64,000 bases of DNA, from positions 96,001 to 160,000 of IMG/VR virus record IMGVR_UViG_3300006750_000002. One strand, 5' to 3'. The translations under genes were made by a program, and so were the position numbers. Each line of letters starts with the position of its first letter. Within the stretch, counting starts at the first letter, position 1. The notes beneath the pieces were generated by a model, which worked only from the letters and a program-made list of their open reading frames with translations, was not told the origin of the DNA and searched no databases. Positions 1-64,000 of this stretch are shown in pieces. The DNA comes from a virus.

Positions 1-8
1 TTAGACTC

Positions 9-3000
9 ATGGATGCGAAGTACTGTCAGGATAAAGAGCCATTTATTGGGGGACTTTGTGACACCTCACCATCCGTAGATAGTAAATGTTGGAGACTATG
101 TGATAGTGAAAATTCTGGAGCAGGGTTGACCAGTGGTGGTAGAAAAGGGGAAAGTAAAGAAAGGGTATTAAGAAAATACAGTCCTTTCTTCTCTAATTAT
201 CTAGACCCATGTGACCCCGAAATAGCCCCACCTGATGATGATTGTGGTTGTGAGAATGTAGCGGAGAAGAATCTAGATTTAGATTTTTACCTAATTGAAC
301 CTTCAGGTACTCCACCCTCCGTTTTAAATTTTGTTATGGCTGAGGAGTTTGGCAATTCGGAATGGACCACCTCATTAACTGCTGCGGGAAGAGACACCCA
401 AATCTACAAAGCTGAAATTAATGTGTGTAATTTAGGGGATAAGTTTACACATTATTTTAGAGTATACCATTTGGAAGGAGCGGTTCCAGGGGAGCACGGA
501 GAGACTACCTACGGTGACTACAAGATTGATTTTAACGTAAACCCAAACTGTAACATAGAATTTTATTACGCCGTTACAAGAAGTGATACAAGACTTTATA
601 TGCATATCCCCCCAGCTACTATGGTCAACGCCACTATAGAAATAGTAAACAACCCCCTCGTCGGTAGTAACATATTAAGTGACAACATCGATGCTAGTGA
701 CGGCATTAATGGTTTAACATCACTAACCTTCCGATTAGGGTCACAGGGGAGTAGTGACCCATTCATATACCATCTTTTTAGGGCACCAGACAGCAATCAC
801 TTAACAGATAATGGTGCCAACTTGAGTCAGGGAGACATAACCCCTCGGGACCGTTATTGGGGGTTATGTACTACAACTGAGTATAAGTTCCGGAATGTCA
901 CTTGTATGTATGGGGCTTTAAGTGATGTAGAACTAAACAGTATAGTGGGTGAGACAATAGATGGAACATCTGATTATAGGTTTAATTGGGAAATGGAGCT
1001 CTCTTGTGAAGGAAACGAGACCACAAACTTAACATTTACAGTTAACCTAATACCAGATGCAGAACAGAGTGGACGAGGTGGTAATGTTAGGGACATTGGC
1101 AACTCCATTATAGGCACACCACTCCAACCAGGTGTCGGGGGTAAGAGTCTCAGTGTCGGGGGAGTCTCCCAACCAATGCCTCCTACACGTAAGAGGTTAT
1201 ACACCACTTACAACGCACCGTTTTCTAACGTAGGTGGAGGGACCGACATGTCCTCCCCTATTATAAATCAAAACGAAAGTGCTGCGGAAAAAACAATCTC
1301 CATTTCTAATATTCAAAATAGTGGTAACTTAACTAGGATACCTATAAGTGAAACCATAACAGACATTAACAAAGACATTGATATTGACAATTATAAAGTA
1401 ATTAGTAGTGAAATGTTTATTGTCCGTAACACCAACCCATTACAAAAAAATAGAGTTGTTAATTATAATTTCCCTCAATTTGTGATAGATTTGAAAGATG
1501 GGAGAACCTATGAAACTTTCATAGATAATGGCATAAAGAGAGTTAAATTAACTTGGTTAGATGATTTTACTAAAAACAGTAAAAGTAAAATTAATATAGA
1601 ATTTATTAGTAAAGAAAATAAAAAGAGGTTTGAACAAGATTTAAAACTTAAGAATATTGGGCAGGGGGTAGAGTTTTTACCTCATTACACACCTCAAAAT
1701 ACACGACCACAATCCACCGTTGGGAAGACTACATTTGTTGACTTAAGAGATTGGGCTACGAGAAGTTTAGGTAATGTGGATGATTTTTCTAATTCACGCA
1801 TCATATATGGTAGTGATAACTTGGTAAAAAGATTTGAAATAGGACCAACATTTACAACACACCTCGCCAATTCACAATATAAGGTTGGGTTGGTACCTAT
1901 AGGTGACCCCAAGACAGAGTTTTTAGTTTCGACTATGGGTTCGTTTGACGACTATTTAAAAAACCAAACAGGAACTACTAGTAGTGCGATTACCATAACA
2001 TTAAGTGGGGTAAGTGGATACTATTCGGGGTATACTAATTTAAGTGGGTATACTAATAACGAAGGTTTAAATTTAAGCCCTGACTTTGTTTTCGATATTT
2101 CATTATTAGACAATAAAATGTCATTACGTTCAGGGATAGCTCTTTCTGACCCTACTTTTTCTGAAACACGACAAGTGGATGGTATAATATCTGGTGATTT
2201 TAAGTTAATTGGTGACCGTAGAAACTTACGTCCAGCTATTCCCACAGGATTATTAAATGAGGACGACCAATTATTTTTATTACCTCGAGAAGATGTGGCC
2301 ACGGGAGGGAACTATTTCTCTTATAAAGTACCTAAAACACAAAAGTATAGGGTACAATATAAGAGCTGTATTAATTTTGAATATTTTGATGAGGGGTGGT
2401 GCACATATTTAGACACGTTTAGAACACAAAGTAATAATCTTTTTCCTGTAAATGATTATGATTTTAAACAACTTATAAATTCTAGTATTATATACGCGGG
2501 TGGAAGCCTAACCGCACCAAATGATTTCAATGAAGGCAATGTGGTTAATGATTCATACGCCTCATTAGGTATAACAAATAAGTTATGTCCTATTTTTGGT
2601 TATAACCCCAATAATGGAATTAAAGATTTTTACATTAATGTTTATGTGGAGAGACAACTGTCAGGAACAACCGCTACTACGGTGATTGGTAATTACATTA
2701 TAGGTAATAACTCAACACAATACCCTAACGCTAATGATTACCTCACCCTACCTTTAAACCAATCAGATAAGTTCACTAATCTTTACGAATGTTCTGGATT
2801 AACTTCCACGACTAAAATATTTGAAAAGAAATTCATACCATATATTGATACTGGATGTATTGAATTGAATAAAGATGATGAGATTAGATTAAGGATAAAT
2901 TTGGAATGGGAAAATACCACTAAAAATAATAGTATATTAACAAGTAGTGGTCTTACAGCGTCCACCATCTCCTTAAAAGTGGGGACAGATTATGACCCTA

Positions 3001-3959
3001 TTACACCAGAAAGGCCATGGTTCAGGGTTATTAATAAAGAATGTAATGTAGGTGAGGGTAACGCTTATTTATATTGGCAAGCTAATGAAACTGGACCTGT
3101 TTCAGGTGAATTATTTTCTAATGGGACCAGAGTACCACCTACCGAGGGAAGTGAGGTAGGTAAACTAATCTTCGTGACCAAAGGAGACGTATTGGGTTAC
3201 ATAACCCCAAATATTCGTGTTAACAACTTACAAAATTTAAATTATTTTGACACACCAGATGTTAAAAACTACAGTGGTAATTTAAAGTTAATACCTACGA
3301 GTAAGAAGACTAATAGGTGGGTAGAAAGTTTAGAGAAAAATAGAATAAAGGATTTTAGAATAAATTCATCTAAAGTATTAAATGTAGATAAAGATATGGA
3401 GATTCTGTGGAATGTACCTGTTCCAGTACAAGATAATGTTGAAAGCATTAGTTTAGACGACCCACAATACACCTATATGGTAGAGTCCAGAGTTAAGGTA
3501 AAAGGAACGACAAATACCTTTACCATTCTCAATACTTATAAGCCTGAAATTAAATCAGACACTATTAAAGATATTAAAGTAAACTCTTCTGGGTTAGTCG
3601 CACCAGAAAGCATTACATATACTTCTTCAAGACCTTTAGAAGAGAGAACTATAGGCTTTGAAAACAGTAATACTATAATTAGAGAAAGAGTGGTAGCGAT
3701 AGAGAGTGTGATATATGATAAAAATACCCCAACTGCTGATAACGAAAGGACACAATACTGTAAATGTGGTGATTCTTCTTATATAGCGGTACCTTCTGAT
3801 AGCACGGTAGGGTGTAATAGATGGTGTTGTGTTAATAGTTACCAGAATTCCACATATTATCCATGTGGGGAAAAAACAATAAATGAATGGGCGGAGGGCC
3901 TAAATCTTACACGAGTAGTGATGCCTGCACCCACAAATGGAATAATAAGAAGATTATAA
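9..3959 (+). CDS. Very large Cys/Gly/Thr-rich putative virion structural (tail/baseplate-region) protein; probably 5'-truncated by the window edge
   Basis: 1316-aa ORF whose frame stays open upstream of the ATG at 9. Beta-rich G/S/T/N composition with Cys clusters at both ends; first of a tightly packed run of giant same-strand ORFs. Function inferred from context only. Confidence 0.55.
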   Translation: MDAKYCQDKEPFIGGLCDTSPSVDSKCWRLCDSENSGAGLTSGGRKGESKERVLRKYSPFFSNYLDPCDPEIAPPDDDCGCENVAEKNLDLDFYLIEPSGTPPSVLNFVMAEEFGNSEWTTSLTAAGRDTQIYKAEINVCNLGDKFTHYFRVYHLEGAVPGEHGETTYGDYKIDFNVNPNCNIEFYYAVTRSDTRLYMHIPPATMVNATIEIVNNPLVGSNILSDNIDASDGINGLTSLTFRLGSQGSSDPFIYHLFRAPDSNHLTDNGANLSQGDITPRDRYWGLCTTTEYKFRNVTCMYGALSDVELNSIVGETIDGTSDYRFNWEMELSCEGNETTNLTFTVNLIPDAEQSGRGGNVRDIGNSIIGTPLQPGVGGKSLSVGGVSQPMPPTRKRLYTTYNAPFSNVGGGTDMSSPIINQNESAAEKTISISNIQNSGNLTRIPISETITDINKDIDIDNYKVISSEMFIVRNTNPLQKNRVVNYNFPQFVIDLKDGRTYETFIDNGIKRVKLTWLDDFTKNSKSKINIEFISKENKKRFEQDLKLKNIGQGVEFLPHYTPQNTRPQSTVGKTTFVDLRDWATRSLGNVDDFSNSRIIYGSDNLVKRFEIGPTFTTHLANSQYKVGLVPIGDPKTEFLVSTMGSFDDYLKNQTGTTSSAITITLSGVSGYYSGYTNLSGYTNNEGLNLSPDFVFDISLLDNKMSLRSGIALSDPTFSETRQVDGIISGDFKLIGDRRNLRPAIPTGLLNEDDQLFLLPREDVATGGNYFSYKVPKTQKYRVQYKSCINFEYFDEGWCTYLDTFRTQSNNLFPVNDYDFKQLINSSIIYAGGSLTAPNDFNEGNVVNDSYASLGITNKLCPIFGYNPNNGIKDFYINVYVERQLSGTTATTVIGNYIIGNNSTQYPNANDYLTLPLNQSDKFTNLYECSGLTSTTKIFEKKFIPYIDTGCIELNKDDEIRLRINLEWENTTKNNSILTSSGLTASTISLKVGTDYDPITPERPWFRVINKECNVGEGNAYLYWQANETGPVSGELFSNGTRVPPTEGSEVGKLIFVTKGDVLGYITPNIRVNNLQNLNYFDTPDVKNYSGNLKLIPTSKKTNRWVESLEKNRIKDFRINSSKVLNVDKDMEILWNVPVPVQDNVESISLDDPQYTYMVESRVKVKGTTNTFTILNTYKPEIKSDTIKDIKVNSSGLVAPESITYTSSRPLEERTIGFENSNTIIRERVVAIESVIYDKNTPTADNERTQYCKCGDSSYIAVPSDSTVGCNRWCCVNSYQNSTYYPCGEKTINEWAEGLNLTRVVMPAPTNGIIRRL

Positions 3960-3960
3960 C

Positions 3961-6900
3961 ATGGGTACTTATTTTACTAATGATTTTGAATTAAATAAAT
4001 GTAGTAGTCCCGGCTATCCTTTTTTAGTGGGCTGGGACCAAACTAACACAGTAGAAAACGCGGTATCAAGTTGCAATGGTTCGATAACTAATCTTACTTT
4101 TTCAGGAGGTACTCCTCCTTATAGTTTTAAGTTAACGTATCCTGATATTGTTGTGGGACCACCAAAAACGGGAATCACCACTAATTTTGTGGGATTATGT
4201 GCTGGTCAATATACAGCACAAACAACTGATTCTTTATATTCTTCTACCACTAGTTTCATAACAATTTTACCTTTAACTGCGGGAACATTAACCGCTGGTG
4301 TGGTGGACACTAGTTGTGAGTCTAACATAAATGATTTTTGTACTATAGAGGTTAGTGGGTTCACACACTCATCTGATAATTTTACCTATCTTTTATATAA
4401 GGACAATAATCTTTATAATACCTACCAAGGAAGTAATGGGGAAGAAAATCACGTATTTTCTAATCTTACTCATGGTAACTATACTTTAACCGCGTATGAT
4501 GGGAATAGTGCGTCCTACTCAAGCCAAAAGACAGAGTTATGTACTTGTTTAAATGGGTACACCTTAGACTCATCTAATGTATTTGGATATACGGGACTTT
4601 CCACCACTAATATTGCAGAAGAATGGAGGCAATATAACTTATTTAATGACTATAAAATTATATTTAGAACCGTTTTGGGACCACACTTACTGCCTCCATT
4701 TAATACTAATCCAAACAATATTGTTTTTGAGTCTGGAATAGACCCAGATGGCACAATAAGGGTAGATGACCCTTATTGTTGGTTATACACGGGAAAAACG
4801 TCAACAAGGAAAACTGAAAATACTGTAGATTGGTATTTGGGAGCTTACAATTTGACTATGGAAGATGGTGACGATGTAGGTCCAGCGGGATATAGTCTAG
4901 CTGCGGATGTTGGAACATTTTACTACAACACCACCATAAACAAATTTGTAATTAACTGGAGGCCGTTCCTAACTCCTAACACTTGGATAACCATAAACGC
5001 TACCACTAATAGGGGTCAAAATGTTTTCCCTATTTCTAGTAGTGTGGGTCTTACAGGGGCAACTGCATATAACTCGATAGCTCTCGGAACTGTTAATGAA
5101 GTAGGGTATACCGTTACGGGTAGTACAATGGACGCGATTCAATGGGACCACATCGCTATGGGAGACGATACTTTAGAGCTGACGAACCCATGGCCTTTTA
5201 CCAATAGTAATATACCCATGTTATTTGCTAGTACGTGTAAGTATATGAATTACGTACATGAATTGTCTTTAGGGTCTTCCTTCGCTGATGACGACACTAT
5301 AGGTGTTATATTAGCTACTTTTATCGATAGTGATGGTTTATATGGTCCAAAAGGAACACCACACCAATTAACCCTACACTTTAATACTACGAGTACGGAC
5401 GGTGATAATGTAACTATTGAGTATAATTCCCAAGGAAATTCATCATATGCGTTTTCAATAGATGGTAGACAAACTACAAATTGTGGTTATGAGACCAAGA
5501 TGGGGTGTAGTACTGTCACGGGCATCACCCCTATAACGGGAATTAGTACCACTATATTAAGTAATAATATAGATAAATCTCCATTTAGTTATGGTAATTA
5601 TGATGGACAAGGTACGCCATATGTGAGAATAGAACGTTCTGGCAATTTGGGAGAAAAGTTTAATATCCAAATGACAGACACTATCACTAGTGTAAAAGTG
5701 GGGACCCCACAGACCTTTAATAGTGACTATGAGATAAACTTTAATTTATTAGATAAAAGTACCTGGGTCGGTAATGGTAGAAATGCTGCTTACTACGCGA
5801 ATGAAAAAGATTTATATAAGTTTCTAGGTTCCCAGAGTGTTGGGTATCACCAGGCTTCACAACCGGACTGTTATTTTTATAATATAAACTTTACAGGTAC
5901 CCAGAGTAATTATTTATTTAAGGATTTAAAGTTTGGTGGGAGTAGTACTTTACAATTTCCTTTAGGTAACCCAAACCTACAAGGGGTAGAAGCTTCTAAC
6001 AATCGGGAACTTAACTTTTATGCGTCATTGAGTGGTGGTGGGAACATTGGGGACCCCACGGTACCTAAAGTAAGTCCCCAAGCTAGTGTTAGGTTACAAA
6101 CCACCGAAATTCCTCTTATGACGACCACTGGGGGGACTAAGATTAGTGCGACAACAGACACATATGTTCTTTACAACCCACAAAGTTTTGTTAATAACCA
6201 AGTAGAGCCGTGTACAGAGTTTAATTTTACGTGGACTAAAAACACTACTGACCTTATTAATGGTAATATGGTCCCATATTATTCCGTACACCCTTATATT
6301 CCAGAACAAAAAGCTTTTTCTATGACGCCCTCGTTCACTAGGGTATTCGACAACCCTATGGGGAGGAAATTAATACTAACCTCAAATAACCAGGTAATTG
6401 GTGAAGGGGTAGAAGCAACTGACTGTATTAGATTGGGTAGTTTAGGTGAGGGTTCAGAATTCATTATAAAACCTAATTATATATTTAAAAATAAATTAAA
6501 TGATTTAAACTGTACCTCATGTAATTGTACAGCACCTCCTATAAGTGGGACTACAAAAGAAATTACAAATACGGAAGTGTGGTACGATACTTTTGACCCC
6601 CGTCCTGACCTAAAGATAGTAGGTAACGAAGATTCTACTGGCATATTTAGTTGGAATTGTGATGGTAAAATTAACACCAGAGATTATGGTTTGTATGATA
6701 GTACCACTGATTTTTACTTCTTAAAAGTCCCAGAAATAGGGACGGTGGATTTGGAAACTAATGATATTAGGTACGCTACTAATGATTCGTGTGGAAACCT
6801 ATATACCCAACAAGTAGAGGTACAAGAAGTATTTAATTCTGGGGGTACCAACATATTTAGTGGGACCACCACCTTACCTATTGTTATTTCAGGTACTCCG

Positions 6901-7761
6901 TTCACAATAACTTTAAATTTTGTAGGTAATGGTCCTCTCCAGGTGACCTTAAATGGTTTAACGTTATTCGCGTCTCAGGCTGAAGATTTATCGGACGGCG
7001 GGGACTATTATTTTGATGGGAACTCACAAGTTAAATTTAGGGTGGATACAGTACAACCTGACGATGTAATTAATATCATATACACCCCTGGAAGTTTTTC
7101 TAGGTCTTATTATTACGATAGTTATATTGTTCCCGCTACTATACCTATTGTTAGTGGTGGTACTAGTGCGGGGGGAAATGTTCTTTATACTAATGGGTAT
7201 TATTATTATTTACGTACCACACACACACCCTTAGGTGATATAGGGTTAACACTCAATGGAACAGTCTTATCACCTAATAGTGATTATACTTTAATAAGTG
7301 ATAATGTCGTACAATTTACAGGACTCCAATATCCTGGAGGTTTAACTGAGAATGATTTAATAGGGCAATTTTATTTTACCCATTTTAACTTACTAGGTGT
7401 CTCGGGAGTTAGGAACCCGAAAATCACTGTCATTGCACCTAGAAGTGCTTACTACACTTATGAGTTATTACTAGTTGTTAGAAACTCGGCAGACAGTATA
7501 GTTTATACTGAAACCCAAACCTGCCCACCACAGACGAGTGTCGACAAAATACCTCTAATGAAAACTTTTACCGTACAAACACCAGCACCTGGTGAGTTTA
7601 GTTATAATATAGTGACAACGAGTATATATACTTTAATAAATGGCGACACTATTAGTAACTCCGTAACTTCGAAAACCTATAACTTTTCTATTACTCCAGC
7701 TATATTTTATGATGAAAGTAAGAGAACACCAATAAACAGAACAACAAGTAGTGGGTATTAA
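3961..7761 (+). CDS. Large virion structural protein with N-terminal SprB-like repeats
   Basis: N-terminal motifs CNGSITNLTFSGGTPPYSF, GLCAGQYTAQTTD and FSNLTHGNYTLTAYD resemble SprB-type repeats. Two C-terminal V/LTLNG...DY modules are typical of phage tail/baseplate proteins. Confidence 0.6.
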   Translation: MGTYFTNDFELNKCSSPGYPFLVGWDQTNTVENAVSSCNGSITNLTFSGGTPPYSFKLTYPDIVVGPPKTGITTNFVGLCAGQYTAQTTDSLYSSTTSFITILPLTAGTLTAGVVDTSCESNINDFCTIEVSGFTHSSDNFTYLLYKDNNLYNTYQGSNGEENHVFSNLTHGNYTLTAYDGNSASYSSQKTELCTCLNGYTLDSSNVFGYTGLSTTNIAEEWRQYNLFNDYKIIFRTVLGPHLLPPFNTNPNNIVFESGIDPDGTIRVDDPYCWLYTGKTSTRKTENTVDWYLGAYNLTMEDGDDVGPAGYSLAADVGTFYYNTTINKFVINWRPFLTPNTWITINATTNRGQNVFPISSSVGLTGATAYNSIALGTVNEVGYTVTGSTMDAIQWDHIAMGDDTLELTNPWPFTNSNIPMLFASTCKYMNYVHELSLGSSFADDDTIGVILATFIDSDGLYGPKGTPHQLTLHFNTTSTDGDNVTIEYNSQGNSSYAFSIDGRQTTNCGYETKMGCSTVTGITPITGISTTILSNNIDKSPFSYGNYDGQGTPYVRIERSGNLGEKFNIQMTDTITSVKVGTPQTFNSDYEINFNLLDKSTWVGNGRNAAYYANEKDLYKFLGSQSVGYHQASQPDCYFYNINFTGTQSNYLFKDLKFGGSSTLQFPLGNPNLQGVEASNNRELNFYASLSGGGNIGDPTVPKVSPQASVRLQTTEIPLMTTTGGTKISATTDTYVLYNPQSFVNNQVEPCTEFNFTWTKNTTDLINGNMVPYYSVHPYIPEQKAFSMTPSFTRVFDNPMGRKLILTSNNQVIGEGVEATDCIRLGSLGEGSEFIIKPNYIFKNKLNDLNCTSCNCTAPPISGTTKEITNTEVWYDTFDPRPDLKIVGNEDSTGIFSWNCDGKINTRDYGLYDSTTDFYFLKVPEIGTVDLETNDIRYATNDSCGNLYTQQVEVQEVFNSGGTNIFSGTTTLPIVISGTPFTITLNFVGNGPLQVTLNGLTLFASQAEDLSDGGDYYFDGNSQVKFRVDTVQPDDVINIIYTPGSFSRSYYYDSYIVPATIPIVSGGTSAGGNVLYTNGYYYYLRTTHTPLGDIGLTLNGTVLSPNSDYTLISDNVVQFTGLQYPGGLTENDLIGQFYFTHFNLLGVSGVRNPKITVIAPRSAYYTYELLLVVRNSADSIVYTETQTCPPQTSVDKIPLMKTFTVQTPAPGEFSYNIVTTSIYTLINGDTISNSVTSKTYNFSITPAIFYDESKRTPINRTTSSGY

Positions 7762-7782
7762 CATTAAAACCACTAACATTAA

Positions 7783-7790
7783 TATTTATA
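7783..7790 (+). promoter_or_regulatory. TATTTATA putative phage late-promoter motif
   Basis: 12 nt upstream of the ATG at 7803; the same 8-mer precedes many genes on both strands. Confidence 0.6.
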
Positions 7791-7802
7791 AATAAAAAAA
7801 CA

Positions 7803-10268
7803 ATGGGAACAGGATATATGTCAAAAACAGGGAGTAGCGGTCTAATAGCGGTGAGACTGACTGACGCTGGAAGAAAAAAACTATCACAAGGTCAATTATC
7901 GTTGACCAAATTCCAATTAGGGGACAGTGAATTTTGCTATAATTGTTATACTCAAGTATTAACACAATCTAACGGAATTTTCATTATAGAACCTAAATGG
8001 AACGCACAAAACATATCTAACATATCGTACGAGTTAAATAAAATGAATGTTAAGTATCCCATTCCTTTAGTGGATGTTAGTTCAGCTCAAACCTATGGTG
8101 TATTACAACCCCAACCAACCGAAAACCCTGTTTTTAATACTGCAAGACCTAGAGGGTTTTTCTCGGGCAGCACTAATACTTCATATTCAGCTATGACCAC
8201 TTCTGAATACATCTATGGGTCTAATTGGTGTTTACCATTTTCAGGACTAACTGGGACAAGTCAGATGTTATTGGTCAGTGGAGGGTGTAACTCCTTTAAT
8301 TATACCCCAACAATAGGTGACTTGGTTATGGTACAGTATTTTGGGCCTTATCAGGACACTGTCGCAAATTGTAACAGCACCTCTATTAATATACCTCAAA
8401 ATAATCCAGTACCTTATTTATTTTATAATGTGGTTGCGGCTACTACAGATTTAACTGGTGGTACTGTAATTACCAGTGCAAATACAGAGGCAACAATTTT
8501 GGTAAGTGTAGATAGGAATATACCAGATTTTAGTATGTACTCAGACAATGGATTATGTGCTAATATTATCATATACCCACAAGGTAATATGTTAAACTTT
8601 TATGGGGCAGACACCCCCATACCATACTGGTCTCCAGGTTCACTTTCTTTTGATAATAACTGTGATGTTTCAGTAAAAGATGTGGCGGTTTGGAATATGA
8701 ACGTTAACTGGACACAATACTATGACAATAATTTAAATTGGGCAACTGTCGCTGGCACCAACAATACTGTTTATGGGGACGTTGACACATATGGTTCTAG
8801 TGGTTATTGTGGAACTAAGGAATATTTAGGATATAATAATTTTGAAGGTCAGTTTGACAGTACTAACATGCCGGACTATTATGGCTCTATACCTGTTTTA
8901 GGTTATTCCCCACAATTCTCAGGGACTTACGTTAGAGATTCATTTGGTAACATACGTAGCATTCTCCCTGAAGACCAAAGATGTATCGCTGTTCTTCACT
9001 ACACTAATGAGACTATTTCTAATTTTTATGGTGAGAAATTCTCTTTATACAAAACAGGTGAGGGTGGAGCGAACGGTGTCGGTGAAATGCAAAATTTTAA
9101 AATACACATGCCAACATTAATGTGGCATAAGAAAAAAGGTGGAAATAGTGGGTCTGGTACTGGCACTGGTTTAGGTAATGAGTGTACTATAGGTCAAACT
9201 TTTTATGTACAACCTCCAGGGTATTCGAATGTTGCTCAAGTACAATACATTGCGTCTACTGTTAATCCAGATATGAATGAACCAGGAATTAGGTATTATC
9301 ATTTATGGGACGATAATTTGGCCGCGACTTCTGGGACAACTGCGGTACCTAATAGAGTGGGTAAAGTATTCCCAGATTTACATATGATAACAATAGACGA
9401 CCAAGAATTAGTAGCGTCCATGAGTTATAAGTCTAATAGAAACTGGACACTACCGATGCCTAAATTAGAGTTAGTAGCGGAAAACACCTCAGTTTGTGTG
9501 GCCCCACCTAGTTGTACTGGAGGTTTCTTTAGTAATGGTGGTGGAATAAGCATCCCGAACAGTGAACAAGTGTGGGTTAGTTATTTAATGGAGAGTAGCT
9601 CTGGATATACTACAGGTCTCCACTGTAATTATTACCCTTCTATTGTTGGGGACACCACGACTGGAGCAAAGGACGTATCAGTCCAGTTTGGGACAGAGTT
9701 CCCTTATTTGAGGGAATATAATAATACTTTATGTGTTCCATTTTCTGGTTCCGGTGTTCAAATAGATAAGTTCAATATTATATATCAAAAGACAGCGTAC
9801 GGTGTACCACCAGACCCAGCTTTATGGTCGATAATAGATATGACATCAAGTATTACGGACCATAGTGTGGGTGACCCAGTTCAAGCTACAGGTCTCACAT
9901 CTACAGTATTCTATTTAACGTGTGATACCCTTCTGAGTGCTACTACATATAATCTTCATGATTATATCAACATACCACTTAATAATGGACAAGAACCGAA
10001 CACATTACAATTTGGTGACGAATACTTTTTCTATGGTAATTTAGAAAGTGATATAACCGCAACTATTTATGAAATGAGATATGGTATTACATTGGCTCCT
10101 GGCCAATTCACAACCTCATTAAATCCAAGTTGGGACGCCAATAATTTAGTAAGGATAACAGAAATTGGGTTATATGATAATACTAGTGATTTGATGGCAA
10201 TTGCAAAACTTAAAAGCCCAACTATAAGGAGTGGAGCTCAAACATTCCAGATAAAAATAGATTTTTAA
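7803..10268 (+). CDS. Tail-collar-fibre-like / baseplate structural protein with a large insertion
   Basis: N-terminal LTDAGRKKLSQGQLSLTKFQLGDSE and C-terminal ITEIGLYDNTSDLMAIAKL match the two halves of the phage tail-collar fibre domain (LT.AG...GD / I.EIGL.D..G.L.A.A), separated by about 700 aa. Confidence 0.6.
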   Translation: MGTGYMSKTGSSGLIAVRLTDAGRKKLSQGQLSLTKFQLGDSEFCYNCYTQVLTQSNGIFIIEPKWNAQNISNISYELNKMNVKYPIPLVDVSSAQTYGVLQPQPTENPVFNTARPRGFFSGSTNTSYSAMTTSEYIYGSNWCLPFSGLTGTSQMLLVSGGCNSFNYTPTIGDLVMVQYFGPYQDTVANCNSTSINIPQNNPVPYLFYNVVAATTDLTGGTVITSANTEATILVSVDRNIPDFSMYSDNGLCANIIIYPQGNMLNFYGADTPIPYWSPGSLSFDNNCDVSVKDVAVWNMNVNWTQYYDNNLNWATVAGTNNTVYGDVDTYGSSGYCGTKEYLGYNNFEGQFDSTNMPDYYGSIPVLGYSPQFSGTYVRDSFGNIRSILPEDQRCIAVLHYTNETISNFYGEKFSLYKTGEGGANGVGEMQNFKIHMPTLMWHKKKGGNSGSGTGTGLGNECTIGQTFYVQPPGYSNVAQVQYIASTVNPDMNEPGIRYYHLWDDNLAATSGTTAVPNRVGKVFPDLHMITIDDQELVASMSYKSNRNWTLPMPKLELVAENTSVCVAPPSCTGGFFSNGGGISIPNSEQVWVSYLMESSSGYTTGLHCNYYPSIVGDTTTGAKDVSVQFGTEFPYLREYNNTLCVPFSGSGVQIDKFNIIYQKTAYGVPPDPALWSIIDMTSSITDHSVGDPVQATGLTSTVFYLTCDTLLSATTYNLHDYINIPLNNGQEPNTLQFGDEYFFYGNLESDITATIYEMRYGITLAPGQFTTSLNPSWDANNLVRITEIGLYDNTSDLMAIAKLKSPTIRSGAQTFQIKIDF

Positions 10269-10280
10269 AACATATAATGG

Positions 10281-13200
10281 ATGGGGTTTTTAGGGAATCT
10301 AGATAAAATAAATACTCTTGAATTATTCCTTACCGATAAGGGAAAGGAGTTAATGCTCAAAGAAAATGGATTAGGGTTAGAAGATTTAATTGTTAGGTTT
10401 AGTTTAGATGATGCGGATTATGATTATAGAAGGTCTAGTGCTGCGTGGGTAGATGGAATTTCCCCTATACCAGATGGAAGTTCGTTACCATTTGGCACTG
10501 ACCAAAGTGGGACGAACAATGTGTGGCCAGATGGAAGTTCGTTACCAGATAACAACCCCTGTTGGTCTTGTGGGGGTGTAGATTGTGCACCTCTTTCAGG
10601 AACTTGTTGGTACGATATGCCAGATGTTAGAGGAGATAGGGGAACTAAAATAATTAACTGTTACAACGTTTCAGCTACAACGGAAGGTGTTAAGGCCTGT
10701 ACTAACGTATATGCATTTTATGATGTTACTTCCATAGATAGGGATGCCGCGGACGCCGCTAAACTCGGACTTAATGATTGGTTCGTTGGTATGACTGCTG
10801 CTACACCTAACTATATTGGTAAATTATTTCATATTGCTGTTTTTGGTGAAAGATGGATTAACACAAGTTGGTATCCTTGGAATGGTAAACTAGATACTTG
10901 GGAATGGACACCATGTGGTAATAGTGAACCAGGTTCACCATTAGGATATCCTTGTAACGATAATAGTTCTACTTTCATTGGTACTAATCCAGACTACCTT
11001 GAACCTGTAACTGGTTTATATTTACAAGCTGATAATGGTACAGACTCAGGTGTTGGTACTGGGGATTGGACTGGATTTAATGAATTACCACCAAACGCTA
11101 TTGTTAGTAGTTACGGTAACGGTACTGGTGGTAGAGCAGAATTTTGGACCACAGGATGTACATTAGTTGATATTCGTGCTCCTGGTTATGGCCACGATAA
11201 AGCGGATATTGGGACCTCTGGTCCTGTTGGAGTTACAGCTTCTACTTCTAACGGAAATATTGGTTACACATTCGACCCTAATGCTTTTAGTGCCAGCACC
11301 ACTTTTAGTGCTTATACCCCAAATGACTTTACAATCACGACTCTAGGGGATGGACTGTCTATAACTGCGGGGGATTTAGAGGGGAATTTGCCGATTAACA
11401 CTTGTGAAGATAATTGTTGTCCGGACCCTGGATATGAGGAGCCAGGATTATTTGGGTGTCAAGATTGTAGCCCATTTGACAACACCATAACAAATGGGTT
11501 TGTATATGAATTTGTAAGTAAGAGTGTCAGTTGGGTTCCCATCAGTTCAAATGTGACTGGTGGTACTATGGACTTGCAGCTATATACAAATATAGCTGAT
11601 TGTGTTAAATATAGAGGTATGGACCGTAATGTGTTGATTGTGGATATATTCGATGAGGCACAAGGAGGTAGTAATGCATATTCAAGTGCCGGTTACAGTG
11701 CTGGTGTTCTTCCTTTGGGACAGAAGACTTTTTATAATGGGGTGGATGGTATCCCCAGTACGATGCTCACAGAGACTTTAGGTGACTCGGGTGGTGAACT
11801 CTCCCCTACTTGGGCAACGAACGACTACACTGGGTATCATGGTGGTGGTCCTTCTGTTACAGACTGTACAAGTTGTGTGCCAGACTTAGTCAACAATTGG
11901 GGTATATACTCCCCCACAGGAGCAGACACACAATTCCAGGCCAGACAACAACAACCCACCGTAGATTGGAAGTACTCACAAGACCTCTTCTTAAAAACAC
12001 ACCCATTCTATGAAAATTTCCAAGGGTTTGTGTATCCTGTGGTTCCTTTAGTGGACCCCACTGGTAACACCAATACATCTAAAATGGTTTTCCCTCTTCA
12101 TTTATATGGAGCTATTTATGGGGAGCTGGTTCCTCTTAGTGAATTCCAAGACAACCCAACCGTTGTCGTATTAGGAGGCACACTCGCGGAGTGCACACTA
12201 ACGAATCCTTATGACGTGTTAACCCCTGTCACATATGACCCTAGTGGAGTTCAAGTAACTTCACAAAATAGTGACTATAACTGGGAACCTTTTGATTCTT
12301 CAACATTTTCACCTAGTGAGGGAATAATAAATCTCACTATCCCTAAAGGAATGAGAAATTGGGGTTGGGACTTCAACCCCACAGTAGGATGTCCAACATT
12401 ACCTTGTAATGTTGCTAACATATTTAGTGGTGGGACATTTGAAGCGGATTTAACTAGTTACACAAGTGGTTCACTTCCATTGACGACCGTATCTTCAGGG
12501 TGTACCGAATGTCAATGCCTCCCTGCTGTTTTTATTAACAAAAGGGGTCCAGTTGAAGTTATAAATGAAGGACCTGGTGGGGGCACTAACCCGCCACCAG
12601 ACAACCCTATAACTACGGGTATTTGTGGACCAATACCTGATTTTGTTTCAAATGGATTTAGTGCTTCTAGATTTATAGGGCAATCGGGCAAACCTTCAGG
12701 GGACCCAACAATAAACGAGGAGCTATATGTTCCTAAATCTTACACTAATTTTAGAAGTGGATTAGCGGACAGTGATACGGGAATAGGGGCAAATGTACCA
12801 CCTCTTAGGACTACCTCCCATGTCGATAACTATAGTCCAGCATATAGCATTGATTTTACGATTACCCTACAACAGTTTTATGAAAAAGATAAACTAATGT
12901 GGGACGTAGAGTTTATCAGCACTTCACGATACGGTGAGTATTTAATACAAGAAGGTGACGGTTCAAAGTTCTATTGGTTAATAGGGTCTGGGTATAAAGG
13001 AAGTAGGAGAAACCCTAAGGAAACTAAAGCTTGTATTAGTCCTACTCTTGCTATACTAAACCTACATAGAAGGGATAGTGTCGGTGTTAACATAGCTTAT
13101 CTTAGGGGTTATTGGACTGAGAGTGAAAATTATGTGAGTAAAAGAAATAATATCAACCAAGGTTCTACAGAAGAAGTATTGAGTTATGAATTTTGTGTTA

Positions 13201-13298
13201 CTATGGCGTATAGTTACCGAGGGAAACTACTTAAGAAAACTAAAAGATTTAACGTAACTGGAAATAATTATGGGTATAAGTTAATTGATAAGTCATAA
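10281..13298 (+). CDS. Structural protein with only the N-terminal half of the tail-collar-fibre-like motif; long Cys/Gly/Pro-rich body
   Basis: LFLTDKGKELMLKE...IVRFSLDDADYDY near the N-terminus, paralogous to the ORFs at 7803 and 13354. Confidence 0.55.
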   Translation: MGFLGNLDKINTLELFLTDKGKELMLKENGLGLEDLIVRFSLDDADYDYRRSSAAWVDGISPIPDGSSLPFGTDQSGTNNVWPDGSSLPDNNPCWSCGGVDCAPLSGTCWYDMPDVRGDRGTKIINCYNVSATTEGVKACTNVYAFYDVTSIDRDAADAAKLGLNDWFVGMTAATPNYIGKLFHIAVFGERWINTSWYPWNGKLDTWEWTPCGNSEPGSPLGYPCNDNSSTFIGTNPDYLEPVTGLYLQADNGTDSGVGTGDWTGFNELPPNAIVSSYGNGTGGRAEFWTTGCTLVDIRAPGYGHDKADIGTSGPVGVTASTSNGNIGYTFDPNAFSASTTFSAYTPNDFTITTLGDGLSITAGDLEGNLPINTCEDNCCPDPGYEEPGLFGCQDCSPFDNTITNGFVYEFVSKSVSWVPISSNVTGGTMDLQLYTNIADCVKYRGMDRNVLIVDIFDEAQGGSNAYSSAGYSAGVLPLGQKTFYNGVDGIPSTMLTETLGDSGGELSPTWATNDYTGYHGGGPSVTDCTSCVPDLVNNWGIYSPTGADTQFQARQQQPTVDWKYSQDLFLKTHPFYENFQGFVYPVVPLVDPTGNTNTSKMVFPLHLYGAIYGELVPLSEFQDNPTVVVLGGTLAECTLTNPYDVLTPVTYDPSGVQVTSQNSDYNWEPFDSSTFSPSEGIINLTIPKGMRNWGWDFNPTVGCPTLPCNVANIFSGGTFEADLTSYTSGSLPLTTVSSGCTECQCLPAVFINKRGPVEVINEGPGGGTNPPPDNPITTGICGPIPDFVSNGFSASRFIGQSGKPSGDPTINEELYVPKSYTNFRSGLADSDTGIGANVPPLRTTSHVDNYSPAYSIDFTITLQQFYEKDKLMWDVEFISTSRYGEYLIQEGDGSKFYWLIGSGYKGSRRNPKETKACISPTLAILNLHRRDSVGVNIAYLRGYWTESENYVSKRNNINQGSTEEVLSYEFCVTMAYSYRGKLLKKTKRFNVTGNNYGYKLIDKS

Positions 13299-13353
13299 TA
13301 GTTTACATTCAGGAAATAAAAATTAAGATAATTATATAATAAGGAACAACATA

Positions 13354-15027
13354 ATGGGATATATAACAAGTGCAACTACACAATATTTAGACCTTCACAT
13401 GACGGAAAGGGGTAGGAAATTCCTATTGCAAGGAAGCCTTGCGGACCATATAGTTAAATTTGCTTTGGGTGACACCGATAAAGATTACCGTAACGCTTTA
13501 AATCTAAGTTCTGGTTTTGTACCAGACGTGACCGGTAATCATGCTAACTGTATTTTTGGTGTTAATGACGGTTATGAGATTAGAAATAAGATTACTTATG
13601 TAGAGGGTGGGACTTCATTAAGTAGCCAACAACAGAGTTCTGCGATGATGGGAAGTTACATGGACCCGACTACTAACACTCCAGTTTGGGGTACTAGAAT
13701 GACTACTAACTTATACCTACATGATTGGTTCACCGCTTTTAGAGTCGCTGCATTTTCAGAGATAGGGAACCACTCCTGGACTAATTTAACAAAGAGTGAC
13801 TTTACGGAATATTTTAACACTATATACCAACCATCAGGTAAAGCTTGGTCTTTAAATATCGGTGGCTTATTTGACGCGATGGAAACTAAAGGAAGGGGAG
13901 TTGGAATAACCATAGCTGATAAATTCTTCACCCAAGAGAGGAACTCATATAACCCATCTAATAATGAAATTAAGTTGGTCGGAGCGACAGCAGCACTATT
14001 CCCTATATTTTTTGGGGGAGCATATGTAACGTCTAAGAACAAAGAAGTTACGTTAAAAGGAGCTCAACGAGGCTTGAGGAGAAAAGTGACCACCATTTCC
14101 TCACCTTTTGCACTTACTAGTGATACCTTTAAAAACATTAAAAACCAAGCCTTTGTAGGGTCGGGCAAAATGACTTTAAGTTTAGGGTCTTATTTAGATT
14201 ATGGTTACATGTTTGGACAATTGGTGGAAAATATTACATATTACCCATCCTATGGTTATTATAACGGAAGTGGTGGGATGTATAATATATTTGACGTGCA
14301 GAACCCTAGTTTTAATAGTAGATTTGCTGAAGGTAAGGGGAAAGAATTAAATACCTTAGTACCTATGGGCAGAGCAATACTCCCATTCGACACTACAAGT
14401 AACGCATACTTTCCTCTCCAGACAAATCAAATTAATACTAATAGTACCACTAATTTTAAATCGGAATCTGGGACTGCGGTAGGTATGAACCTGTCGGATA
14501 GTACCGCACCACTTAACACTTTAAGTAAATTTTTATCAGGTACCGCACTTTACACTATAAATTCAGAAGCTAGGGCCTACGATAAGGTATTCCAACCTGA
14601 TAGACCCTCAGGTGAATTAAGAGAACCTAAGACTGGGTTAGAATTACTTATATCACACACCATAGACTTCTTTGATGCGTTAACGGTAGACCCACGAAGT
14701 AGTAATTTTATTACCACTACAGGTTCAGGTTTAGAAAAAGAATATAATATTTCTTTTACCTTTGAAATTACTAATAGTAATAACCCGCAAGTTTCCCCAG
14801 CATCGTTAACGGTCAACATTAACTTTAGTTTAAAAGCTTTATTTGAAAACTTTACATATTTAGAACCAACCTCCACGAGCCCTAGTAGGATTCTGGTATG
14901 GGACAGTAGTAAAAAAGAAAATAAGTTCTATGGAGCTGGTGCTGCGGTAAGTGATTATACCATAAACCCACTAGCTTCTACCACTACAGGTGGATATGCA
15001 ATATTTAACAGTAGCTCAATAACATAA
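13354..15027 (+). CDS. Structural protein with only the N-terminal half of the tail-collar-fibre-like motif
   Basis: LHMTERGRKFLLQG...IVKFALGDTDKDY near the N-terminus. Confidence 0.55.
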   Translation: MGYITSATTQYLDLHMTERGRKFLLQGSLADHIVKFALGDTDKDYRNALNLSSGFVPDVTGNHANCIFGVNDGYEIRNKITYVEGGTSLSSQQQSSAMMGSYMDPTTNTPVWGTRMTTNLYLHDWFTAFRVAAFSEIGNHSWTNLTKSDFTEYFNTIYQPSGKAWSLNIGGLFDAMETKGRGVGITIADKFFTQERNSYNPSNNEIKLVGATAALFPIFFGGAYVTSKNKEVTLKGAQRGLRRKVTTISSPFALTSDTFKNIKNQAFVGSGKMTLSLGSYLDYGYMFGQLVENITYYPSYGYYNGSGGMYNIFDVQNPSFNSRFAEGKGKELNTLVPMGRAILPFDTTSNAYFPLQTNQINTNSTTNFKSESGTAVGMNLSDSTAPLNTLSKFLSGTALYTINSEARAYDKVFQPDRPSGELREPKTGLELLISHTIDFFDALTVDPRSSNFITTTGSGLEKEYNISFTFEITNSNNPQVSPASLTVNINFSLKALFENFTYLEPTSTSPSRILVWDSSKKENKFYGAGAAVSDYTINPLASTTTGGYAIFNSSSIT

Positions 15028-15030
15028 GAT

Positions 15031-15447
15031 ATGTCAAATCAAACAAGAACAATAATAAATAACTTTATAAGTCAATTTGGGAACACGCCCAATGGAGTTA
15101 CCCCACTTAAATATGGTGCGGGTACTAGTTATACAGACGCGTCTAATAGTTCTACCGCAATTGTAGCGGGTAATAATGCTCATACTAGAGGAGAAATAGA
15201 TGGGTCTAATCATGTAAGGACTTTATTTATATCGGTATTAAATGAAAAAGGAGATGAACAAGTAGATGGGGTTAACCTACTTACGTATACTCCAGCTATC
15301 ACATACCAGAGTAATAAAAATGGAATTACCGACCCAAGACTGGTAAAAAAACTACATTTCCAGGGAGCTCAATTTTTAACCTTGTCATCAGATGGGCAAT
15401 CCCTAATCCCATTGAGAACTAACACACCCAATAGAACAACGGTCTAA
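15031..15447 (+). CDS. Hypothetical protein in the structural module
   Basis: 138-aa ORF 3 nt after the previous stop, same strand; no family recognised. Confidence 0.6.
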   Translation: MSNQTRTIINNFISQFGNTPNGVTPLKYGAGTSYTDASNSSTAIVAGNNAHTRGEIDGSNHVRTLFISVLNEKGDEQVDGVNLLTYTPAITYQSNKNGITDPRLVKKLHFQGAQFLTLSSDGQSLIPLRTNTPNRTTV

Positions 15448-15470
15448 ACAGTAAAAAAATATATATAAAA

Positions 15471-16574
15471 ATGGATTTTAAACCAGTATCAAGTAAAACA
15501 GTAGAAAGTGAAATAGTACCTTTCGGCACATTAAATCCCGCTTTTAATGGGTATAACCAAGTGATAGGTAATGCTTTGAAGATGACGGTCGCACAAAGAA
15601 ACCCTAACAATGGTAGAGCGTTTTCTAATCTGTATCCATCTTTTAACTTACCTGCTGCTAATTTTGTGGTAAATTCGTGGGACATAGAATGGAGTTCTAA
15701 CGCCTTAGAAAATATAGATAATGACGATAATGTGGTAGTGATTGAGATACCTAAGAATAGTTATGGGGAATTAATAGATGGTCGGACCATTAAATTAACA
15801 TTACCTCATCTAGATGGAACCGCATTTGATTGTTATAGTTCTTATTATTTACCTTCTAATGCGTCTAGTGACCCTAGTCCAGAAGCGGAATATTTTGGAC
15901 ACACATCCGCTTTAAATTTGGGATACCCCAATCCAGATGTTGAGACACCTAGCACTAATGTATCATTTCTATTTTCTGATAAATTTCGTACACCAGCGGG
16001 TGGAGGAAGTTGGGCAGATGGATATACTACATCATCACCACCAGCAGGTTATCCAGATGCCACCACATTCTTTAGTTTCGAATCAGGTGGGGATAAGAAG
16101 GTCGCTTTAAGTTCTTCTGGGGCAACTACAGGGTTAGACCAACCTATTGGAATTTGTTATCTAGATAAAGGCTTTATTGTGTTAACTGATTCAGGTGTGA
16201 CTCAGAATATTAAGTGGTCAGCCTGTACCGATGGGGGTTCAGGATATACCTATAGTGCTTTAACACAAGTTAGTTTTGCTACAGACTCTTCCCTAACATT
16301 TTACAGCTTTGAAAAACAATGGGTGTTGAATGTATTATGTGAAGCTGGTGTACAAGAGTTCGGGGTGACAAAAAACCAAACCGCAGCAGATTTAAACCCC
16401 ACTGTTAACGCAGATGGGGAGTATGAGTTATTTTCTGTTAACAAACCTGTTTACATTAGTGAAGTCGGGTTGTATGATACTGATGGGAATATGTTAGCGA
16501 TAGCTAAACCCGATAAACCAGTAGAAAAGTATTATAACAATCCCAGTTACTTTGGATTGAAATTTAGATTTTAA
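15471..16574 (+). CDS. Structural protein with only the C-terminal half of the tail-collar-fibre-like motif
   Basis: C-terminal VYISEVGLYDTDGNMLAIAKPDKP, paralogous to the C-terminus of the ORF at 7803. Confidence 0.55.
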   Translation: MDFKPVSSKTVESEIVPFGTLNPAFNGYNQVIGNALKMTVAQRNPNNGRAFSNLYPSFNLPAANFVVNSWDIEWSSNALENIDNDDNVVVIEIPKNSYGELIDGRTIKLTLPHLDGTAFDCYSSYYLPSNASSDPSPEAEYFGHTSALNLGYPNPDVETPSTNVSFLFSDKFRTPAGGGSWADGYTTSSPPAGYPDATTFFSFESGGDKKVALSSSGATTGLDQPIGICYLDKGFIVLTDSGVTQNIKWSACTDGGSGYTYSALTQVSFATDSSLTFYSFEKQWVLNVLCEAGVQEFGVTKNQTAADLNPTVNADGEYELFSVNKPVYISEVGLYDTDGNMLAIAKPDKPVEKYYNNPSYFGLKFRF

Positions 16575-17168
16575 ATGTCGGTAAAAAGAGAACCTAAAAT
16601 TCTAGGATTAGATGTGTCCACTAAAACCATAGGTTGGGCACTATTTGGTATAAACTCTAAAAGTCTGTTAGAACTAACCCATTTTTCCCCTAGGGTATCA
16701 CCAAGACCTGAAGATAAGATAGAAGAACTCCTAAAGAAGGCAGTTGCTTTTCAAGAGAAACTAAAAGAAGTTAAAGACTTTAACATAACCAAAGTCGTTA
16801 TAGAAGAACCCCTACTCACATCTAATAACATTTACACAGTAAGTGCGTTGTTAAGGTATAATTCTATGATAGTTAAAACGGTATACGATGTTTTAGGTAT
16901 AGTGCCTAATTTTATATCGACATATAATTCACGAAAATTTGCTCACCCTCCCCTTTATAGTTATAATGATAAAGGCAAAAAAGTTTTATTTGGAGGGTAC
17001 CCAAAAGGGTGTGATAAAAAACACCTGGTTTGGGAACTGGTTAAAGAGTCCGAACCACAAATTGTTTGGCCTCACGCTAGAACAGGAAACCTTAAAAAAG
17101 AGTGTTATGACATGTCAGACGCTTATACCTGTGTCAAAGGGTACATGACCCAAAACGAAATCTGGTAA
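16575..17168 (+). CDS. RuvC-like Holliday junction resolvase
   Basis: RNase H-fold motifs ILGLDVSTKTIGWA, VVIEE and C-terminal DMSDAY. Confidence 0.75.
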   Translation: MSVKREPKILGLDVSTKTIGWALFGINSKSLLELTHFSPRVSPRPEDKIEELLKKAVAFQEKLKEVKDFNITKVVIEEPLLTSNNIYTVSALLRYNSMIVKTVYDVLGIVPNFISTYNSRKFAHPPLYSYNDKGKKVLFGGYPKGCDKKHLVWELVKESEPQIVWPHARTGNLKKECYDMSDAYTCVKGYMTQNEIW

Positions 17169-17198
17169 TTGACATTTCATTTGTAAATGTTATCTTTA
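17168..17198 (+). promoter_or_regulatory. Host-type promoter upstream of primase
   Basis: ATTG-N19-TATCTTTA (also readable as TTGACA-N16-TATCTT); the ATG follows 4 nt after the downstream element. Confidence 0.5.
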
Positions 17199-17202
17199 AC
17201 AG

Positions 17203-18126
17203 ATGGAAGACCACAATCTTATAATTGAAATATTAGAAGACATTTTAGGTGATTCTTATAGACACCACCCAGGGAAAGGACAAATAGCTTTTGACTGCCC
17301 AGTATGTTCTTATGACTTAAAAGGACTAGATAGGGGTGATGGTAAAGGTAACTTGGAGGTGAACTACCAACTGGGGGTCTTTAAATGTTGGGCATGTTCT
17401 GAAACTAATTACACTAAAGGTCGGTTAGGTAAACTAATAAAAAAATGGGGAACCTCCAGACACCTTAGGGATTTTGAATTATTGAGCCCTGAAGAGTTCC
17501 ATTATAAAAATACTAAATATAATAAAGAACTAAAATTACCTATAGGGTATGTGTCACTTATGGATATATCACCTTACGATTTAAATGGTAAACAAGCGTG
17601 GAACTATCTTAGAAAAAGAAATATAAGTAAAGAACTTGTACAAAAATATAAAATTGGATTCACGACGGAAGGAGAATATAAATTTAGAATTATTGTCCCT
17701 TCATATAACCTTAATGGTGAACTACAGTTTTTTATAGCAAGAAGTTATGTGAATAGTAAGTTAAAGTATAAAAATCCTGAACAAGAGAAAAGTAACATCA
17801 TATTCAATGATGAACACATTAATTGGGATGATGACATTTATTTGGTAGAAGGAGTTTTCGATATGTTTTTTATTGAAAACAGTATTCCTCTTTTAGGTAA
17901 GGTAGTTCCAGATAGTTTATGGCAGAGATTATATGAAGAGTGTAAAGGTAATGTTATAATTTGTTTAGATGGTGATGCTTGGGAAGACTCTGTTAGGTTG
18001 TATGAAAAAATAAACGGTGGTAAGTTACGAGGAAGAGTTAGGGTAGTTAAATTACCCACTGATAAAGATATCGCAGAACTCAAAGGAGAAATAAAAGAAG
18101 AAAATATATTAGAATTGCATAAATAA
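17203..18126 (+). CDS. dnaG: DNA primase (zinc finger + TOPRIM)
   Basis: CPVC...CWAC zinc-binding domain, RIIVP motif, TOPRIM IYLVEGVFD and CLDGDA. Confidence 0.85.
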   Translation: MEDHNLIIEILEDILGDSYRHHPGKGQIAFDCPVCSYDLKGLDRGDGKGNLEVNYQLGVFKCWACSETNYTKGRLGKLIKKWGTSRHLRDFELLSPEEFHYKNTKYNKELKLPIGYVSLMDISPYDLNGKQAWNYLRKRNISKELVQKYKIGFTTEGEYKFRIIVPSYNLNGELQFFIARSYVNSKLKYKNPEQEKSNIIFNDEHINWDDDIYLVEGVFDMFFIENSIPLLGKVVPDSLWQRLYEECKGNVIICLDGDAWEDSVRLYEKINGGKLRGRVRVVKLPTDKDIAELKGEIKEENILELHK

Positions 18127-18902
18127 TGGATATAAGTGTAGAATTAAGTGTCTTTAATAACATAAAGTACTTTGATGACCCCCACAAATACTATATTGAT
18201 GGTGAAGAAATGAATTCTGTAACCAGAGTTATAGGGTTATTTAAACAAAAGTTTGACAGTGATTATTGGTCAGAAAAAAAAGCAAAGGAAAGAGGAATAA
18301 GTAAAGATGAGATTTTAAGTGAATGGAAATATAAATCGGATTATTCGTGTGAAAAGGGAACATTATTTCATGAGTATGCTGAAAATTATTTAAATAATAA
18401 AGTATTTCCGTACAATAACTCTAGGATTAAAAAATTATTGGGAGAGGGGGAAAAGGACGTAAAAAAGGATTTTGATAAAATTAAAGAAATGTTCCACAAA
18501 TTTTATGACGATTCTTATGGTAAATTAATACCGATAAAGTCAGAGGTTATTGTGGGTGATGAGACTCTTAAAATTTGTGGGATGGTCGACCAACTCTTCT
18601 GGAATAATAAAGTTAATGAGTTACAAATTTGGGATTGGAAAACCAACAAAGAGATTAAAAGGAATAATAGATGGCAACAGTTTAATGAGCCCCTATCACA
18701 TCTCGATGTGTGTGAATTTAATACGTATTCAATACAACTATCTTTATACAAATACTTAATAGAAAAAAACACTAAAATAAAATTAGGTGATTCTTATATT
18801 GTGTGGTTTAACGAAAAAAATGACACATACGAACCAATTAAATGTAGAGACTATAGGGAAGAAGTAATATCATTAATAGAAGAGTTTAATAAAACACTAT
18901 GA
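18126..18902 (+). CDS. PD-(D/E)XK superfamily exonuclease (RecB/Cas4-like phage nuclease)
   Basis: SVTRVI, KGTLFHEYAE, CGMVD and IWDWKTN motifs; Q-L-x-x-Y motif (QLSLY). Confidence 0.8.
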   Translation: MDISVELSVFNNIKYFDDPHKYYIDGEEMNSVTRVIGLFKQKFDSDYWSEKKAKERGISKDEILSEWKYKSDYSCEKGTLFHEYAENYLNNKVFPYNNSRIKKLLGEGEKDVKKDFDKIKEMFHKFYDDSYGKLIPIKSEVIVGDETLKICGMVDQLFWNNKVNELQIWDWKTNKEIKRNNRWQQFNEPLSHLDVCEFNTYSIQLSLYKYLIEKNTKIKLGDSYIVWFNEKNDTYEPIKCRDYREEVISLIEEFNKTL

Positions 18903-19681
18903 TTGAAAAAATAATACATTTTTCTGATTTACATATAAAACTTTATAAAGACCATAAACAGTATAAAGACATATTATGTAGGTGCTTTAAAGAGTGGTCA
19001 GACTTAGAACCTGACCGAATTGTTTTTACGGGAGATTTGGTACACTCTAAAAACCAAATGACTCCAGAACTTATTAATATGGTTACGTGGGCATTATCTC
19101 AATGCAGTAAAATTTGCCCTACAATAATATTGATAGGTAATCATGATTTTTTGGAAAATAATTTAGATAGGGTAGACGCTCTTTCTCCTATAATTAATAC
19201 CATGGGTAATTCTGACATTATGTATTTTAAAAACTCTGGGGTGGAAGAAGATGAAAATATAAATTGGATTGTATATTCATTAATGGACCACAATAAAAGG
19301 CCAGATTTTACACCAGACCCAGGTAAGGTAAATATTGGTTTATTTCATGGACCCATCCAAGGACTAGTTACTGATATGGGATTTGCGTTTGAGGACGGAT
19401 ACAATACAAATGAATTCAGAGGGTGTGACTTAGTACTTGCTGGCGACATACACAAACATCAAATTTTAGGGATTCCTAATAATAAGAAAGCCTATATGGT
19501 GGGTTCATTAATCCAACAAAACTTCGGGGAAAATGTACGTAAACATGGTTACGGGGTTTATAATATAAAGAACGACGAATATAAATTCATAGAAGTAGAT
19601 AATCGGTCCCCTTATTTAAATTTTAAAATAAAAGATATAACAGACATTGAAAATGGGAAAGAAAAACTCACCAACTTCTAA
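18899..19681 (+). CDS. sbcD: SbcD/Mre11/gp47-like metallophosphoesterase nuclease (short, 260 aa)
   Basis: HFSDLH, FTGDLVH, IGNHD, LFHG and AGDIH motifs of the calcineurin-like family; upstream of SbcC. Confidence 0.85.
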   Translation: MIEKIIHFSDLHIKLYKDHKQYKDILCRCFKEWSDLEPDRIVFTGDLVHSKNQMTPELINMVTWALSQCSKICPTIILIGNHDFLENNLDRVDALSPIINTMGNSDIMYFKNSGVEEDENINWIVYSLMDHNKRPDFTPDPGKVNIGLFHGPIQGLVTDMGFAFEDGYNTNEFRGCDLVLAGDIHKHQILGIPNNKKAYMVGSLIQQNFGENVRKHGYGVYNIKNDEYKFIEVDNRSPYLNFKIKDITDIENGKEKLTNF

Positions 19682-20207
19682 CATACCTAAAGACCTATTA
19701 AAAGAGATAGAAATGTTTTGTGATTTAAACAAAGTAGATGACCCTAATAAGTTTTTGTTGGGATGTCTAAAGGGTGGTTTCGCGATAGAAAAATTCGGAA
19801 GAACACCTATTAAATCTGGAAAAGAAATTATTGAGAAGGAAGTGGAGAAAGAAGTGATTAGAGAAGTCGAAAAGATTGTGGAAGTTGTTAAACTAGTTGA
19901 AAGAGAGGTTCCGGTTGAGGTAGAAAAAATAGTCACTAAAACAGAGTACATTACTGACGATTCTGCGATTAAAAATCTGTTGGTAAAAATAGAGAGTTTA
20001 GAAGATGAGTTAAAAATAAAACCTAAAGAAGTGAAGGTAGAGGTGGAGGATAAAAGGCAGTTAAACACTTTACAAAACGAAATAAAAAACTTAAAAAATA
20101 AAATAGAAGAATATGAAGATGTTCTAAATCATTTTAGACGATTTAGTGGTAGTAACGTTACCCATCTTGCATCTTCTAGATTAAACGATAACTTATATAA
20201 AGATTAA
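19647..20207 (+). CDS. Hypothetical coiled-coil protein with an EVEK/V-rich repeat
   Basis: EKEVIREVEKIVEVVKLVEREVPVEVEKIV segment and a C-terminal coiled coil; the true start may be the ATG at 19653. Confidence 0.6.
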   Translation: MKMGKKNSPTSNIPKDLLKEIEMFCDLNKVDDPNKFLLGCLKGGFAIEKFGRTPIKSGKEIIEKEVEKEVIREVEKIVEVVKLVEREVPVEVEKIVTKTEYITDDSAIKNLLVKIESLEDELKIKPKEVKVEVEDKRQLNTLQNEIKNLKNKIEEYEDVLNHFRRFSGSNVTHLASSRLNDNLYKD

Positions 20208-20211
20208 AATT

Positions 20212-20529
20212 ATGGAATTATTAATTTGGTTAACAACAGCGTATGGAATGTCACAAATATTAGTTTATGGGAGCATTTTTGATACCCACAGAGAGTGGAT
20301 AACTAATAGGTCTAAATTTTTTGGAGATTTATTAGGTTGTATGATGTGTACCTCCACCTGGGTAGGGTTTGCCTTCTCAGCTGCCCTATGGTCACCAACA
20401 GAACAACTAGACCTACTCATACCCTATAGTAATATATTTTTTGACGGTATGTTAGCTAGTGGAGGTGTCTGGGCAATCAACGCTATAGTAGAATGGTTCG
20501 AACAAAATCGTCCTGAAAAAGAAGACTAG
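20212..20529 (+). CDS. Small membrane protein with a CxxC motif
   Basis: Three hydrophobic segments; LLGCMMCTSTWVG resembles DUF1360-like proteins. Confidence 0.55.
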   Translation: MELLIWLTTAYGMSQILVYGSIFDTHREWITNRSKFFGDLLGCMMCTSTWVGFAFSAALWSPTEQLDLLIPYSNIFFDGMLASGGVWAINAIVEWFEQNRPEKED

Positions 20530-20533
20530 TAAT

Positions 20534-22855
20534 ATGGTTAACAAAGATGAATTAAATAACCCTTTTATAAAGGTAACGTGGGAAGATAGTCCAGAAAATT
20601 TTACACAGGAGAAAATTAAAAGACTAAAGAGCCATTTTAAAAAAAAGTACAATTCTGAGAGAGTTAATGTCCTAACTAGGGTATCAGGTGTCGACACACC
20701 TAATAACCCCCAAGAGGTCACTGAAAACGTCATAGATAAAGAATATCAGAAGAGACTTGTAAAAGAATTTTTAAAAGAACAAGAGGTTATCGTAGATTGG
20801 GATAAGTTCGTTAGGTTGGACAATAGGGTAGAATCTAACATCCAGGAGGAAGAAAACACAACAAATAAAAAATGGTCCGTTAAATGGGTCGAGTTTAGTA
20901 ATTTTCTATCTTTTGGGGAAGGTAATAAAATAGACTTCACTAAGTATCCAGGAATTACAGCGGTCGATTCTAGTCCAGCTAACTTTGGGGGCAAAACCAC
21001 CTTAACGGTAGACTTATTATTGTTCCTATTTTTTAATGTAACCACTAAATCTTCAAAAGCTATAGAAGTGTTTAATAGATTCACAGATAAGAATAGGGTT
21101 TTAGTTAGTGGGGAAGTAGAAATTGATGGGGATAACTTTATTATAGAAAGAGGAGTAATACGTAGACAAACAAAAAAAGGCGAGTGGTCGGTAAAGACAG
21201 AATTAAATCTAAGTAAAAGATTAAGTGATGGTACTTCACAAAATCTACAAGGGGAACAAAGAAGAGAAACAGAAGAATTTCTAAAGAATTCTATAGGTAC
21301 TATGGATGATTTTTTACTAACTATCCTAACCACATCAAACAACCTTGAAAACTTATTAGAAGCCAAACCAACACAAAGAGGGCAAATACTTACAAGATTT
21401 GTTGGGTTAGAGAAACTAAAGAAGAAAGAAGAAAACTGTAAAGAGATTTATTCAGAGTGGAATAAAAAGATTATATCTAATCATTATAATATTAATGATT
21501 TAACTACTGATATTGTGAACTTGAAAGAAGAGATTAGAGAATTACAATTAACTAATGAATCGTCCAGTAAAGAAATAAAAACTTTAGAACTAAAGTATGG
21601 TGATGTGGTTACCTATAAAGAAAAATTAATATCTTCACAACATAACGACATAAATCCTGATTTGGTTAAAGTTAATCCTGAAACTTTAGAAGAAGAGATA
21701 GGTAAGTTGGGTGTAGAAGGCACTAAACTAAAACATAAATTAGATTTAATTATTTTAGATAAACCATCGACCATATATAGTGAAGATGAATATAAACTTT
21801 TGATAAAAGAAAACAAAACCCTAATCAAAGAAGACCTAGAGATTAAGAGTGAAATTAAAAATATAAATAAACTAATTAAAAATTTAGAAGAGGGGAAGAA
21901 CTGTCCTATGTGTAAACAACTATTGGAGGATGTGGACCATACCCAGGAGATTAAGGATAACCAGGTTAATTTAAAAGAGATTGTGGAAGACTCCAAAAAA
22001 ATCATGGATAAATTAGAAAATAGTGAACAGGCAATGGGTGAATGTGAAAGCATTAAATCTAGTTGGGAAGGATACGAAAAAGAATCCTTAAAAAAAATAA
22101 AAGTAGAGCTAGACATCAAAGAAAATAATATTACCCGTAAAGAAAAAACTTCCCTACTCAAAGAATGGGAGAGTAATAAAAGTAAGTTAGAGGAGAATAG
22201 AGTAGTGGAAAAGAAGTTGGTTTCTGCAAGGACTCTAATTGAAACCATTATAGCTGATAGAGACCAACTAAAAAGTAAAACTACATCCAACAATTCTAAA
22301 GTAACCCAAAAGAATGGAGAGATTCTAGATAAGACTAGTAAGATTAGTGAAATTAAAAAAGAAGAAGGTGTAGATAAAGTATTTAAGTCTTACTTAATTG
22401 CATACGGTAAAAATGGAATTTCTAAACTCATTTTAAGAAATACCATCCCTTATCTTAATAGTGAGTTAAATAGGTTATTGTCAGATAGTTGTGAATTCAC
22501 ACTACAACTTAGAATAAATGATAGGAACGAATTAGAATTTTGGATGGTAGACAATGGAACTGGAATTGAAAAATTAATGTCTAGTGGAAGTGGATATGAA
22601 AAGACTATCGCGTCCCTCGCATTGCGTTCGGTACTGTCTAAAGTATGTGCATTACCTAAACCTAACATAGTATGTTTTGATGAAGCGTTTGGGAAAGTTA
22701 GTGATGAAAATCTAGAGTTGGTTGGTAGGTTCTTTACAAAAATTAAAGATTACTTTGAAAGGATATTTGTAATTTCTCACAATCCATTAGTTAAAGACTG
22801 GTGTGACCAAACCATCACTGTTAAGAAAGAAAATAATGTCTCTAGGGTTATTTAA
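20534..22855 (+). CDS. sbcC: SbcC/Rad50/gp46-like ABC ATPase with a ~110-aa N-terminal extension
   Basis: EFSNFLSFG, Walker A NFGGKTT, zinc hook CPMC, signature SSGSGYE, Walker B VCFDE, H-loop ISHN, and long coiled coils. Confidence 0.9.
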   Translation: MVNKDELNNPFIKVTWEDSPENFTQEKIKRLKSHFKKKYNSERVNVLTRVSGVDTPNNPQEVTENVIDKEYQKRLVKEFLKEQEVIVDWDKFVRLDNRVESNIQEEENTTNKKWSVKWVEFSNFLSFGEGNKIDFTKYPGITAVDSSPANFGGKTTLTVDLLLFLFFNVTTKSSKAIEVFNRFTDKNRVLVSGEVEIDGDNFIIERGVIRRQTKKGEWSVKTELNLSKRLSDGTSQNLQGEQRRETEEFLKNSIGTMDDFLLTILTTSNNLENLLEAKPTQRGQILTRFVGLEKLKKKEENCKEIYSEWNKKIISNHYNINDLTTDIVNLKEEIRELQLTNESSSKEIKTLELKYGDVVTYKEKLISSQHNDINPDLVKVNPETLEEEIGKLGVEGTKLKHKLDLIILDKPSTIYSEDEYKLLIKENKTLIKEDLEIKSEIKNINKLIKNLEEGKNCPMCKQLLEDVDHTQEIKDNQVNLKEIVEDSKKIMDKLENSEQAMGECESIKSSWEGYEKESLKKIKVELDIKENNITRKEKTSLLKEWESNKSKLEENRVVEKKLVSARTLIETIIADRDQLKSKTTSNNSKVTQKNGEILDKTSKISEIKKEEGVDKVFKSYLIAYGKNGISKLILRNTIPYLNSELNRLLSDSCEFTLQLRINDRNELEFWMVDNGTGIEKLMSSGSGYEKTIASLALRSVLSKVCALPKPNIVCFDEAFGKVSDENLELVGRFFTKIKDYFERIFVISHNPLVKDWCDQTITVKKENNVSRVI

Positions 22856-22870
22856 AATCATAGGATAGAA

Positions 22871-22901
22871 TTTGGTAGTGTCGATTTTATTATTATCTTT
22901 G
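22871..22901 (+). promoter_or_regulatory. Bacteroidota sigma-A (-33/-7) promoter
   Basis: TTTG-N19-TATCTTTG, matching the TTTG-N19-21-TAnnTTTG consensus. Confidence 0.75.
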
Positions 22902-22927
22902 TAGTCTAACATTTTAAATAAGGTAAT

Positions 22928-23452
22928 ATGGACAACTTAAGAGAAGTACGACAAATGGCAAATCGATTGATGAGTGAAGAGTTTACGTTCACAGCATTCG
23001 GCAAAACCCACACACTTTCAGGTAACAATCTTGGTTACAGCTTCAAGTTCGATAACGCACGTCGGAGACTAGGGTGTTGTAATTATCGTACAAAGACCAT
23101 CAGTCTATCAAAACATCTTTGCCTTATGAACCTTGATAAGGTTGAGGGCAAACTTAAAGATACTGTATTACATGAGTTGGCACACGCATTTGATGTGGCG
23201 TTATATGGTTTAAGTAGTGGTCACGGACCTAGGTGGGTACGAATAGCACAATCAATCGGGTGTGATGGACAGCGTTGTTACAGTAGTGAGGATGTGAAGG
23301 AGGTAACCAATAGCAAGTATACTCACACTTGTCCAACGTGTGGAAACACAACACCTAGACATAAGAAGATAAGGAGGTCTTATAGTTGTGCACCGTGTTC
23401 AGGTGGGAGATACAACCCACAACACAAGTTGATTTTGACTCAGAATTATTAA
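22928..23452 (+). CDS. SprT-like zinc metalloprotease with a C-terminal zinc ribbon
   Basis: RRRLGCC, HELAH (HExxH), GHGPRW, CPTC...CAPC. Confidence 0.85.
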   Translation: MDNLREVRQMANRLMSEEFTFTAFGKTHTLSGNNLGYSFKFDNARRRLGCCNYRTKTISLSKHLCLMNLDKVEGKLKDTVLHELAHAFDVALYGLSSGHGPRWVRIAQSIGCDGQRCYSSEDVKEVTNSKYTHTCPTCGNTTPRHKKIRRSYSCAPCSGGRYNPQHKLILTQNY

Positions 23453-23499
23453 TAAGTGATAGGTGCCTGAATTAAGTTTGGGGATGAATAAATTATTTA

Positions 23500-23530
23500 T
23501 TTGGTAGTGTCGAAATAATTACTATCTTTG
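23500..23530 (+). promoter_or_regulatory. Bacteroidota sigma-A promoter
   Basis: TTTG-N19-TATCTTTG; shares tttggtagtgtcga with the promoter at 22871. Confidence 0.75.
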
Positions 23531-23550
23531 TAATACACAAAAAGAGAAAT

Positions 23551-24087
23551 ATGAATATCATCGAAACTACAACACAAAAAGACTTTTACGGAAACAACAT
23601 TACTAGAAAAAAAATCAAAGACGGATTTTTTAAAGATTCGAATGTAATATCAGAATCACAAAGTAAGTTAGCTCAATCAGAAAATCGTGATTGTGTGGTA
23701 AGAGCATTCATGATGGCTTTAGATTTACCATATGATAAAGCCCATAAGTTTGTAGAAATCAAATTCAACCGTAAACCAGGTAAAGGAACTTATACTCGTA
23801 TGCATTTGAATAATGTAATAAATCGTCAGAAGAATGGTTATAAGATGAAAATGTTGGGTTACCACCCGAAATATAGTAATGGAAAGAAAAAATTAGTTAA
23901 CCCTAAATATAAAAAAGAAACTGGATACACAGTAAAATCTTTTATGGAACAACATCCTGTAGGTCGTTACTTTATGATTGTTAGAGGACACGCATTAGCG
24001 TTAGTTGACGGTATATTGTATGGTAATTCTTGTGAACAATACGATGGATTTCGTAGACCGATAAGATTTGTTATTGAGTGTAAGTAA
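23551..24087 (+). CDS. Hypothetical phage protein (DCVVRA motif)
   Basis: 178 aa with NRDCVVRAF and GHALALVDG motifs (Cys...His pair); has its own host-type promoter. Confidence 0.65.
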   Translation: MNIIETTTQKDFYGNNITRKKIKDGFFKDSNVISESQSKLAQSENRDCVVRAFMMALDLPYDKAHKFVEIKFNRKPGKGTYTRMHLNNVINRQKNGYKMKMLGYHPKYSNGKKKLVNPKYKKETGYTVKSFMEQHPVGRYFMIVRGHALALVDGILYGNSCEQYDGFRRPIRFVIECK

Positions 24088-24447
24088 TTAGAATTCCATA
24101 TTGTCGAAAGGTTCGATAAGGTTACCACGATTCTTAAATCCTACCCCACCTACATAGGTTTCCATATTACCCATTTTTCTTCTTTCGTAGTCTAGAATAG
24201 ATAATGCTAATTTTCTATCGTATTCTTTGTCGTCAGTTTCAGGAACTACCCCATCATAATAGATAGAACCTCTAAATCTTCTAACAGGGTTAGGGGAGTC
24301 CATTATCTCATCATAAGTAGAATCATCTATTTCGAATTCATAGTCATCCACAGGAAGTCTACTCTCCATTTCTTCTTCCTCTTGTTCGTTAAGGACTTTA
24401 CCTAAAGCTTTTTTAATGTCACTTTCTGTAATTCTAATTTTATTCAT
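24088..24447 (-). CDS. Acidic hypothetical late protein with an N-terminal ITE...VLNE motif
   Basis: MNKIRITESDIKKALGKVLNEQ; TATTTATA on the minus strand at 24461-24468. Confidence 0.7.
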   Translation of the reverse strand: MNKIRITESDIKKALGKVLNEQEEEEMESRLPVDDYEFEIDDSTYDEIMDSPNPVRRFRGSIYYDGVVPETDDKEYDRKLALSILDYERRKMGNMETYVGGVGFKNRGNLIEPFDNMEF

Positions 24448-24483
24448 GGTATTCTTTTAATATAAATATAAACAAGGCTAAAT

Positions 24484-24512
24484 AAAAAAAGGGAATCTTT
24501 CAATTCCCTTTT
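24484..24512. terminator. Intrinsic terminator (acts on the minus strand; A-tract on the other side)
   Basis: AAAAAAA-GGGAAT-CTTTCA-ATTCCC-TTTT. Confidence 0.7.
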
Positions 24513-24529
24513 AATTAATTATTTAGTTT

Positions 24530-24592
24530 TTAACAATTGCAACAAGTACATTCACATTTGGTAGTACAGTTACATTCTTTACAATCACACAT
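24530..24592 (-). CDS. Metallothionein-like micropeptide MCDCKECNCTTKCECTCCNC (20 aa, 9 Cys)
   Basis: Hand-translated and absent from the ORF track. A-rich leader (ataaaaacaaaatatcATG), 25 nt after the stop of the upstream minus-strand gene, immediately followed by a terminator. Confidence 0.7.
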   Translation of the reverse strand: MCDCKECNCTTKCECTCCNC

Positions 24593-24617
24593 GATATTTT
24601 GTTTTTATAATGTTTAT

Positions 24618-26309
24618 TTAATCTACCTCACAACAGCTTTTACAACCTTTATTAACTGTAGGGTAATTTCCAGCTAATGTTGCTTGTTTTATTATTTTAT
24701 TGTCTCCACTTCTTTTTCCAAATTTGACACAACGACAAGTTACTTTTCCCCCTTCTAATTTCTTTTTTCTCTTACACCAGTCATGAAAATCATCTTCGGT
24801 TCCTCTTCTTTCAATATCGGCATCTGCTTTTTGCATCCAGTCCTTATCTTTTTTTTTTTCGTTAAGAACTCTGTCTACGATTTTGTAAAGGTCAGCCTCT
24901 GTAAGTTTGATTACGTTTTTTCTAGGATTTCTAGATTCCTTAAGGTCTTCTTCAGCTTTTTTAGAAATTTCTGTCGATTGTTCATTTAAGACTCTATATT
25001 TAGGTCTGTTAGTTCTTCCTCCCCCTAAAGATTTTTTACTAATACTTTTCTTTCTAGGGTTTCTAGACTCACTCAACTCATCCTTCTTCTTATCCTCTTT
25101 TTTCCCCCCTTTAAGCTGGGCTTTTAATTGAGCAATTAAAGCTTGTAATTCTCCATCACCCAAGTCCTTCATACTACCTATCCCTTTTCCACCACCACCG
25201 AATGGGTTGCTCACTGTAGTAACGTCAAATCCTGCACTATATGACCCTGCGTCATAAGCTGGTCTTGGACTTCCTTTACTTGATTTACTTGATTTACTTG
25301 ATTTACTTGATTTGGAATCGTCTCCTTTTTCTTTTGTAGAGTCATCTCCATCACCATCTCCATCACCATCTCCAGGAACATAGTCATCATCATCTTTTCC
25401 ATCATCTCCACCAGTATCTTCACCATCATCTCCACCAGTATCTTCACCAGTATCTTCACCATCATCTCCACCAGTATCTTCACCATCATCTCCACCAGTA
25501 TCTTCAGGAGCCCAATCCCATGGCGGTGGTGGGGCTGTACCACCCTCACCAGTATCTCCACCAGTATCTCCACCAGTATCTCCACCAGTATCTCCACCAG
25601 TACCAACACCTGAGTCTGTACCAGTATCTCCACCAGTATCTCCACCCGTTTCTTCCTCTGTTAATAATTTAACGTCTTTATATGTCATGCCGTCCTCAAA
25701 CAACATCATCTGTTTAATTCTGTCTAGTTGTTCTTGCATTGAACTTTTCATAGTATTTTGGTTTTCTTTATAAATATGTTTACTTTCTTCTTTTACCGTA
25801 AACATATCTGCGTTTTTTCTTATAGTTGCGTTATAGGTTTTTAATTCAGGACTTTTCTTACTTTGCCCCATTAAATGACCAGCATTTTTCTTCTCGATAT
25901 CCAACTTACCTTCTTCATCATAATTCTCCGAGTCTGCATTACAGTTTGTCTCATGGGAGACCTTTTCAGTTGGGTGATGCACCCCCCTAATTTCCACATA
26001 ATCGTCCCCAGTGTGGCTGTCTTGGGGGTTATAGTAATCTTTTTCTGGGTGGAGAGGCCTTTTGTTAGTCTCTTCGTCGTTAAAATTTTGACTATGGAAC
26101 CAGTAACTCCCCTCAAACGAAGGACTATCGTTAGGTATCCTCATAACACCCTTACCGATTCCACCTTCTGGCCATCCTGTGGCGGTATTGAATTCTGGCG
26201 TGTCTATAGGATGGATTCTATCTTTGGTGAAATCATTTTTTTTAACACCCTTTTTTACTTCTTTTTTAGAATCATCCTTCGATTCATTAAATTGGTAAGT
26301 TATTTTCAT
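24618..26309 (-). CDS. Low-complexity acidic late protein (possible internal head/scaffold protein); possible internal start at 25751
   Basis: N-terminus [24 protein letters not shown] repeats, multiple LxE sites, Cys-rich C-terminus; TATTTATT at 26329-26336 and an internal TATTTATA at 25769-25776. Confidence 0.7.
25275..25650. repeat. Coding tandem repeats: 9-mer tttacttga x4, and 12-/24-mer ccagtatctcca / ccagtatcttcaccatcatctcca arrays
   Basis: Seen directly; they encode KSS, GGDT and GGDDGEDT repeats on the minus strand. Confidence 0.9.
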
Positions 26310-26369
26310 TTTATTTTTTGTTTACACCAATAAATATGACTATATTTGTTAAACAAAATATTTATAATT

Positions 26370-26933
26370 ATGAAAAGAAAGAAAAATTATTTTTTATTCA
26401 TAGTGGGAAACTTTACTGAACCCACCACCATACAAGCAAATGTTTCTGATACCATCCATACCCTAACAATGGTACTTAACGGAGGGACACTTAGATATGT
26501 TCACCACGATAATTTAATGGTATGTCACTTTCAGAGTAGTGAAACCCTAGAAGATATAGATTGGCTATTAGGCTCTACTTTAAATGATGACATATTTGCT
26601 TATTTTTTATTACCTAAACCTAGACAAATGGGTATAAGATTAGATGTAGATTTGGAAAAACACCTAACAGATTTAAAATCTAAACCAACCATTGACGACC
26701 CAAGTATTGATGAGACTATAATGGGGGGTATTAAGCATATAGGTGAAACATTTACTTCGATACAAGAAGAAATGGGTGAAATAGAATTTCAACCAAATCA
26801 CAACCATATAGAAACCAGCTACGACAAGTATACTGTAGATGAGATTTTAGATAAAATAATAGATAATGAACGTGGTTTGGAATCTTTAAGTGGAGAAGAG
26901 ATAGACTTCCTGGACAGTCAGGGGGAGGAATGA
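26370..26933 (+). CDS. Hypothetical protein with a C-terminal DUF6576-like helical motif
   Basis: C-terminal VDEILDKII...GLESLSGEEIDFL. Start placed at the ATG 3 nt after TATTTATA (26359-26366). Confidence 0.6.
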   Translation: MKRKKNYFLFIVGNFTEPTTIQANVSDTIHTLTMVLNGGTLRYVHHDNLMVCHFQSSETLEDIDWLLGSTLNDDIFAYFLLPKPRQMGIRLDVDLEKHLTDLKSKPTIDDPSIDETIMGGIKHIGETFTSIQEEMGEIEFQPNHNHIETSYDKYTVDEILDKIIDNERGLESLSGEEIDFLDSQGEE

Positions 26934-26941
26934 CAGGCAGT

Positions 26942-26983
26942 CTGACAAAATGTCAGTAAATATATAGTGGTACACAAATTGAT
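26942..26983 (+). promoter_or_regulatory. Palindrome CTGACA-AAA-TGTCAG plus a sigma54-like TGGTAC-N5-TTGAT element upstream of the sigma factor gene
   Basis: Perfect inverted repeat at 26942-26956; the element at 26968-26983 resembles the TGGCAC-N5-TTGC consensus. Confidence 0.5.
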
Positions 26984-27007
26984 TATTAACTTTATTAAAA
27001 TATACAT

Positions 27008-27802
27008 ATGAAAAAAACAGGACCTTTTATAAACCAAGATGAGATATCTCACTACTTGAAAGACGTGAGAAAAATAGACGTTTTAACAGTTAACAGAGAA
27101 AAAACGTTATCAAAGATAATGTTAAATTCCCCAACTCCTGAACAAAAAAAACAAATAGAAGAGGAGTTAATGTTGGGGAACCTACGATTTGTTATTAGTG
27201 TGGCTAGAGACTATCAGAACCAAGGAGTGGACTTACCCGACTTAATTGCGGAAGGGAATCACGGATTATTAAAAGCCATTAAGAATTTTGACTGGGGTAA
27301 AGGTAATAGATTTATCTCATATGCTGTATGGTGGGTAAAACAGTCTATTTTTCAGTGTTTAAATGAACATGCTAGGACTATTCGTCTACCTGCTAATATA
27401 GTCCAAGAAGTACAAAGAGCTAAAAAAATGGGAAATGTGGAAAACCATATGATAGATAGTAAACTTCAGAATTTACCTTATACCATTAATTTAGATAAAC
27501 CTATAAATGAAGAGGGTGATACCTTAGTGAGTGTCATTGAAAATAAAGACGCGGATAATCCAGAAGAAATATTTAATACTGATGAACAGTTAAAAATAGA
27601 GTTAAGAAAAATAATGGAAGTCTTGGACGATAGGGAAATTAAGATAGTTGGAGACTACTTTGGTCTAACTGAGACTCCCCGCACATTGTCCGCAATCGGA
27701 GAAGACTTTAACCTAACCAAGGAGAGAGTTAGACAGATTAAGGAGAAAGCACTACGTAAATTAAGAAATGAGAGTAGAGAACTTTTAGATTATATAGTAT
27801 AA
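27008..27802 (+). CDS. RpoD-like sigma-70 family factor lacking region 1.1 (Bacteroidota type)
   Basis: NLRFVISVA, DLIAEGNHGLLKA, RFISYAVWWVKQSI, RTIRLPAN and the region-4 HTH LTKERVRQIKEKALRKLR. Confidence 0.9.
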   Translation: MKKTGPFINQDEISHYLKDVRKIDVLTVNREKTLSKIMLNSPTPEQKKQIEEELMLGNLRFVISVARDYQNQGVDLPDLIAEGNHGLLKAIKNFDWGKGNRFISYAVWWVKQSIFQCLNEHARTIRLPANIVQEVQRAKKMGNVENHMIDSKLQNLPYTINLDKPINEEGDTLVSVIENKDADNPEEIFNTDEQLKIELRKIMEVLDDREIKIVGDYFGLTETPRTLSAIGEDFNLTKERVRQIKEKALRKLRNESRELLDYIV

Positions 27803-27830
27803 TTTATATTTATAGTATAATGTACAAATT

Positions 27831-28958
27831 ATGAAAGAAAGACTATTTCCTTTTTTAATTGCTTTATCTGCTCTTAGTGTGTCAGCTTCCGCTGCGTTCT
27901 ATTCTGTTTTTGGTTTAAGTAAATTATTTGCGGGAGCGAGTTACCAGGTAATGGTTATGGCTGGTTCTTTAGAATTCGCTAAATTAGTTGTGGCCTCATT
28001 ACTGTATCAGTATTGGGGTACCATAAATAAGTTATTAAGAACTTATCTTTCCCTAGCAATTTTAGTTTTAATCTTAATAACAAGTGGAGGAATCTACGGA
28101 TTTTTGTCAGGAGCTTACCAAGAGGCAGCTACTCAATCAGAGTTATTAGGTAAAGGGTTAAGAGTCTTAGAACTAAAACAAAATAGATTTGAGGAACGGA
28201 AAAGTGATTTGGCCCTCGAAAAAGAACAGTTAAATAAATCCATATCAGACCTAAGAATTTCACTCTCTAACCCAGCTCAAGTATCTTGGTATGATAAGAA
28301 TGCGGGAGAAGTTATAACTACAACCTCCTCCTCCACTAGAAGAGCATTACAAGGTGAGCTAGATAAAACCATAATAGATAGGAATACTACAAATATTAGG
28401 TTAGAGGCGATTCAAGACTCACTCCTTAGATTAGATAGGGAGGTACTGGACTTAGAAATCAGTAATGAAGGGCAAAGTGAATTAGGGCCTTTAAAGTACC
28501 TTTCCGAAGTCACAGGTAAGCCGATGAATAAAGTAGTTAATTGGTTCTTACTCCTTATTATTTTTGTATTTGACCCACTAGCTATTGCTATGGTTATAGC
28601 GGCTAATTTTGCTTTTTCTAGAGTAAAACGGAAAAATAAAAAGCCGAAAGAGGGTACTTTAGTGAATGATAAAGTTAGTGACATAGAAGAAGATATACGC
28701 AATACAATGGCAGAGCATCCAGAGGAGGGTTACCACCCACCTAGAAACGAAGAAAAATTATCAGTAGAAGAATTAAGTAAAATTGTTGGTAAAGAGGAAA
28801 GTAACTTACAGCCCGTAAAACCTTCTGAAGAAGACTTGAAAAAATTGGAAAACGTGTTAGGTTTACATAAAACTAGTACGTCACAACCCATTAATGTTGG
28901 AGATAATAAGAAAGTGTTAACCTATCGAAAAAGACTTGGAGACGACAATAAAAAATAA
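27831..28958 (+). CDS. Multi-pass membrane protein with a periplasmic coiled coil (VFDPLA motif)
   Basis: Three N-terminal TM segments, a coiled coil and a fourth TM LLIIFVFDPLAIAMVIA; TATTTATA at 27807-27814. Confidence 0.7.
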   Translation: MKERLFPFLIALSALSVSASAAFYSVFGLSKLFAGASYQVMVMAGSLEFAKLVVASLLYQYWGTINKLLRTYLSLAILVLILITSGGIYGFLSGAYQEAATQSELLGKGLRVLELKQNRFEERKSDLALEKEQLNKSISDLRISLSNPAQVSWYDKNAGEVITTTSSSTRRALQGELDKTIIDRNTTNIRLEAIQDSLLRLDREVLDLEISNEGQSELGPLKYLSEVTGKPMNKVVNWFLLLIIFVFDPLAIAMVIAANFAFSRVKRKNKKPKEGTLVNDKVSDIEEDIRNTMAEHPEEGYHPPRNEEKLSVEELSKIVGKEESNLQPVKPSEEDLKKLENVLGLHKTSTSQPINVGDNKKVLTYRKRLGDDNKK

Positions 28959-29547
28959 AAAAGAGTTATTCTATTATAAGGAAAAGTGTAATAAAACACA
29001 AATTATACTATGCCATACCTCTAGACCACTAACTTATTTTAGTAATAGTCTAAAATATAGGTTGGATGGTGAGTACACCAGGATACCAACCTATAACATC
29101 TCTAAAAATGGTAATGTAATCCAAAATTTTAACCCAGAGAACTATTCGGATTTTTTCGGTATAGAAGAAGTGGATAAAAGTTCCATTATTGTGTGCTTAG
29201 AAAATTTAGGGTGGTTAAAATATAATACCTTAAACGACAAGTACATCAACTGGATTGGGGATACTTATAAAGGAAAGGTATATCAGAAAAGATGGAGAGA
29301 TAGGACTTTTTGGTCTAATTATCCAGATAAACAGTTATGGGCATGTGCAAAACTTATAGTAAAAATATGTTCCGACTATGACATACCTCTAGAATTGATT
29401 GGGCACAACGTAAAGATTGATGGTGTGAGAAGCTTTTCAGGAGTTACCACTAGAAGTAATTATGGTGAATGCTGGACAGACCTTAGTCCGTCTTTTGATT
29501 TTGAGAAATTAAAAACATACATAGATGAAGAAAATGAAATACAATAA
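28936..29547 (+). CDS. Amidase_2-fold protein, probably catalytically inactive
   Basis: Aligns by eye with the amidase at 46468 (LCHTSR/LHHTAG, SIIVC/SIGIE, TRSN/THTN, DLSP/DLSP); TTG start. Confidence 0.65.
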   Translation: METTIKNKKELFYYKEKCNKTQIILCHTSRPLTYFSNSLKYRLDGEYTRIPTYNISKNGNVIQNFNPENYSDFFGIEEVDKSSIIVCLENLGWLKYNTLNDKYINWIGDTYKGKVYQKRWRDRTFWSNYPDKQLWACAKLIVKICSDYDIPLELIGHNVKIDGVRSFSGVTTRSNYGECWTDLSPSFDFEKLKTYIDEENEIQ

Positions 29548-30145
29548 AAAAACGGTAAACGGGGATTATAGTAATATAATGTATGACGACATGAAAGACA
29601 TGTTAAATAAGGTACGTTTTATAAATGAACAAGTGGACGGTGAAATAAATGTTGATATGGATGACGAACCTGAATCACGACCTCAGGTGGAAGAAGAGAA
29701 GACTAAAGAATATACTGTCAGTGGTGGAAAAATTATAGTACATGGTGCCACCGAACAAGATTTAGTTTTAACTGAGGAAGAACAATCCACATTTCAAGAA
29801 ACTATGGAACAGTTTGTTGAAGAAGTGTCAGATATGGCACAATACCATCCCTTAAATATTTATAAAAACAATGTAGAATGGTCGGGAGACCTTCTAAGGT
29901 TTGATGTAAGATTCTATTATTCTATTGCGGAAGTAGAAGGTACTTACATTGGTAACGCAAATATGGTTAAGGTAGATAATAAATTTATGGAAATCCTAGA
30001 AAAAGTTAAAACTTTTTACAGTACGTTTGAAGCTAAGTGGGCAAAGATTTTAGCTGATAGAAGAACTACACAAGTAGAAACTGAAGAAGGGTTAGGTGAT
30101 GATGAACTTGGGGTTGACGTAGAAATGGATAGTAATATAGAATAG
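29525..30145 (+). CDS. Acidic hypothetical protein with an RFINEQ motif
   Basis: 206-aa ORF in an operon context; no family recognised. Confidence 0.65.
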   Translation: MKKMKYNKKTVNGDYSNIMYDDMKDMLNKVRFINEQVDGEINVDMDDEPESRPQVEEEKTKEYTVSGGKIIVHGATEQDLVLTEEEQSTFQETMEQFVEEVSDMAQYHPLNIYKNNVEWSGDLLRFDVRFYYSIAEVEGTYIGNANMVKVDNKFMEILEKVKTFYSTFEAKWAKILADRRTTQVETEEGLGDDELGVDVEMDSNIE

Positions 30146-30152
30146 AAAAGAT

Positions 30153-30464
30153 ATGAAAGAATTTTTAAAAAAAGCTTGGAAATATATTTTAGGGTTTATA
30201 GGGTTCTTTGCCGGGTTAGTTTGGTTCCTAAACTCAAACACTAACCGAAAGGTGGAAAAGCTAAAAGACCAGATTAAGGATAATGAGGGGGACACTAAAG
30301 TAATTAAAAAAGAGTTAGAACGTACTTTAAAGGCTAAAGGTCGGATAAAGAAAGATATAAAGTCTACCGACGAAAAATTAAAAAAGGTTAATAACAAAAA
30401 ACCTAAGATTAAACGTAAGACGGGTAAACAAGCCGCGGATGACTTAAAGAAGAGACTAAAATAA
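30153..30464 (+). CDS. N-terminally membrane-anchored basic coiled-coil protein
   Basis: WKYILGFIGFFAGLVWFL TM segment followed by a K-rich coiled coil. Confidence 0.7.
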   Translation: MKEFLKKAWKYILGFIGFFAGLVWFLNSNTNRKVEKLKDQIKDNEGDTKVIKKELERTLKAKGRIKKDIKSTDEKLKKVNNKKPKIKRKTGKQAADDLKKRLK

Positions 30465-30890
30465 ATGAAAACACATTTACGAACGTTAGTTAAATTACAC
30501 ATAGGGCATCTTCTCATATTGGCACTCTTAATATTATCTGGTGGTGTTCTAAATGCACAGACGGTAGACACTTCATTTACGTTTAGTGAATGGGAAGTGA
30601 TAAAGCTAGACTCAATAATACAAGCACAAGAACAAACTATTAAAATTCAGGGTGAGAAAATTGAAACGTTAGAATCCCAATTGCTTAACTATAAACTACT
30701 AAACCAGCAAGACAGTCTACATGTAGCTTTATTAAATCAGAATGTGGACTTTTTAAATAGTAGAATTAATCTCTATATTGACTTGAATAAAGAATTAAGA
30801 CCTAAATGGTACAATAAACCAGGGGTACATTTTTTCTTAGGAGCGTTGACCATAACTACCAGTGCTGTAGTTCTTAATTTAATCAGGTAA
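30465..30890 (+). CDS. Secreted or membrane coiled-coil protein with a signal peptide and C-terminal TM
   Basis: Hydrophobic signal ending VLNA-Q, a coiled coil, and a C-terminal hydrophobic helix. Confidence 0.65.
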   Translation: MKTHLRTLVKLHIGHLLILALLILSGGVLNAQTVDTSFTFSEWEVIKLDSIIQAQEQTIKIQGEKIETLESQLLNYKLLNQQDSLHVALLNQNVDFLNSRINLYIDLNKELRPKWYNKPGVHFFLGALTITTSAVVLNLIR

Positions 30891-30933
30891 CAAACCCTAT
30901 CTTCTTAGTATTTATATGATATACCTTGTATAG

Positions 30934-31191
30934 ATGGCACTTACTAACACAGACAAAAAAGAGATAGAGAGAATTGCTAGAAAAGAAATCAAAGACTTCC
31001 TTAAAACTACTTCTTTTGAAAAGGACGTTATTGATGTGGTGGAAAAACAACTAAAAAGAAAGAATAGTAAACTTTCTAAAACTCATCGTGCGGAAGTGGT
31101 AGATGTGAGCACTAAGGTATTAATAGAACTATATAAAACTTTCTGGTTAAGAAGGAATTTTTGGGATAGCCAAATTAAAAATGTTAAGTAA
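30934..31191 (+). CDS. Hypothetical late protein
   Basis: 85 aa; TATTTATA at 30909-30916. Confidence 0.7.
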   Translation: MALTNTDKKEIERIARKEIKDFLKTTSFEKDVIDVVEKQLKRKNSKLSKTHRAEVVDVSTKVLIELYKTFWLRRNFWDSQIKNVK

Positions 31192-31193
31192 AT

Positions 31194-31943
31194 ATGAACG
31201 CATTAGACCAACATGAACGTAATATGAAAAGAATGGTTAACAATGTTAGCCAAGAATTAGGGCCTAGAAAAGGAATTGAAGCTGTTAAATCACGAGACGA
31301 ACTTATGAAAGTAGCTGAAACTAACGAAGAGTTAAGTGAAGATGAAGAATTCGAAGAACAAACTTCTGCGGGTGCGTCAGGGGCATTTGTAGCTCCTATG
31401 GGGTGGACAGCAGACCAGGGAATAAATAAAGAGGAAGAATTCGAAGAACAAACTTCTGCGGGTGCGTCAGGGGCATACTCCCAACCCGCTATATGGGCAA
31501 AAAATAAAAAGAACTGGAGAGCGGTAAGTGACCCTAACTTTCCTAAGTATGGGGGACCTGGAGCGAAATATGTTAGAATAAAAGAAAAATGTGGAAAGTT
31601 TCCATATTGTAACCAAGGGAGTATGGACGCTTTAGAGTTCTATGAAGATAAAACTTTACAAGAAGCTATTAAAAACGTTTCTAAAAAAACTAATAAATCA
31701 GAAACTTATTTAAAAAATATAATTTTACGGGAGATGCAAAGCATGTTTCAAAAAGACATGAAAAAATATAAGGTTGAAAAAATGAAACCTTACAAAAAAA
31801 AATACACTAAAGAAGAGGTTGATGAGATGATTAAGAGAGGGTTTTACCATTCACCCATCACATCTTTAGTGGGTAATGTGAAAATGGATAAACCCATTGG
31901 TCAGATTTATTCCATGAAAGGTAATAAACCTAAGTACGAATAG
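31194..31943 (+). CDS. Hypothetical late protein with a duplicated EEFEEQTSAGASGA segment
   Basis: 249 aa; contains a 43-bp perfect direct repeat. Confidence 0.7.
   Translation: MNALDQHERNMKRMVNNVSQELGPRKGIEAVKSRDELMKVAETNEELSEDEEFEEQTSAGASGAFVAPMGWTADQGINKEEEFEEQTSAGASGAYSQPAIWAKNKKNWRAVSDPNFPKYGGPGAKYVRIKEKCGKFPYCNQGSMDALEFYEDKTLQEAIKNVSKKTNKSETYLKNIILREMQSMFQKDMKKYKVEKMKPYKKKYTKEEVDEMIKRGFYHSPITSLVGNVKMDKPIGQIYSMKGNKPKYE
31344..31476 (+). repeat. 43-bp perfect direct repeat, period 90 bp
   Basis: gaagaattcgaagaacaaacttctgcgggtgcgtcaggggcat at 31344-31386 and 31434-31476. Confidence 0.95.
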
Positions 31944-31982
31944 GATTAAATGTATATTTATATAATATAAAAGAAAAAGGTC

Positions 31983-32747
31983 ATGTCTAAAATTAAAGTA
32001 AATAAGAAAGTGAAAACCACTATTCAAGACATTTTTGAAAGTGAACTTAAACCTATGGTGCAAAAAGAGATACTTAAAAAAAGAGTTAAAAAACACATTA
32101 GAGAGGCAGCAAGTGATACTCATAATTTTCCAGGGTATGTTCTAACAAATCAAGCTTTACAGGATTCTAAAAAATCTAATGATGAAGCTATGGATGCGGT
32201 TTATGATAAGATTAAAAATTACTTAGATATTAAAAATAATTCACACGCGTCTTTTCCACATCAGAATAATTCTAAAACTGACTACCAATCACCCATGTAC
32301 AGAAATAGTACTGGAGAAGAAGAATATATCGAAGACTGGAGAGGCATGGGACTTACAGACTTACAGTATCAAAACAAACCAAACAAACAGTTTGAAGACC
32401 AAGTAAATGATTATATTGATGGGTCTACTAGAACCGGCAATAACACGGGTAAGGACTCGTCAGGTCAAGAAGTGGGCAATGTAGTACCTTCTAAACTAGG
32501 TAAAGACATTCAAAAGCAGACTAAACGGAAGTATAAGAAACTCCAAAGTGACGAGTGGGCAGAGGCTATCCCCAATAGGTACGGTAATAGAAAAGCTAAC
32601 GCAAATTACATGGTAGCCGAAGCACTTAACGAATTGACATATAACGTATTATATGGCTCTTTAAAGGAAGGTTTTAGTAATGATAACCAGAAAAGATTAA
32701 TACTGGAAGAAGTCAGTAAAGAATTAAAGAAAAGAGAGGGTAAGTAA
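31983..32747 (+). CDS. Hypothetical late protein (several LxE motifs)
   Basis: 254 aa; TATTTATA at 31955-31962. Confidence 0.7.
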   Translation: MSKIKVNKKVKTTIQDIFESELKPMVQKEILKKRVKKHIREAASDTHNFPGYVLTNQALQDSKKSNDEAMDAVYDKIKNYLDIKNNSHASFPHQNNSKTDYQSPMYRNSTGEEEYIEDWRGMGLTDLQYQNKPNKQFEDQVNDYIDGSTRTGNNTGKDSSGQEVGNVVPSKLGKDIQKQTKRKYKKLQSDEWAEAIPNRYGNRKANANYMVAEALNELTYNVLYGSLKEGFSNDNQKRLILEEVSKELKKREGK

Positions 32748-32798
32748 TTCTTACTTCTAAAACTTTATTAAGTAACATTCTTTCCTATATTTATCTTT

Positions 32799-33266
32799 AT
32801 GGGAGATAGAAGAAAATTTTCACATTTAGAATTTTATAGATACGTTAGTGAACCAGTACCCCAAAAAGACTTGGATGTGTGGTTTAAAGCTAATGATATT
32901 ATCCAAGAGAAGTCCGAATTATTTTTTTACTTTATAAAATCACTATATGTATTAGTGGATAAAACGTACCTGGGTCCTGACATCATAAGAGATGTGGAAA
33001 GCAAAAATCATTTTAAATGGTGTTGGTCTAAGGTGGTAAGTAATTTAGAGAAAGAAGGCATTAGATTTAATGAGAGCGGGGAACATTTTGACTACTTTTT
33101 GAATTTCTTTTTAGAGTCATTTTATTCTTACGACAGTACTTTAGTTATTGATAAGGTAGATAAATTTTTCTCTACCCTTTTCGTCATCAAAGACCGAAAA
33201 ACCAAATCGGAATTAGACATTTATACAGAACTATATAAAACTTTAGACAATAATCTTATCAAATAA
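32799..33266 (+). CDS. Hypothetical protein
   Basis: 155 aa; TATTTATC 3 nt before the ATG. Confidence 0.7.
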   Translation: MGDRRKFSHLEFYRYVSEPVPQKDLDVWFKANDIIQEKSELFFYFIKSLYVLVDKTYLGPDIIRDVESKNHFKWCWSKVVSNLEKEGIRFNESGEHFDYFLNFFLESFYSYDSTLVIDKVDKFFSTLFVIKDRKTKSELDIYTELYKTLDNNLIK

Positions 33267-33352
33267 AGTTGACTTATCACCATCTTAGGGTTAGTTTTTT
33301 AATGTAGGCCATAAACTTACGCAATAATAAATTTTAAATTAATACAAAAAAA

Positions 33353-33529
33353 ATGGAGACATTAATACAACTTAAAGAACTAGTAGAAAGCCTATCTGTA
33401 GATACTAGTAAATTTTTTGAAAACACGAATAAGAGTGCTGGGACTAGAGCAAGAAAAACCGCACAACAAATTAAGAATTTGTGTCAAGACTTACGAAAAG
33501 AAATTTTAATCGCTAATAAAGGAGAGTGA
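33353..33529 (+). CDS. Histone H1-like (Hc1/HctA N-terminal-type) small nucleoid protein, 58 aa
   Basis: Hand-translated METLIQLKELVESLSVDTSKFFENTNKSAGTRARKTAQQIKNLCQDLRKEILIANKGE. NKSAGTRARK...LRK matches the Bacteroidota 'histone H1' motif NKAAGTRARK. Absent from the ORF track. Confidence 0.75.
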   Translation: METLIQLKELVESLSVDTSKFFENTNKSAGTRARKTAQQIKNLCQDLRKEILIANKGE

Positions 33530-33531
33530 CC

Positions 33532-33726
33532 ATGAAATTAATAACAGAATTTTTATTTTTACTTTCTGTTTTATTAATGATGAGGTACTTAATTGTGTTC
33601 GGTGTTAATCTTATGAGTAATCCACCTAAAAAAACAAAGATGAGACATTATAAAGATATTCCTGTGGATGAGATAATTATTTTTTTTACAATATCTTATT
33701 TTTTAACATATATAATTTTTAAATGA
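33532..33726 (+). CDS. Small two-TM membrane protein
   Basis: Two hydrophobic helices; ATG at 33532. Confidence 0.6.
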   Translation: MKLITEFLFLLSVLLMMRYLIVFGVNLMSNPPKKTKMRHYKDIPVDEIIIFFTISYFLTYIIFK

Positions 33727-34202
33727 GTTTATTTGACAACATACAAAGAATTGGTAAATGTTTTTATGGGATTAGGAAACATGAAAATTATTTTATTTTA
33801 GACTTAATGTTTCCAGTTAATTGGGCCTATGAGGGGTTATTCGATAAAGAAAAAATAGCTGTTAAAGTTAATAAAAACTCTAATGGGACATTTGTGGTTT
33901 CTTTTTACTGTCTAGATACTAAGGACGAAGTTAGTTTTTTAGAAACTGAAGTTATACGAATTGTTAGGATAAATCAAGACGAGGAAGATAAACAAAGGCT
34001 ATTGGTAGAGAAAAAAGAAGAACTAGAAAGGTTATTTATGTCTAAAAACTTAGAAGATTTAAAGAATATTACCTTTAACCATAAAACTAACGTTGAACTA
34101 CCAGACATATCACTAACAAACCATAATGGGAAAGATAACAAAGACACTGGAATGGTTGCAGAAACAGGTGAAAAAGGACACCAACCAAATCCAAAACCAT
34201 AA
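33723..34202 (+). CDS. Hypothetical protein
   Basis: 159 aa; ATGA overlap with the previous gene. Confidence 0.65.
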   Translation: MSLFDNIQRIGKCFYGIRKHENYFILDLMFPVNWAYEGLFDKEKIAVKVNKNSNGTFVVSFYCLDTKDEVSFLETEVIRIVRINQDEEDKQRLLVEKKEELERLFMSKNLEDLKNITFNHKTNVELPDISLTNHNGKDNKDTGMVAETGEKGHQPNPKP

Positions 34203-34557
34203 AAGTAAAACTATAGAGAAAATTAAAATTGAATTACCTACGTTTGAAAAAAACCATCTGGATATGCCACAGTTTAGTGAGAAATATTTAAAAGAAAAGA
34301 AGGAAGAAAGGGACGCACCAAAGGTTATGGAGGGATATTTAGTTTCCCTCCTAAATCTTTCAGACAATTTACCCTTCACAGTCCTAAAATCAGAAATGAG
34401 TTTTACAGTAGATTCTAACACCTATGTTAAAATATTGAAAGAAGTGGAAAGGATTAAAGTGGGTGAGGATGTGGAACCAGAATTATTGAATATAGACCCT
34501 ACTTTTGACGTACAAATAGGAGAGATTTTAGTAACATTTATATTAGGAAAGGATTAG
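34126..34557 (+). CDS. Hypothetical protein overlapping the previous gene by 77 nt
   Basis: 143 aa; start position uncertain. Confidence 0.55.
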   Translation: MGKITKTLEWLQKQVKKDTNQIQNHKSKTIEKIKIELPTFEKNHLDMPQFSEKYLKEKKEERDAPKVMEGYLVSLLNLSDNLPFTVLKSEMSFTVDSNTYVKILKEVERIKVGEDVEPELLNIDPTFDVQIGEILVTFILGKD

Positions 34558-35186
34558 TAGGTGTAGTGCTTATAAAGTAAGGTTCTGGAAAATCCCTTAG
34601 ATTCTAACAAGTTGTATAACTCTTTTCTTTGAATGGTAGATAAATCCCTACTAATGAGAAAATTAAACTTCCCTTTATCTGCAAAATATTTTTTAATACA
34701 CGATAAAAATCTAGAGGATTCACTCACATTTTTTAAACTGAATAAGTGGAATAAGTCGTTATTTTGTATGACAATTTTATTGTTAAGTGAGAATATTTGC
34801 ATTATATTCTTACTGTTTAGGTATCTATCGTATAATTCTTTAAAGTAGACCCTCTTTTCTAATTGGTGGTCATAAATCTTCTCCTCTACATCAAAAGGGC
34901 GTATCTTGAGAATTTGGTATTTTTTATTTTTCATTATAACCTCAGTTAATCTTCCTAATTCATCTCTCCTATGTATTGGTGATTTCTTGCACTGACCCAG
35001 GCATACTAAAGCTAGCTCAAATGAACACTCCCTTTTTTTATTATATTTTACGGGAAATATAACATTTGATTTTTTATGGATTTCTTTGTATTTTTTATTA
35101 ATGTTAGTAAAGATACGAGAAGTCGCGACAATTCTTTTTTTTGATTTGTTGTTAAATAAAACAATTTGATAACTAGTAACATCCAT
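34554..35186 (-). CDS. Basic hypothetical protein, antisense within a plus-strand gene run
   Basis: 210-aa K-rich ORF filling the gap between plus-strand genes, with no competing long plus ORF. Confidence 0.7.
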
Positions 35187-36137
35187 ATGAAAAATTATTA
35201 TGAAATTTTAGGTATAAGTAAAGAGGCAACAGCGGAAGAAATAAAAAAAAGTTATCGTAAACTTTCACTGCAGTACCATCCAGATAAAAACCCTGATGGG
35301 GAATCGAGGTTTAAAGAGCTATCAGAAGCTTATAGCATATTGGGGGATGAGGAGAAAAGAAGTAAGTACGATAGTGGGGGGATGAACATGGAAGACATGT
35401 TTTCTAATGGTGGGAACCCCTTCGATATGTTTGGTGACCTATTTGGTGGTAGGGGGTTCAACAACTCTCCCCGCACCCGTAGGGGTAAGGACCTTAACGT
35501 CAATCTTAATATAACTCTAGAGGAATCTTATTTCGGCAAAGATAGAGCTTTAAGGTTTAATCGAGTGTCCACCAATAACAAAATGTGTGGTACATGTAAA
35601 GGCCATGGGGTTGTACAACAAATGGTGCAACATGGACCTTTTAGGCAAATGATTAATAGTGTGTGTGTTTCCTGTCAGGGAAATGGATTTGAAGGTGGCG
35701 GGTTCCACAACAACGAAGAAATTAAATTTTCAATACCTAGAGGGATAGATGATGGCTTATTGATGAAATTGAGGGGAAAGGGAAATTCCGTATGGGGTGG
35801 AATAGACGGTGACTTATTGATTAAAATAAGAATTTTACCACATAGTCATTTTAAACGTGCCGCTGAACAACTCCATTATATGTTAGATATGAACTTCGTA
35901 GATATTTGTTTAGGGAAAGAAATCCTAATAAACCATTTTGACGGACCTATTAAGGTAGATGTCCCACCTAATTCAGATTTTAAAAAACCCTTAAGGGTAA
36001 AAGAAAAAGGATTTTATGATAGTACAGGTTTTAAAGGGGATTTATATGTTTTCATAAACCCAACAATCCCCCAACAGATAAACCAGAGTGAAATAAAGTT
36101 ATTGGAAGAAATAAAAAAAGAAGAAAATTTTAACTGA
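35187..36137 (+). CDS. dnaJ: DnaJ/Hsp40 co-chaperone with a shortened zinc finger
   Basis: [10 protein letters not shown]-domain with HPD, G/F region, two CxxCxGxG repeats, and the C-terminal GDLLI / GDLYV domains. Confidence 0.9.
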
Positions 36138-36322
36138 TGGGGAAGAAAAAATGTAAAGGTTGTAAAAATAAACCTATGGGAGATTTAAATGGGCAAAAAA
36201 AAGAGGAAGAGACATTATCCCCTCTTGCCAAAACCCTAATTGTTATTTACACGGTATTGGCAGCGTATGGTGTGGTACGATTAGTAATTGACTTAAATTC
36301 ACTGGTAACTATTTTATGGTAA
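36137..36322 (+). CDS. Small basic protein with an N-terminal CxxC and a C-terminal TM
   Basis: [12 protein letters not shown]...LIVIYTVLAAYGVVRLVI. Confidence 0.6.
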   Translation: MGKKKCKGCKNKPMGDLNGQKKEEETLSPLAKTLIVIYTVLAAYGVVRLVIDLNSLVTILW

Positions 36323-37491
36323 TGGAAGAACAATTAAATTTATTTAATACTGAACAAGACTATTTTGATTTTGAGTTGATGAAACAAAAGTTAATAGATA
36401 ATCTCGACATGCTAAAAGAGATGAGTGTGGAGGAACAGACACTATACAAAAAATGGCAGGAAATGAATAAGGGGTCTAAAATGTCTAAAATAAAAAAGAA
36501 ACTTCTGGGTTATAAAAATAATTTATGGGCACCTACAGATATGTTAGATGTGGGCTTAACGGTAAAGGAGATAATGGAAATTGAACCTTATGTTGTTATG
36601 GCAACACCAGGAAAAGGGGTTACCGAATGGGTAAACTACCGAAAACTCATCCACACAATGGAATGGGTTGCAAACCCTGGACGTAATATGAAATTCTGGG
36701 TAAGAGATAGGAAAACAGATAAAGTCCTTGGTTTGGTATGTTTGGGGTCTGACGTTACAAGTATTAAAGTTAGAGACGCTTACATAGGTTGGGATAAAAC
36801 CAACAAGTTTGACCAACACAAGTTAAACAACACCGCTATAGCTACAACTATATGTTCTACACAACCAGGTGGGTATAATATGTTAATGGGTAAATTAATA
36901 GCAGCATTAACTACTTGTAAAACAATCAGAGATGCTTGGGAAGAAAAATACGGCGATAAACTAATTGCTGTAGGAACGACAGCACTGTACGGAATTAACT
37001 CAATGTATAATGGAATACCACACTTCAAAACGATGGGGGAGACCTCAGGTAAAGTTAGGTTAAAACCTGATGATAGTGCATACCTACCATGGAATAAATG
37101 GTTAAAGGAAAATCACCCAGAAGAACACGCAAAAGCTATAAGTGCTACAGGACCTAAACAGAATATCCTTAACAAGGTTTTTAAACATTGTGGAATAAAA
37201 GGGTCCACATACGACCACGGATTCAAGAGAGGAGTTTATCTCGCAATGATGTATGACAATGGTTGTGAGTTCTTACGAGAAGAGGTAAAAGAGAAGGACC
37301 TAAAAATGAAGAAGAAATTTCAAGACGACATCACATATACAGATAAGTGGTGGAAGAAAAAAGCGGTTGGGAGGTATAAAAATATGTGTGAACAAGATAG
37401 ACTTAAACCAGAACACCTATTCTATTGGGACGCAATAGATATCTCTTGGGAACAGATGAAGGAAAAATATTTAAAAGAAGTGGGAAGGTAA
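36316..37491 (+). CDS. DUF4338 (DruA-like) family phage protein
   Basis: NPGRNMKFWVRD...LGLVCLGS...RDAYIGW...GYNMLMGKLIA and TTALYG motifs recognised by eye. Confidence 0.65.
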   Translation: MVMEEQLNLFNTEQDYFDFELMKQKLIDNLDMLKEMSVEEQTLYKKWQEMNKGSKMSKIKKKLLGYKNNLWAPTDMLDVGLTVKEIMEIEPYVVMATPGKGVTEWVNYRKLIHTMEWVANPGRNMKFWVRDRKTDKVLGLVCLGSDVTSIKVRDAYIGWDKTNKFDQHKLNNTAIATTICSTQPGGYNMLMGKLIAALTTCKTIRDAWEEKYGDKLIAVGTTALYGINSMYNGIPHFKTMGETSGKVRLKPDDSAYLPWNKWLKENHPEEHAKAISATGPKQNILNKVFKHCGIKGSTYDHGFKRGVYLAMMYDNGCEFLREEVKEKDLKMKKKFQDDITYTDKWWKKKAVGRYKNMCEQDRLKPEHLFYWDAIDISWEQMKEKYLKEVGR

Positions 37492-37609
37492 TGGGGGGCA
37501 CAAACAACACTAATAGTGACATTATTCATTTTAGAAGTTGTAGTTCGGTTAACAGATGAGTTATCAACCCAAGACGTTAATTAATAATTTGACAAAACAA
37601 TAAAATATC

Positions 37610-37852
37610 ATGAAAAAAAGAACAATAAACGAATTAAGGCAGGTTAAATCCTATGGGTATAGGCCACCATCACCGTCTAAGGTAAAAGTACCTAAACAAA
37701 TAACAAAAATAATTGACAATTATTATGAGAAAGTTAATTTTGACCCACAACATATTGTTGATTTAATAAAGGCATTCCCGAATGATGAAGATTTAGGTAG
37801 AGAAATGAGAAGTTACTATCACTTTATGTTGGAGGAAAAAAATATTAAATAG
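37610..37852 (+). CDS. Hypothetical protein
   Basis: 80 aa; FPNDEDLGREMR motif. Confidence 0.6.
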   Translation: MKKRTINELRQVKSYGYRPPSPSKVKVPKQITKIIDNYYEKVNFDPQHIVDLIKAFPNDEDLGREMRSYYHFMLEEKNIK

Positions 37853-37884
37853 TTTGGTTTATTAGATTATATTATTTATGTTTG
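37853..37884 (+). promoter_or_regulatory. Bacteroidota sigma-A promoter
   Basis: TTTG-N20-TATGTTTG. Confidence 0.7.
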
Positions 37885-37922
37885 TTGAAAGAAATTTATA
37901 ATTATTAAAAATAAAAAACACC

Positions 37923-38243
37923 ATGAGAGTAACTAAAAAAGAAAAAATGGGAAATTACATTTGTAAAATAGGTAAATACGATATTAGACAAATTGTTAAG
38001 CAGGGCGGTATTAGTAGGGGTGGTATTAGTAGGGGTGGTATTAGTAGGGGCAGTTTCGGTAAGGTAACCCACCAAAAAGGAAGTTGTGAAGCGAGGATAT
38101 ACCTTGGTAAAAAATTAATACAAGGTAATGTGAAAGATATTAAAGAAGCTATTAATAAAGCTTTTGAAATGACTTGTAAAGAAGGGGCACAACAACAGGT
38201 AGATAAAAGATTATTGGAAAAGCATAATTTAACTTGTGTTTAG
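37923..38243 (+). CDS. Basic hypothetical protein with a (GGISR)x3 RGG-like insert
   Basis: 106 aa; downstream of a host-type promoter. Confidence 0.65.
   Translation: MRVTKKEKMGNYICKIGKYDIRQIVKQGGISRGGISRGGISRGSFGKVTHQKGSCEARIYLGKKLIQGNVKDIKEAINKAFEMTCKEGAQQQVDKRLLEKHNLTCV
38007..38050 (+). repeat. 15-bp tandem repeat ggtattagtaggggt, ~3 copies
   Basis: Seen directly. Confidence 0.95.
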
Positions 38244-38330
38244 ACAACCATAGGTGATGCAGGTAATGATAGTGATTCCACAGTAGGCACCTTAAGAGCG
38301 AAAAAAATCTATTATTTTTAGAAATTTATA

Positions 38331-38369
38331 AAAAAGGGGGAAGGGGTAGAACCACTCCCCCTTTTTTTT
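38331..38369. terminator. Bidirectional intrinsic terminator
   Basis: AAAAAGGGGG...CCCCCTTTTTTTT. Confidence 0.75.
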
Positions 38370-38433
38370 AGGTATAATGTGTGGGTATTTATTGAAGAGA
38401 GGTGATATTTATAACTAAACAAGAAATCTAGGA

Positions 38434-39807
38434 ATGAGTTTTACAAGTTTATTAAACGAGGTTAGAGAGATATTAGAACAAGAGTTGTCACGTCTGGATG
38501 TGATGATGGATAGGTACACCAAACCTAAGAAAAAGAATAATGGGAAAGTAATTCCAGCAAAAATACCAAAAGAGACACTTATAAAATTAATTTTAGGTGA
38601 CCCCACTAGTAGATACGAGGGGGACGGTGAAGACCGGGACCCTCATCTGATGGACGAGATAAAAGTCCAAAAAGTAGGGAAATACACTCAGTGGATAATT
38701 AAATTGTGGTTAGAATTACAACAAAAAGCTCAAGAAGAACATGAGTATTCCCCACAACCTAATTCACCTTACCAGACCAACCTTAACCAATTACAAAAAC
38801 TATTTTTAGAAGACCTGTACAAAACAACTGAAGATTTAATTAAGTTTGATAGGTTTAAAAGCCAAATAGACGCTAGTAAAAGAGATATTAATAAAATTTC
38901 TTCAACAGATGAATTATATGTATTAACAAAAGATTTCTCATTAGAAAAAGCAACGAGCACTAAAGCTGAACAAAAAGAAAAAAGAAAACGTGAGGATGTA
39001 AAGTATCTATATGATGGAAATAGGTGGGAAGTGGTAGCACCCAAAACCAAAGCAGTAAGTTGTGATATGGCTGGAGCACCCTTAACCAGATGGTGTACCG
39101 CTTCGGCCAATTACAGTTATTTTGAAAGATATAACCCCCAAGGACCCTTATACATAATAAGAGATAAGAATGATATTGTAACTTCTGGGGGTAAAGGAGA
39201 AGGTGAACCAAGACCTAAATATCAGTTCCATTTCCCATCCAACCAGTATATGGACCAAGACGATAGAAGTGTTAATCTAGAACAGCTGTTGACCACTGGT
39301 GGAGAACTAGAAGAACTAAAGGGATTCTTTAAACACGAATTTGCAAAAGCTCTTAACAAAGACTTTGGTGACCAAGTACAAATAAACTATCCTGGTGACC
39401 AGATATCTAGATTTATAGGTCTTTATGGTTTCGAGGAATTCTTAGATAAGTTACCGAAGTCTTTAAAAAGGTTTGATTTTGAAAAAAGCAAAAATAGAGC
39501 TTACGGGGATAAGAAAGATAAACTACCTGCACAACCCCTACATCCTAAAATTTTAAATTTTCCTAACTTAGAGGTGTTACACATTGAAGGATTATTAAGT
39601 GAACTACCTGAAGATATTAGTAAATTACAAAATCTAATATTTATTTCTATACCTGACAATCCATCGTTAAAAACTTTACCAGAGTCATTAGCTGACTTAC
39701 CTAAGTTAGAAGTTTTAAATGTTAGATTTAACCCTAATCTAAAAATAGGGCCTAGAGTCCAAGAGATGATAGATGGGGGAGATGTGGTATTGATAGAGGG
39801 AGGGTAG
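38434..39807 (+). CDS. 'WCTA'-family protein with C-terminal leucine-rich repeats
   Basis: KYTQW, RDINKI and WEVVAPKTKAVSC...TRWCTA core; LRRs LEVLHIEG..LSELPEDISKLQNL and LKTLPESLADLPKLEVL; TATTTATA at 38406. Confidence 0.75.
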   Translation: MSFTSLLNEVREILEQELSRLDVMMDRYTKPKKKNNGKVIPAKIPKETLIKLILGDPTSRYEGDGEDRDPHLMDEIKVQKVGKYTQWIIKLWLELQQKAQEEHEYSPQPNSPYQTNLNQLQKLFLEDLYKTTEDLIKFDRFKSQIDASKRDINKISSTDELYVLTKDFSLEKATSTKAEQKEKRKREDVKYLYDGNRWEVVAPKTKAVSCDMAGAPLTRWCTASANYSYFERYNPQGPLYIIRDKNDIVTSGGKGEGEPRPKYQFHFPSNQYMDQDDRSVNLEQLLTTGGELEELKGFFKHEFAKALNKDFGDQVQINYPGDQISRFIGLYGFEEFLDKLPKSLKRFDFEKSKNRAYGDKKDKLPAQPLHPKILNFPNLEVLHIEGLLSELPEDISKLQNLIFISIPDNPSLKTLPESLADLPKLEVLNVRFNPNLKIGPRVQEMIDGGDVVLIEGG

Positions 39808-39949
39808 GAGTTGATTCACTCCTGGTCAGTAGTTTTTACAAACAACTAAAATATCTTTCACCCCTATCACATAGTATGGTTAAAGTCTAGTTTATCTTGA
39901 TAAGTAATTTATTCTTAACTATTATTAACTCATAAAATATTTATATGAT

Positions 39950-40285
39950 ATGGATGTGGATGTAGAGATATATTGTAAAAACTTAAAAGCGTTTTTCACC
40001 AATAACCCTAACAGTAAAGAAGAATTAATGTCGAGTGTTCCTGGAGTTACCTTTGCTAGTTTTATGGGAAGAGTGAGTGTAGTTGCTGGGAAAAACTTTA
40101 AAAAGGGTGGGGACCCATCGTTAACTAGAAAACAACTATTAGACACATTAAATGACCTGTATTTGGAATATGTGGAAGAAAATCATCTAGAACTCTCTAA
40201 AGAAGTGGGAATGGTGGAAACATCACCACTTAACGAAGATAAAATATTCCAAACCTTCAAAGGATTTAATATAGGGCTTAACTAA
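39950..40285 (+). CDS. Hypothetical protein
   Basis: 111 aa; TATTTATA 4 nt before the ATG. Confidence 0.7.
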   Translation: MDVDVEIYCKNLKAFFTNNPNSKEELMSSVPGVTFASFMGRVSVVAGKNFKKGGDPSLTRKQLLDTLNDLYLEYVEENHLELSKEVGMVETSPLNEDKIFQTFKGFNIGLN

Positions 40286-40293
40286 TAAGATTT

Positions 40294-40800
40294 TTAGGTT
40301 GATTTTGCTTGTATGACTATCCAGTTGTTACTGTCTGACCATACAGCACATCCGTTGTACGCCTTATTTATCCCGTAAGACGCAACACCATCGATAGTCT
40401 GCCCAACTGGAGCTGTGATATCAACAGTGTTTGAGGCCGATACTGTTCCATCATTTACGAATCTGATGAATCTATATGGTGTCTCAGCTGCGGAGGGTAA
40501 TGTTAATGTGTGGGTCCCCGAACCCCCTGTCCATGACATATACACCATATCGTTACTGGCAGTATATAAAGAACTACCCCCAGGACCTACCGACAAAAGA
40601 TAAGGCACAAGTGTCGAAAGGCAAGGTGCTATCATATCACAAGGGAATGGTTCAGGTTCAGGTAGGCAATTTAAATATTCTTGTGTGAAAGCAGAATATC
40701 TTTGTGGTGTAGAACTTAATCTCTTAAGTTCCTCACATGGTCCCCAGCTACAACCATAATACTTGTTACCTAACTGATTTAACCAATCGAGATTATCCAT
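40294..40800 (-). CDS. Small tail-fibre-like structural protein
   Basis: C-terminal TLTLPSA...GQTIDGVASYGINKAYNGCAVWSDSNNWIVI resembles phage fibre beta modules. Confidence 0.5.
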   Translation of the reverse strand: MDNLDWLNQLGNKYYGCSWGPCEELKRLSSTPQRYSAFTQEYLNCLPEPEPFPCDMIAPCLSTLVPYLLSVGPGGSSLYTASNDMVYMSWTGGSGTHTLTLPSAAETPYRFIRFVNDGTVSASNTVDITAPVGQTIDGVASYGINKAYNGCAVWSDSNNWIVIQAKST

Positions 40801-40817
40801 ATCTATAAATCCTTGCG

Positions 40818-42485
40818 TTACATTCTACTTAATTCACCTCTAACCCAAGGTTCGTGATTAGGGCCTAAAGTATAAACAAACTGTCTACCTTGTCTTTCCA
40901 TTTTCACTATCCCAGAGTTGTTTATAACTGCAAAAAATTCAGAGTTGTGCCCTGGGGTATAAGTTCTCCCTATAGAATCATAAAATTCTTTTCTAGTCTT
41001 CCCAGGGTTATTTTTAACAAAGTCCACAAATAATTGAGTTAATGAACCTTCTTTAGGGGGGTATTTAAAAGTTAAAGGTGTATTATATCTATTAGGTTCC
41101 CACAATTTTTTCTGTTCTTGTGTCATTTCTTTAATCTCAGGTCGAGATAATAGGTACCTTAAGTTCGGTAATAAAATATTATTTAAGAAACTTTTTTCGG
41201 GTCTTGGCACCCATGAGTTCCACTCCTTGTCTAGAAATGTATTTTTAAAACGGTCTTTTTCTGGTAAACCTAACCTATCCCCTATAACTTCCTTATAACC
41301 ATCTCTACGTGAAGCCTCAACAATTTTCTCAGGAAGGATTCTAAAATACCAACCAATGCCCTCAACCAAGTCGTTTTCTTCTGTAGGTGTTATCACTCGG
41401 TCAAAGTCGGATACAATTATCTCATACTCCCCATCAACAAAGAGCTCAACACCTATAGGGGTCGTATAAATTTTATCTCCCGTGTGCTTTACGTACCATT
41501 CATGACGACCTGACACTTCAAGTTCCCAGGTACCACTTTCTGTATTAAATTTAATTTTTTGACCCAGTAGTTTATCCGTTATTGAGTTAACAAATTGATT
41601 TAGAGACATATTCCCAACATTAGAGTTTGCTAACTCTTCATAATATTTTGATTCTTTTTCATATAAATCAGTTATTACTTTTTTAGCTGTATTTGGTAAC
41701 ATGTTAGTAACTATATCCCCAACCCTACTATTCAGCCTATTATCCTGCATATCAAACCACTCGTCATCTCGTGGTGAATCTAAAGTTTTTTTACCTGTCT
41801 TATGGTTAGTATGTAAAGATGGGAACTTTTTAAAAAGAGCTATTTTATACCCTGAACTAGAATCTTTCTTTATTAGATAATATAAAACACCCAGTTTTGA
41901 ATAATGGTCAAATTGGGAACTATTATTTTTCATGGCGGTACACCATTTGGTGTTAGCACCGTAATAACAAGAAGCTCCATGACTTTTTGGCCTAATTATT
42001 ATCCAGTTATCGTCTTCATATACCCTATCTACTTCTTTTTTTAGTTCTTTCTCTTTTTGTCTTTTACTGGTCGACGTACTCAGTTCATCTACTATAAATT
42101 CTAATTCATTTATATTTGCATATGAATTTATATCTTTAGGTGATTTTTTTACGATAGGGCTAACACTTAATTGGTTATACATAAATTCAGGGGTCAACCT
42201 ACTTAAGTTTGCATCAAACTTTTGTACCACAGAATAAATGTCTAGAGGGTTTATGCCACCTTCACCTAGGTAAGTGTCGACCATCCATCTTAAATATTTA
42301 TGGTTGCCTGATGGGTCATTATCCACAAAAACTTGAAATCTTTCCTCTAAATCGACACCCTGTAAAAAGTGATGGTAAGGATTACCAGGTTCTGTGTAAG
42401 GCCATGACTCACCTATTTGGTTTTTAAAGAAATTCTTAACATCTTCTAACCTTCCTTCTAATAATATGTGTTTGTTATATCTCAT
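40818..42485 (-). CDS. 'WCTA'-family protein
   Basis: DPSGNHKYLRW, KDINSY and WIIIRPKSHGASCYYGANTKWCTA. Confidence 0.75.
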   Translation of the reverse strand: MRYNKHILLEGRLEDVKNFFKNQIGESWPYTEPGNPYHHFLQGVDLEERFQVFVDNDPSGNHKYLRWMVDTYLGEGGINPLDIYSVVQKFDANLSRLTPEFMYNQLSVSPIVKKSPKDINSYANINELEFIVDELSTSTSKRQKEKELKKEVDRVYEDDNWIIIRPKSHGASCYYGANTKWCTAMKNNSSQFDHYSKLGVLYYLIKKDSSSGYKIALFKKFPSLHTNHKTGKKTLDSPRDDEWFDMQDNRLNSRVGDIVTNMLPNTAKKVITDLYEKESKYYEELANSNVGNMSLNQFVNSITDKLLGQKIKFNTESGTWELEVSGRHEWYVKHTGDKIYTTPIGVELFVDGEYEIIVSDFDRVITPTEENDLVEGIGWYFRILPEKIVEASRRDGYKEVIGDRLGLPEKDRFKNTFLDKEWNSWVPRPEKSFLNNILLPNLRYLLSRPEIKEMTQEQKKLWEPNRYNTPLTFKYPPKEGSLTQLFVDFVKNNPGKTRKEFYDSIGRTYTPGHNSEFFAVINNSGIVKMERQGRQFVYTLGPNHEPWVRGELSRM

Positions 42486-42486
42486 T

Positions 42487-44232
42487 TTACCCTATTCTAT
42501 AAATATAAAACCATTCACCATCATAAAATACTTCACGTTCTTCACCATCATAACCCGCAAGACCATTTCCTCTACCGTCAGAGGATACAACCTCTCTCAC
42601 AAATTCATCTTCGTCTATAAAATGGGTAATATCTAACCCATACATTTCTATATACTCCATAGGGTCACTTCTGACCTCATCTAATTTAACCTCTACCGCA
42701 TTTTCTATATCCTCTTCTGTCCATTCATAATTGTCCTCGTCTTCTTTAATTTCTTCTTGTCGTTCCTCTAATGCCTCTATTTGGTCTTGAATATATTCTT
42801 TATCCACTTCTCTTTCCACTTCTTCTAATTCATACCCGTGGTCTGCTATCTGTTCGTCTATAGCTTCTAATTGGTCTTTAAAATACTGGGTCATTACTTT
42901 ATCCTCTTCATCTAAATAACTCTCAGGACTTTCTTCCACATCTTCTCTAATAAAGTCTTCTACATACCTAGCAACATCATCACCATCTATGTAATTGGAA
43001 TAAAAATCCAGGCTAAAACCTTCATACCCAACGTCCTCAACTAAACTTCTTACTTGTTCTTCAGCAGCGTCATTAGCTTCATCATCATCACCTATCGAAT
43101 ATTCACCCCCACCATATTCAAATACAGGTAATTCACCATAGTGAGAGTGTCCCTCATACATGATATCGTAAACTGAAGAAGTATTTTCCCTTTCTTCTTC
43201 CAGTTCTTCCTCTAAATTATTTAAATCTTCACCATATTCTTGAGCTCTTTCACCATTAATATCTTCAATTACTTCAGGGTCATTTTCCATGTCGATACGA
43301 AGGTCTGCAATCTGTTCCTCCAAAGAGGATATCTCCTCACTATTATCTTCCCACTCACCTTCATCTTTTAAGTATTCCATTAATGCGTTAGCTCTTACAC
43401 CTATAGAGTCTGTATCTTCTGGGTTCCATTCATTGCCCTCTTTCCGTGATTCTGCTTGAGCACTTAATAGTCTTATTCTTTCTCTTCTACGTTGGGCCCA
43501 TTCATTTTGTCTTGCCTGTCTCTCCAACTCCATAGCTTTTATCTCAGCACTAATGGCTTCTATTTGGTCTTTATAAGTGTACTCAAAGAAACTTTCTATA
43601 GCACCCATCAAAGGATGTTTTAAAATATACTCTATGGGTGTTGTGTCACTAATTAAGTTATCTGGGGCATCATAAAAACTTTTACCTCCCCTATATGTTT
43701 TATTTAATGCTATTTTATAGTAGGGATTAGAAGTAGGTAATGTTTTATCTAATATGTAAAAAAGTTTACCTTCTTTGTTATAATTTTTAAAGTGGGAAGG
43801 TTTGTCTGTAGATGCGGTACACCATTTTGTGCCCCTACCATAATAACAAGATGAGTCATGAGATTCTGGAACTACTACCTTAAAACGGTCATCTTCGTAA
43901 ATGACTTCAGATTGTTCGTGAGTATCGATAACTCTTTGTCGTTCTTTTAACTTAACTAAAACTTGATTTAGTTCATGATAATCCTTATATGAGTATAAAT
44001 CTTTTTTGGATAAGTTATTCCTTTTTCTATCAAAAGATTCTACAGTGTCCAGTAACATTTCTAAGTAAATGTCGTTTTGAATTGTAGAATTAGTATAGTC
44101 TCTAGCAATCCACTCCAAATATTTCTGGTTATTTGCTATAGTACCACTCCCAGTTACCATCTTATCCCAGATGTCTAAGGGTATATTATACTTTTCTTTT
44201 ACTCTTGATATTCTATTTTCTACTAGCAGCAT
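42487..44232 (-). CDS. 'WCTA'-family protein with a very acidic C-terminal half
   Basis: KYLEW, KDLYSY and FKVVVPESHDSSCYYGRGTKWCTA; TATTTATA at 44247-44254 (minus). Confidence 0.75.
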   Translation of the reverse strand: MLLVENRISRVKEKYNIPLDIWDKMVTGSGTIANNQKYLEWIARDYTNSTIQNDIYLEMLLDTVESFDRKRNNLSKKDLYSYKDYHELNQVLVKLKERQRVIDTHEQSEVIYEDDRFKVVVPESHDSSCYYGRGTKWCTASTDKPSHFKNYNKEGKLFYILDKTLPTSNPYYKIALNKTYRGGKSFYDAPDNLISDTTPIEYILKHPLMGAIESFFEYTYKDQIEAISAEIKAMELERQARQNEWAQRRRERIRLLSAQAESRKEGNEWNPEDTDSIGVRANALMEYLKDEGEWEDNSEEISSLEEQIADLRIDMENDPEVIEDINGERAQEYGEDLNNLEEELEEERENTSSVYDIMYEGHSHYGELPVFEYGGGEYSIGDDDEANDAAEEQVRSLVEDVGYEGFSLDFYSNYIDGDDVARYVEDFIREDVEESPESYLDEEDKVMTQYFKDQLEAIDEQIADHGYELEEVEREVDKEYIQDQIEALEERQEEIKEDEDNYEWTEEDIENAVEVKLDEVRSDPMEYIEMYGLDITHFIDEDEFVREVVSSDGRGNGLAGYDGEEREVFYDGEWFYIYRIG

Positions 44233-44325
44233 TCTTTACTTTAACTTATAAATACCTATCTTCTTTATCGTTTACTATTGTAACTTCTCTTCTTGTAATA
44301 TAAATACTTATAAAAGTGGTATCGT

Positions 44326-44907
44326 ATGGATAATAACAAATCATATATAACGGGATTCATCATAACAGTATTTTTTTTAATGATTTTGATGATTTACAAG
44401 ACTAATAAAGAAAATAATAATATTTACACACCAAGTTACGTGGACTCTTTACATCTGCAAATGCATATAAAAGATTCCACAATTAGGCATTTTAATACCT
44501 ACATACCTTTTGGGTCACCATTAGACAGCCTTATTATTAGTAGTGACTTTGGGTCGAGGGTACACCCCATCAGTAAACATAAGAAGTTCCATGAAGGGTT
44601 AGACTTAAGGGGGGGTTATAGTGATACCGTATATTGTACCGCGGCAGGGATAGTTATGGAAGCGAGGAGAAAAGGAGGTTATGGTAAACATGTGATGATA
44701 AACCATAATAACGGTTATCAGACAGTATATGCTCATCTAAGTCAAATACTAGTTAAAAAGGGACAACACGTAACGGATACCACCCCAATAGGTAAGGTTG
44801 GGAATACGGGGATTAGTACGGGTTGTCATCTACACTATGAAATAATTAAAGATGGTGAAAAGATTAATCCAGAAGATTTACTTTACAAAGAAATAGATAA
44901 GTTGTAA
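44326..44907 (+). CDS. Membrane-anchored M23 family peptidoglycan endopeptidase
   Basis: N-terminal TM; HEGLD (HxxxD), YAHLS, GISTGCHLHYE (HxH). Confidence 0.9.
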   Translation: MDNNKSYITGFIITVFFLMILMIYKTNKENNNIYTPSYVDSLHLQMHIKDSTIRHFNTYIPFGSPLDSLIISSDFGSRVHPISKHKKFHEGLDLRGGYSDTVYCTAAGIVMEARRKGGYGKHVMINHNNGYQTVYAHLSQILVKKGQHVTDTTPIGKVGNTGISTGCHLHYEIIKDGEKINPEDLLYKEIDKL

Positions 44908-44947
44908 TATTTATCGGTATAATAAAAGGATTTTAAGACAAAAAACT

Positions 44948-45169
44948 ATGCAAGAACATGAATTACCAATGAAGGAGACTGATAACTCTTTAGAAATTAC
45001 ATTATGTGGAAAGGGAAGTTGTAAATGTCCCGCGGTTGACATTCACACTGACCGTGATGATGTTATAATTGGAGGTGACGATGAAGGATTTACTACATTC
45101 ACAAAAGAACAATTTGAGTTATTAGTGAACGAAGTTAAAAACGGCAGATTCGACAAATACATCAAATAA
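44948..45169 (+). CDS. Small protein resembling DUF397
   Basis: CGKGSCKCPAVDI...VIIG...FTKEQFELLVNEVKNGRF resembles the DUF397 pattern (S..G.CVEV...FT...F...VK.G.F). Confidence 0.45.
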   Translation: MQEHELPMKETDNSLEITLCGKGSCKCPAVDIHTDRDDVIIGGDDEGFTTFTKEQFELLVNEVKNGRFDKYIK

Positions 45170-45170
45170 G

Positions 45171-45308
45171 ATGGGGTGTGGTTGTAAAAAAAATAAAGGA
45201 ACTGGTAAATCTAATGGTAAGTTAGGCAGTAAAAATATGCAAGAACTTATAAGGGAAAAGATTACTGAACAAATTAACAAAAACACAAATTTAAAGAAAG
45301 GGGTATAA
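45171..45308 (+). CDS. 45-aa basic peptide starting MGCGCKK
   Basis: Hand-translated MGCGCKKNKGTGKSNGKLGSKNMQELIREKITEQINKNTNLKKGV; starts 1 nt after the previous stop and ends in a terminator. Confidence 0.65.
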   Translation: MGCGCKKNKGTGKSNGKLGSKNMQELIREKITEQINKNTNLKKGV

Positions 45309-45320
45309 ATCCCCTTTTTT
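45297..45320 (+). terminator. Intrinsic terminator
   Basis: AAAGGGG-TATAAAT-CCCCTTT-TTT. Confidence 0.7.
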
Positions 45321-45344
45321 ATTGCCCACAAACTATTTATGGGT

Positions 45345-46451
45345 ATGAAATTACTTCATACAGTGCAAACACTAGTAGAACAAAAAGAACAACCTTTTTG
45401 GGTTAAAACAGCGCTGGAGAGTTGGTATTGGGCAGACATTGCGGAAACTGTTAAATTATTTGGTGGTGACCTACATGAATATTATAAAGCTCTAGACAGT
45501 AGAGGTTTGGGTGAAGAGTTCTTAAATCAAATTGGTCACTGGGACGAATCCCCTAATTTTTATATTATAGAAGCTTTAGGGGGTAGAAAGGCACTAAATA
45601 GTGGAACCATGGATACGGATTTAGTTATAAAATACGTGGTAGATAACATAATAGAAAACGAGATTACCGATTTAAATAAATCCCAAGTAGACGGAAAGAC
45701 GTACCTTACGTTAGACATGTACGACAAATCATTATTTTTTGACGAGGGAAATTTCGGTAGTGACACAAGTTGTGAACAAATAGCGGAATTAATTTTCCAA
45801 GACAAGCTTTGGGAGTCGTGGCTCGACTTTAGGAGGCCTTGGACCGCAGACTTGAATGAGTTAGTAGACAACCTAACTCTAGAAAACTATAGGTTGTTAT
45901 TAACTGAAATAATGCATAATAATAAAACCTTAACTTGTTTTAGGGAAGAATTTGAATGGTGGGTCGAAGAAGATAATATAGGTGATGATACTTTTTATCT
46001 TGACCCTTCTCGTATGAATAGTTTTTTAAATGACGATGACAGGTACAATTTTGTTGTATTATTGGAATGTGCGGATGGGTTAGAAGATTATGCGGAGGAA
46101 CTAAAAGGGTCTTACAATCTAGCATATAATGAAGAATTAGAATCACAATATTATAATGAGTACCACAAAGCATTAGAAGAATTACTAGGTAAACCTGTAG
46201 GTACAGACAAAACATACGAGTACAGAGGTAAAGAAAAAATCGAACTTGAAGCGGACGTTTACGACGTTACAGACTTAGTAAATCGCACACTAATCTCCGT
46301 AGCTTCAGATGATGTGGAAATGGGACACTCCAATTTCGGCGAGATTTATAGAAGTGAAGTGGAAGGGTTATGTCCTGGTGATTTCGATGAAGTTTATGAT
46401 GACGAAAAACTTTGGGCAAGATATAATGAGTTAATCTATGAATCCGTATAA
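45345..46451 (+). CDS. Acidic hypothetical late protein
   Basis: D/E-rich; N-terminus MKLLHTVQTLVEQ; TATTTATG 3 nt before the ATG at 45345 (alternative ATG at 45339). Confidence 0.7.
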   Translation: MKLLHTVQTLVEQKEQPFWVKTALESWYWADIAETVKLFGGDLHEYYKALDSRGLGEEFLNQIGHWDESPNFYIIEALGGRKALNSGTMDTDLVIKYVVDNIIENEITDLNKSQVDGKTYLTLDMYDKSLFFDEGNFGSDTSCEQIAELIFQDKLWESWLDFRRPWTADLNELVDNLTLENYRLLLTEIMHNNKTLTCFREEFEWWVEEDNIGDDTFYLDPSRMNSFLNDDDRYNFVVLLECADGLEDYAEELKGSYNLAYNEELESQYYNEYHKALEELLGKPVGTDKTYEYRGKEKIELEADVYDVTDLVNRTLISVASDDVEMGHSNFGEIYRSEVEGLCPGDFDEVYDDEKLWARYNELIYESV

Positions 46452-46467
46452 TCATAAACAATATAAT

Positions 46468-47304
46468 ATGAAACTAAAACAGATTTATTTAGAGAGTGAA
46501 GAGTACTATCACGACATTGTTACAAAAAAGACAATATACTTACACCATACCGCTGGAAGCCATAGACCTGACTGGACCGTAGCTAACTGGGAAAGAGATA
46601 AAACTAAAAGTGGTGAAGTGAGACATATCGCCACTGCCTATGTTATAGGAGGTAAATCAACCAGAGATGGGAATACTAAATGGGATGGTACCGTTATAGA
46701 ATGTCACCCACCAGAAAAGTGGGCACACCACCTGGGAATCAAAGCAAGAAATAATAGAACATTAAATAAAGAAAGTATTGGGATTGAGATATGTAACTAT
46801 GGACCTATTAAAGTTAAAGATGGGGAGTACTTCAACTATGTTAATAGTAGGGTACCTAAAGAAGACGTTATTGACTTAGGTTTTACCTTTAAAGGATATA
46901 ATCACTATCACGCTTATACTAATTCACAAATAGAGTCCACAAGACAACTTATCCATTACCTAAGTGATAAGTTTAAGATAGATGTCGCTAAAGGGATGAA
47001 AAGAATCATAAATAAATCCTTAAAGATGCCAACAGACCTAGATTTATTAGGTAACCAAAAATGGTTAAATATCCAAGGATATCTAGGAGCTAACGGTAGG
47101 GTATTAGCGGAAGATGGAGTAGATGGGAGAAATACACAATACGCTGTAGATTCTTATCTTCATGACAAAAAAGGAGATGCTTTTGCATTGAATAAACAAG
47201 CTTTAGTTGGAGCGGAAGGAGTATGGACACATACTAATGTAAGAAAGGATAAATTTGACCTGTCCCCACAACCTAAGTTAATTGAAATGTTAAGTGAATT
47301 ATAA
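46468..47304 (+). CDS. N-acetylmuramoyl-L-alanine amidase (Amidase_2) with an inserted peptidoglycan-binding-like segment; probable endolysin
   Basis: LHHTAG, SIGIE, THTN and KDKFD motifs; LAEDGVDGRNTQYAV resembles PG_binding_1. Confidence 0.85.
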   Translation: MKLKQIYLESEEYYHDIVTKKTIYLHHTAGSHRPDWTVANWERDKTKSGEVRHIATAYVIGGKSTRDGNTKWDGTVIECHPPEKWAHHLGIKARNNRTLNKESIGIEICNYGPIKVKDGEYFNYVNSRVPKEDVIDLGFTFKGYNHYHAYTNSQIESTRQLIHYLSDKFKIDVAKGMKRIINKSLKMPTDLDLLGNQKWLNIQGYLGANGRVLAEDGVDGRNTQYAVDSYLHDKKGDAFALNKQALVGAEGVWTHTNVRKDKFDLSPQPKLIEMLSEL

Positions 47305-47359
47305 ACCTTAAAGGTTTACGCTTAACATTTACTTGTGTATAATTTATAAAAGATAACTT

Positions 47360-47560
47360 ATGAAAATAATTACACACAAATTTAGAAGACAAAATAACGA
47401 CATCGTCTACTTAGTGAATCTAGTAGATGTTACGGGACACCCCCTCAAAAGTTTAATGGCTAAAAATAAAGAAGAGTGTATTGTTCTTGCGGATACTCTA
47501 GCTGTAGAAAATGGGATAATGAACGTACTACATAACCCAGGGTATTCAATAGTGGAGTAA
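47360..47560 (+). CDS. Small hypothetical protein
   Basis: 66 aa; TTTACG-N17-TATAAT at 47315-47343 upstream. Confidence 0.6.
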   Translation: MKIITHKFRRQNNDIVYLVNLVDVTGHPLKSLMAKNKEECIVLADTLAVENGIMNVLHNPGYSIVE

Positions 47561-47736
47561 TGTCACAACAATTATTAAATAAAAAAATAGAAAAAGTGAT
47601 AGATAAATTAAGGATATCACAAGCGGAGAAAGACGAAAAGTCAATTCAAAAGTACATAAACGAGTTAAATGAGTTATGGGACGAATCCAGTGAAGAAATG
47701 AAAAAAAATGCTCGTATAGATGGTTTCGATGTGTAG
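47560..47736 (+). CDS. 58-aa helical hypothetical protein
   Basis: Hand-translated MSQQLLNKKIEKVIDKLRISQAEKDEKSIQKYINELNELWDESSEEMKKNARIDGFDV; TAATG stop/start overlap. Confidence 0.6.
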   Translation: MSQQLLNKKIEKVIDKLRISQAEKDEKSIQKYINELNELWDESSEEMKKNARIDGFDV

Positions 47737-47755
47737 ACCATCAAAACTATTTTAA

Positions 47756-47977
47756 ATGGAAAAAAAAGAAAAACTGAGAAGTTTAGTTTCTCAAAAAGAT
47801 AAAATCACTAAAGAAATAGAACAAATTCAAAGTGAATGTTCTCATTCAGATAAACACATAAAATTTGTAGGTGACGATAAAGGAAGTGCTACTAAACCCA
47901 TGTGGGTTTGTAAATTATGTGAAAAAGTACTAAACCTACCAGCACAAAAAGAAATAGAAACTTGGATGAAGAAATAA
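47756..47977 (+). CDS. Small coiled-coil + zinc-finger-like protein
   Basis: CSH...WVCKLC. Confidence 0.6.
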   Translation: MEKKEKLRSLVSQKDKITKEIEQIQSECSHSDKHIKFVGDDKGSATKPMWVCKLCEKVLNLPAQKEIETWMKK

Positions 47978-48043
47978 AGTTTAATTACCTAGAACATAAT
48001 AAGTAATTTTTTTATATTTATATAACCACAACAATAAGATTAT

Positions 48044-48232
48044 ATGTTAATAGTAAAAGTACAAAAAAACAATATAGAAAGAGCTCTTAAAGAGATGAAG
48101 AGAAAGGTAATTAATACACAAATCCTAAAAGAGTGTAGGGAAAGAAAACATTTCACCAAACCATCAATTATCCGCAGAGATGAAATTCAAAAAGCGAGTT
48201 ACGTACAAAAAAAGTTTGGGGACGAAGATTAA
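48044..48232 (+). CDS. rpsU: Phage-encoded ribosomal protein bS21
   Basis: MLIVKV...NIERALKEMKRK...RERKHFTKPSIIRR.EIQKASYVQ closely matches Bacteroidota bS21; TATTTATA at 48015-48022. Confidence 0.9.
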   Translation: MLIVKVQKNNIERALKEMKRKVINTQILKECRERKHFTKPSIIRRDEIQKASYVQKKFGDED

Positions 48233-50982
48233 GGTTCAAATATGGTAGGGCTTTGTACATAAGTTACAAAATCTTCAAATGATTTAACATAGTAGGTTTC
48301 TCTACTCCTACTAGTTTTGTCTTCTACGTCCCAAACATCCACATCAAAACTAATGGTTTCGTCCTCAGTATCTATTTTTTTAATACCCACTATTCTATAT
48401 GGGTTATTAGGGTCACCATACTTTTTACTATATTTATGTATACCCCAGTTATGAGACTCAAATTTTTCTTTCTTTAAATAATCGTCAACTTTCTCTATAA
48501 AATCTTTTCTTCTTTCTATATCCACATCATCTATTTTTTCTAAAAATCGGTCAATTTCAGATTCAACCTCTTCTTCTGTTCCCTCTGCCCACTCATATGA
48601 GTCATAATACACATCCTGAGGTTCAGAGGAGATAGCGTTGATAGCGTTACTTTCATTAAATAATGTATCTAATGTATCGGTATCTTGTAGGTGGGTGGTT
48701 ACTAAGTAAAGTAAAGGTTCCCAACCTATATGTACCATTACACTATCACGACCTATGTGGTCATACTCTAAATAAATTTCATCCTTGAACCACTTTTCTA
48801 ATTCTATAACCCTCTGCTTACCAATACCCGAGCCCACCTCATATAGTAAGTCTGGAGTAAAATTGTCCCATTCTTGATGGAAATATTTTTCAAAAAAGTC
48901 ATTTATTTCCCCCTCTTCAAAATCAAAACACGCCCTATCTATAGGTTTGTCGGTACCTTCGAATAAGTTCATTAACTCTGTCACTTTTTTTAATTGTGAG
49001 TCATTAAACCAACAAGACATATAATTTAATTCGTCCGAATCCAATTCCTCATAATGGTCACCATAATAATTATCATGAACTAAATCATAATAGTAATCAC
49101 CCTCACCCAAGTCCAAAACATTTTGTAACCAATCATCCTTTTTTAAATAAACGTTAATTCCGTCAGGGACAATCTCGATTTCATCTTCACCTCCTCGAGT
49201 GTAGTAACTTTCACTATATTCCTCAAAGTCACCAAAATAATCAACTAACTCTTCAGGGTCTCCAGTATTATTATTTATATTGTATATAAGTGCACCCAGT
49301 TTGCTATGGTTTTTACCATCTAGTAAAACACCTTCATCAAATTCCATATTGTATTTAATTCTTTCATATAAACTATATTTTAAATGAAAAAACTTTTGTA
49401 ATTCTTTTTCTTGACTAAGGACCTCCATATGGTTTTCCCCTCGTCCCGCAGTATTATACATAGACTTCTGACTACCAGGTTCACGTAAAAGAGGGATTTT
49501 ACCTCTATCTATAAATAAAAGTTGGTTAGAGTTTTTTGCGGGCACTAATTTTCTTTTTTTAAATTCAATAATGTAAGGGGTTCCCTTACTTGCTTGAATT
49601 TTTAAAGTGTCACTGTAATTACAATAGTCAGTGTCTGGTATCCTACATAGGTCATTAACCCTAAGAGGAACATACACCCTATAGTCTTCGTTATCCAGTA
49701 CTATTTTTTTAGGTATATTTGCCTCACCGTCTGTTTGTTCATATAAATCTTCAGATTCTTGTGAAGACTCTCTACCATACCTTTCGGTAATGTCTTTTAA
49801 GAGTATGTCATAAAGTTGTTCACCCTCGTCATCACTTAACCCATGTCTTAGTTTAGTGTTCTCCACAGCACCTCTAATGGTCTCCTCGAAGGACCTATCT
49901 TGTTTGAGTCTTCTCGCATTAAGACCAGAAGTCTGTGCATCTATTTCGTGGTCTTGAGTATAATACTCTAAACCTTTTAAATCTTTTTTAATTTTTCCGA
50001 GGTGTGTACCCATTACTTCTTGTTCCGCATGTCTAATTTCATGTCTAATATACTCAGTTAAGTAATCTTCAATGTGTATATAACTTTCTGGTTCCATTAG
50101 AGGGTTAATTGTCAAACCTATTTCTATAGTATCATCACCAACGTAGTACGCTTCTAAATGAAACTCATCTTTAATGTCCTCATCTCTACTGATAGTCAAT
50201 TCTAAAGTAAACATGTAGTTATCTATTTCATAGATAATTTCATCTGGTCTTAGGTCCTCAGGCAAATAGTAAGTTTCAACATTAGGGTTGGTGGTACTCT
50301 TTTTAACTAGTGATATGACATCTCCCACCATTTCCAAAGTTTCGCTATAAAAATTACTTTGTTCATTTAGATTTTCTCGGCCTTCATCTAACGATTTTAA
50401 TTTACCACCTAATTTTTTTATTATGTGATTAAAAACATTTTTAAACCCTATTATACCAACCCCAACCAGTACACTTTTTAGATAACCTGTGGGTGAACCT
50501 GGGTTAATTAAACCCTGATTAATGAGAAATAATAATCCGTCTATTATGGGGAAAGCTAAAAAGGTGAAAGCGACTATATCCACTAAAGAATTTACGGTAT
50601 AACCTAAAGAATTACCTATTTTAATTGATATGTCCTCCACAGACTTTAAAAAATCTAACACTACTGACAAACCATCAGTTAGACCTCTTTCTCTAATTAT
50701 ATTTAAAAGTTTTTGGATTTTATCTTGATGTCTACCAACCAGAATCCACATAGCGGTTATGTAAAGAAGAACAGCATCTTGTTCTGTTAAAGTCGGCATT
50801 GTGCCAGCCATTAATTCCATAACGACAGGTAACATTGCGGTAATCCCCACCCCAAAGGTGAAAGTCCCACCTATAACTCCCCCCAAATCCAACAAGGTTT
50901 TCTTAACTACAGAGTCCTTTTCCTCTAGGGTTTCTAATATTAACCCCTGTTGGTTAATAGTATTAATTAGACTAATATTCAT
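48229..50982 (-). CDS. 917-aa mosaic (polyvalent-like) protein: hydrophobic N-domain, HExxH metallopeptidase, degenerate 'WCTA'-like segment, acidic domain
   Basis: YIRHEIRHAEQ...YYTQDHEIDAQ zincin motif; DNEDYRVYVP...CRIPDTDYC; domains bounded by LNEQ / LYEQ; TATTTATT at 50998-51005 (minus). Confidence 0.7.
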   Translation of the reverse strand: MNISLINTINQQGLILETLEEKDSVVKKTLLDLGGVIGGTFTFGVGITAMLPVVMELMAGTMPTLTEQDAVLLYITAMWILVGRHQDKIQKLLNIIRERGLTDGLSVVLDFLKSVEDISIKIGNSLGYTVNSLVDIVAFTFLAFPIIDGLLFLINQGLINPGSPTGYLKSVLVGVGIIGFKNVFNHIIKKLGGKLKSLDEGRENLNEQSNFYSETLEMVGDVISLVKKSTTNPNVETYYLPEDLRPDEIIYEIDNYMFTLELTISRDEDIKDEFHLEAYYVGDDTIEIGLTINPLMEPESYIHIEDYLTEYIRHEIRHAEQEVMGTHLGKIKKDLKGLEYYTQDHEIDAQTSGLNARRLKQDRSFEETIRGAVENTKLRHGLSDDEGEQLYDILLKDITERYGRESSQESEDLYEQTDGEANIPKKIVLDNEDYRVYVPLRVNDLCRIPDTDYCNYSDTLKIQASKGTPYIIEFKKRKLVPAKNSNQLLFIDRGKIPLLREPGSQKSMYNTAGRGENHMEVLSQEKELQKFFHLKYSLYERIKYNMEFDEGVLLDGKNHSKLGALIYNINNNTGDPEELVDYFGDFEEYSESYYTRGGEDEIEIVPDGINVYLKKDDWLQNVLDLGEGDYYYDLVHDNYYGDHYEELDSDELNYMSCWFNDSQLKKVTELMNLFEGTDKPIDRACFDFEEGEINDFFEKYFHQEWDNFTPDLLYEVGSGIGKQRVIELEKWFKDEIYLEYDHIGRDSVMVHIGWEPLLYLVTTHLQDTDTLDTLFNESNAINAISSEPQDVYYDSYEWAEGTEEEVESEIDRFLEKIDDVDIERRKDFIEKVDDYLKKEKFESHNWGIHKYSKKYGDPNNPYRIVGIKKIDTEDETISFDVDVWDVEDKTSRSRETYYVKSFEDFVTYVQSPTIFEP

Positions 50983-51028
50983 TTAAGTGGTTTTAATAAT
51001 AAATATAATCTTAAAGGTATTTATATGT

Positions 51029-51370
51029 ATGGAATTATCAATAGGTAAAAATACACTACCGATAGAAGTTAGAGACACACCTACTCAAATACAATTAGGT
51101 ATGATGGGGAGAAAAAAATTAGTCGGAGGTATGTTATTCGTATTTTCAGAAGTACGTGAACAATCTTTTTGGATGAAAAATTGTCTAATACCCTTAGATA
51201 TTATAATGTTGGTGAATAGGGTAGTGACACACATACATCATGACTGCCATCCATGCATAACTAATCAATGTAATAGTTATCAAGGAATTGGTAATGAAGT
51301 GTTAGAATTAAATGGTGGTGATGCCGTTAGATTGGGAATCGAAGAGGGTCACACTTTAAACTTTATGTGA
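51029..51370 (+). CDS. DUF192 (UPF0127) family protein
   Basis: GMMGR...GGMLFVF...SFWMKNCLIPLDII...VLELNGG. Confidence 0.85.
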   Translation: MELSIGKNTLPIEVRDTPTQIQLGMMGRKKLVGGMLFVFSEVREQSFWMKNCLIPLDIIMLVNRVVTHIHHDCHPCITNQCNSYQGIGNEVLELNGGDAVRLGIEEGHTLNFM

Positions 51371-51394
51371 TTTCCCAACAAAACTCACAAATGT

Positions 51395-53320
51395 TCAGTT
51401 AATCTTTTCACCTATTTTATTTAATAATTCGTGGGCTAACCCCACATTACCCATAGCTTTAACCACGTCAGTTTTACCCACAATAGGGACCTTCTCAATA
51501 ACAGACTTTAATGTACTTAAGATTTTAGGGACCTCATCTATGGCTAGTTTTTCTAATCCCTGTTCCCCAACAAATGCGGTAAAATCACTAATACCTGTGG
51601 GGTCTGGAGCTAATTGAACTATTCTGGAACTTAAATCAAGTAAATCAGACGTTACAGTAAACATCTCCTTTTCAATAACTTTCAAGTCACTCGCGTTAGG
51701 TGAATCCTTAAACTTATCTAAAGCTATTTCTAAATCTGTATTGTTCTTTTTAATTTCGTATACATTTTTACCTATTAAAGCTAACATGACTGGCATCCCT
51801 ACTACCCCTGTAGCACCGATGGCTGCTGCTCCTAAATCACCTAATGCGTCTGTTATAAAGGAAGTCTCTAATAAAGTTTTCTTTATATTATATTTAATTT
51901 CATTAACACTACTATTGTCTATTTTTTCTTTTAATGTTTTAACTATTTCTTTTTGTACCCATTTCACGAACTCTACATAACGAGTAGTTTGACCATCAGG
52001 TTTCTTATAAGACCCTTCAGGGTTCCTCTTAGCTCTCGAGAAGAAATTAAGTCCACTTACATTTGTTATGCATTTATGCCCTCCACTATTGGCTTGAATT
52101 ACATCCCAAGCGGACACCGTTATAGTGTCTAGAATTTGTTTTTCCTCTTCATTTAAATCTTGCCAGGGAGTATCAATTATGTTCACCACTTCCCCATATA
52201 CTGGCAACTCTACAGGCGGCATGTTATTAAGTTTGTCTTTATTGCGTCCTTTATATAATGCAAATAAGTCTGAAGTTTTAAAACCAATACTAGAGTCATC
52301 CGCTTTGGTTTCCCCTATTCTTTTGATGACAGAAACAGGAATCTGATGTTGTTTTAATTGAGGTTCGATTTTCTTAAGTACCTCTTGTGCGATATCTGCT
52401 AAATTAATTCCTTTAAGGGCTCTATCTTCTTTAAATGGGTTACAGGATGCCTGTACTAAACCCATCGGCCATGCGATTACTAAAAAGTCAGCGTCTGGAT
52501 ATATTTTAAACGGTGTGTAACGGTCATAGGAACCTGGTTTAAATAAACTTCCTCCTCCATACTGTACAATTATATTATCCTCTAAAGTAAGTTTATCACT
52601 TTCTTCTTGGGATTTAATGTACTTTTCTTGGTTAACCTTCATTTGTTCTGGTGTAGTGAAATTTTCGTCTCCAGCAATCGAATTAATATTATGAAAAATA
52701 TTCATTAAGGATGGGGAAGACCTATCTACAAGTGCTTCTAAGAACCCTGGTTTATTTTTGTAAGCTAATAACAACTTATTGGTTAAGAGGGCTAACATCC
52801 ATTTATTACTTGGGACCGTACCGTTAGAGTCGAACTTTTTAATGTAATTCATTACATCATCTGGTGTGAGACCATGTTTTGCGTAATCAGCACTATCGAC
52901 TGTTGATATTCTCATTACGTCATCTGTAGTAAAGATGTCACTAGGACTTACAACCTGAGAAAGTGTTTCTACATTAGAACGAGCTCCTCTAAATTGTGTT
53001 GAGGTATCGCCCTCTACACCAGATTGACTGTCATGGTGGTCAGTATGTATAGTGAACATTGGTTTACCATGAGCAAAGTCTACTAATACTTGCATTGTGT
53101 CTCCTTCAGCTTTTGGTTTAGCTACAGAAAATTCTTTATCACCATATTGTATAACGTGTGTGTCCACCACCTCCACGCCATACTTTTCTAAATATTCTTT
53201 CATAGCAATAGCCGACACTACCCCATCTAAATCTTGGTGAAAATAAATTTCCGCTTTAGGATATCTTTTTACTATTTGGTTAATATCCTGTATCCCACTT
53301 TCTTTGATTATTTTTTCCAT
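51395..53320 (-). CDS. DHH/DHHA1 family phosphoesterase with an extra C-terminal helical domain
   Basis: HQDLDG, LVDF, TDHH, VDSAD and GGH motifs; TATTTATA 4 nt before the ATG. Confidence 0.75.
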   Translation of the reverse strand: MEKIIKESGIQDINQIVKRYPKAEIYFHQDLDGVVSAIAMKEYLEKYGVEVVDTHVIQYGDKEFSVAKPKAEGDTMQVLVDFAHGKPMFTIHTDHHDSQSGVEGDTSTQFRGARSNVETLSQVVSPSDIFTTDDVMRISTVDSADYAKHGLTPDDVMNYIKKFDSNGTVPSNKWMLALLTNKLLLAYKNKPGFLEALVDRSSPSLMNIFHNINSIAGDENFTTPEQMKVNQEKYIKSQEESDKLTLEDNIIVQYGGGSLFKPGSYDRYTPFKIYPDADFLVIAWPMGLVQASCNPFKEDRALKGINLADIAQEVLKKIEPQLKQHQIPVSVIKRIGETKADDSSIGFKTSDLFALYKGRNKDKLNNMPPVELPVYGEVVNIIDTPWQDLNEEEKQILDTITVSAWDVIQANSGGHKCITNVSGLNFFSRAKRNPEGSYKKPDGQTTRYVEFVKWVQKEIVKTLKEKIDNSSVNEIKYNIKKTLLETSFITDALGDLGAAAIGATGVVGMPVMLALIGKNVYEIKKNNTDLEIALDKFKDSPNASDLKVIEKEMFTVTSDLLDLSSRIVQLAPDPTGISDFTAFVGEQGLEKLAIDEVPKILSTLKSVIEKVPIVGKTDVVKAMGNVGLAHELLNKIGEKIN

Positions 53321-53335
53321 ATAATATAAATAGTA

Positions 53336-53932
53336 TTAGTACTCACAATTGGAAAATAAATTGGATTCCTTTATTCTTCTATTACATACACCAAAAGGAC
53401 AATTCCAGGACTTAATCTTTTTAGCTGCTTCATCAAATTTACCATATTTGACATCTTGAATCCATGCACTTAATCTAATACCAGGGTTATTTCTACTTCC
53501 TTCACAACCCGTATTAAAGGCTAAAGAAACCATTGCATCGTACTGACATTGGTTTAATTTAGCACCAGGTAAATCATTTGCACTCCAAACCTTTACTATT
53601 CTATTAACACAACCTTCAAACCCACGTAAGTCTTCTTTTAAATACTGTATGGCCTCTTCTTGAGTTATAACCTTCCCTTCGGTAGCATGTTTACCAGTGT
53701 GACCATAACCTATGGTTAATGTACCTTTAGGTATACCATTTTTATACCTACTACTGTCATATTTTATAGGTGGGTCATTATAATAGCCGTCATCATAGGT
53801 GTATAGTACAGGTTCACCACCCACCCCTTCATCGTCTGTTAAGAAAGTGATAAGTTGGTCAGACGAAGAAGTGGGCGTCACAACAATCTCCTCTTCCTCA
53901 ATTAATAAAGAAAGTTCACTTATAAGTTTCAT
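53336..53932 (-). CDS. GH24 (phage lysozyme-like) muramidase with an acidic N-terminal leader
   Basis: DDEG...TIGYGHTG, ITQEEA..L..DL and QYDAMVSLAFNTG; start at the ATG 3 nt after TATTTATA (53936-53943). Confidence 0.85.
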   Translation of the reverse strand: MKLISELSLLIEEEEIVVTPTSSSDQLITFLTDDEGVGGEPVLYTYDDGYYNDPPIKYDSSRYKNGIPKGTLTIGYGHTGKHATEGKVITQEEAIQYLKEDLRGFEGCVNRIVKVWSANDLPGAKLNQCQYDAMVSLAFNTGCEGSRNNPGIRLSAWIQDVKYGKFDEAAKKIKSWNCPFGVCNRRIKESNLFSNCEY

Positions 53933-53962
53933 ACCTATAAATACCATAATAAACAATAATGA

Positions 53963-54199
53963 CTATTTGCCCAACTCCCTTTGTAGGTACCAAAGGGCTT
54001 TTTCTAAGTCTTGTTGGATGTCGTCTTTTTTCCCCGCACGTGAAATATATTTTATCACATTCCCTAAATTAAAATTTAGGCCCCAGGACTCAATCACCTT
54101 AATAGCTTCATAGGGGTTGTCTTCACCACCGTAATGGAGAGGATGGTTCACAGCATTAGAATCCTCCAGATTTGTTTTGAGGATACTAGAAGTAGACAT
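53963..54199 (-). CDS. DUF3310 (T7 gp1.7-like nucleotide kinase / SaV-like) protein
   Basis: VNHPLHY...EAIKVI...FNLGNVIKYISRAGKK...DLEKALWYL. Confidence 0.85.
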   Translation of the reverse strand: MSTSSILKTNLEDSNAVNHPLHYGGEDNPYEAIKVIESWGLNFNLGNVIKYISRAGKKDDIQQDLEKALWYLQRELGK

Positions 54200-54206
54200 T
54201 TGCCTA

Positions 54207-54533
54207 TTACTTTGTGATTTCTTGAATAACATTATCGACTGGGGATAGAACGTCTTTATATTCCTTCTCTAAATCTCCTATTAAATCCAATACTCGACTA
54301 GTTAGAGCCTCAACCTTGTTAACATCTGATTTGAGAATACTAATTAACTCTACTTTGGTTTCGATGTCTCCGGGTAGGACAAGTACTTTATAACCAAATT
54401 GTTCAGACAGGCCTTTAGCAAACGCTTTTAATTCTTCCTGCGGGGGTACTCTTAATAGTTGGACCACTAGTATAGGTTCGTATTTTTCATTTAGTAAGGT
54501 TTCCAGCTTAGTTAGTAGTTCTGTATCTTTCAT
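54207..54533 (-). CDS. Hypothetical protein
   Basis: 108 aa; operon context. Confidence 0.65.
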   Translation of the reverse strand: MKDTELLTKLETLLNEKYEPILVVQLLRVPPQEELKAFAKGLSEQFGYKVLVLPGDIETKVELISILKSDVNKVEALTSRVLDLIGDLEKEYKDVLSPVDNVIQEITK

Positions 54534-54548
54534 TTTTTTCTTTTAGTG

Positions 54549-54692
54549 TTAAATGTGTAATTTTATCCCATTTTTAGGGTAACGATAGTTTCTTTTTGAA
54601 TAATACAGTGACTCCACCTGAAGATAAAGAGTTTCAAGTGATAATAGTGTTAGTACTGACCATATATTTAATGGTCTTTTGTGGAATGGCAT
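54549..54692 (-). CDS. Possible 47-aa peptide (MPFHKRPLNIW...)
   Basis: Hand-translated; fills the gap upstream of the 54533 gene and has an A-rich leader, but has no recognisable motif. Confidence 0.3.
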   Translation of the reverse strand: MPFHKRPLNIWSVLTLLSLETLYLQVESLYYSKRNYRYPKNGIKLHI

Positions 54693-54708
54693 AATTCTTT
54701 TGGGATTA

Positions 54709-54739
54709 CTTGTTTTATCAAAAAAAGTTATTATCTTTG
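54709..54739 (+). promoter_or_regulatory. Bacteroidota sigma-A promoter
   Basis: CTTG-N19-TATCTTTG. Confidence 0.7.
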
Positions 54740-54774
54740 TATTCTAATAATATTAATAAACTACAATAAAATAA

Positions 54775-55563
54775 ATGATAATGGTAGAAAAAATTATGGA
54801 ACCTTTAACACAATCTGACATCGAAACCGTCGCCCCATCAGTTTACGCTACAACACCGTCAACTAACGTGTCCGATAAATATACTTTTATTCCCACCACC
54901 CAAATAATGAATGATTTAGGTCAGGAGGGTTGGCAGGTGTATGATGCGAGTCAAAGAAATTCAAGAAGTGGGCAAGACATGTTTACAAAACATATGTTGA
55001 GATTTAGAAACGAGGATGTTCCCATGGTTGGAGGAATCGTCCCTGAAATTCTTCTCACTAATTCCCATGATGGTAGAAACGCTTTTAACCTCCACGCTGG
55101 GTTATTCAGGCTAGTTTGTTCCAATGGGTTGGTAATCGCAGACCAGACTTTTGAAAAAGTTAAAATTAAACATCAGTGGTATGACCTTAAAGATGTGCAA
55201 AGAATTACAGATGATGTTATAACGTCTATCCCCACTATTATGAGTCGTGTTGACGACTTTAAAAATACTAAACTTAGTGATGCAGCTAAAAAAGATTTCG
55301 CTAAGAAAGCAATATTAGCTCGTTGGAAGAGTGGTCAAGAGTACATCCCCTTGACTGAAATTTTAAAACCAACCCGAGGGGAAGACCGAGGAGATAAATT
55401 GTGGGAAGTATTTAATTTGGTCCAGGAAAAAATCATCAGAGGTGGTATCACTTACTATCTAGCTTCTGGAAGGCAACAAACCGTTAGAGAGCTAACCAAC
55501 ATTGACCAAAGGTTAAACGTAAATAAAAAATTATGGACACTCGCTGAAGAGTATGTGTCGTAA
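54775..55563 (+). CDS. DUF932/DUF945 family protein
   Basis: LLTNSHDG...AGLFRLVCSNGL...HQW; W...N.VQE near the C-terminus. Confidence 0.85.
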   Translation: MIMVEKIMEPLTQSDIETVAPSVYATTPSTNVSDKYTFIPTTQIMNDLGQEGWQVYDASQRNSRSGQDMFTKHMLRFRNEDVPMVGGIVPEILLTNSHDGRNAFNLHAGLFRLVCSNGLVIADQTFEKVKIKHQWYDLKDVQRITDDVITSIPTIMSRVDDFKNTKLSDAAKKDFAKKAILARWKSGQEYIPLTEILKPTRGEDRGDKLWEVFNLVQEKIIRGGITYYLASGRQQTVRELTNIDQRLNVNKKLWTLAEEYVS

Positions 55564-55581
55564 AAAATATAAAGTTATATA

Positions 55582-55617
55582 AAATGAAAAACCCTCCTAC
55601 TGGAGGGTTTTTCATTT
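55582..55617. terminator. Bidirectional terminator between convergent genes
   Basis: Perfect 16-bp inverted repeat AAATGAAAAACCCTCC-TACT-GGAGGGTTTTTCATTT. Confidence 0.85.
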
Positions 55618-55624
55618 AGACATG

Positions 55625-55849
55625 CTATTTTCTGTCTAGGATTTTCAATAAGAGGATAACCGCAATTAATCCTACAAATCCCGAACTACCCAGGGAATTA
55701 ATAAGACCAGTAACATTGCCTACCACATCCATACCGAATATGGGTGTGCCGAACAATACTTGAACTAACACCCCTACCGATAAGAAAGTGATTAGTAAGT
55801 CAGATACTCCAGTAAAAAATCCTTTAATCATGTTAAAAACGTTTTCCAT
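55625..55849 (-). CDS. Small hydrophobic membrane protein
   Basis: 74 aa, almost entirely hydrophobic (VLFGTPIFGMDVVGN...GFVGLIAVILL). Confidence 0.75.
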   Translation of the reverse strand: MENVFNMIKGFFTGVSDLLITFLSVGVLVQVLFGTPIFGMDVVGNVTGLINSLGSSGFVGLIAVILLLKILDRK

Positions 55850-56101
55850 TTTAATGTTTTTTTAAAGGTTTAGGTACATACACGTGCTTTGTACTAGTGG
55901 TAGAATACTATAATCCTATTCACTACTCAAATAATTAAGTGGATATGTTATAAAAATAGGGGTAGTCTAAATATTTTTTTTATCGTGCAACTCTACAACA
56001 AACCCATATATTGTCCCCTACTTTAAGTGGCCATTAGTTTTTTTTACTATTTTGGTGGTGGCATATTAAGGTAAAGTATTATTTTTACGATGAAAAAATA
56101 G

Positions 56102-56133
56102 ATTGGTTTTGTACCTTTTTTTCCCTATATTTG
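56102..56133 (+). promoter_or_regulatory. Bacteroidota sigma-A promoter, 4 nt before the ATG (possible leaderless mRNA)
   Basis: ATTG-N20-TATATTTG-tatt-ATG. Confidence 0.65.
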
Positions 56134-56137
56134 TATT

Positions 56138-57925
56138 ATGGGTGAAAAAATTAATAAATGGGACACACTTTTTAAGGGTGTAGATGAAAAATTTGAGTTA
56201 TTATCTTATGAAGATTGTAACGTAGTAGACGGAAACGGGGGTGAACTAGTGAAAAAAACTAGTGTACCTTATGTACATAAAAAACATAGTAAGAGAACGA
56301 AACATGTTGAGGTTAGGCACTTCACACCAAAAACAGAGGTGATGGCTCTTGGTGAAAAGGAATGGTTAGAAAAATCGGTACAGGTACTTAATAGTGCTTT
56401 AGTGAGGAGAACTACTGTAGTGTTAGAAAAGAATGAAGATAAGGTTAAACTTTCTATGTTTAATTTTCGTAAAAGGAGACAGGTGGGACACCGATATTTC
56501 GCTAAAGGTAGTAAGGATATTCACATTACTTTTAATTTAAAAACTAAGAACTTCTACATTACCAACTCTCATTTTGCACATAGACGTAGAACCACCTCCG
56601 TCACTAAAAATGATTTTTCAAAAATTATTAATCAAATACATTCTTTAACGTTCACCAACCCATTTGGCCCACTAGTCCATCCTGAAACCCAACGAGGTAC
56701 GACAACACCCCCAAACGTTAACGCATTAAAAGCTTTAATAGGGTTAGTGGAAGAATTAGAGTTGGACATTACGGTATTGCCTAATAGTGTGAACTCACCA
56801 GGGGATTTGTTAGGAACAATTATAATGGAATGGTTTATAAAGGTGTGGAAAATTAAAACACCCAACGACTACACTTACTACCTGTTAAAACATTATCCTG
56901 GAATTAAAAAACTAAGAAAATATAATATGAGTTTAATTCATACTATATTAGGTGAAAGGGGACTTAAAGGTAAGTTTTATAATAAATTACTTAATCTTGA
57001 ACCAGAAATTAATGTTACAGACCTACACTTACTCCAGAGAACCTTAGGGGATGATGGGGTAAAAAGAATCTCCGTACATATATTAGCTTCTAGTAAAACT
57101 TTCGAAGATACTAAGTTCACCCAACCCGAACATCTAATTACTAATGTAGGGTATTGGGATAAGCTTTCTAAATATGAGAAAAATAATATAATCAATATAT
57201 ACAATACCTGTAAAGACCCTACTAGAATTCAAGGATTTATAGATTTATTGTTGGACCACTTTAAAATTAAAAATAAATTACAAGGTTATGGTGTTATTAA
57301 AAATATAAAATCTAAAACCCTGGATAAATTTAATGACGAACATAGTGAATGGTCTAATTTACTTCACGGATGTGAAAGAACCACACAAGTCAATTACCTA
57401 TACCCAGATAACTTTTTAACTCATATAGAAAAACCTATAGAATTAGATGGTAACATATATTTTGTGAAAGTATTAAAGGACGATAGTGATTACTTTAAAG
57501 AAGGGCAAATTCAAAATCACTGCGTAAGAACTTATTTGGATAGATACACAAGTATTATAATTTCAGTTAGAAAAAATCATGAAAGTGGAATGGAAAGAAT
57601 GACTTGTGAGTTTAGGAAGGAGTGGTATGCGAGAGGGGGAGAAGAGTACAATACACCAACGTTATCTCAAGCTAGAATGAAATACAATAATATTCCACAA
57701 GGAGACTGGGAAGTTATTATGAAGTTATTACGAAAAGAATTTTTAGATTATAGTTGTAAACCTAAAAATAATACAATGCCAATAATTAAGATTAGTAATA
57801 AAATGACAAACCATGTTGAGACTTTAAAATATGACGTAGAAGTTAATCGGTTTATAAGTGATGGCGTACCCACCACACCAAGGGATAGACGTGAAAATTA
57901 TGTTGGAGATGATTTACCTTTTTAA
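56138..57925 (+). CDS. PcfJ-like domain protein
   Basis: C-terminal H..WS...Y...F...KVLKDDSDYFKEGQIQNHCVRTY...IISVR...TCEF. Confidence 0.7.
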   Translation: MGEKINKWDTLFKGVDEKFELLSYEDCNVVDGNGGELVKKTSVPYVHKKHSKRTKHVEVRHFTPKTEVMALGEKEWLEKSVQVLNSALVRRTTVVLEKNEDKVKLSMFNFRKRRQVGHRYFAKGSKDIHITFNLKTKNFYITNSHFAHRRRTTSVTKNDFSKIINQIHSLTFTNPFGPLVHPETQRGTTTPPNVNALKALIGLVEELELDITVLPNSVNSPGDLLGTIIMEWFIKVWKIKTPNDYTYYLLKHYPGIKKLRKYNMSLIHTILGERGLKGKFYNKLLNLEPEINVTDLHLLQRTLGDDGVKRISVHILASSKTFEDTKFTQPEHLITNVGYWDKLSKYEKNNIINIYNTCKDPTRIQGFIDLLLDHFKIKNKLQGYGVIKNIKSKTLDKFNDEHSEWSNLLHGCERTTQVNYLYPDNFLTHIEKPIELDGNIYFVKVLKDDSDYFKEGQIQNHCVRTYLDRYTSIIISVRKNHESGMERMTCEFRKEWYARGGEEYNTPTLSQARMKYNNIPQGDWEVIMKLLRKEFLDYSCKPKNNTMPIIKISNKMTNHVETLKYDVEVNRFISDGVPTTPRDRRENYVGDDLPF

Positions 57926-57972
57926 TCATATTTTGTATATTTTATTAAAATAAATTTTTTATAATAATTAAG

Positions 57973-59049
57973 ATGAGAGTAAAATTAGAATATATTTGGT
58001 TGGACGGTAACGAACCTACTCAGAAACTAAGGAGTAAGACTAAAATTTGGGATTATTACCACATGACAGACCCTCTAGAATTAAATGGTAGGGTATTAGC
58101 ATATAACGGAAGAGTAATTCCTAGTCCAGATGAACTACCTAATTGGAATTTTGATGGGTCCTCCACTAACCAAGCTAAAGGTAATAAATCGGATTGTGTA
58201 TTAAAACCGGTTCGTATTGTAATGGACCCACAAAGGTTAGACGGTTTTTTAGTTATGTGTGAGGTAATGAATAGTGATGGTACACCACATAAAACTAATA
58301 AAAGACATAATTTAATTGACGACCCAGAGTATTGGTTTGGTTTCGAACAAGAATACATCTTAACTAAAACTGGTACCCCACTAGGGTTCCCTACTGAAGG
58401 TTACCCAAAACCACAAGGAGACTATTACTGTGGTTTAGGTTCAGAGAATGTGGTGGGTAGAGATATCGTAGAAGAACACTTACAGGTCTGTTTAGAAGCT
58501 AACCTTAATATTACAGGTACTAACGCAGAGGTAATGATTGGACAATGGGAATACCAAATACTCTCAAAAGGGGCTAAAAAAGCGAGTGATGAATTATGGT
58601 TATCTAGGTTTTTATTAATTAGACTAACTGAAAAGTATGACTTAAGAGTAGACTTTAAACCAAAACCTGTCGAGGGTGATTGGAATGGTTCTGGGTTGCA
58701 TGTGAATTTTTCTAGTGACTTAACAAGAGAAGTTGGAGGGGAAGAAATGTTTAATTCAATATGTGAAAAATTAGGTAACACACATAGTAAACATATGGAG
58801 GTTTATGGGGAAGAAAACAACAAAAGACTTACGGGTTTACACGAAACACAACACATTAATAAATTTAGTTATGGGGTTAGTGATAGAGGAGCTAGTATCC
58901 GAATACCACCTTCAACTGTAGAAAATGGTTGGAAGGGTTATTTAGAAGATAGAAGGCCGGCAAGTAACGCGGACCCATACCTATTGACGGGTACAATATA
59001 CGATACTCTATTAAAGGCAGAAGATAAATTTAGAACAATAGAAGTTTAA
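57973..59049 (+). CDS. glnII: Glutamine synthetase type II (GlnII), apparently intact
   Basis: EYIWLDG, FDGSST, GFEQEY, GTNAEVMIGQWEYQ, WNGSGLHVNFS, RLTGLHET, RGASIRIP, GYLEDRRPASN. Confidence 0.92.
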   Translation: MRVKLEYIWLDGNEPTQKLRSKTKIWDYYHMTDPLELNGRVLAYNGRVIPSPDELPNWNFDGSSTNQAKGNKSDCVLKPVRIVMDPQRLDGFLVMCEVMNSDGTPHKTNKRHNLIDDPEYWFGFEQEYILTKTGTPLGFPTEGYPKPQGDYYCGLGSENVVGRDIVEEHLQVCLEANLNITGTNAEVMIGQWEYQILSKGAKKASDELWLSRFLLIRLTEKYDLRVDFKPKPVEGDWNGSGLHVNFSSDLTREVGGEEMFNSICEKLGNTHSKHMEVYGEENNKRLTGLHETQHINKFSYGVSDRGASIRIPPSTVENGWKGYLEDRRPASNADPYLLTGTIYDTLLKAEDKFRTIEV

Positions 59050-59051
59050 AA

Positions 59052-59330
59052 ATGAAAATAACATTATTTAGTCAGTGGGAGTGTAAAACCTGTGTGGAAC
59101 TTAAAGAAAAACTAAAAGAAGAAAAGATAACCTATAAAATTATAGAAGTCTTAGACCATAAAGAACTGTGGAAAGAAATTAGAGAACGACAACTTCAGTT
59201 AGAACCTAAAAGTATAATGTATACCCCCACTTTGTTAGTGGAGAGTAATGGTGTTGGGGTTTATATTTCAGCTGGTAGAGATTTTGATGGGGTAGAAGAG
59301 GCTTTAAACAAACTAAAAGAATATTTATAA
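59052..59330 (+). CDS. Glutaredoxin-like protein (CKTC)
   Basis: ITLFSQWECKTC...YTPTL thioredoxin fold. Confidence 0.7.
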   Translation: MKITLFSQWECKTCVELKEKLKEEKITYKIIEVLDHKELWKEIRERQLQLEPKSIMYTPTLLVESNGVGVYISAGRDFDGVEEALNKLKEYL

Positions 59331-59332
59331 TT

Positions 59333-59644
59333 ATGGAAGTAAATGATAACACTTTAGAAAAAACTCTAAAAGATAATAAGGTAGTTTTATTAGATTTTTG
59401 GGCAGAATGGTGTGGGCCTTGCAGATTATTAGGCCCTACTATGGAAGAATTAAAAACAGATTTTGAAGGTAAAGCACTTGTAGGTAAGATAAATGTCACA
59501 GACAATCCTCACTCCTCTGACGAGTATGGGGTACGAAGTATTCCCACAGTCATCATGTATAAAGATGGTAAAGAGGTAGAAAGGTTGGTAGGTATCAGGG
59601 ATAAAACTTTTTATAGTGATAAAATTAATTATTATTTAAATTAA
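59333..59644 (+). CDS. trxA: Thioredoxin
   Basis: LLDFWAEWCGPC and YGVRSIPT. Confidence 0.92.
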   Translation: MEVNDNTLEKTLKDNKVVLLDFWAEWCGPCRLLGPTMEELKTDFEGKALVGKINVTDNPHSSDEYGVRSIPTVIMYKDGKEVERLVGIRDKTFYSDKINYYLN

Positions 59645-59645
59645 A

Positions 59646-59918
59646 ATGAAAACATTGTTATTATATTCTGAAGAGGGTTGTCCTTGGTGTACTCAGATGA
59701 AAGGTTTATTGGAAGAAAATAATATTAGGTTCTTAGTTAGAGATATTGAGAGATATGATAAGGAGTGGGAGAAGGTTAGTGAAGAAGCTAAAACAGAGTA
59801 CATCCCAACAGCTTGTATAGTAGACCACCAAGAAAAAACCAAAACTTATTTAACACCAGATGTCGACTTTGACGAGATTGAAGAAGGTGTGGAGAAAATT
59901 AAAATATTAATGAAATAA
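59646..59918 (+). CDS. Glutaredoxin-like protein (CPWC)
   Basis: LYSEEGCPWC...YIPTA. Confidence 0.75.
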   Translation: MKTLLLYSEEGCPWCTQMKGLLEENNIRFLVRDIERYDKEWEKVSEEAKTEYIPTACIVDHQEKTKTYLTPDVDFDEIEEGVEKIKILMK

Positions 59919-60520
59919 TGGGATTAGATATTTCATATTATAGTAATGTAAAACGTATACCTGACGAAGAAATTCCAGCGGGTGTGGAACCATTTAACCG
60001 AGCCTATGATGATTGGGTATATGGTTTTTATGATAAAGGGTATAATCTACATTATATTGACACAGATAGGGGTTTGTTTGGTGGCCACATGAAAGGGTTA
60101 GAACCTGGATGGTATAAAACCAAATCTGGAGATGAAGGTGGTTATCTTAGAGCGGGAAGTTATTCGGGATACAATGAGTGGAGAAGCGACCTTGCGTTAG
60201 CGGCAGGTTACCCTGGTGGGGCAGAAGAAGTTTGGAGTATGTCTGATAAACTCTACCAACCAGATAGCCCACCCTTTTTAGAATTAATTTATTTTTCTGA
60301 CTCTGATGGTATCATAGGTCCAGAGGTTAGTAAAAAACTTTATAATGATTTTGTTAAGTACGAAAATAATATTAAACAAGTAATAGATACATGGTACCTT
60401 AAATTTGACCCCAAAAAAGAGTTCGATACCGGTCAGTTCAAATGGTTCATTCACAAATATGAGGAATGGAAAGAGGCTTTTAAAACTGCGTCAGAAAACG
60501 GGTTTGTCTCCTTTCACTAA
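59918..60520 (+). CDS. Hypothetical phage protein
   Basis: 200 aa; RAGSYSGYNEWR and PFLELIYFSDSDGIIG motifs. Confidence 0.7.
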   Translation: MGLDISYYSNVKRIPDEEIPAGVEPFNRAYDDWVYGFYDKGYNLHYIDTDRGLFGGHMKGLEPGWYKTKSGDEGGYLRAGSYSGYNEWRSDLALAAGYPGGAEEVWSMSDKLYQPDSPPFLELIYFSDSDGIIGPEVSKKLYNDFVKYENNIKQVIDTWYLKFDPKKEFDTGQFKWFIHKYEEWKEAFKTASENGFVSFH

Positions 60521-60523
60521 AAC

Positions 60524-60552
60524 TTGACAATACACTTTATTTTTATTATTCT
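60524..60552 (+). promoter_or_regulatory. Sigma70-like promoter
   Basis: TTGACA-N17-TATTCT upstream of the ATG at 60572. Confidence 0.55.
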
Positions 60553-60571
60553 TCTATCAAACATTAAAATA

Positions 60572-61411
60572 ATGGTAGAAGAAACCCCGACCCTAGAACA
60601 AATCGCCGAATTAAATCCAGACGCTATAGTGTTAGACGGTCTACATGGAGCAATCGTCGGTATAGGGTATTCAAAAGATTTAGAACCTAGGTTGATTTAT
60701 TCAATAGAAACTATTATATTAACTCTTATGGGACGTGACAAAATGACAGAACAAGAAGCTATAGAATTTTATGACTATAATATTGCAGATGGGTATTTTG
60801 GAAAACATGGCCCCATATTTTTAGAAAAACCAACACAACAAAGTAGTGAGGTTATAGGAAAAGAAGGTGCCATAGAATTTAATAATTTACCTTCAAAATC
60901 TTCTACACCTACTATGACATATGCTGGAGTGGGTTCCAGAGTTACTCCAGCTTCTATATTAAAAGCTATGACAGACGTAGCTAAAATGCTTGAGTCTAAA
61001 GGATATACTTTAAATACAGGTAAAACATTTAGAAATAAAGAAGAAGGTGCAGATAAGGCATTTTCAGATGGTACAACTCAAAAGAATTTGTTTTCACCAG
61101 AAGTACAAGGTAGTAGAATAAAAGAACAAACTATAGCTAAAGAAATACATCCTGCACCCTCAAGATTAAAGGGTGGAGGCCTTAAACTTATGGCTAGAAA
61201 TACTAATCAAATATTTGGAGATAATTTAGATACTCCTGTTGATTTTGTATTATTCTACGCTGAAGAAACAGATAATCCATTAAGACCTAAAGGTGGAACA
61301 GGGCAAGCAGTAGAAATGGCTAGGCGTAAAGGTATTCCAACTATTAATATGACTGATACTAATTGGAAAAATCAATTAGAAAAAGTATTAGAATTACCCA
61401 ATAACAACTAA
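60572..61411 (+). CDS. Fusion of a small phage domain and a SLOG/DprA-like domain
   Basis: N-part DGLHGAIVG...YS...EAIEFYDYNI...GPIF; C-part YAGVGSR.TP...TG...GAD.AF...GGTGQAVEMARRKGIPTIN. Confidence 0.7.
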   Translation: MVEETPTLEQIAELNPDAIVLDGLHGAIVGIGYSKDLEPRLIYSIETIILTLMGRDKMTEQEAIEFYDYNIADGYFGKHGPIFLEKPTQQSSEVIGKEGAIEFNNLPSKSSTPTMTYAGVGSRVTPASILKAMTDVAKMLESKGYTLNTGKTFRNKEEGADKAFSDGTTQKNLFSPEVQGSRIKEQTIAKEIHPAPSRLKGGGLKLMARNTNQIFGDNLDTPVDFVLFYAEETDNPLRPKGGTGQAVEMARRKGIPTINMTDTNWKNQLEKVLELPNNN

Positions 61412-61438
61412 AAAAAATAAAAATATTACTCCAGGGGC

Positions 61439-61466
61439 TTGACAGGGGGAATTTTTTTCCTATAAT
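61439..61466 (+). promoter_or_regulatory. Promoter of the TROVE-like gene/ncRNA unit
   Basis: TTGACA-N16-TATAAT. Confidence 0.65.
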
Positions 61467-61543
61467 TAAACAACGTTAGTGACTTTTACCATTTTTTTAC
61501 TTACTTATACAACTATTCAAAACAGACTTTAAAACTAGAAATT

Positions 61544-62983
61544 ATGAATTTACGAGACTCACTTCAGACACAAGACACGGTAACCGAAAAGGGGATGACA
61601 ACTAACTCATCTACTTTAAATCACTGTGTAGACCTATTTTTTCAGATAGGTGCGATGAGAGGGATGGACAAGAAAAGACTTGTTTCTAAATTCTCAAAGG
61701 CATATAACGAAGACGCTCTAATGTCCATGAGAATTTTATTCTGGGCAAGAGACGTAAGAGGTGGTGCTGGTGAAAGACAAATTTTTAGAGATTTACTAGA
61801 TTGGTTATGTGAAAACCACAGTGATGTACTAAACAAAAATGTTCACTTAATTAGTGAATATGGAAGGTGGGATGATATTTTGACACTTGTTGGTACTACA
61901 AACTGTTGGTTGGAACCATTAGCTTTAATCAAAACCGCTTTGGAAAACAAAGATGGGTTATGTGCAAAGTGGATGCCAAGAAAAGGTGTGAAAGCAAATA
62001 CGATTAGAAAGTACATGAAAATGACACCTAAAGAATATCGTAAGATGGTAGTGGGGCTAACTAATGTGGTGGAAACTAGTATGTGTGCTAAGGAATGGGA
62101 GAATATTGATTATTCTAAATTACCATCCTTGGCATCGTCTAGGTACCAAAGAGCATTCCATAAGAATGATGGTGAAAGGTATGAGGAGTATGTAGAGTCT
62201 CTTAAAAAGGGAACTACTAAGATTAACAGTGGAGCAGTTTACCCTTACGACATCACTAAATCTGTTAAGTTCGGTGACGTGGAAGTTGCTAGTGAACAGT
62301 GGAAAGTTTTACCTAATTACATGGAAGGTTCTGAAGAAAGAATTCTCCCAGTGGTAGATGTTTCAGGTTCGATGGGTTGTCCCGTGGGAAATAACCCTAA
62401 CCTTACTTGTTTGGATGTCGCAATCTCATTAGGTTTATACATTTCGGAAAGAAACTTAGGACCCTTCCAAGATACGTTTGTAACGTTCTCGGCGAGACCG
62501 AAACTTCAAGTACTTAATGGTAACCTAAGGGATAGAATAGTGCAATTGTCACAAGCGGATTGGGGCATGACCACTAACCTAGAAGCTACCTTTCAACTGA
62601 TTCTAGGTCAAGCTGTTAAACACCAAGTTTCACAAGATGAAATGCCTACCAAAGTATTGATTCTCTCAGATATGGAATTTGATGAAGCTACAGCTAAGTC
62701 ATGGAGAACTTACGATAAAGTACCTCAGTGGAATCCAACCGCACAACAAATGATTAAAGGAATGTATGAAGAAGCTGGATACGAAATGCCAGATATCGTT
62801 TACTGGAACTTAAATGCCAGAAATGATAATTTCCCAACTTCAGTTAATGAAATGGGAACAGCGTTAGTGTCTGGTTTCTCTCCTTCAATCATGAAAAGTA
62901 TTTTAACATGTGAGGAGTTTACTCCTTACAAAATAATGATGGAGACTATCGACTCTGGTCGATACGAACCAATCAGGGTCTGA
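61544..62983 (+). CDS. DUF2828-family TROVE/Ro60-like protein with a C-terminal vWA domain
   Basis: CVDLFF, ILFWARDVRGGAGER, YGRWDD, AKWMPR, SLASSRY; MIDAS VVDVSGSM and ILSDMEFD; IVYWNL and VSGFSPS. Confidence 0.85.
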   Translation: MNLRDSLQTQDTVTEKGMTTNSSTLNHCVDLFFQIGAMRGMDKKRLVSKFSKAYNEDALMSMRILFWARDVRGGAGERQIFRDLLDWLCENHSDVLNKNVHLISEYGRWDDILTLVGTTNCWLEPLALIKTALENKDGLCAKWMPRKGVKANTIRKYMKMTPKEYRKMVVGLTNVVETSMCAKEWENIDYSKLPSLASSRYQRAFHKNDGERYEEYVESLKKGTTKINSGAVYPYDITKSVKFGDVEVASEQWKVLPNYMEGSEERILPVVDVSGSMGCPVGNNPNLTCLDVAISLGLYISERNLGPFQDTFVTFSARPKLQVLNGNLRDRIVQLSQADWGMTTNLEATFQLILGQAVKHQVSQDEMPTKVLILSDMEFDEATAKSWRTYDKVPQWNPTAQQMIKGMYEEAGYEMPDIVYWNLNARNDNFPTSVNEMGTALVSGFSPSIMKSILTCEEFTPYKIMMETIDSGRYEPIRV

Positions 62984-63243
62984 TGGGTAGACCAAAGAAT
63001 CTCTTCGGCAAAATTTAACTATAAATCAAAACCAGAGAGAGAGGTGGAAGTTACTCCCCACCTTGTTGAATAACAAAAAAAGGGGTATTTAGTCTCAGGA
63101 GTCCTAAGTAAAAAAAGAGTCCAAACATGATTCTGACTACCCAGAAGATTTGACAACTATCGTGACATGTTCACGTTTTTATAGAAAGGAAGGTTACAGC
63201 AATCTTTAATTGTAACCAAATCAAACAACGACCCCCTTCCTGA
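62984..63243 (+). ncRNA. Putative structured ncRNA(s): two homologous stem-CRGCAA...stem-GA units
   Basis: No ORF in the track here. Stems TGGGTAG/CTACCCA, AGAATC/GATTCT, AGGTGG/CCACCT, TTGTT/AACAA, CGTGA/TCACG, AGGAAGG/CCTTCCT and GGTTACA/TGTAACC; lies between the TROVE-like stop and a terminator. Confidence 0.65.
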
Positions 63244-63250
63244 ATTTATT

Positions 63251-63279
63251 AAAACCCCAGTGACGACTGGGGTTTTTTT
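63251..63279 (+). terminator. Intrinsic terminator
   Basis: AAAACCCCAGT-GACG-ACTGGGGTTTTTTT. Confidence 0.85.
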
Positions 63280-63280
63280 A

Positions 63281-63312
63281 TTTGCATATATAAAGTATTT
63301 TCCCTATATTTG
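63281..63312 (+). promoter_or_regulatory. Bacteroidota sigma-A promoter
   Basis: TTTG-N20-TATATTTG. Confidence 0.75.
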
Positions 63313-63332
63313 TATTAATAAAATTAGAAATT

Positions 63333-64000
63333 ATGCCAAAGATATTTGAAGTAGGGGGTTGTGTTAGAGATGAGATACTAGGTGTCCACACAAATGACAT
63401 TGATTTCACTTTTGTACTAGATGATATTAATCAGACAGTAGATGAAGGTTGGGAACAAATGTTGGGCCACTTAAAATCCACAGGATTTAAAATATTTTTG
63501 GAGACAAAAGATTGTTTTACTGTAAGAGCCAAATTCCCTAAAGGACATAAACACGAAGGTCTAGTTGCAGATTTTGTAATGGCAAGAAAAGAAGTGGGCG
63601 TGATTCCTGGTACTAGAAAACCTGTTCTTAAGTTGGGCACCCTAGAGGATGATTTGACTCGAAGAGATTTTACACTAAACGCTTTAGCCAAAGATTTAGA
63701 TGGTAACATCATCGATTTATTTGATGGGCAACTTCATTTGATTTTAAATTTGTTGATTACTCCTTTGGACCCAGTTACCACCTTTTTAGACGACCCTCTT
63801 CGTATGATTCGCGCACTTAGATTTCACATTACCAGAGGTTTTCAAATCCATGAAACTGTATGGGAAGCAATTTTCACTCCAGGCCTTATAGATAAGTTGG
63901 AAGAAGTGGTTTCACAAGAACGAATCCAAGGAGAAGTTATGAAAATGATGAAACACGACACAGTAAAAACTTTACGATTGTTTTCTAAGATTGATAAAGC
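63333..64000 (+). CDS. cca: Class II tRNA nucleotidyltransferase (CCA-adding-type), truncated by the window end
   Basis: Hand-translated MPKIFEVGGCVRDEILG..NDIDF, EDDLTRRDFTLNALA, DDPLRMIRALRF and VSQERI. Absent from the ORF track because there is no stop in the window. Confidence 0.9.
   Translation, partial: MPKIFEVGGCVRDEILGVHTNDIDFTFVLDDINQTVDEGWEQMLGHLKSTGFKIFLETKDCFTVRAKFPKGHKHEGLVADFVMARKEVGVIPGTRKPVLKLGTLEDDLTRRDFTLNALAKDLDGNIIDLFDGQLHLILNLLITPLDPVTTFLDDPLRMIRALRFHITRGFQIHETVWEAIFTPGLIDKLEEVVSQERIQGEVMKMMKHDTVKTLRLFSKIDK

What the first reader, a model, noticed from the sequence alone, without database searches (positions are those of the whole stretch)
62984..63243. Two homologous structured RNA units directly after the Ro60/TROVE-like gene: a candidate novel ribonucleoprotein
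Seen: unit A is aaAGAATC(62996-63001)-tctt-CGGCAA...GATTCT(63129-63134)-GA and unit B is aaAGGAAGG(63187-63193)-tta-CAGCAA...CCTTCCT(63235-63241)-GA. Both have different but perfectly complementary closing stems (covariation-like), a CRGCAA just inside the 5' strand and CTGA at the 3' end. They also share internal sequence: A cggcaa-aa-tttaa-c-t-a-taa-atcaaa; B cagcaa-tc-tttaa-t-t-g-taa-ccaa-atcaaa. Unit A is further enclosed by TGGGTAG/CTACCCA and carries extra hairpins (AGGTGG/CCACCT, TTGTT/AACAA, TATTTAG/CTAAGTA). A CGTGA/TCACG-T5 hairpin separates the units. In B, GGTTACA/TGTAACC competes with the closing stem. There is no internal promoter, and a strong terminator follows. Known: Ro60/Rsr TROVE-vWA proteins bind Y RNAs encoded next to them and act in RNA decay and repair. 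Inference: these are cognate ligands of a DUF2828-type protein forming a new Y-like RNA class (no canonical GGUCCGA/UUGAC pairing or T-loop), possibly processed from a tandem array.
Basis: partly seen in the sequence, partly recalled or inferred. Interest (0 to 1): 0.85.

Follow-up and report, generated by a model that had tools for sequence, protein, structure and literature searches.

The report
Partner RNAs of a Ro60-like phage protein
Right after a phage gene for a ring-shaped, Ro60-like protein (DUF2828) lie two small RNA genes that share a conserved "handle"; the same handle sits beside this protein's gene in many phages and microbial assemblies, is in no RNA catalogue, and closely resembles the unexplained Class I RNAs of social amoebae.

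Summary
Units A (62984-63143) and B (63187-63242) share a handle: a 6-7 bp closing stem, 3-4 free bases, C-N-G-C-A-A, and a G after the 3' strand.

- A covariance model built from short units found the handle beside DUF2828 genes in IMG/VR phage loci (72 of 73 hits on the gene's strand). In independent bacterial and archaeal MAG loci, 36 of 37 hits (model R1) and 39 of 39 (model R2) were on the gene's strand.
- The closing stem covaries: 98% of cells paired, 85 double changes against 18 in shuffles.
- The encoded protein is predicted to fold like Ro60; the top 13 PDB matches are all Ro60.
- No Rfam family reaches threshold, and the Y-RNA motifs and T-loop are absent.
- The best genome-wide match of Rfam's Dictyostelium Class I RNA model is unit B, at 14 bits against a 41.5-bit cut-off. 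The design is the same: stem, UUACAGCAAU, loop, stem, UG.
- The family also sits in the tRNA array after gp130 of E. coli phage Bas63, a gene reported to counter the Ppl defence.

Most likely reading (about 0.65): these RNAs dock on the DUF2828 ring to form a Ro60/Y-RNA-like particle made early in infection. Binding and expression are untested. This scan has already flagged the same pairing in at least 203 other genomes.

The parts
61439..61466 (+). Consensus sigma-70-type promoter (TTGACA-16-TATAAT) 77 nt upstream of the DUF2828 start codon; the likely early promoter of the whole unit
   Evidence: 12 of 12 match. A match of at least 11 of 12 is kept in 12 of the 13 clade loci checked, window included (L016 has 10 of 12), and at the same distance from the start codon in six of them.
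61544..62983 (+). DUF2828 + DUF7788 protein gene (479 aa), predicted Ro60-like HEAT-repeat ring plus vWA domain with an intact DxSxS metal-site motif
   Evidence: Pfam PF11443 4e-36 and PF25043 9e-52. AlphaFold2 model pLDDT 78.8, pTM 0.75. The top 13 Foldseek PDB hits are all Ro60, E 3e-9 to 4e-5, aligned over the full length. D272, S274 and S276 are invariant in 40 homologues.
62984..63143 (+). Unit A, the long handle RNA. Outer helix 62984-62990/63137-63143; inner helix 62996-63001/63129-63134; free UCUU + CGGCAA 63002-63011; G 63135 after the 3' strand. Cargo: a likely H-type pseudoknot (S1 63042-63047:63058-63063, S2 63052-63057:63082-63087) and a hairpin 63086-63092:63104-63110
   Evidence: Both closing helices are 95.1% paired, with 30 double changes against 12.3 in shuffles (0 of 500) on MAFFT alignment A4. 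It is the second-best hit of handle model R2 in the whole window on both strands (16.1 bits). Pseudoknot stem S2 has 3 of 6 covarying pairs.
63161..63180 (+). Small hairpin plus U-run between the units; a weak terminator or a processing site
   Evidence: Terminator-like site. The stem sequence changes with compensation among relatives (CGTGAC/GTCACG, CGCGG/CCGC, TTCGCC/GGCGA).
63187..63242 (+). Unit B, the short handle RNA (about 56 nt). 7-bp stem 63187-63193/63235-63241; free UUA + CAGCAA 63194-63202; G-poor A-rich loop 63203-63234; G 63242
   Evidence: R1 70.3 bits and R2 54.2 bits; it is the only significant hit in the 190.9-kb genome. It is also the best hit of Rfam RF01414 in the genome, at 14.1 bits, below the cut-off. 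The loop has 2 G in 32 nt.
63251..63283 (+). Strong intrinsic terminator that ends the unit
   Evidence: 11-bp stem with 5 G-C pairs, followed by a T-run.

Best explanation
Units A and B are two small RNA genes of a large, uncatalogued family. The family is defined by a 'handle': a 6-7 bp stem joining the RNA's two ends (5' strand A-G-R...), 3-4 unpaired bases, the unpaired motif C-N-G-C-A-A, a G-poor stretch, and an invariant G after the 3' strand. They are made together with the DUF2828 gene from a strong host-type (early) promoter. They are then released by the internal hairpin/terminator and by host RNases. The handle is the docking site for the Ro60-fold ring protein encoded just upstream. 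This parallels the way a 5'-strand motif next to the closing stem of Y RNAs docks on Ro60. The variable cargo gives each particle its target or partner: an A-rich single-stranded loop in B, and a pseudoknot plus hairpin in A. The likely partners are host RNA-decay or tRNA-handling enzymes, or a nucleic-acid-targeting defence. Shown by computation: the conserved structured RNA, its linkage to the gene, and the protein fold. Inferred: binding, processing and biological role.
For: Handle conservation and linkage:
- 72 of 73 R1 hits lie on the gene's strand and cluster within a few hundred nt of DUF2828 genes in IMG/VR loci.
- In independent MAG loci, 36 of 37 R1 hits (29 within 500 nt of the gene; binomial p = 6e-10) and 39 of 39 R2 hits are on the gene's strand.
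- The closing stem is 98.4% paired with 85 double-change cells against 18.3 in shuffles (0 of 500); slid controls reach at most 52%.
- Invariant positions are G6, C15, G17 and C18 in 55 of 55 hits and the 3' G in 54 of 55; the loop is nearly G-free.

Reverse test:
- Of 82 viral hits to a 14-base handle pattern, 35 have a perfect 7-bp partner plus G, against 7.0 +/- 2.4 in controls.
- 13 of those 35 have DUF2828 in the held stretch, all on the same strand. Of the 21 other contigs, 8 carry it elsewhere on the contig, including 3 of 5 near-complete genomes.

Protein: Ro60 fold, plus a profile hit to phage phiLo Ro60 at the vWA start, E = 0.0017.

Transcription: a conserved consensus promoter lies upstream, unit A abuts the stop codon, and a terminator follows B.

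Precedent: bacterial and phage Y RNAs lie within 4 kb of Ro60 on the same strand and carry a 5' motif (PMC4201824). Phage phiLo Ro60 binds two adjacent Y-like RNAs and host PNPase (PMC12135203).

Model phage: Bas63 gp130 is a DUF2828 homologue. It is reported to counter the Ppl defence (PMC11482910). Handle RNAs lie in the tRNA array after it.
Against: There is no expression or binding data for any member. The handle is not the known Ro60-binding motif: no GNCGAA or GGUCCGA is present. The binding claim therefore rests on co-location and analogy. Folding energies are only mildly better than shuffles. Only 23-26 of 79 MAG loci show a detectable handle within 3 kb. Two complete provirus records carry a stem-bearing handle but no DUF2828 gene. 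Unit A alone scores only E = 0.43 with the general model. Many loci are close relatives, so hit counts overstate the number of independent events.
Confidence: 0.65

Rival explanations
1. The units are cis-acting parts of the DUF2828 messenger (3' or 5' untranslated elements). They would stabilise the mRNA or let the protein feed back on its own synthesis, rather than being free-standing RNAs that work in trans.
For: Unit A starts at the base after the stop codon, and in L006 and L011 its outer helix includes the stop codon. In distant relatives units sit 31-42 nt upstream of the start codon. One promoter and one strong terminator bracket gene and RNAs.
Against: Copies number one to several per locus and lie on either side of the gene. 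Some lie 1-8 kb away or within tRNA arrays. Some enclose tRNA-like cargo. L016 has lost unit A but kept B. The look-alike Class I RNAs are independent, abundant 42-65 nt transcripts (PMC7919456).
Confidence: 0.15
2. The RNAs are real but are not ligands of DUF2828. They would work with a host factor (for example a ribonuclease, Hfq or a tRNA enzyme) and share a locus with DUF2828 only because both belong to the same early, tRNA-rich expression module.
For: Two complete proviruses have a handle but no DUF2828 gene. Most of the distant Clostridia-type DUF2828 loci show no detectable handle within 3 kb. In Dictyostelium the only protein shown to bind a Class I RNA directly is an RRM protein, Rnp1A/CIBP (PMC7919456).
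Against: The link holds across phage lineages with otherwise different neighbours; for example the CCA gene is kept in only 2 loci. It also holds across bacterial and archaeal MAG assemblies. Orientation is nearly always shared. The Ro60 fold has exactly this kind of adjacent RNA partner in known systems (PMC4201824, PMC12135203).
Confidence: 0.15
3. There is no functional RNA. The stems would be chance palindromes, terminator-like DNA, or repeat or recombination sites.
For: Modest folding z-scores; AT-rich intergenic DNA forms short stems easily (background).
Against: Strand-specific invariant motif; compensatory changes in many lineages; no U-run after the unit stems; significant model hits in independent loci, almost none on the opposite strand.
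Confidence: 0.03

Closest known systems
Ro60 (Rsr/TROVE) with Y RNAs: bacterial and phage YrlA/YrlB (PMC4201824) and Thermus phage phiLo Ro60 with Yrl1/Yrl2 (PMC12135203)
   Same: A ring-shaped HEAT + vWA protein (predicted here). One or more small RNAs are encoded within a few kb on the same strand. The RNA ends pair into a closing stem with a conserved motif on the 5' side, and the interior is modular. Unit A has a long two-part stem like a Y RNA. Some relatives carry tRNA-like cargo.
   Different: The protein matches Pfam DUF2828/DUF7788 and no other Pfam family, so not a TROVE-domain family; sequence identity to Ro60 is 12-18%. The RNA motif is an unpaired C-N-G-C-A-A, not GNCGAA or GGUCCGA. 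No Rfam Y-RNA family is hit. The window's units have no T-loop or tRNA-like arms. Short members are only about 55 nt.
Dictyostelium Class I RNAs (Rfam RF01414; PMC7919456)
   Same: A short stem joins the 5' and 3' ends. An unpaired motif sits next to the 5' strand: the Rfam consensus reads CUUACAGCAAU and unit B reads UUACAGCAAU. The loop is variable and A-rich, C residues precede the 3' strand, the tail is UG, the length is about 56 nt, and the first stem G is conserved. Unit B is the top RF01414 hit in the whole phage genome.
   Different: The score of 14.1 bits is far below the 41.5-bit cut-off (E about 1). The Dictyostelium upstream promoter element (DUSE) cannot apply to a phage. Class I RNAs were reported as unique to dictyostelids and are not linked to any Ro60-like protein in the papers I could read. 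Unit A is far longer and departs at motif position 3.
Bas63 (Escherichia phage JohannRWettstein) gp130, PhageMaP preprint PMC11482910
   Same: bas63_0130 is a DUF2828 homologue of the window's gene. The preprint calls it Ro60-like, shows that it counters the Ppl defence, and guesses that Y RNAs hide among the downstream tRNAs.
   Different: The preprint names no RNA. Here the candidates are specific handle RNAs in the gaps between the tRNA genes (L168 4605-4679, 4772-4837, 5227-5302). The window's phage has no tRNA genes in this window.

Membership tests
Bacterial/phage Y RNA (YrlA/YrlB type) | Encoded within about 4 kb of, and on the same strand as, the Ro60-type gene | tested here: met
   Units A and B start 1 and 204 nt after the stop codon on the same strand. 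The partner gene is DUF2828, not a Pfam TROVE gene.
Bacterial/phage Y RNA (YrlA/YrlB type) | GNCGAAN0-1G (or vertebrate GGUCCGA) motif near the 5' end | tested here: not met
   No CGAA, GNCGAA or GGTCCGA anywhere in 62984-63250.
Bacterial/phage Y RNA (YrlA/YrlB type) | tRNA-like T-arm/D-arm module | tested here: not met
   No T-loop pattern, no ARAGORN call, no Rfam tRNA or Y-RNA hit. A relative, L080 4415-4510, does enclose an Rfam tRNA hit of 55.7 bits that ARAGORN does not call.
Bacterial/phage Y RNA (YrlA/YrlB type) | Bound by the Ro60-type protein | not testable with these tools
   No RNA-protein prediction or experiment is available here.
Dictyostelium Class I RNA (RF01414) | Rfam gathering score of 41.5 bits | tested here: not met
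   Unit B scores 14.1 bits, E about 1-1.8. No RF01414 hit at gathering in 20 related loci.
Dictyostelium Class I RNA (RF01414) | Short stem joining the ends, plus an 11-nt unpaired motif with T3, C6, C9, A10, A11 (PMC7919456) | tested here: met
   Unit B reads GGUUACAGCAA and matches all five positions. Unit A reads CUCUUCGGCAA and matches four of five, with C at position 3.
Dictyostelium Class I RNA (RF01414) | Length 42-65 nt, invariant 5' G, variable interior | tested here: inconclusive
   Unit B is about 56 nt and its stem G is invariant in 55 of 55 family hits. Unit A is 139-160 nt. The true RNA ends are unknown.
Dictyostelium Class I RNA (RF01414) | DUSE promoter element about 60 nt upstream | not tested
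   This is a eukaryotic promoter element and does not apply to a phage.
Ro60 / TROVE protein | HEAT-repeat ring plus vWA domain with a MIDAS motif | tested here: met
   The predicted model aligns over its full length to 13 Ro60 structures, TM 0.37-0.62. DxSxS is invariant. This rests on a prediction, not a solved structure.
Ro60 / TROVE protein | Match to the Pfam TROVE domain | tested here: not met
   Only PF11443 and PF25043 are reported at E <= 0.01. The profile hit to PDB TROVE proteins covers only the vWA start, E = 0.0017.
DUF2828/DUF7788 family | Pfam PF11443 + PF25043 above their curated cut-offs | tested here: met
   125.1 and 175.9 bits against cut-offs of 29 and 27.1.

The most novel reading that the evidence does not exclude
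The phage handle RNAs and the Class I RNAs of Dictyostelium are one family. DUF2828 proteins would be their common, so far unrecognised partner. That would make a second, Ro60-like ribonucleoprotein lineage running through phages, giant viruses, bacteria and eukaryotes, used in phages as an early anti-defence or RNA-control device. A concrete lead exists. A pull-down with Class I RNA DdR-21 recovered DDB_G0281243, a protein of unknown function (bioRxiv 10.1101/2020.04.05.026054). I could not find out whether it is a DUF2828 protein.
Probability: 0.35. Interest if true: 0.9.

Novelty: new variant of a known kind. Interest (0 to 1): 0.8.

Why it matters
DUF2828 is a very large family of unknown function. 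A conserved RNA partner would give the family a working model: a Ro60/Y-RNA-like particle with its own recognition code. It would also add a widespread RNA family to phage genomes, where these stretches are read as empty spacers or mis-called as tiny genes. It offers a testable explanation for how Bas63 gp130 counters the Ppl defence. Finally, it would question the view that Class I RNAs are unique to social amoebae and point to a candidate protein partner for them. Because members exist in E. coli K-12 phages, all of this can be tested directly.

Tried and rejected
- **Rfam.** At gathering, nothing in the window and only tRNAs in 20 related loci. At E <= 10 around the units, only terminator-driven or weak chance matches.
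- **tRNA search.** ARAGORN found no tRNA or tmRNA in the window.
- **Thermodynamic folding.** Z-scores of -1.4 to -2.4, not decisive.
- **MAFFT realignment of short units.** It misplaced the 3' strands of divergent rows (A2), so alignment A1 was used.
- **Loose stem-plus-motif scan.** High background; only the 0-250 nt downstream bin stood out (107 against about 30).
- **CCA-enzyme linkage.** The neighbour is conserved only in L004 and L014, so it was rejected as part of a conserved module.
- **Own promoter for unit B.** There is no convincing sigma-70 spacing. A T4-late-like TATAAATA box occurs only in L006. A conserved TATA-rich box follows the hairpin but remains unexplained.
- **TTGTT/AACAA and GGTTACA/TGTAACC hairpins.** Not conserved.
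- **Identity of Dictyostelium DDB_G0281243.** Paper search, the preprint's supplements and two protein database searches gave no names. The ESM Atlas returned only viral DUF2828 clusters.
- **Literature.** Searches for DUF2828, the motif string, and Ro60-like phage RNAs found no description of this RNA family.

Full report
**Setting.** The window is bases 96001-160000 of a 190.9-kb IMG/VR phage contig. Gene 61544-62983 (+) encodes a 479-aa protein matching Pfam DUF2828 and DUF7788. The next gene (63333 onward) has a poly(A) polymerase/CCA-type head domain. The 349-nt gap between them holds the finding.

**The observation.**
- Unit A has an outer helix (62984-62990 with 63137-63143) and an inner helix (62996-63001 with 63129-63134). 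These are followed by free UCUU and CGGCAA.
- Unit B has a 7-bp stem (63187-63193 with 63235-63241), followed by free UUA and CAGCAA.
- Each 3' strand is followed by G.
- A 5-bp hairpin with a U-run lies between the units, and a strong terminator follows B.
- Minimum-energy folding is only mildly better than shuffles, with z from -1.4 to -2.4. The case therefore rests on comparison with relatives.

**Comparative evidence.**
- A search of IMG/VR gave 80 loci with homologues at 46-90% identity. Their flanks show the same design again and again with different, mutually complementary stems. Examples are AGGAAGG/CCTTCCT, TAGGCTTC/GAAGCCTG, AGGTTTCTT/AAGAAACCT, GGGATAAT/ATTATCCC and TTGGATCA/TGATCCAG.
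- Covariance model R1 was built from 16 short units. It found 73 matches at E <= 1 in 513 kb, 72 of them on the gene's strand. They lie just downstream of the gene in close relatives and just upstream in relatives at 46-51% identity.
- On the aligned matches the stem is 98.4% paired, with 85 double-sided changes against 18.3 in shuffles (0 of 500). Slid controls reach at most 52%. That alignment is fitted to the model, so these counts lean towards the structure.
- The logo shows G6, C15, G17 and C18 in 55 of 55 matches, A19 in 54, the G after the 3' strand in 54, and a loop start almost free of G.
- In 79 independent loci from bacterial and archaeal MAG assemblies (34-62% identity), 36 of 37 R1 matches lie on the gene's strand (29 of the 37 within 500 nt of the gene). 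All 39 matches of the broader model R2 do too.
- Only 23-26 of these 79 loci have a detectable unit within 3 kb.

**Reverse test.** I scanned IMG/VR for a 14-base handle pattern.
- 82 hits were examined. 35 have a perfect 7-bp partner plus G, against 7.0 +/- 2.4 when stems are swapped between sites.
- 13 of the 35 have DUF2828 in the short stretch held, all on the same strand.
- Of the 21 other contigs, 8 carry the gene elsewhere, including 3 of 5 near-complete genomes.
- Two complete proviruses have none.

**Unit A.**
- On a plain MAFFT alignment of 13 long units, both closing helices hold: 95.1% paired, 30 double changes against 12.3 in shuffles (0 of 500).
- The inner GAAU/AUUC core is invariant, while the outer helix changes freely.
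- With model R2 and filters off, the two best hits in the whole 64-kb window on both strands are unit B (54.2 bits) and unit A (16.1 bits, E = 0.43, despite a 96-nt insert).
Its loop (UACUCC, 63052-63057) pairs with GGGGUA (63082-63087), and 3 of those 6 pairs covary among eight relatives. That makes an H-type pseudoknot likely.
- The cargo is modular. L012 and L015 lack the third hairpin and L018 has others. L016 has lost the whole of unit A except the outer helix, yet keeps B.

**The protein.**
- An AlphaFold2 model built from 40 homologues (pLDDT 78.8, pTM 0.75) has Ro60 structures as its top 13 PDB matches. These are phage phiLo, Deinococcus Rsr, Xenopus and human Ro60, at E 3e-9 to 4e-5 and TM up to 0.62 over the full length. 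Plain vWA domains follow.
- A sequence profile reaches the phiLo TROVE protein only at the vWA start, E = 0.0017.
- The metal-site motif DxSxS is invariant.

**Expression signals.** A 12-of-12 sigma-70 promoter lies 77 nt upstream of the start codon. A match of at least 11 of 12 is kept in 12 of the 13 clade loci checked, window included. Unit A begins at the base after the stop codon. The inter-unit hairpin changes with compensation and is followed by a conserved TATA-rich box. I infer one early transcription unit whose RNAs are released by partial termination and processing. An extra start site for B cannot be excluded.

**Comparison with known systems.**
- No Rfam family reaches its threshold.
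- Y-RNA hallmarks are absent: no GNCGAA or GGUCCGA motif and no T-loop (PMC4201824).
- Following a lead from earlier notes of this scan, I tested Rfam's Dictyostelium Class I RNA model. Its best hit in the whole 190.9-kb genome is unit B, but at 14.1 bits against a 41.5-bit cut-off.
- The printed alignment shows the same design. The consensus reads GaUcuC-CUUACAGCAAU...cCCUu-GagAuC-UG, and unit B reads GGAAGG-UUACAGCAAU...CCCC-CUUCC-UG. Unit B also meets all five near-invariant motif positions listed in PMC7919456.
- So it works and looks like a Class I RNA but fails the membership score.
- That paper's preprint lists DDB_G0281243, a protein of unknown function, among four proteins pulled down with a Class I RNA. 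I could not determine its family.

**A tractable model phage.** bas63_0130 of Escherichia phage JohannRWettstein (Bas63) is a DUF2828 homologue. A preprint reports that gp130 is Ro60-like and counters the Ppl defence, and it guesses that Y RNAs hide among the downstream tRNAs. I find handle RNAs in the gaps of that tRNA array, all on the gene's strand:
- L168 4772-4837, 26.6 bits, E = 3.6e-5.
- L168 4605-4679 and 5227-5302, both weaker.

**The CCA gene.** The neighbouring CCA-type gene is conserved only in the two closest loci. It is probably not part of the system.

**Verdict.**
- The RNA family and its linkage to DUF2828 are real (about 0.95).
- That the RNAs are ligands of the protein is the best reading (about 0.65) but is untested.
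- A cis-regulatory role or a host partner remain possible.
- I found no paper describing the family.
- The scan itself has flagged the same pairing in at least 203 other genomes.

Noticed in passing
window 63333-64000: Gene with a poly(A) polymerase/CCA-adding head domain directly after the RNA units. The adjacency is kept only in the two closest loci (L004, L014), so it is probably a lineage-specific neighbour.
   Followed up: partly
window 57973-59049: Glutamine-synthetase-like gene (Gln-synt_N + Gln-synt_C) in a phage, conserved at 59-89% identity upstream of DUF2828 in 14 related loci.
   Followed up: partly
window 59918-60520 and 60524-61411: Two ORFs (200 and 295 aa) with no Pfam match, just upstream of the DUF2828 promoter. 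The 200-aa one keeps its position in 13 related loci.
   Followed up: partly
L080 4415-4510 (also L079 4518-4652): A handle unit (GGATCGTT...CCGCAA...AGCGATCC-TG) encloses a tRNA-like insert that Rfam scores as tRNA (55.7 bits) but ARAGORN does not call. This is cargo of the YrlA kind on the new handle.
   Followed up: partly
L168 5227-5302 (Bas63, MZ501086 82690-82765): A handle RNA candidate overlaps the annotated minus-strand 50-codon CDS bas63_0137. Small 'hypothetical protein' calls inside this tRNA array may be mis-annotations of RNA genes.
   Followed up: no
G009 = IMGVR_UViG_3300013126_000010, 114281-116772: The DUF2828 gene appears in two pieces about 1.1 kb apart on one strand. This could be an inserted element, an intron or a broken gene.
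   Followed up: no
L019 / L088: The same 83,794-bp contig appears both as an IMG/VR virus and as a contig of a Prochlorococcus single-cell genome (QCKH01000004.1). This is a host clue for this marine phage group.
   Followed up: no
G001 (L169) and G006 (L196): Two provirus records rated 100% and 93% complete carry a stem-bearing handle hit but no DUF2828 gene. Either these are handle RNAs without the protein or they are false positives.
   Followed up: no
L014 about 4610-4650: The inter-unit hairpin carries an insertion of about 30 nt in its loop, while the flanking stem is kept.
   Followed up: no
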